Assembly (NCBI GenBank): GCA_020137815.1
Contig: CM035362.1
Location: forward strand, 5,022,001-5,086,000
Source: Hormiphora californensis
Taxonomy: Eukaryota; Animalia; Ctenophora
Direction: 5' to 3'
Length of the DNA stretch: 64,000 nt
Both the position numbers and the translations under genes were made by a program. The notes under the pieces are model-generated. The model worked only from the letters and a program-made list of their open reading frames with translations, searched no databases and had not been told where the DNA came from. Each line of letters starts with the position of its first letter. Positions within the stretch are counted from its first letter, which is position 1. Positions 1-64,000 of the stretch are shown one piece after another.

Positions 1-900
1 GAACCCCGATTTACCGGAAGGATAAACTTCCCCGATATAGGAAATTAACGGTTTATCACCCCGATATACCGGGCACCCCGATTTACCGGGCAAAACCCTT
101 TCCCCCGAGCATCCCGGTAAATCGGGGTCCGACTGTACATTGTATTGATTACATGATGATTTCTGGTTAGAAAAAGAAATTTTTTTTTCAAAACTTCAAA
201 AAAAGTTATAAAAATTTTCTTAGGTACTATATCAACCACGTCTGAATCGTTTATCGAATCAGTGCATCTTATCGCATGTCTTGCTGCTAATTAGACGGTT
301 CGAAACGAACCGATACGTGATACCATGCCGAATCGAGGCAATTTAAGCGGGTGAGGAAAAATTCGAATTTCAAAATATCTTTTTCTCTGAAAATTAATTG
401 GGAGCACCGATCAAAGCATTGACAATCATTCTGTAAAATTTTGTAAAAAAAAGTTATGAAAATTATATCAACCACGTACGAATCGTGTTTCAAATCAGTG
501 CATGTTATCGCACGTCCTGTCGCTAATTAGACGGTTCGAAACAAACCGATACGTGATCCCCATGGGGCCAGTTTAACAAGCGTCAAAATTGCGATTCGAT
601 GGGCTTCATGGGGATCACATATCTGTTCGTTTCGAACCGTCTAATTACCGGTAAGACATGCGATAAGATGCACCGATTCGAAACACGATTCGGACGTGGT
701 TGGTACACCAAAAAATTTTGGGGGAAATTTATCCTGCCGTTAAATCGGGGTGCCGCTAAATCGGGGGCCGTTAAATCGGGGTCCGACTGTATATAAATAT
801 TCATTTCTGATTCATTTGATAATATTATATTCTGCATGGCAGCTACGAAGCTGAAATCAATAATTCATGACCACTATAATTATCAATTAATTCTCCACAG

Positions 901-33458
<32,558 letters not shown>

Positions 33459-35049
33459 GGTCGATATATTCGGATATAATATGCACTCATGCAGTTGACA
33501 TACCTCGATTTACCGGACTTCGAATACTTTACTGATATTATAAAACCCTTGATCCCCGAGGATTCCGGTTTAATCGTGGCCGAGGTCTGATCACGAATGA
33601 AGGGAATTATTATCTGCTAGATAAACTGTATCATAGTGTAAAGTGTATTTTTCTGAGTTTTTTCTATTGCTTTTAGTTTTACAATCGAAAGTAGAATTGG
33701 TATATTATTTTTCTTATGAGTTGTACAGTCAAATCTTGATATAAATTTGAGGGCCGGAAAGTTCGCCAAATTAAACTTGGAAATAAAAATAAAATGTCTT
33801 GACTGACAAACAGTTTTTATCGAGGTTTGACTGTAATATCTTATCATTTATCTCTTTACCTCTATGTATATTAGTTGTATACATTACTAAGTTAAAGTGG
33901 TTTTGTAATTTCATATTAAGCTTTTTTCCAACAGTTTTAAATTGACTTGGTCTGATTTGTTTCCGTACATTTGTCAGCTGGATCAGCATGAGAATTATAG
34001 GGTCAGGCCAATATGCTCTGACAGGCATTTATCCCATTGTTCGTAGAACTTAGAGGTTCCATGGGAACCATGCGCCCCACAAAACCCCTTTGGCGCACTG
34101 TCACTTTGAGTCAAAGTTGTACGGCGCGGTGACACCGTACCAAGGAACATCGCGCGCGCACCCATTCACATGTTGGGAATGCGCGGGAGCCATAGATTAG
34201 TGCTGGCAAGGGATCTGGTACTAAGAAAGTGCTACGCTCCGAAGTTGTTGAGTATCAACAAGATGTGGCTCACATCACATTTTATTTCACAGAGCGAGCC
34301 GTGTTATACTCATGGTTGCGGAATTGAATGGCCTAAGACAGACTGCTTACCATTTTACCAATGCTCAGATCCATACTCCGCATATGACTATACGGTGTAG
34401 AGACGAGATCTCAGGTGTTTATCTCAACACACTGTTACAGCCGACCTCCGATTTAGCAAAATTCTCTCTCCCGAAACCATCCAGGTAAATCGGGTTGCGG
34501 CCATGTATCAAAATAAAAAGTGGACGATTTGTGGGAAAAATAAAACGGTTCTTTACAACACTAATTGACCTTTTAAAATTGTATACACACACACTTGAAA
34601 CAAACCCAGAAATAAAATAAAAGATAATTAAATATTATTAATATTTAGCAGGAACCGACCGAGACAAGTAAACAACCAATCAGAACTCGTCATTTAGGTC
34701 ACGTGACTGGTTATCAGCCAATCAGGGACCACTATTTCCTGATTCGGTCGGTTCCTGATATTCAGGAACCGACCGAGACAAGTAAACAACCAATCAGAAC
34801 TCGTTATTTAGGTCACGTGACTGGTTATCAGCCAATCAGGGACCAGTATTTCCTGATTCGGTCGGTTCCTGATATTCAGTGAACTAAAAGTAATGTACTG
34901 AAGCGACACATGCATGTTAATTTATCCCTCTAACTGTTCCATGGAAAAGTCTCTATCACAAGTCAGACAACATATTAATTAATATATGTATTCTGGCCCA
35001 GAATTTCTGGTAAAAATCCAAAGATTGGAGACAGTTCTTGGTGTTCAGA

Positions 35050-40458
<5,409 letters not shown>

Positions 40459-40487
40459 GGTGCTATAGATATGGTAATAGAGGTTAA

Positions 40488-40897
40488 GTGATTAGAGTAG
40501 GAGCTGAGTGGAACTGGTTAGTGGTTTGGGTTAGAGGGTTAGTGGTTACTGATTAGAGTAGGAGCTGAGTGGTACTGGTTAGTGGTTTGGGTTAGAGGGT
40601 TAGTGGTTAGAGTACGAGCTGAGTGGTACTGGTTAGTGGTTAGAGTAGGAGTGGCACTGGTTAGTGGTTAGGGTTAGAGGGTTAGTGATTAGAGTAGGAG
40701 CTGAGTGGTACTGGTTAGTGGTTAGAGTAGGAGTGGCACTGGTTAGTGGTTAGGGTTAGAGGGTTAGTGATTAGAGTAGGAGCTGAGTGGTACTGGTTAG
40801 TGGTTAGAGTAGGAGTGGCACTGGTTAGTGGTTAGGGTTAGAGGGTTAGTGATTCGAGTACGAGCTGAGTGGTACTGGTTAGTGGTTAGGGTTAGAG
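40488..40897. repeat. GGTTAG-rich minisatellite upstream of the GALE start
   Basis: GGTTAGTGGTTAGGGTTAGAGGGTTAGTG / AGTAGGAGCTGAGTGGTACT units. Confidence 0.85.
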
Positions 40898-41235
40898 ATA
40901 ACGGTGGAGCAAGCCCAAAAGATGGGGAGGGGGTGTTGCTTAAACCTATGGTGCTGGATACTATAATATTACTCCTGGTATACCATAGTAGTCGGGTAAA
41001 AAGGAAAGGTTCCAGGGTATCATCGAATGAGCTAGTGGGGGGATAATGAAACGAGGAATATATGGATCAGTCAATAAAACAATAAAATAATAAAACGATA
41101 CTACTTGAGGATAAGATAGTTTGGACTGGGCGATGTTATAAAGCAACCACATGAAAATTGTGGCGGTGTAAGACGTGGAGAAGTTTACGTGTGATGAGAG
41201 AGAGAGGAGAAAGAGAGAGATAGAAAGAGAGAGAT

Positions 41236-41280
<45 letters not shown>

Positions 41281-42829
41281 AAGAGAGAGAGATACAAAGA
41301 GCGAGAGAGAAAAAGAAAGAAATCTCGACGTTATTTGGAAGGCCCCACCCACGCAACTGACACCTCCGGAGCATTGGCAACAAACACACACACACACACG
41401 TCGCAGAAAGAAAGACAGAACACAGACACAAAAGTATATTGCTTCCTCCTACAATATCTCTCACAAAGAGAGTGCAATTTGAACTGTGCCTACGTACAAT
41501 GTATCTGATGACGTGTTGTGTGGGGACGTGGATAAAGAGGATAATTTATCTCAGGGATTATGTAGTGGGAAGTGGGAAGATCTCAAATACTAGATAGATA
41601 TAATTATATCACCTATTATAAATATCAGCTATAATGATACACGTCTGTAGGCTCTCAGCTTCGATAGTCCCAGAACTTCAACGGACTATGACGTCATATA
41701 ATTAGTAACCATGGTAACCAATAGCATCCTAGTCATGATGTCACCATCGTGACGTCATATCATCATCGTGACGTCACACATCAATGTGGAGGAGCAGGAG
41801 TTGACTTTGCAGCAATAGTTGCCTCGTCAATTATCTTAAGCAGTTTGCTGCACTGATCTTTCACCCCCATTATACACTTCAAATCGACCTGAAATAATCA
41901 GTGATTTGAAAAATAAAAATTTGGGCCGGAATTAGACGGTCACCATGTTTGCCATATTTCCATGTAAACGGTTTTAGGGAGATTTTAGGGGATGGGACAA
42001 CAGTGTGGAAAACTCCAAAATTTCATGCAAGATTGACTGATCGCACAAAAATGTGGTTTTGTCATATTGTCAGTCTTGCATGAAAGAATGTGGTTGCGAC
42101 ATTTTAATTTTAAATCGGCTGTAGCAAAAAAATAAACAAAATTTACAACGGACCGGAACGAATCCAAGACTCTGAGTGCTAATTAGGTAACAAAGGAGTG
42201 AGAGCAATAATTAATATGTACCAGCTGAGAGGGAGAGAGAGGTAGAGGAGTAGAGAGAGGAGTAGCTTAGAGAACTTGTTACTCTTGATAGGGAGAGAAC
42301 GATCGGAGTCATGAGCGGAGCGATCAGCTCAGGGAGAGCTAATCGAGACTTAATTAAAAATCATCTTCGTAGTGATATACAATTACAGACAGGAAAATAT
42401 TGCACTCTCTCTCTCTCTCTCGGTCCACTACACGCACCACTCCCGCATGGGGCCGTAAGGTCCCATGCGTGAGCAGGGTTAAATCCCCCGAGCCCGGATC
42501 CTGTTGGATCTGAGGGCCCGGAGGGCCTGCGGAGTAAAGGTAGGTAGAACAATGTACATAGGGGTATGTTGAACAATGTACATAGGGGTTAAAGTAAGGG
42601 AAAATATATAAAGGGGAATTAAAGCTCATAGTGACGGAGCAAAAGACCTCCTAAACTATCTGGAAAGAAGCCCAACCATCTGGAACGGAGCCTAAGAAGG
42701 GTCAACTTATCAGGAACAGAAGGAGCAAACCGTCTGAATCTAGGGAAACCTAGGGGCAAGCAGGAACGGGTATAAAGGGTAACAATTAAATAAATTACAA
42801 TAACAGTGGGAGACAGCTCAGGAGGTGAA

Positions 42830-45800
42830 TTACATATCGAGGACCTTCCGGAGCGTGTTCATCGAGTTGAAGAGGACTGACTTTTGGAGCTGTGAGGGGT
42901 ATAATTGGCGGGTTATAGCAGTCAGGTACTTCTCTAGTCGGGGACTGACTCCGCCAAGAGCTCCAATCACGATAGGGATGACCGTGGCCTTTTTAAGATC
43001 CCAAATTCGTGTGATCTCTCTCCGTAATTCTTGGTATTTCTCGATCTTTTCCATCTCCCTGTCCGAGACTAACCTATCTTTTGGTACGGCGACATCAATG
43101 AGTAGTGCCTCCTTCTTTATTTTGTCAAGAAGGACCAAGTCAGGTTTACATGCCTCGATGGGATTGTCCGTCTGTATGTGAAAGTCCCAGAGGATCTTGT
43201 AATTCTCATTCTCGAGAACTTTCTCTGCATAGTGGCTCCACCACTTTGATTCAGCAGGGAATCCGTAGTCCTTGCACATTCCCCAGTGTAGTGCAGCCGC
43301 TACTCGGTCGTGCCTGTGTTTATAGTCCCCGTTGGCCATCTTCTGACATCCATTTAGGATGTGTTCAACAGACTCGTTATGCTGGTTGCATATACGACAC
43401 TTCTCGGACTCTCCAGGTTGCTTCTCTATAGCAGCTTTCAGCCAGTTTGTGCGAGTGGCTTGATCCTGGGCGGCAAATATCTCGGCTTCGGTATATTTGC
43501 TGAGGCTCTCTTTGTTGAGCCAGGCCCAGGTCGCATCAGGGTCGCATCTCCCTTCTTCAAGTTGCATTAGGAATCGTCCATGGAGTGGCTTACTCTTCCA
43601 TTTCTCTATCAGCTGCGTCTCAAGTCTTTCTTTCAGGGTTTCGGCATCTTCTGGGGGTTCCGTCAGCATTCCTTCTTTTCCCATTGCTATTTTAAGTGCC
43701 TTTATCTTGGGATCAGTTGAGTTGTTGAAGAACGTCACTAGCCCTGTTTCTTCCCTTACTATGACGTCTTCAATCCTCTGGAGGCCTCTGCCTCCCATCT
43801 TTCTGCTCACATATAGCCGATCAACGTCGGTGTTGTATTTCAAGAACCCTCTTCTTAGGATCTTCCTGGTTGTCATGTCTAATCCTTTGGCCTCTGTGGC
43901 AGTCCAATCCAGTATTCCGGCACCGTATCGAATCACTGGTATTGCCCACGTGTTAATTGCCACGGCGAGGTTTTTACCAGACAGGTTGGAAGACAGGAGT
44001 TTCTTCACTCTTCTAGTGTATTCAATCATTACCTTGGCTTTCATCTCTTGATGTAGGATCGAGTCAGCCTCCAGGATACCAAGGTATTTATATCCACCAT
44101 CTTCCACTTCCGGGATTGTCTTTCCACTTGGTAGATCTATTCCCTGCATTCGACTCCTGACTCCGTTCACGATGTCTAGTGCTCCACATTTGGATATACC
44201 AAAGGACATGTTAATGTCAGTGCTAAACTTCTCGGTGACAGCTAACAGCTGCTGGAGGTCCTCTTTTGAGCTAGCGTATAGTTTAAGATCGTCCATATAG
44301 AGGCGGTGGTTGATATCAATATCTGTGGCGGGTGCTTCTGGATCAGATATGGTGTAGCCTCTTCCTTGGGCAGCTAGGAGCAAGGACAGGGGGATCAGTC
44401 CAATAATAAAATGTATCGGGGAGACAGAGTCTCCTTGGAAGAGGCCTCTTTTAATGTGGACTTTGCCTAAGGTGGAGCCGGATTGGACTAAATTAACTAT
44501 ACACTGCTGGAACGATGTCTCGAACAGTCTTATGATCTGTGGGTTTATTTTCAGCATTTCCATTGATTTCAGAATCCAGGAATGTGGGATCGAATCGTAC
44601 GCCTTCTGGTAATCAATGAAGGCCATATACAGGGAGGACTTGGTCCGTTTGCAATGACGCAGTATAAGTTTGTCGATTGCCAACTGTTCTTTACATCCCC
44701 TGCTCTTCTTGCGGCAACCCTTTTGCTCTTCAGGGAAGAGTCTGTTTACGTCGAGGTGTAGGTATATGTCTTCTGACAGCATTCCTGTATATAACTTCCA
44801 GAGGTTTGGGAGGCAGGTTATGGGTCTGAAGTTCCCCGGATCGCTCATTCCTTTCTTGGGGTCCTTTAGTAGCAGGTATGTTCTGCCTTCAGTCATCCAT
44901 CCTGGGACCTGGCCTGTAGTAAGACTTTCATTGAGCAGCTCAGCTATCCGTCCATGGAGACAGGTTGTGTGCTTGATCCAGAAGGCATGCAGGCCATCTA
45001 TACCTGGGGACGACCAGTTGGTCATTCCCTTCACACGGGCAGACACTCTTTCCGTGGTGATCTGGAATTCCTCTTGCTGGTTGACCGCCTCAAAGTTCTC
45101 TTGGATGTCATCTAACCACTCCGCTTCAGTGTTGTGGCCTACGTCATTCTCCCATATGTCTTTCCAGAAGTTAAGTGTCCTCGTCTGGTCCTCTGGTGTA
45201 GATTCGTTATAGCCTTTCTTGGGCAGGAGTGGGTATCTTCTATAGATAGTATCTATAGTTTGGAACTTCTGGGTGGTTCCTCTGCTCATTTCGGTCAGCC
45301 TGGAAAGGTCTGAGCGAAGTTTGGCGACACTTTCCTCAAGTCGTCGCAGCCACATCGGTTGCTTGTTCCTTCTGGGGGAGTTACTGGTGGTTTCACTAGG
45401 TGCCTCAATGCCCATTTGTTCTCGGACCACATGTGCCACGGCCATTAGAAGAGTGTTCAATGTGGTGAGGTCTGGGGTTTCAAAGGACTTGATAACCGGG
45501 CTGAGTCTATCAATTGCCACACGTAGCTTCCCCCATGGGACCTGTCTCAGGTCTGTTACTTTGATGGAGCTCGGTTCCTCGAGCAGTTTCTTGAACAGCT
45601 CCCTGATTTCCGGGTTCGGTGATGGCCCTTCCTCCTCCACTGGGTTTGTGGGGGGTTCGATGGCTTCTGGGGGTGGGTTGTCTTCTAGCACAGCCTGTCG
45701 TGCCGATTCAGTTGCTTCACGGTCGGCTATGGCCGCTGTTCTGATTTCCATCAGCTTCTGTGGTGAAAGGAGTCCAGACTGAGTTATAGATCTCAGTTGG

Positions 45801-46324
45801 GATCTAAGCTGGTCATCAGTTTTGGAAGGGTAGGTTGTCTTTGACCACCTTTCCTCCACTCGGTTCCATACTCCTCTTTTGTCCGGTTGTGAGTACGAGT
45901 GGATGAACACGAGCGTAATGTTCATTTCAGTGGTCCATTTCGTTCGTGGCGCTCTAGTTGGGGGTGGTGGTGGGGGTGGGGTGTCGGTGTCCCCATTGGC
46001 CGAGGTACTCGGACCCGCAGTGTTATCATTCACCGTGAGGTCCACTTCCGGGAGTATATTTAGGCCAGATGCTGCTAGCCCTGCTAGCATTCGCTGATCT
46101 GCCATCTCCTGCGGTGTTACCATGTGTCCAGATTTCTCTATTGATCTGAACTGGCTTGAGAGTTTGGCACCTGTTAATGGATCGTGTCCCTTGTCTTCCC
46201 ATAGGCGTTCGAGCCTCTTCCAGGATCCGGATGTGCCTGGATTGCTGCTGTAGTAGCAGTACACCAAGTCTAGGTTCTCTTGCTTAGACCAGACCTTCCT
46301 TGGTTTACGGGTGTTAGTACTCAT
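42830..46324 (-). CDS. R4-clade ORF: duplicated N-terminal Myb-like motif, reverse transcriptase, CCHC finger, restriction-like endonuclease
   Basis: SPGIDG, FRPITCL, FIDYQKAYDS, GLFQGDSVSP, YMDD, CRIC..ESVEHILNGC, RHD, KPD..LIDVAVP..KIEKY. Confidence 0.95.
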   Translation of the reverse strand: MSTNTRKPRKVWSKQENLDLVYCYYSSNPGTSGSWKRLERLWEDKGHDPLTGAKLSSQFRSIEKSGHMVTPQEMADQRMLAGLAASGLNILPEVDLTVNDNTAGPSTSANGDTDTPPPPPPPTRAPRTKWTTEMNITLVFIHSYSQPDKRGVWNRVEERWSKTTYPSKTDDQLRSQLRSITQSGLLSPQKLMEIRTAAIADREATESARQAVLEDNPPPEAIEPPTNPVEEEGPSPNPEIRELFKKLLEEPSSIKVTDLRQVPWGKLRVAIDRLSPVIKSFETPDLTTLNTLLMAVAHVVREQMGIEAPSETTSNSPRRNKQPMWLRRLEESVAKLRSDLSRLTEMSRGTTQKFQTIDTIYRRYPLLPKKGYNESTPEDQTRTLNFWKDIWENDVGHNTEAEWLDDIQENFEAVNQQEEFQITTERVSARVKGMTNWSSPGIDGLHAFWIKHTTCLHGRIAELLNESLTTGQVPGWMTEGRTYLLLKDPKKGMSDPGNFRPITCLPNLWKLYTGMLSEDIYLHLDVNRLFPEEQKGCRKKSRGCKEQLAIDKLILRHCKRTKSSLYMAFIDYQKAYDSIPHSWILKSMEMLKINPQIIRLFETSFQQCIVNLVQSGSTLGKVHIKRGLFQGDSVSPIHFIIGLIPLSLLLAAQGRGYTISDPEAPATDIDINHRLYMDDLKLYASSKEDLQQLLAVTEKFSTDINMSFGISKCGALDIVNGVRSRMQGIDLPSGKTIPEVEDGGYKYLGILEADSILHQEMKAKVMIEYTRRVKKLLSSNLSGKNLAVAINTWAIPVIRYGAGILDWTATEAKGLDMTTRKILRRGFLKYNTDVDRLYVSRKMGGRGLQRIEDVIVREETGLVTFFNNSTDPKIKALKIAMGKEGMLTEPPEDAETLKERLETQLIEKWKSKPLHGRFLMQLEEGRCDPDATWAWLNKESLSKYTEAEIFAAQDQATRTNWLKAAIEKQPGESEKCRICNQHNESVEHILNGCQKMANGDYKHRHDRVAAALHWGMCKDYGFPAESKWWSHYAEKVLENENYKILWDFHIQTDNPIEACKPDLVLLDKIKKEALLIDVAVPKDRLVSDREMEKIEKYQELRREITRIWDLKKATVIPIVIGALGGVSPRLEKYLTAITRQLYPSQLQKSVLFNSMNTLRKVLDM

Positions 46325-46604
46325 GTCGAATAAGATGAGTAAGTTTGGGGGGTGAGTTTCAAACCAATCACTGTGTATACATAGTCATCGGTTTGTTAGA
46401 AGAAGAGCCGGGTTTGGGGGTCTTAACACTGCCACCGGTGCACAGCGGTAACGGAATCCCACCGCCACATTTGGTCCGTTAGTAGATGGTTTTTCCCGGC
46501 CATCCTTGCAGCTTTTCAGCACGAACCGACACTTTCAGCGTTCGGGTGTGTATCTATATGTCTATATGGTGGAACTGGAACGGGGACTTATGTGAAGCAT
46601 TATG

Positions 46605-47425
46605 ATCTAACTGGAACGGGGTAAACTATCCTCTCACTCTCAGGAACAAGGTAAACTATCCTCTCTGGAACGGGGCAACTATCCTCTGTGAAGCGGGGTA
46701 AATTATCCTCTCTGGGACGGGGTAAACTATCCTCTCTGGAACGGGGCAACTATCCTCTGTGAAGCGGGGTAAATTATCCTCTCTGGGACGGGGTAAACTA
46801 TCCTCTCTGGAACGGGGCAACTATCCTCTGTGAAGCGGGGTAAATTATCCTCTCTGGGACGGGGTAGACTATCCTCTCTGGAACGGGGCAACTATCCTCT
46901 GTGAAGCGGGGTAAATTATCCCTTTCGGGACGGGGTAAACTATCCTCTCTGGAACGGGGCAACTATCCTCTGTGAAGCGGGGTATATTATCCTCTCAGGG
47001 ACGGGGTAGACTATCCTCTCTGGAACGGGGCAACTATCCTCTGTGAAGCGGGGTAAATTATCCTCTCTGGGACGGGGTAAACTATCCTCTGTGAAGCGGG
47101 GCAACTATCCTCTGTGAAGCGGGGTAAATTATCCCTTTCGGGACGGGGTAAACTATCCTCTCTGGAACGGGGCAACTATCCTCTGTGAAGCGGGGTAAAC
47201 TATCCTCTCTGGGACGGGGTAGACTATCCTCTCTGGAACGGGGCAACTATCCTCTGTGAAGCGGGGTAAATTATCCTCTCTGGGACGGGGTATACTATCC
47301 TCTCTGGAACGGGGCAACTATCCTCTGTGAAGCGGGGTAAACTATCCTCTCAGGAACAAGGTAAACTATCCTCTCTGGAACGGGGCAACTATCCTCTGTG
47401 AAGCGGGGTAAATTATCCCTATCTG
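46605..47425. repeat. Higher-order tandem array (23-24-bp monomers, 71-bp trimer) in the R4 5' UTR
   Basis: CTATCCTCTCTGGAACGGGGCAA / CTATCCTCTGTGAAGCGGGGTAAA / TTATCCTCTCTGGGACGGGGTAAA cycling. Confidence 0.95.
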
Positions 47426-47678
47426 GATCGGGATCCTATTAATGAAATGGATTAGGGGGTTAGCAGATTAGTATCAGGATTGGTTAGTGGGTTAGTAGAT
47501 AAAGGGGCATCGGAGGTCCACAGGTGGCTGGAAGGTGCCTGTTCCACTGGTAACCCTGAGCCGGAGAAGGCGGGGTAGGAACGTAGTAGTTGGCGATGAT
47601 ACACTGTGGGCCGCCTAGCCAAGAAGATCTTTTTGTGTTTTGTATTTTATGATTTTTTTCCCGTATTTTTGATACACA

Positions 47679-47806
47679 GCCACGCTTAGCCACGGCCACA
47701 CGGACCTGAAAATCGATCAAGGGGAAAAGGGGATGGGGAAAAGGTACTCCGTGTGACCCTGTTGCCCGGGGGAAACCGATAGGAGGTGGTGGCAGGTGGA
47801 CCAACT

Positions 47807-47811
<5 letters not shown>
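47679..47811 (-). ncRNA. HDV-like self-cleaving ribozyme at the 5' end of the R4 element
   Basis: P1 GGGGGAG/UUCCCCC; P2 GCCAC(C)/G(C)GUGGC; P3 ACC/GGU; L3 UCCUAUC; P1.1 GG; J1.1/4 GCAA; P4 CAGGGUCACACGGA/UCCGUGUGGCCGUG; J4/2 GCUAA with catalytic C. Confidence 0.85.
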
Positions 47812-47897
<86 letters not shown>

Positions 47898-48446
47898 TTA
47901 TTAATTATTGCTCTCACTCCTTCGTTACCTTATCACTCGGAGTCTTGAATTCGTTCCTGTCTGTTGTAAACTTTATTCTCTTAAACCTATATTTTTGCTA
48001 CAGCCGATTTAAAATTAAAAAGTCGCAACCACAATTTTTGCGTTAAAATTTATGGAGTTTTTTTGCGATACAGAGCTTCTCTCATTCAGAATGATCTGAG
48101 CAAGGATTAAATATGGAAGAAAATGGAAAAATACTGGGTTTGACCGGGAATTGAACCAGGGACCTTCAGAGGGTCATGCTCGAAGCTTTACCAATAAGCC
48201 ATCAAACTCTTTTTAGGATGTATGTATCATTAAATGTTTGCGATTTGATCTGATAAGAAAGAGAATATGCGATCAATTCCGGTCCTATTTCTGACAGTGA
48301 TAGCTACTGCATCAGGTTAGTGGATAAATTGTGATTAACTTGCAAGACAACTACGCAGCCTTTACACTTTTGTTTTGAAACTGGTTGTTTATTTTATCGA
48401 GCAACTAATCTGCAAAATAATCTTGCTGCAACAATTTGTTTTGCAG

Positions 48447-50144
48447 AATGGAAGAGCGTGGTAAGGCAGGTGGAGATTGGGCCGCTCCCTGACACATTCC
48501 CAGTTGATGTTGAGGCTGATTCAAATGGAAAAATTTCGATAAGATTTTACCGTAGAGAGGTGGCGATAGGGAACAATGCTTACTCAATTGAATCGTGTAC
48601 GAGCTACACGTGGCATTTCATCCAGTTCCCAGTGACTATCCCTACCGGTACTCGGACTTGGCGGCTCACAAAAACCGGGGGAAATAAAAGTTAGTGATTC
48701 ACTGCAACGGAGAGAATGTTTTGGAATTTGCCTTCTCGGAGAGTTCCTTCAATCCTGGGTGTAGCGACAATTGGCAGGGAGAACAGGAGAGTTACTTTAA
48801 ATTCTATGGCATAGACACGGCATCATTGCGCTTCCGAAGTTAGTAATTATTATTATAAAACTCGTAACAATATGAATATGGTGTAAATGAACACTCCTAA
48901 ACACGTTGATGAGTGATCCTTCTCCACGTTTTTCTATCTAAGGCAAGAGTCATTACTTTTTCAAAGTCTTTAGTGAAATCAAGGTCTCTCTCCCTGAGGT
49001 CACTCTTCAAAATATTCAACAAGTTAGTTTGGTGCCTCCCTCTTCTACCTTTCATGTTCGAGGTGCCGAACAAAGCAAACTTTATAGCCATCATTGCCGG
49101 GGCATTTGACTGGCTACGGAGGATGTGTCCAAACATTTGCCATCTGGCAACAGTAATCCGTTCACTTAGCGGCCTGGTGTTACACCTCTGATACAGTGTA
49201 GCGTTGGAGATGCACATTGGATAGTGTATCTTCAGGATACTTCTCAGATGTTTTCGGTGACATACATCGAGATACTCCAAAGATTTTTTGGGTGCAGCCC
49301 AGCTGTTGCAGTTGTAAAGCATAACAGAAACGACTTGGGCCTCGTACAGCTTCAATCTCACTGCTAAAGATATCCGGGTACCCTGCTCCCATACATTTTT
49401 GTATTTGTTGAAAGCTATGTTTGCTAGAATACAGCGGCGTTCGATGTCCTCAATACAGCCGAGTTTGGACCCGAGTGATACGTTTGACCGCCATGGCTCG
49501 CGATCCTTCAACAGTTCACCTTTACTGTCCCTTTCATCCTTGGCTGCTAGAAACACTATAGATATATCAGAGAGATACCAGGTATATCTATTAGATATAC
49601 CTGAATAGTCTTGCTTGTATTTTACTATTTAATAAATCCAGTGAAACGTAACAATATGTGCACTGTACTTGCCTGGCTAGACTGTGTTTCGGTAAACACT
49701 GTACAGTAATAATCAGTCATCAGGACCTGGAAATGACACTTAAGACCAGGAACCGACCGAATCAGGAAATACTGGTCCCTGATTGGCTGATAACCAGTCA
49801 CGTGACCTCAATAACGAGTTCTGATTGGTTGTTTACTTGTTTCGGTCGGTTCCTGCTTTAGACGCTCTATATTCCGTGAAGCACTACTGCACTGTGGGTT
49901 GTACCCGATATACATAAGTCTTCACTATAACGCAGAATTATTTCAGTTGTAGCTTGCCAAACTCCAATTTTACCGGATAACACTACCACGGTCCAAGGTG
50001 GAACACTAGACGAACTTTATTCCATCGGGAGTGTGCTGGAGATGGGTTGTGAGGCAGGGTGGACGAGTCTGAACGGAGCACAGAGCATCACTTGCTTAGA
50101 GGAGGAGATGTGGTCGGAAAACAGGCCGGATTGTGTACAACCAG
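48447..50144 (+). CDS. Partial extracellular protein: uncharacterised Trp/Cys domain exon (48447-48838, one frameshift) plus sushi/CCP exon (49947-50144)
   Basis: EWKSVVRQV...CTSY..F...TWRLTKT...LVIHCNG...W...F..IDTAS; CQTPILP...GSVLEMGCEAGW...GAQSITC...WSENRPDC; both exons phase 1-1. Confidence 0.65.
48843..49556 (-). mobile_element. 5'-truncated RTE-clade LINE
   Basis: ORF 48897-49556 (KLYEAQVVSVMLYNCNSW, ISNATLY, RWQMFGHILR, RRGR); (TAA)n-like tail. Confidence 0.8.
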
Positions 50145-50499
50145 GTTCCTAATCTAATTGAAATTAGTGGGCCGAAAAGGTTACCCCTCTGTTATTATTG
50201 CTCATGTATGCAATAAAAGGGGTGACTTCGTAACCAATCATTTGAGCTACCTTCATTCACGGGGTACAGACAGGGTATAAGTTATATTAGACAATTTTAA
50301 CCGGTTATCTAAGTTTTCACAGTACACCGTTTCCGGTGGTTAAAGTGTACTGTGAAATTTTAGACCACTGCAAAAACACTAGTAATTATAAAGTAAAATA
50401 CCGCTGCAGTGGTATGTGAAAAATTAAACACTTTCTAGTCACACGCACACAGTGTGAACATTACAAACATTACAAACTGAGTGAACGGGATAAAGATTA

Positions 50500-50553
<54 letters not shown>

Positions 50554-50683
50554 GCCTCTACGAGCGCTCTCTCTCTCTCTCTCTGCTCGCTCTCTCGATC
50601 TCCGCTTCTCTCTCTACTCGCTAGCGCTCTCTCTCTGCATCTCTCTATCTTCTCGCGCTCTCTCTCTCGCTCTTCTCTCTCTG

Positions 50684-50715
<32 letters not shown>

Positions 50716-50783
50716 TCTCTTCTCTCTCTCTCGTCTCTCTCCTCATGCTCTCTCTTCTCTCTTCTCTTCTCCTTCTACTCTTC

Positions 50784-50814
<31 letters not shown>

Positions 50815-51950
50815 GATCCCGCTCTCTCTGCTCATCGCTCTCTCTCTCGCTCTCTCTCTTCTCCTCTCTCTCCCCTCTCTCCTTTCCCCGTCTCTCCCTC
50901 TCCCTCTCCCTTTCTGTTTTTTGTTTTTGTTTGTTTTTTTTGTTTTGTTTTTTTTTTTTTTCTTTCTTTTCTCGGGCCCCCCTCTCCCCGGTCCCCGGCT
51001 CTTTCCCTTTCCCCCTCCCCCTCTCCACTTTTTTTTTGTCCTCCTACGTCCGTACCTATATAATTCCCTAGGGGGAAAGAAAAGATAAGGGTTAGGGCGT
51101 GTGCACACTGCACATTTTTCCCAACTCATAAATCAAATCCAATTTTCACAAAGTTTACCCCTAGAATGAGTTCCTACGATCATTCTAAAACATTTGGTAA
51201 AAAAATTTTAGTCCTACCCTGGCCCAATTACGTGGGCCGATGTATGCCCATATATGGGCATATTCATATCAAAAAATGTTTTTTGGGGCGTTATTTCGAA
51301 AAAACCACACATATGAATCGCCTCATGAGAACCAGTACAACCATTATTTCCAGTCTGCACCTTCAGAACTCCATTTTATAATGAAAATTTTTTTTTTTCA
51401 TCTTTTTTTCTTGCACATTTTCCTACTTTGCAGTACATATTAGTTGAGACGAATTTTAACTTTTTGAGATTTTATTTGTCGGAAACCAAATTCCGGTTGT
51501 AACCGACTACTTTTGACCTGCTGAACACGATCCCGTTCATGAAAAAGCTCTCAAAATTGAAGAAAATGGCCAAAATGAACATTTTTAGTCAAAAATGAAC
51601 ATTTTTGGTCCAAAATGAACATTTTCAGGTCAAAAATGACCTTTGGCTAACTTTCATGATACACATCCATTCTGATCGGTATCAAACCGCTGAACACGAC
51701 CCTGACCATAAAAAGTTGATATCAAGAACATGCCAAACACTGGTGTAAAACACACATATTTTCCTTTTTTCGGTAAAAAAGTAAACTTTTTTAATCGCCT
51801 GGCCCACGTAATTGACATACACTATCCCAATTCCGTTTTCAGGATGTAGTAGACAATTGTCCATAGTTTCATATCTACCCTTAACCTTTTGGCCAAGTCG
51901 ACAAAATTTTCACTTAGCACACCCTACTGTGCAGTAGTGACTACTGCACA

Positions 51951-52009
<59 letters not shown>

Positions 52010-52855
52010 TTCTCTTTCTCTCTCTCTCTCACTCAATCTTTATCTCTTTCACTCAGTTTGTTTCCAAAATCATCTAATAAAATTAGATGACTGCTTTTAC
52101 ATGCTCTATTACACAACAATAATGTTAAAGATTCTTTCACTTGTAGGCCTCGCAGGCTCGGCCCAAAAGTACAACTACAGAGCTCGCAGGCTCGCTCAGT
52201 AGTTACACTTGGCGTTCCTCGCAGGCTCGGCAGCTAAGTAAAAGGATCTACCTCGACCTGTCGGTCTCGGTTCATTATTGTTGTATTTAGAACACTCGGC
52301 CTTCGGCCTCGTGCACTAAAAAGTAATAGACCATTTTAACCAGTCATCTAATCATATAACAGATGCCTCGTCTATCTTCAAAAGTGAATGCACTGGTGCC
52401 AAAGGGCAACCTTTCCGGCCCACTAATTTCAAATAGTTTTGGTATAATTTGCATCATTTTTTGGGATGAAACTGATTAGTAAGTAAAATACCGTGCATGG
52501 GGTTACACGGATGTAATGGGTACCGGCAAGGGTATCGTGCCTCCTGAGCATTATTATTAAACGTCCGATTTTCTAATAAATATTTAAAGAGCCATTTAAT
52601 TTAGCTGTAAAAAAGTTGGGCAACTTTTTTCGGAATTGTTCGATACTTCGTTCTACCTAATTTCGTAAGCTTTTTGGTATTTTTTGTACTACACAAAAAA
52701 TACTCAAGTAAAACGTACGTGGAAATAATCGTTGCTCATGTACCAATGGTCCCCCCCCCCCCCCCCCCCCCATAAACCCAACTCGGGGGAATAAGGGGGA
52801 TTCTTGTTTTGTTCAAAACGAAGCGAAAAGAGGGTCGAGGCAAGGGGATGCTCTA

Positions 52856-55800
52856 TTATACCTCGTATCCATCTTCAAAGTGTGTCATCTGATACCCAGC
52901 AATCTGTTTACCCAACCTTGAGATCACCTGAAGAGGAGGAAATATAAAAATAAATAATATTTAACACAATTGGTATTTGTCTAGTAGACTACAATACAAA
53001 CCGTGAGATAGGGGTCTAGCTAGGCAACAATGGACCGCCTGTCAGGCCAATGCTCTGACCACAGTTCTCGCACGCTCCACCAATGCTCTGACAGTGGACC
53101 GCACACAAGCAGCATTGGATAAAAAAAATTATACATTACTAAAATAGTAAGTGGTAATGGGAAATTCAGCAATCAGCTGTAAAACAAAAGTAGGGAAGAT
53201 TTCTTGTTTCACAAACGTTTCTGATCGTTTTAAACTACGTTCGGTCCCCGATTTACCGGAAACCCATCCATCCCGGTAAATCGGGGTCCGACTGTACAAC
53301 AAGAACCGACCGAATCAGGAAATACTGGTCCCTGGTTGGCTGATAACCAGTCACGTGACCTAAATAACGAGTTCTGATTGGTTGTTTACTTGTTTCGGTC
53401 GGTTCCTGCTGTATAATTTATTAAAATTAGGTTGATATTGCATACCTTGAAGGCGGTCGCAGCGCTGTTAGGATTCTCAAAAGCCCCCGACTGAATTTCC
53501 CCCATAACCGCCTGGTGCACCAAGGAAGACTCAAGAGGATCGGAGAACGATGCTGAAATATGGAACAGTTATTTAGTTAGAAAATGTTGTCGAGTACAAT
53601 TATTAATTAACACTAATTAATCCTCATTTTTAGTCATTTTTCGGTGCACGGGCCAATCAGAGGCCTTTATTTTGAAATCTAGGCCTCTGATTGGCCCGTG
53701 CACCGAAAAATGACCAAAAATGAGCAAAAACCAAAATGCCAGACCCAGCACTTCCCGATGAGATAGAAAGCTAATTCCGGTTGCGTTGGATTCGTCTTGA
53801 AACGCTGATTTAAAAAAGCTCTGTGCCTTATTTGGGCCTTATACACGGTCAACCACTACTAATTACAAATCAATTACTAATTACAAATCAATTACTAAAT
53901 AATTACCAATGAACTCGGCTTTCATTTCTGCTATTTCTACAGTTTTCATTTCAGGCTGCTCTCTCTTCTTCCTCTGGTCCAGTGGTCCCTGGTCAGTGGA
54001 GGCTGCCGCACCCCGGGTATCTGCTTCAAATAATTCTCGAAGCTTCTGCTCCACACTCCCGGTGATTTCGTACCTAGATAGGAGGTGATTAGTTAATTAG
54101 TAGTGATTAGTAGATTAGTAATTAAGCATTAGTTATTGCATATTTTATTTCGCGGACAGAGGGTCGATCTAGGCGAGACATTACCGAACTGTAGAAGCCT
54201 TTAAGGGTACGCTAACCAAAAATTTTTTTCGAGTGCAGGGAAATCTCTCACCGTAGGGTTGTAGGCCATGACAAGGAGACCTCAAATATGCAATTTGAGC
54301 TCTCAAGTCGAATTCATATTTTTGCTACAGCTATTTAAAAAATGTCCTGTAAATACGTTTTTGGCATCTCAAAAATTTTTTTTAAAAGATAGGAGCATGA
54401 AAATTTGGGGATTTGAAGAGGACATGAAGGGGAATAACCACAAAAAATTTTTTTGCAATCCGAGCTGATTTCCGGTCCTGAGATGGATTTCTTTTTTTCC
54501 ACTTTAACGCCCTATTTGGCAAAGTTCCGAAAACATGTGAAAGCAGTAAATTGGTGAAAAGTTGCGTCTAACGATTATCTAAGTGGCCATAAATTTTGGG
54601 CGTGTCCTTATTTGAAATAAGATGTACAGAGTTTTTTTTGTGAAAGCCGTCATTTCAGAAATAAATAAATTCCCTGTATCTCAAAAACGGCTGATCGTAG
54701 AGACCTGAGACTATGCTTAAACGATTCAGAAGGTCCGATTTTGGGGGGGTCTTCTGAGAGACATTTTGCTCCTACTTCAACCGTTTTTGCTGTAATTGCG
54801 AAAAACAAATTCTATGGAAAGGGCAAGAGCTAAACTCCAATATCCTGTAATTAGGGAATTTTGGCTAAGAAAGGACCGAAACTATGGAAAAATGTGTAAC
54901 AAGCTAATTCCTTCACTATTTGGTCCATATGGGTCCCTATAATCACCAAAAACAAAATCACAAAAAATCCACGATGGCGAAGATGGGTTTTTGTTTTTCG
55001 CAATTACAGCAAAAACGGTTGAAGTAGGAGCAAAATGTCTCTCAGAAGACCCCCCCAAAATCGGACCTTCTGAATCGTTTAAGCATAGTCTCAGGTCTCT
55101 ACGATCAGCCGTTTTTGAGATACAGGGAATTTATTTGTTTCTGAAATGACGGCTTTCACAAAAAAAACTCTGTACATCTTATTTCAAATAAGGACACGCC
55201 CAAAATTTATGGCCACTTAGATAATCGTTAGACGCAACTTTTCACCAATTTACAGCTTTCACATGTTTTCGGAACTTTGCCAAATAGGGCGTTAAAGTGG
55301 AAAAAAAGAAATCCATCTCAGGACCGGAAATCAGCTCGGATTGCAAAAAATTTTTTTGTGGTTATTCCCCTTCATGTCCTCTTCAAATCCCCAAATTTTC
55401 ATGCTCCTATCTTTTAAAAAAAATTTTTGAGATGCCAAAAACGTATTTACAGGAAATTTTTTAAATAGCTGTAGCAAAAATATGAATTCGACTTGAGAGC
55501 TCAAATTGCATATTTAAGGTCTCCTTGGCATGGCCTACAACCCTACGGTGAGAGATTTCCCTGCACTCGAAAAAAATTTTTGGTTAGCGTACCCTTAATG
55601 GCATACATTCTCCCTCCTTCTCTCTCCCTCTCTCTCTCTCTCTCTCCCTCTTTCTCTCTCATTCTCTCTCTTTCTCTCTCTTTCTCTCTCTTTCTCTCAA
55701 ATAGTTGGACTCGCTCCAAGTAAAAATTTACGTTTGGGAATCTACTTCATCGTTTGTTCGACTGATTTTATCATTCTTTGTTCAAGCTAGGTGGAACAAA

Positions 55801-58800
55801 GAATGATAAAATCAGTTGAACAAACGATGATTATGAGAACAAAGGATTATCAGTGATCATTGATCGCTGGTCGAAATTCGACCGTCGAAAACTGGTCCAT
55901 AGTTCGTTCTCAACCAAAGCAGTTGTCAACGTTGTACCAGAAACAGTGATAAAACAGCCAATCCTGGAGATCATGGCCACGTTGAAATTGGACAGCCTTC
56001 TTACAAAAATACCTGACAGACCCCGACTAAAAATTACAAAGATACCCGACTAAAAATTACATTACCCTCGACCTAGTGGTATTGCTTGTTTCTCAACAAG
56101 GCATTGCTGGGGAGAGGCACGGTTAGCAGTTCCACAGCTTAACACGTCGATTTGACCAGATCACCTATAACAATAGAGGTACTGCAAAAGTTCTCTCGGA
56201 GGCCTCTCTCTCTCTCTCTCTCTTTCCCAAATTCTCAAATTTTTGCGTAAGGGAATCTCTATTTTAATTTTTATAGCAGTCAGTTTTGCCGTTGCCCCAA
56301 TCATTTCCAGCTTTGAGGATGGTTTTGTAAATGGGCTTACATACGAAGGTGCCAATCAGCTTTTCCTGGGAGTGATGACAAAAGAGAAGCTCCTGACGAT
56401 TATCCAGGGATACCATGGCACTAGGATGATCACCAGATCTGAAACTGGCCTCTCCTGGGCGAGGATCCGGAGTATTGTGAGCAGCATGTTTACTACAGAT
56501 AACGGGGGAATACAGCACAGGAAGCTGTCCTTCTATGGAAATGATCCAGTTTGTTTGTTCAAGTTCTTTGTCCTTCCAGATGATCCTCAGGTGACGTTCG
56601 TGTGGCTTTACATTTCCCTACATTTCGTCTGTTTCCTAACCGTGGCCGTTGGTCACACTGTCATTGGGGTTCTGGTAGCACGGAGTAAACAACCAGAGGG
56701 CAGTAATCCACTATGTGGTCAAAACGCGCATTTGTCCGATAGGAATCCTCCATTTTGAGGGGTTTTGCGCGATTTTGTTAGGCGCTTTCAGGGAGCGTGC
56801 ACGCTTGCGTGTGCTGTCAAACACCCTGGAAATTGTGTAGCAGTTGTAGGTAATCGTCTAAAGATCATTTTGCTACCCATAACTTGGCTGAAAGTGCGGC
56901 AGGTTTTGGACAGCACGGCATCAAAGTTCGTCCTATAGCCCAATAACTGGCTTCTGTTCAAAGCGCAACCTAAATTTTGGTATCAAAAGAAAGCTAGGGG
57001 GCTAGAGATTACTATGCAACCTTTCAATCGCAACCGGTCCGATGCGGTCATGTATTAAATGCGACATTTATGCTAAAAAAGCACTTGTCAGCGCTGGTTT
57101 TACACGTAAAAACGCGCAACGAGGTTGGATCTTGGTCAAAATTGAGCCTTTACTGCGCGTTTTCTATCAAAATCACTAGATCTCGCGAGCCTATCGGACA
57201 TGACCACATAGTGTAATCTCGCTTCGAAGCTTAACCAGAAAATAATGTTAGTTTGTGCCACAGATTTCTGCTGCTGGATGCCGTTTCTGATTTGTTGTGC
57301 CCTCCACACGACAGAGGTAGTCGATATGTCACCGTGGTACCAGGTTTTCTCTCTCGCCATTCTGCCCATAAATGCCGTTATTAACCCACTGCTCTACAAC
57401 ATCGAATGCTTCACTGCTGCCCTGGATTTCTGCAAGAAAAGGTTGAGGATCCGATTTCAAGTGGAACCAGCTATCCCAGCTAATGGCAACTAAAGCCGAT
57501 AATCAAACTAATTAGCACTAACAGACAGGCGTTATTTCATGGCTGTTGTTATAACTTGAGTCGCTTGACACTGTTTCCGTTTTAGAATAAAAAGAAAGTA
57601 TGAACAATTCAAGTTATGTATAACATGTATTATATATGCTGTTTGCGGGAGCGTAACAGTGCTGCTTGCAGTCAAAATACGGTAACGCAAAATACAGTAA
57701 GGAGACGCGCACGGTGCATAATGCGCGGCAAAAAGTTCATGTGTCAGCACGTACTAGCGCCCTGATTGGTCACGGTTGCGCGTCGTCTTACTGTATCTTC
57801 GTTTTCCATTACCGTTTTCCCACTACAAGCGACCGTGTAAAAAGCCGATTTTATTCTCAACACAGAAATGTTAAAAATGTCATGTATGGCGTATGCATTA
57901 GTTTATTATCTATTAAAACTCCATGTTTTCTTTAAATGAGAGTCGACAGAGGGGAGGCAGTCCTTGAGCCCTCTACATATATGAACATGTCACGTGATGC
58001 CCATATATGGACATGCTTACCTTCGCTCAAGTTTGTTGAGCATCACAATGTGTTTGAACATTTCCATTTCGAACTTCTTGGGGTAGTGTCGCAGTTCAGC
58101 CGTTACCTCCGCAAGGGACCTGTGAGAGAATGAATGAATGATACAGAGCAGGAACCGACCGAAACAAGTAAACAACCAATCAGAACTCGTTATTTAGGTC
58201 ACGTGACTGGTTATCAGCCAATCAGGGAACAGTATTTCCTGATTCGGTCGGTTCCTGATACAGAAGATTTATTGAAAAGGAAGGAGATATAATAGGGAGA
58301 TATAATAGGGGTAGTTAGATATTGAGATATAATGGGGATTGTGAGATATTGAGTTGGGAGAGGGAAAGTGAGATAGACGAGATAGTGAGATATTGAGGAG
58401 TGTGGAGTGTGGACTCCACTGATTGTGGAGAGATTAGTTGCCTGGCTAGACTGTGTTTCGGGCACCCCGCTTTCCTTTACAAATGTAAAGGGAGGGTTAG
58501 AACATAAGAATAGATTAGGAGGAAAATCGAGATAATTTTTCTACGGAGATCTGATATAGTCTCGCGGCGTGTTCCGAACCATGTTATCAGACATTGAAAA
58601 TAAATTTTCTCCCTACTTATCGTAGTTCCACAGAGTATTTAGCTTGTGTCCGTCACCCTCAAGATGGATTCTCAAATTTGGGAGTTCCAGCTCTTTTTGA
58701 CATGAAGAACAGTAAACCTGTGAAAAGTGTCACGTTATGCCCTTATATGGTATGTCACGTGATCATGGTGCCCATATTTGGACATAAAAGCTCCCATATT

Positions 58801-61800
58801 TGGTATGAAAGAGCAGTGAACTAACCTCTTCATTATCTATTTGTAATGTTCCAAGTCCAACTAACAAATTCTCCAACGCAAAGTCCTGAAACAAAGATGC
58901 GTTTTAGATAGATCTGTGTTTTTAAATGTTTGCAAATATGGTTTCATTACAGCTCCCGACACAAATTCACCGAGTACCTTCCCATTGGATACTGTAAAAC
59001 TAGATATTTTCGAGGCAATTAATTTTCGCGATTCGATCAAAATTTACTATTTTCGCGATTTTAATTTTCGCTAATCCCACTGCTACCCCCATTTCACGGT
59101 CCTAGTCTATTATCTAATTACGCCAAGAGTACAGTCATCATTGCCATGAGACACCAGACCTGCTTGGCATAGACCAATGAAATGTGAGCATTTTCTCATT
59201 GCTGATTGGCTCTAAGAGATAACCAATCAGGGATGAGACAGAAAAGGCTCACATCTCATTGGCTTACAGTTTACGAGTTTTCTGTGAAAAATCGCCCAAA
59301 ATATTTTCGCGGAATTAATTTTCGCGGATTTTCCAGCCAAAAATAAAGAGCGAAAATAAAAATCTCACGAAAATATCTAGTTTTACAGTATTTTAAACGT
59401 AACGGTTTAAATCGTTAAATCTTTATTAGGCGAAAAACATGCCTTCAGCTTACCCAGAATGGTTTCTTGTCAGCTTTACTAGCTGATTTCCCCTCAGCTG
59501 CTGTAGAGCTACCCTGATCCCTCTCTGATCCCACTGTTTCCGTGGTCTCAACCCCAGCAGGATCACTCTCTTCTTTAATTGTGTCACTAATGTGAGTCGT
59601 TACCAGGCCGACCTGCAACACAAAAACGGGGGGTAATCTGAGTTTCAAGAAATGATGTTTCAGAGATCTCTTTTCTTGATCTTGCACTTTTGATATAAAT
59701 GATCATGAATCACGGCGGCAATTTTGCATTTGCGGGCATCGCACTATAGACGCAGTACCCACGTACTATAGACGCATTATAAACGCATTATAAACGCATT
59801 ATAGACGCATTATAGACACACGCAATATAGACGCAATTTCGTAAGCAGCACTATAGACGCAATATAGACGCAGTATAACAGCAATATAAACGCATTTTTA
59901 TAGACGCGACGCAGTATAGCCGCATTATAGGCGCACTACCCACCCCAAAATCACCTTATAGACGCACTATAGACGCATTATAGACTGACTATAGCAGCAC
60001 CATAAACGCTACATAGACCCATATAGACGCATGATAGAAGCATTATAGACGCAAATCGCTTTTTATAGACGCCGCGTCTATAAAAAACGTGCTTTTTTAA
60101 GAAGCACTATAGACGTACTCAGACGCACGCTGCCATATTTGAGGCGCAGTTGGGCGAACTATAAACGCATTTTTGTCGCATATAAAAGGAAGCAGTATAG
60201 ACGCATTATAGACGCATTATAGACGCATGTGCGCGAAATCGATAAAGACGCAATATAGACGCAATTAATAAGAAGGATAGGGAGAGAGACTAGAGGGAGG
60301 GAGGGAGGGAGGGAGAGGGAAGGAGAGGGAAAGAGGGAGGGATACAGAGACAGATCAGACAGAGACAGATGGACACAGATCTGAGACAGATGGACAGAGT
60401 AAGATGGAGAGAGATTAAGATGGAGAGTGGAGAGAGAGAGTGAGACAGAGAGGGAGATAGTAAGCGCGTGTTTGTCCGTCCGTCTGTCTCTGTCCGTTTG
60501 TTTCCATCTCTGTCTTTTTCTGTCTCACTCTTTTTATGTCTCACTCCGTCCCTATATCACTATCTTTCCATCTTACTCTCTTTCCATCTTACTCTGTCCT
60601 TCTGTATCAGGTCTTTATCCGTCTGTTTCTGTCCCTGTACCCCTCCCTCAGTCCCTCCCTCTCCTTCCCTCTCCCTCCCTCCCTCGTCTCTCTCTCCCTC
60701 TCCTTTTTATTTTGCGTCTATATTGCGTCTTTATCGATTTCGCACACATGCGGCTATAATGCGTCTATAATGCGTCTATACTGCTTCCTTTTATATGCGA
60801 CAAAAATGCGTTTATATAACGCCCAACTGCGCCTCAAATATCGCACTGTAGCCTGGAGTACGTCTAAAGTGCTTCTTTAAAAAGCACGTTTTTTATAGAC
60901 GCGGCGTCTATAAAAAGCGATTTGCGTCTATAATGCTTCTATCATGCGTCTATATGGGTCTATGTAGCGTTTATGGTGCTGCTATAGTCAGTCTATAATG
61001 CGTCTATAGTGCGTCTATAAGGTGATTTTGGGGTGGGTAGTGCGTTGGTAACGAAGTTACCCCTCCCTTGCCGGCGCGGCGTGCGAAGCACGCCAAACGA
61101 AGGCCGCGAAGCGGCCTGAGTAGGGGTAACAAACCCGCTTTGATTCACTTCAAAAATTAATAGCTCCTCAACCACTCAATGAAAATGCACCAAATTTTGG
61201 TATTCCCCACCAAATTGTCTGAAAATTATAATTCTGTACTCATATTTAAAAAATTATCCCCGGAACCTTGGTTTTGAAATCAGTTTTAGGTGTTAATGAT
61301 GAAAAAAATTTTTGAAAAAGTAGGTCAGGTATGCTTAACATCATATCAAAGATCGTGGCAAAGTTTGAAGTTTCTATCTCGAAAGGTCTGGCCATCAAAA
61401 TTAAAAAGGTCTTGAAGTTGAACCATTTGTACAAAACATGTTGTAACTCAGCTTCTACTTTGCCAAATTAAACCTGGTTTGAAACACTGAACTGCTAATC
61501 TATCCCTCCGAATACGGACGAAGTTTGAAACCGCCAGCTCTATTGGCCGCTCTGCAATACTTGTTTGTGTCAAAGAAATCAGGAAAGTAACGAGATTTGG
61601 TCTCGGTGTGGCCCTGTGCGCGGCTCAAACCCCTTAGCTAGAACTATGTAGTGTAGACTACAACTTTTCAGTGCTCAGTATAACGTTTTGGGCGCGCTAT
61701 AAAAATAGGGCAAGCCCTTCTGATACCTCTAAACAGAGTGTGAGGTGTCTTCGATACCAAGGTAGTGCGCCTATAATGCGGCTATACTGCGTCGCGTCTA

Positions 61801-62274
61801 TAAAAATGCGTTTATATTGCTGTTATACTGCGTCTATATTGCGTCTATAGTGCTGCTTACGAAATTGCGTCTATATTGCGTGTGTCTATAATGCGTCTAT
61901 AATGCGTTTATAATGCGTTTATAATGCGTCTATAGTACGTGGGTAATGCGTCTATAGTGCGATGCCCGCAAATGCAAAATTGCCAATCACGGCCCTAGCC
62001 CACTTTGTTATATGTTCTAAGCCTCCCAGGGCGCCCGAAACACAGTCTAGTCAGGTTGGTAACGAAATTACCCCTCTACTCTGTAGATAGGGCATTGCGA
62101 TAGTAAGGCACGTTTTAGCATGCCCGCAATGTAGGGGTAATTGCGTTACCAACTAGTCAGGCAAAGCAGCAGTACCAACCTGTTCAACAACGGTGGAATC
62201 CTCTGTTTTTGGGGTGCTAGTTGAACTGCTTGTAATGGCTGCCATCTCCCTTTCAGCCGCTTCTTTCTCCAGTG
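52856..62274 (-). CDS. Uncharacterised multi-exon protein, start not identified
   Basis: Eight phase-compatible stop-free GT-AG exons: 62180-62274, 59454-59612, 58826-58885, 58617-58690, 58021-58119, 53907-54073, 53446-53552, 52856-52927. Confidence 0.65.
54205..55594. mobile_element. Second Kolobok-like foldback element (TTAA TSD, ~605-bp arms)
   Basis: TTAA|GGGTACGC...GCGTACCC|TTAA; inner arm shares sequence with 27865-29167. Confidence 0.8.
56243..57493 (+). pseudogene. TM4-TM7 fragment of an LDLa-GPCR paralog, 5'-truncated and split by a Transib-like insertion
   Basis: FEDGFVNGLTY, FYGNDPVCLFKF, DDPQ, TDFCCWMP, PINAVINPLLY match 13034-16183. Confidence 0.8.
56709..57213. mobile_element. 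Transib-like non-autonomous element
   Basis: TIR CACTATGTGGTC/GACCACATAGTG; 5-bp TSD TAATC; removing it restores the GPCR frame (EGSNLASKLNQKIMLV). Confidence 0.75.
58993..59388. mobile_element. TA-flanked MITE
   Basis: TACTGTAAAACTAGATATTTTCG...CGAAAATATCTAGTTTTACAGTA. Confidence 0.7.
59717..61984. mobile_element. Mutator-like foldback element with TATAGACGCA-repeat arms, 9-bp TSD
   Basis: AATCACGGC|GGCAATTTTGC...GCAAAATTGCC|AATCACGGC. Confidence 0.85.
61045..61760. mobile_element. TTGGTAACG-TIR element with 9-bp TSD nested in the foldback; short relatives at ~8390-8484, 22570-22645, 62056-62152
   Basis: GGTAGTGCG duplicated; CTAGTCAGG duplicated around the 62056 copy. Confidence 0.75.
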
Positions 62275-63231
62275 CTGATAAGTGAGATATGTGTGTGTGA
62301 GAGTTTCGTATTAGACACACTTTGTTTTTATTCGGTGAAATGCTAGATCACAATATGTCACGTGATGCCCATATATGGTATAAGTGGGAGAGAACCTAGG
62401 GAGGGGATTTGATAGCTGAAGCGACGATATATTTAGTTAAGCTCAGATTAGTCTAACAAAATTCCAACAATTTCCACCCCTTCCCAGAAAGGCACCACGA
62501 TTTGACAGCTGCAGAGTATTGATAAGTTCAGTTAATCCTTGTTTTCCAACTTTGTATGGACAGAGGGGGCCCGGGGCAGTTACATACATCCCCTTCCACC
62601 AACTTTTGACAAATGAGATGTTTTTTGAGTAACAGTGCAGATTACCCAAAGTGGGGAATACCCACTGGCTGGATTACCCATTAGTAGTGGGAAAACTGTG
62701 AATTTCAACCCCTTTGTAACAGTCACGTGACCAGTGGTCATGTGACTGTTACAGTTGAACACGTGACTGATACAAATGTCACATAGCTGTTACAGTTGTA
62801 CTTCCGGGTGACAGCACGTGATTAATGTACTTCCGGGTCAGCCAAGTGACTTGTACCGTGTGACAGCACGTGATTAATGTACTTCCGGGTCAGCCAAACG
62901 GAGTACATAGCGCGACAGCCAAACGGAGTATATGTCACGTGACAGCTAGACACTAAGCGACAGCCAAACGGAGTATATGTCACACGGTACAAGTCACTTG
63001 ACTGACCCGGAAGTACATTAATCACGTGCTGTCACCCGGAAGTACAACGTGACTGGTTATCAGCCAATCAGGGACCAGTATTTCCTGATTCGGTCGGTTC
63101 TTGGTACGGAGTTTAGTACTGCATCAGTACTGCGTTAATAGTATTTAATAGTTTAAACTGTGCCCACTTAATACAGTGTTTAATACAGTGTTGCAACATG
63201 CTGCCACTGTAGTTTGTACTTCTACACCCAC

Positions 63232-63886
63232 CTGACGGGTTGAGTTTCAGGTGATCGTTAAATGTTGAATCCCAAATCGTCTTCTGTGTCTGCCAATTTA
63301 GAAGATAACCCTGTGAAATACAATATCTAATGGATCAATTAGCAAGCTAGTTAAACAATTAACATGAATTTTAACAGCCCGCATAAAGCGTTGTCCACGA
63401 CGTCTAAGACGCCATTCGCTGACATCGAATGCTTTTTTGTGCGACTTGGACGTCGTGGACAGAGATGAAGCAAACCTTCTGAAAGGTGTAGTGATGTGAA
63501 TACTGCTCATATCTGACACTTCTCAATGCTCTTCCCCACAAACGTGTGCCTCCTATCTTTTGGTCTCATTACCCATTGTGGATGATATCAGGAGATTTAT
63601 CTGTCTTAAAACCTGGTAGGAAACAGAAAATTTCAGCAGGAACCAACCGACACTTGTAAAGACACCATCAGAACTCTGATTTAGTCACGTGACTGGTTAT
63701 AAGCCAATCAGGGACCAGTAATTCCTGATTCGGTCGGTTCTTGCTTAATTTGATGGTTTGTTTGCTAAGTTGGTATCTTTTTGTTCTCCTACATTCGATG
63801 ATTACTTTACAGAAGTAATCGGTTTGATTCTAACCTGTTTTCATAGTGTAACTTCCATTGTCGAGGATAAGTACCTTTTCCACCAT
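63232..63886 (-). CDS. ACTR6: Actin-related protein 6, first three coding exons only (63835-63886, 63476-63612, 63232-63310); exon 2 frameshifted as assembled
   Basis: MVEKVLILDNGSYTMKTG...PF(Q)KGYLLNWQTQKTIWD matches the ARP6 N-terminus (LVLDNG..K.G; PFQKGYLVNW..Q..VWD). Confidence 0.8.
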
Positions 63887-64000
63887 TGTGATCGATTTTG
63901 CTAAAAACAGTGGTAAGAGTGAGAGTGATTGTCTGAATTTGGAGAAGAAATAGGTTATAGGCAGGTTACAAGTAATAAGTATGATAAATGGACCAACTTA

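Follow-up and report, generated by a model that had tools for sequence, protein, structure and literature searches.

A ctenophore retrotransposon, likely of the R4/Dong type, with a probable preference for (GA)n microsatellites

Non-LTR retrotransposons of the R4/Dong type carry a restriction-like endonuclease (RLE), and a Myb-like N-terminal domain has been reported in them (PMC7998251). The ribozymes of R4 and Dong cleave at the 5' junction of the element (PMC3774820), and Rex6 has been filed under R4 (PMC6274825). Among the retrotransposons with repeat targets, TTC has been described for Koshi and AC for Mino and Waldo (PMC3812793, PMC4494074), and some HERO families are listed with microsatellite targets that are not named (PMC4640811). 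A family has been called target-specific when more than 20% of its flanks consisted of one repeat type (PMC4494074). In the available portion of PMC5035012, only R2 is reported from ctenophores. The literature search found no GA-targeting RLE element; Repbase, Kojima and Fujiwara 2004 and Fell 2025 lay outside this search and a prior entry is possible, and the Fell 2025 survey is described, with target lists not given, in the available portions of PMC13580325 and PMC13586686.

The window analyzed here, that is, the whole 64-kb stretch of DNA from the ctenophore Hormiphora californensis, was found to contain one full-length element, likely of the R4/Dong type (Table 1), and no second copy of it. 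A sequence-only reading of the window had noted that both termini adjoin (CT)n, with 8 units at the 3' end and approximately 40 units at the 5' end, and that a poly-A tail is lacking. Measurement gave (CT)8.5 and (CT)41, respectively. Both tracts are on the same strand and each directly adjoins the element. Read along its own strand, the element terminates at the 3' side in ...GTGGACC, which is followed immediately by (GA)n, and no poly-A tail was present there. No (TAA)n was found at the flanks of the element, which consist of (GA)n, and no rRNA match was found in 42200-48300. The 5' UTR is 1487 nt in length. The predicted ribozyme, the duplication of the Myb-like domain and the host inverted-repeat element described below go beyond what the sequence-only reading had noticed.

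Table 1. Features of the retrotransposon and of the DNA around it, with positions counted from the first nucleotide of the window.
Feature	Position	Strand	Remarks
Left arm of host inverted-repeat (MITE-like) element	42083..42259	+	Ends in degenerate GA run
(CT)8.5 tract, 17 nt, at 3' end of element	42405..42421	+	
Full-length R4/Dong-type non-LTR retrotransposon	42422..47811	-	5390 bp; 5' end possibly 47812
Structured 3'-terminal RNA (predicted)	42422..42540	-	z -4.0, 0/200 shuffles; contig depth highest here in each of four runs
Single intact ORF, 1164 aa	42830..46324	-	AlphaFold mean pLDDT 87.1
Restriction-like endonuclease, R1004-H1005-D1006, P1061-D1062, D1077, K1093	42905..43315	-	Aligned to R2Tg endonuclease
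CCHC zinc knuckle, C976, C979, H988, C993	43346..43399	-	Per-residue conservation at least 90% across 79 aligned proteins
Reverse transcriptase core, YMDD motif with D678-D679	44177..44860	-	Pfam RVT_1 E 2e-26; conserved columns
Myb/SANT-like domain 2, aa 127-194	45743..45946	-	Structure matches; Z scores in text
Myb/SANT-like domain 1, aa 9-75	46100..46300	-	Identity to domain 2 35% (E 3e-14); modeled as four helices
71-bp tandem repeat, 10.9 copies	46650..47426	-	Inside 5' UTR
Predicted HDV-like self-cleaving ribozyme	47679..47812	-	G1 at 47811 or 47812; P3 47787; putative catalytic C 47689
(CT)41 tract, 82 nt, 100% pure, at 5' end of element	47813..47894	+	Likely belongs to right arm of host
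Right arm of host inverted-repeat element	47859..48039	-	

The domain order of the protein was found to be RT, then CCHC, then a C-terminal RLE, all in the single ORF. The best fold matches of the AlphaFold model were R2 proteins (9nl2, 9nl3, 9dou and 8gh6), with E values down to 8e-36. In an alignment of 79 relatives, every one of the RHD and PD..D..K residues of the endonuclease was conserved in no fewer than 90% of the sequences. No N-terminal AP endonuclease was found in the protein, and N-terminal zinc fingers were likewise absent from it. A helical N-terminal domain of 67 aa is present in duplicate. When domain 2 was folded alone, it matched Sap1 and Zeste with Z scores of 7.1 and 7.0, respectively, TRF with 6.0-6.4 and the Myb region of R2 with 5.6, and GT-1 was also matched; Z scores of 5-7 are middling, and Myb/SANT domains dominated the match list. 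Pfam gave no Myb match in the N-terminus, and Foldseek gave no match below E 0.001 for the isolated Myb-like domain. Among 121 proteins, 11 contained two copies of the domain, 81 contained one and 29 contained none, most of the latter probably being cut short. In a tree of 34 Myb-like domains built from a short alignment of 68 columns, both copies of the present lineage paired with each other (100/97) and stood separate from those of two further lineages with two Myb-like domains; this points to more than one duplication of the domain.

Related elements were also found in 9 contaminating eukaryotic loci when bacterial genome bins were scanned. The family profile scored 867 bits with L006, a TAA-ending, Dong-like locus, and 424-544 bits with L007, L009 and L011, which are R4-like and lie in 28S rDNA. 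The same profile gave 96-185 bits with solved R2 proteins and 75-81 bits with L1, in a comparison that did not extend to NeSL and HERO. These profile scores, the domain order and the Myb-like N-terminus indicate that the element is likely of the R4/Dong type and nearer to Dong, which supports the clade named in the sequence-only reading. Among the named relatives were a Pleurobrachia bachei gene model with 72% identity and clusters with Bolinopsis and Mnemiopsis members at 55% and 54%, respectively. In a tree of 40 rows (35 of the 121 proteins and 5 of the 9 loci), the query and the representatives of the Bolinopsis and Mnemiopsis clusters shared one starred group of 16 rows; this tree holds relatives only, with no outside clades, and does not bear on clade membership. 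Loci L004, L006, L008 and L010 terminate, as Dong does, in TAA-type repeats. In the Dong-like L006 and L008, two to three TAA-like units were followed by unrelated flank, and weak targeting with an own tail thus exists among Dong-like relatives. Two of the three 28S loci show a duplication of 13-14 bp, and their insertion site is presumably the R4 site.

The first 134 nt of the element could be fitted to an HDV-like double pseudoknot that would start at the 5' junction. The descriptor, which was built post hoc with the sequence in view, gave a single match over both strands of the window compared to 0 in 30 window shuffles and 0 of 2000 local shuffles. A short rescan with the independent Rfam HDV_ribozyme model gave a weak match at this position (15 bits, E 4.6, far below threshold), and Rfam over 6.1 kb at E up to 10 gave no ribozyme. 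The descriptor is narrow and had 0 matches in loci L001-L011. When the 5' 261 nt were folded by a plain method, the result did not stand out (z 0.45), in keeping with a pseudoknot. If the predicted ribozyme cuts at the 5' junction as in R4 and Dong, the RNA would be free of upstream GA, and the 5' tract would be target DNA. The structured 3' end is likely to act as a protein-binding and priming signal.

The element was found between the arms of a host inverted-repeat element that are 81% alike over 188 columns. In the arm-to-arm alignment, the (CT)n of the right arm was opposite the degenerate GA run of the left arm. Because the left arm carries this mirror GA run, the tract is probably host DNA that is older than the insertion, and the sequence of the arms makes it likely that the CT tract at the 5' end is part of the host element. 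One X1 contig represents a diverged host interior, which enters the CT tract and, 6 nt short of the element, departs from the reference. No empty copy of the host element was found within the 64-kb window. GA/CT was the commonest dinucleotide repeat in the window, with 28 tracts of at least 6 units that make up 1.6% of the sequence, compared to 2 AC and 4 AT tracts. The sequence-only reading had described (CT)n as very abundant and often inside MITEs; the abundance held, and the MITE part held only partly, as short inverted arms were found to contain or enclose four tract clusters (31810-31860, both clusters of the present host, and the 50503/51954 pair, taken as one cluster). By a crude count, 11 of 15 tract clusters were within inverted-repeat spans, which cover 58% of the window, so the clusters are not clearly enriched there. 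At least 12 nt of CT/TC followed 0.74% and 0.36% of the window positions on the plus and minus strands, respectively (mean 0.55%, this locus counted). The contact with the 5' tract is therefore unlikely to have arisen by chance, since only approximately 0.5% of positions precede at least 12 nt of same-strand CT.

The family was present in sequencing runs of two organisms and was found to be repeated, with thousands of matching contigs per run; contigs are not equivalent to loci, and the same loci may recur in several runs of an organism. In each of the five runs (X1, X2, X3, X9 and X13), which come from the two organisms, the 3' end continued into (GA)n. Beyond the 17-nt 3' tract, the loose-end consensus remained CT in X1 (9 contigs), and the same continuation was seen in X2, X3, X9 and X13, in 19, 13, 23 and 20 contigs with an agreement of 0.96, 0.69, 0.57 and 0.54, respectively. 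Among the 32 pieces listed, 13 reached the 3' junction and all 13 did so in the same phase. Flank past the 3' junction was present in 7 of these 13 pieces, of which six had a tract of 8-16 nt and one (X13) a tract of 3 nt. The junction evidence comes from the matches listed, that is, 48 of 1,437 loose-end rows (24 of 1151 and 24 of 286) and, in one of the listings, 12 of 19 joint rows. Among the matches listed in those 48 rows the junctions were mostly (GA)n, and no ratio can be derived from them.

The full-length 5' end is known from one copy, that of this locus. Five joints led from the element interior to a CT tract on the 5' side, at 42516, 42519, 43960 and 46249 in X2 and at 42552 in X13. 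Truncated copies inserted in (GA)n would be expected to show such joints, which could alternatively reflect a template jump onto the GA tail of another RNA. One truncated-looking 5' end (X2, 42552, 2 contigs) ran into non-CT DNA. Four joints in the opposite sense, from tract to interior, lack an explanation (44093, 42916 and 45908 in X2 and 42497 in X3), and they are nearly as many as the five supporting joints. Contig depth, which is not a copy number, peaked over the last ~120 nt of the element; many pieces stopped at 42516-42527, and deletion-type joints from 42516/42517 to 42923 were seen in X9. Short truncated copies, deletion derivatives or sister families sharing the end could each explain the peak. 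The RNA runs X14 and X16-X20 contained only 5-16% of the sequence words of the element, from which no statement on expression follows. A pattern scan of metagenomes gave two matches, which were rejected as chance matches inside bacterial genes; we take these two genes to resemble topoisomerase I. In viral contigs, none of nine candidate stretches was related by protein and none was found by pattern.

Taken together, these findings support the view that the family inserts preferentially into (GA)n/(CT)n with involvement of its protein, to which we assign a probability of roughly 0.77. The preference is probably strong yet not absolute. The (GA)n-specific RLE element proposed in the sequence-only reading gains support from the host-derived tract, the predicted 5' ribozyme and the five truncated 5' ends at tracts, with few exceptions, and a pattern of copies in random DNA with (GA)n as a mere tail was not what the matches listed displayed. 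By analogy with R2, R4 and Dong, from which ribozyme processing, binding of the 3' RNA, nicking of (CT)n and TPRT are inferred, insertion may proceed as follows. The element would be transcribed by read-through or from an internal start, and the HDV-like ribozyme would cleave the RNA at the first G of the element, removing upstream GA. The protein would be bound to the RNA at its structured 3'-terminal ~100 nt, the two Myb-like domains of the protein and its endonuclease would recognize (GA)n.(CT)n, and the (CT)n strand would be nicked. The freed 3'-OH would then prime reverse transcription, probably helped by pairing of the 3' GA of the RNA with the primer. Cleavage of the second strand would leave the repeat on both sides, with any target duplication hidden in the tract.

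If insertion were instead non-specific, (GA)n would be the element's own tail and the present copy would be in a CT tract by chance or through selective survival. The frequency of CT tracts in the window is compatible with this, as is the one non-CT 5' end among the matches listed, and the four tract-to-interior joints suggest that CT tracts can come to adjoin element bodies by other routes. We nevertheless consider non-specific insertion unlikely, given a chance of approximately 0.5% for the 5' contact of this copy, the five truncated ends at tracts and the assignment of the tract to the host arm. No more credence is given to a homology-guided process, in which the endonuclease would be lax, the RNA GA-tailed, and only those nicks that offer a pairing (CT)n primer would succeed, so that the specificity would reside in the RNA while the resulting genomic pattern would be identical. 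The constant GA phase of the 3' junction, the variable length of the 3' tract (3 to more than 17 nt) and the existence of short-tailed Dong-like relatives agree with such guidance. In contrast, the endonuclease residues are conserved, Myb-like domains are present, and the endonuclease has been described as the main determinant of target choice (PMC4494074). Moreover, four copies that end internally adjoin (GA)n although they lack the usual 3' end; other readings of these are possible. Guidance by the RNA is also partly built into the preferred explanation, in the form of GA pairing with the primer.

A target consisting of the host inverted-repeat family, that is, tract plus arm, rather than bare (GA)n would resemble the case of Tx1 in a transposon. 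This copy does lie inside a host arm, and several CT tracts of the window are within inverted arms. The consensus flanks past the tract, however, varied by run, with an agreement of 0.54-0.69 in X3, X9 and X13 that corresponds to mixed flanks, and the contig depth on the host flank was far below that on the element, which makes a host-family target very improbable.

A tentative and rather doubtful proposal is that, in a ctenophore R4/Dong branch, duplication and divergence of the Myb DNA-binding domain brought about a change of target from TAA to (GA)n. If this were true, the sister elements with a single Myb domain in Bolinopsis (XP_063680167 cluster) and Mnemiopsis (KAL5262650 cluster) together with the two further independent double-Myb lineages would form a natural series of RLE retargeting. 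The element would then represent a compact RNA-to-DNA writer that processes its own RNA and is directed to a dinucleotide repeat, and for which a 3' signal of ~100 nt would be sufficient for mobilization. The value of the element as a tool is doubtful, because (GA)n is abundant and scattered and thus offers no defined safe harbor. The copy is intact and both of its ends are delimited, by the predicted ribozyme and the 3' structure, and it is therefore directly testable; since close relatives carry either a single or a double Myb domain, the basis of target choice among RLE elements becomes testable as well.

The element is of a known kind and extends the R4/Dong group by a lineage from ctenophores and by a probable new target, (GA)n. 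Dong of Bombyx mori, DongAg, DongBg, the ostracod Dong and the R4 clade likewise combine Myb-like, RT, CCHC and RLE domains in one ORF (PMC7998251, PMC3812793), and in the Dong/R4 clade the 5' junction likewise carries an HDV-like ribozyme (PMC3774820), which is predicted in the present element. Dong also has a microsatellite at its ends, but this is (TAA)n (PMC7998251, PMC3812793) compared to (GA)n here, and the present element differs further from Dong by two Myb-like domains where Dong has one, by a long tandem-repeat 5' UTR and by its ctenophore host. R4 of Ascaris and the R4-like L007, L009 and L011 have the same domain order and no N-terminal zinc fingers. R4 shares the 5' ribozyme (PMC3774820), and the three R4-like elements differ by their insertion into 28S rDNA and by an identity of only ~28% to the present element. 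R2 proteins gave the best structural matches, yet they are 15-20% identical, carry zinc fingers at the N-terminus and are directed to 28S. Targeting of a dinucleotide repeat by an RLE element has a precedent in Togen, a NeSL/HERO-related element of fish, compared here by its description, which belongs to another lineage and uses (TG)n (PMC4640811). The TC-repeat targeting that the sequence-only reading had named for the APE-type Tx1 clade corresponds to Kibi of teleosts, which has the same (TC)n target (PMC4494074, PMC3812793). Kibi belongs to another clade and has an AP-type endonuclease, so a shared target would be convergent, with two different endonucleases having arrived separately at one repeat.

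At the 3' end of the element, a peak of depth was observed at window positions 42422-42527, and numerous contigs stopped approximately 95 to 105 nt from that end. These contig ends may stem from deletion derivatives, or from a short partner element that is not autonomous. At the 3' junction itself (window 42406), a 16-nt tract was found in several contigs of organism B, five from sequencing run X13 and at least two from run X9, compared to 17 nt in the window copy, a near-equal length. This tract could reflect a favoured distance from the tract end or else the sampling of a few loci twice. A 13-nt motif from the 5' UTR tandem repeat (46650-47426) was found again in the 3' UTR (42659-42760), and it may serve for protein binding at both ends of the element RNA.

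Other repeats and reading frames were found in the window (table). The tRNA-like segment, for which ARAGORN made no tRNA call, lies near the LINE C-terminal fragment and is possibly the head of a SINE. A second repeat family (1470-1870 and 50472-52061) contained GA and TC tracts within its inverted ends. The GIY-YIG frame is possibly a fragment of a Penelope-like element.

Features in the window and R4-like relatives at three loci from bacterial genome bins
Feature	Location	Strand	Remarks
Uninterrupted frame, 1052 aa	13037-16192	-	LDL-receptor class A repeats and rhodopsin-family 7TM domain
GIY-YIG domain frame	30143-30820	+	E 4e-05
tRNA-like segment	48136-48208	-	Rfam 33.2 bits
LINE C-terminal fragment	48897-49628	-	weak DUF6451 match
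R4-like element	L007 104-4146		in eukaryotic 28S rDNA
R4-like element	L009, up to 4103		in eukaryotic 28S rDNA
R4-like element	L011 127-5803		in eukaryotic 28S rDNA

Among the relatives, Dong-like copies with TAA ends and a mutual likeness of 90-95% were found at four loci (L004, L006, L008 and L010), partly in tandem at L008. The bin carrying them is labelled Dehalococcoidia, and these loci are contaminating animal DNA. The three R4-like loci are likewise eukaryotic contaminants within bacterial genome bins; their elements were complete, with open ORFs of 1268-1334 aa, and a 13-14 bp duplication at the 28S rDNA insertion was seen in two of the three.

What the first reader, a model, noticed from the sequence alone, without database searches (positions are those of the whole stretch)
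47679..47813. HDV-like ribozyme defining the 5' end of the R4 element at the microsatellite junction
Seen: on the minus strand every element of the nested double pseudoknot is present (P1 GGGGGAG/UUCCCCC, P3 ACC/GGU, L3 UCCUAUC, P1.1 GG, GCAA, 14-position P4 with a pyrimidine-rich insert, J4/2 GCUAA, P2 GCCAC/GUGGC). The predicted cleavage site (5' of G at 47811) lies two bases from the (GA)n target. Established: HDV-like ribozymes process R2 and some other non-LTR elements out of host co-transcripts. Deviations from the canonical fold: U at the G25-equivalent, G1-C instead of G1-U, and a bulge in P2. Inference: this element frees itself from read-through transcripts of any (GA)n locus.
Basis: partly seen in the sequence, partly recalled or inferred. 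Interest (0 to 1): 0.85.

Follow-up and report, generated by a model that had tools for sequence, protein, structure and literature searches.

The report
Delta-type ribozyme heading a microsatellite retrotransposon
The first 134 bases of a jumping gene that sits inside a GA repeat carry the pairing pattern of the hepatitis-delta self-cutting RNA and likely cut the element's RNA free at the repeat's edge, as already shown for the silkmoth element Dong, but one changed active-site base predicts slow cutting.

Summary
The fold is real. Every HDV-type helix is present at minus strand 47812-47679; it is the only descriptor core in the window (strict form 0 of 100 shuffles). A second copy differs at 0 of 91 core and 7 of 43 loop positions. 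Other runs show a compensatory P4 pair and no change at catalytic positions. It heads an RT/CCHC/RLE non-LTR element flanked by (GA)n in 2 of 2 full copies. The arrangement is published: Bombyx Dong self-cleaves off a (TAA)7 leader (PMC3774820), and a distant relative found here repeats it (L001). Corrections: the cut is more likely 5' of G47812 or G47813, at the junction, than G47811; R4 membership is only indirectly supported; this copy's ORF lacks a conserved 54-residue block; 'any (GA)n locus' is untested. What is unusual: U at the G25 position, with no variant listed in 8 runs or L024. In HDV that swap costs 290-fold (PMC3386971), so cleavage is probably slow and is unshown. Earlier scan notes describe a different HDV variant on other DNA. 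Verdict: variant of a known system.

The parts
47813..47894 (-). (AG)41 upstream microsatellite, target side of the 5' junction
47806..47812 (-). P1 5' strand, preferred register (predicted cut 5' of G47812; alternatives 47813 and 47811)
   Evidence: variant at 47773
47794..47805 (-). J1/2
47789..47793 (-). P2 5' strand (C47788 unpaired, or paired with G47685 across a bulged C47684)
47775..47787 (-). P3-L3-P3: U47784 = U20 equivalent, C47783/C47782 = P1.1 partners, U47779 = G25 equivalent (non-canonical)
   Evidence: no variant listed; identical in L024
47768..47774 (-). P1 3' strand
47762..47767 (-). P1.1 GG and J1.1/4 GCAA
47691..47761 (-). P4 (14 positions) with a 43-nt variable pyrimidine-rich loop 47747-47705
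   Evidence: compensatory A-U>G-C at 47760/47692; 8 of 14 substituted sites lie in the loop
47684..47690 (-). J4/2 GCUAA(GC) with the predicted catalytic C47689
47679..47683 (-). P2 3' strand
46650..47426 (-). 71-bp tandem repeat (10.9 copies) in the 5' UTR
42830..46384 (-). Single ORF, 1184 aa stop to stop (Met at 46324 matches the start of P0002): RT (YMDD), CCHC knuckle, PD..D..K restriction-like endonuclease, no N-terminal zinc finger; lacks a 54-aa conserved block upstream of RT
42421..42829 (-). 3' UTR, shared with the short derivative L024 (89% over 373 aligned bases)
42405..42420 (-). (AG)8 downstream microsatellite, 3' junction

Best explanation
This is an HDV-type double-pseudoknot sequence forming the first 134 bases of an RT/CCHC/RLE non-LTR retrotransposon, likely of the R4/Dong lineage, that sits in a (GA)n microsatellite, and it likely self-cleaves, probably slowly, at the repeat/element junction (5' of G47812 or G47813) to release the element's RNA from read-through transcripts. 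Shown: the helices, their conservation and one compensatory pair across copies, the position at the junction in 2 of 2 full copies, the same layout in a (TAA)n-flanked relative. Inferred from HDV, R2 and Dong: Mg-dependent cleavage with C47689 as general acid leaves a 5'-OH RNA whose fold protects the uncapped end; the family's protein (supplied in trans, since this copy's ORF lacks a conserved block) nicks another (GA)n, copies the RNA by target-primed reverse transcription and joins the 5' end by G microhomology, which fits G-runs of 6 or 7. Inferred from the HDV mutant: U at the G25 position lowers the rate, so some templates may stay uncut and carry (GA)n, which could itself anneal to the target.
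For: Single descriptor core, strict form 0 of 100 shuffles. L024: 0 of 91 core differences against 7 of 43 in L4 (Fisher p=0.0002) and 14 of 188 in the UTR behind it (p=0.006). Of 14 substituted sites listed are in L4, 1 at the unpaired C47684, 2 form one compensatory pair (X8 and X17, one sample), 2 keep pairing by a one-sided change, 1 breaks P4 in a contig that loses similarity at 47749; none touches L3, P3, P1.1, P2 or C47689. (GA)n on both sides in the window and in L024. L001, 30% identical over residues 32-1181, lies in (TAA)n on both sides and has an HDV fold starting at the first base after the repeat. Dong self-cleaves off 7 TAA repeats in co-transcription; R4 and Dong cut at their 5' end (PMC3774820). 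The U.U mutant of antigenomic HDV is one of only 5 active combinations of 16 (PMC3386971).
Against: U.U is 290-fold slower than U.G in antigenomic HDV, and that paper calls U/G perfectly conserved in natural variants; R2 ribozymes lacking this G showed no cleavage (Nasonia G>A, sow bug). A purine at -1 is unfavourable, G worst, over 25-fold below U (PMC1874588 abstract). Nested folding favours neither P1 nor P2 (probabilities under 0.2), whereas each of 2 control folds recovers one of them (L001 P2 0.74-0.89, L009 P1 0.51-0.97), and P4 probability falls 0.98, 0.50, 0.19, 0.01 as the (GA)n leader grows to 21, 41, 82 nt (pseudoknots and Mg not modelled). Only one two-sided compensatory change was seen, none in P1, P2 or P3; an invariant core also fits a promoter or protein site. 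In 2 of 3 RNA-run contigs that reach the region, 38-39 letters run on past 47799, beyond the predicted cut (may be DNA or precursor). With a repeat target a precise junction needs no cleavage.
Confidence: 0.6

Rival explanations
1. The fold forms but hardly cuts. It is kept as a stable 5' module (nuclease shield, translation start or protein-binding site), and the 5' junction is made from uncut RNA whose (GA)n leader anneals to the target, or from an internal start at the G run.
For: U at G25, unvarying; 290-fold penalty; purine at -1; predicted competition from the leader; engineered R2 templates benefit from the fold 'not necessarily the activity' (PMC11331408 passages); R2 elements that keep upstream target sequence give uniform junctions; long upstream repeats, 41 and about 24 units.
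Against: C47689, U47784, P1.1 and J4/2 A's are all invariant; U.U keeps measurable activity and normal Mg affinity; the P1 change in run X9 strengthens the stem that defines the cut.
Confidence: 0.28
2. The sequence is conserved as a DNA-level internal promoter or protein site, as in the dual Pr77 hallmark of L1Tc, and the HDV pattern is a decayed ancestral relic.
For: The core is nearly invariant, so most pairs are uninformative; nested folding does not recover P1-P3; some trypanosomatid elements with adequate predicted folds were inactive (PMC4035085 passages).
Against: A two-sided change keeps a P4 pair and one-sided changes keep P1 and P4 pairs, while the loop drifts freely.
Confidence: 0.1
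3. Chance pairing of a G-rich and C-rich low-complexity stretch.
For: Loose descriptor cores in 5 of 100 shuffled windows; fold z-score 0.87; no Rfam hit.
Against: Strict cores 0 of 100; position at the exact 5' end; variant pattern; same layout in L001.
Confidence: 0.02

Closest known systems
Dong (Bombyx mori, R4 lineage) 5' HDV-like ribozyme, PMC3774820
   Same: Microsatellite-flanked non-LTR element with an HDV-like ribozyme that cuts at the repeat/element junction; Dong released a 21-nt (7 TAA) leader in co-transcription.
   Different: Target is (GA)n, not the TAA listed for all three Dong elements in PMC3812793; core has U at G25; host is probably a comb jelly (closest named proteins: Pleurobrachia 72%, Bolinopsis cluster 55%); activity untested. 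The Dong ribozyme sequence itself was in a supplement that could not be read.
R2 and R4 HDV-like ribozymes (PMC3774820; Ruminski 2011 seen only as cited there)
   Same: Same helices; P2 mismatches and variable P4 are common in R2; short internally deleted derivatives keep both ends, as L024 appears to.
   Different: Protein has no N-terminal zinc finger and matches solved R2 proteins only over the RT region; target is not rDNA.
HDV genomic/antigenomic and CPEB3 ribozymes
   Same: Topology, U20, CC/GG P1.1, catalytic C in J4/2.
   Different: U20.U25 in place of U20.G25; G1-C in place of G1.U; purine at -1.
Kibi (APE-type) elements targeting TC microsatellites (PMC3812793)
   Same: Same microsatellite class as target.
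   Different: Different endonuclease class: the element here has an RLE, not an APE.

Membership tests
HDV-like ribozymes | Nested double pseudoknot P1, P1.1, P2, P3, P4 can pair | tested here: met
HDV-like ribozymes | Pairings conserved or covarying among copies | tested here: met
   One compensatory P4 pair, two one-sided keeps, one break in a truncated contig, loop variable; P2 and P3 invariant, hence uninformative
HDV-like ribozymes | Catalytic C in J4/2 (C-N-R-A), U20 and P1.1 C-G | tested here: met
   C47689, U47784, C47783/C47782 with G47767/G47766; no variant listed
HDV-like ribozymes | U20.G25 pair in L3 (called part of the family signature in PMC3386971) | tested here: not met
   U47779 in the window and L024; no variant listed in 8 runs
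HDV-like ribozymes | Match to an Rfam HDV model | tested here: inconclusive
   No hit, but 4 of 5 loci with descriptor folds were also missed
HDV-like ribozymes | Mg-dependent self-cleavage 5' of G1 | not testable with these tools
   Needs an in vitro assay; RNA-run contigs cannot show ends
RLE-encoding non-LTR retrotransposons | Single ORF with RT, CCHC and C-terminal PD-(D/E)xK endonuclease | tested here: met
R4 clade (R4, Dong, Rex6) | RT phylogeny groups with named R4/Dong/Rex6 proteins | not testable with these tools
   No protein named R4, Dong or Rex6 among the 120 listed of 324, the 120 listed of 633 or the 10 clusters looked up; reference alignment unreadable
R4 clade (R4, Dong, Rex6) | No N-terminal zinc finger (feature recalled, from no call) and closer likeness to Dong-type than to R2 proteins | tested here: inconclusive
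   No zinc-finger motif in residues 1-450; near full-length match to the (TAA)n-flanked L001 element (E 8e-114) against RT-only matches to R2 (E 6e-30); L001 is Dong-like by its flanks only
Microsatellite-specific non-LTR elements | Most copies flanked by the same repeat at both ends | tested here: inconclusive
   2 of 2 full copies; 3 of the 32 listed contig pieces (of 4047) run from the ribozyme into the repeat; no genome held

The most novel reading that the evidence does not exclude
A natural, family-wide HDV-like ribozyme without the 'invariant' G25 that drives a (GA)n-targeting Dong-like retrotransposon family in comb jellies: either a fast U20.U25 enzyme compensated elsewhere in its core, or a deliberately slow one whose pyrimidine-rich P4 loop pairs with the (GA)n leader, so that repeat length tunes how much target sequence the template keeps for 5' joining.
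Probability: 0.2. Interest if true: 0.6.

Novelty: new variant of a known kind. Interest (0 to 1): 0.33.

Why it matters
The headline idea (a ribozyme freeing a microsatellite-targeting element at the junction) is already shown for Dong, so this mainly extends the system to a (GA)n target and, probably, to comb jellies. The part a specialist would care about is the core: G25 positions the catalytic metal in HDV ribozymes (PMC13635239 passages) and is treated as invariant, so a natural family with U there is a ready test of how far it is required, and descriptor searches that fix G25 would miss it.

Tried and rejected
No host genome was held, so copies could not be counted or aligned. Rfam at gathering and E-value thresholds: no HDV family. 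Fold z-score 0.87, uninformative for a pseudoknot. Self-BLAST: no second copy in the window; of 23 listed (GA/TC)8+ runs only 2 flank this element. Metagenome pattern scan: 1 of 13 loci was a homologue with the fold, 12 had none. Viral pattern scans: 8 of 20 loci had descriptor folds, none with this L3; 0 of 5 loci with this L3 folded. Prokaryote genomes: 0 of 54 candidate stretches encoded a relative. RNA ends: the tool skipped the repeat at the junction; one RNA contig has 11 letters past 47799 and would end near the cut, but a DNA contig ends there too (13 letters) and two RNA contigs run 38-39 letters on, so no verdict; RNA-run contigs do not prove transcription. Summed depth is not a copy number. 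Alternative L3 registers that would place a G at position 25 were tried by hand and none keeps P3. The tRNA-like stretch upstream was considered as a read-through promoter and set aside because a T run follows it. Papers not held: Ruminski 2011, Xiong and Eickbush 1993, a review asked for by a recalled id. Supplements of PMC3774820, which list the L3 sequences of 18 R2 ribozymes, Dong and R4, could not be read and may hold a natural U at this position. Nine paper searches listed no natural U20.U25 HDV-like ribozyme, no (GA)n-targeting R4/Dong element and no comb-jelly R4 ribozyme; Repbase and most subscription papers were not searched.

Full report
Observation. On the minus strand the (AG)41 repeat ends at 47813 and is followed by a G run and a complete HDV-type layout: P2 5 of 5 Watson-Crick, P3 3 of 3, L3 UCCUAUC, P1.1 CC/GG, a 14-position P4 with 13 pairs and a 43-nt loop, J4/2 with C47689. 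A descriptor written after seeing the candidate finds this one core in 64 kb; loose cores appear in 5 of 100 shuffled windows and strict ones in 0 of 100. Rfam has no hit but also missed 4 of 5 loci with such folds.

The element. Downstream lie a 5' UTR of about 1490 bases with a 71-bp tandem array and six upstream ATGs, a 1184-aa ORF with RT, CCHC and a PD..D..K endonuclease and no N-terminal zinc finger, a 409-base 3' UTR and (AG)8. The search gave 324 relatives among 7994 candidates, the best 85-86% identical. Named ones among 10 clusters looked up are from Pleurobrachia (72%), Bolinopsis (55%) and Anolis (43%), so the host is probably a comb jelly (inference). This copy lacks 54 residues present in 36 of 36 aligned relatives and is probably inactive. 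No protein named R4, Dong or Rex6 turned up. The R4/Dong placement rests on the domain layout (defining features recalled), on RT-only matches to solved R2 proteins and on the near full-length match to L001.

Conservation. L024, 1 of 13 metagenome pattern hits, is a 984-base non-coding derivative with both ends and (GA)n on both sides. It differs at 0 of 91 core positions, 7 of 43 loop positions and 14 of 188 UTR positions (p=0.0002 and 0.006). Contigs of eight runs were laid on the region: 1757, 900, 878 and 501 records in four DNA runs, which points to many copies but is no copy number, and 7 records in four more runs. Fourteen substituted sites were listed in 47679-47812: 8 in the loop, 1 at the unpaired C47684, 2 as one A-U>G-C pair in P4 (one sample, DNA and RNA run), 1 G-C>G.U in P4 (two studies), 1 in P1, and 1 that breaks P4 in a contig that stops matching at 47749. 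None touches L3, P3, P1.1, P2 or C47689. This supports selection on structure, but only one change is two-sided.

Where the cut falls. In run X9 (organism B) 60623 of 62041 depth units carry U>C at 47773 (2% or less in the other three runs), and no change is listed at 47806. That allele pairs fully in registers 47812 (-14.3) and 47813 (-13.4) and mismatches in 47811. Copies with six Gs (L024; 2-11% of depth) cannot use 47813. So the shared register is 47812, exactly where (AG)n ends; 47813 remains possible in 7-G copies, where it has A rather than G at -1. My odds for this copy: 47812 0.45, 47813 0.35, 47811 0.2.

A parallel case. L001 is 30% identical over residues 32-1181, lies between (TAA)17 and (TAA)98, and has an HDV fold whose G1 directly follows the repeat, with G at position 25.

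What is known. PMC3774820 (passages and parts 4-6 of 7; supplements unreadable) reports that R4 and Dong ribozymes cut at the element's 5' end and that Dong released a 21-nt leader of 7 TAA repeats in co-transcription; P2 mismatches occur in about a third of R2 ribozymes, so the bulge is unremarkable. PMC3812793 (passages) lists TAA for Dong elements and TC for Kibi. PMC4640811 (passages) states that RLE clades are mostly target-specific, with some HERO and Togen families in microsatellites. PMC6765202 (passages) reviews release from co-transcripts.

What differs. Position 25 is U, with no variant listed. PMC3386971 (passages and Table 1) treats U/G as a family signature and measured U.U at 0.006 per min against 1.74, one of 5 active combinations of 16. 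PMC13635239 (passages) found a 1000-fold loss for a G25 O6-thio change. Two R2 ribozymes lacking this G did not cleave. PMC1874588 (abstract) ranks -1 as U > C > A > G. Nested folding recovers P4 but not P1 or P2, whereas each of two control folds recovers one of them, and the (GA)n leader is predicted to displace P4 as it lengthens (pseudoknots and Mg not modelled). PMC11331408 (passages) argues that the fold helps templates even apart from activity. PMC4035085 (passages) reports well-folded but inactive relatives and leader effects. PMC9901934 and PMC13188248 (passages) added nothing. Nine searches listed no natural U.U example, but the main compilations were not available.

RNA evidence is neutral: contigs from three RNA runs cover the ribozyme; the junction repeat was skipped by the tool, two contigs run past the predicted cut, one would end near it, and so does a DNA contig.

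Earlier scan notes: none for this genome or this protein; two notes on another genome describe an HDV-like head with an expanded L3 on a short retroposon. They were not checked and are not used as support.

Verdict. It works like the Dong and R4 5' ribozymes and has their topology, but fails one signature feature, so it is filed as a variant. Probability that the fold is real and selected about 0.9; that it cleaves usefully at the junction about 0.6. Interest 0.33.

Noticed in passing
window 47859-48039 and 42083-42259: The two flanks are inverted repeats of each other (81% over 188 bases): the target (GA)n lies inside a small fold-back or MITE-like element.
   Followed up: partly
L024 about 480-680: The middle of this 984-base non-coding derivative holds inverted copies of the 5' UTR repeat unit and is strongly A>G biased (12 of 14 substitutions in 42 bases; 11 of 24 in the repeat part), like A-to-I hyper-editing of a hairpin RNA. 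One contig only; may be RNA-derived or an artefact.
   Followed up: partly
window ORF 42830-46384, near residue 392: In-frame loss of 54 residues: 36 of 36 aligned relatives (chosen from the 120 listed) have 70-83 residues where this copy has 23. This copy is probably inactive.
   Followed up: yes
L001 2399-6370: Dong-like element with (TAA)17 before and (TAA)98 after, an HDV fold with canonical G25 starting right after the repeat, and an ORF in three pieces; it lies in a record of the viral collection, and its closest named relatives are beetle proteins.
   Followed up: partly
window 48136-48208 (-): Weak tRNA match (33 bits), same strand, about 320 bases upstream of the element; possibly a SINE head.
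   Followed up: no
window 47615-47825, run X1: One contig joins the upstream repeat to position 47615 (table 5c), hinting at tandem short copies of the 5' 200 bases.
   Followed up: no
window 13034-16192 (-): 1052-aa ORF with LDL-receptor class A repeats and a rhodopsin-type 7TM domain.
   Followed up: no
L005, L009, L020: Viral contigs with HDV-like folds of canonical L3; L005 has a second, Rfam-scored HDV ribozyme, and L005 and L020 have tRNA genes beside them; L009 is a 1706-base contig.
   Followed up: no
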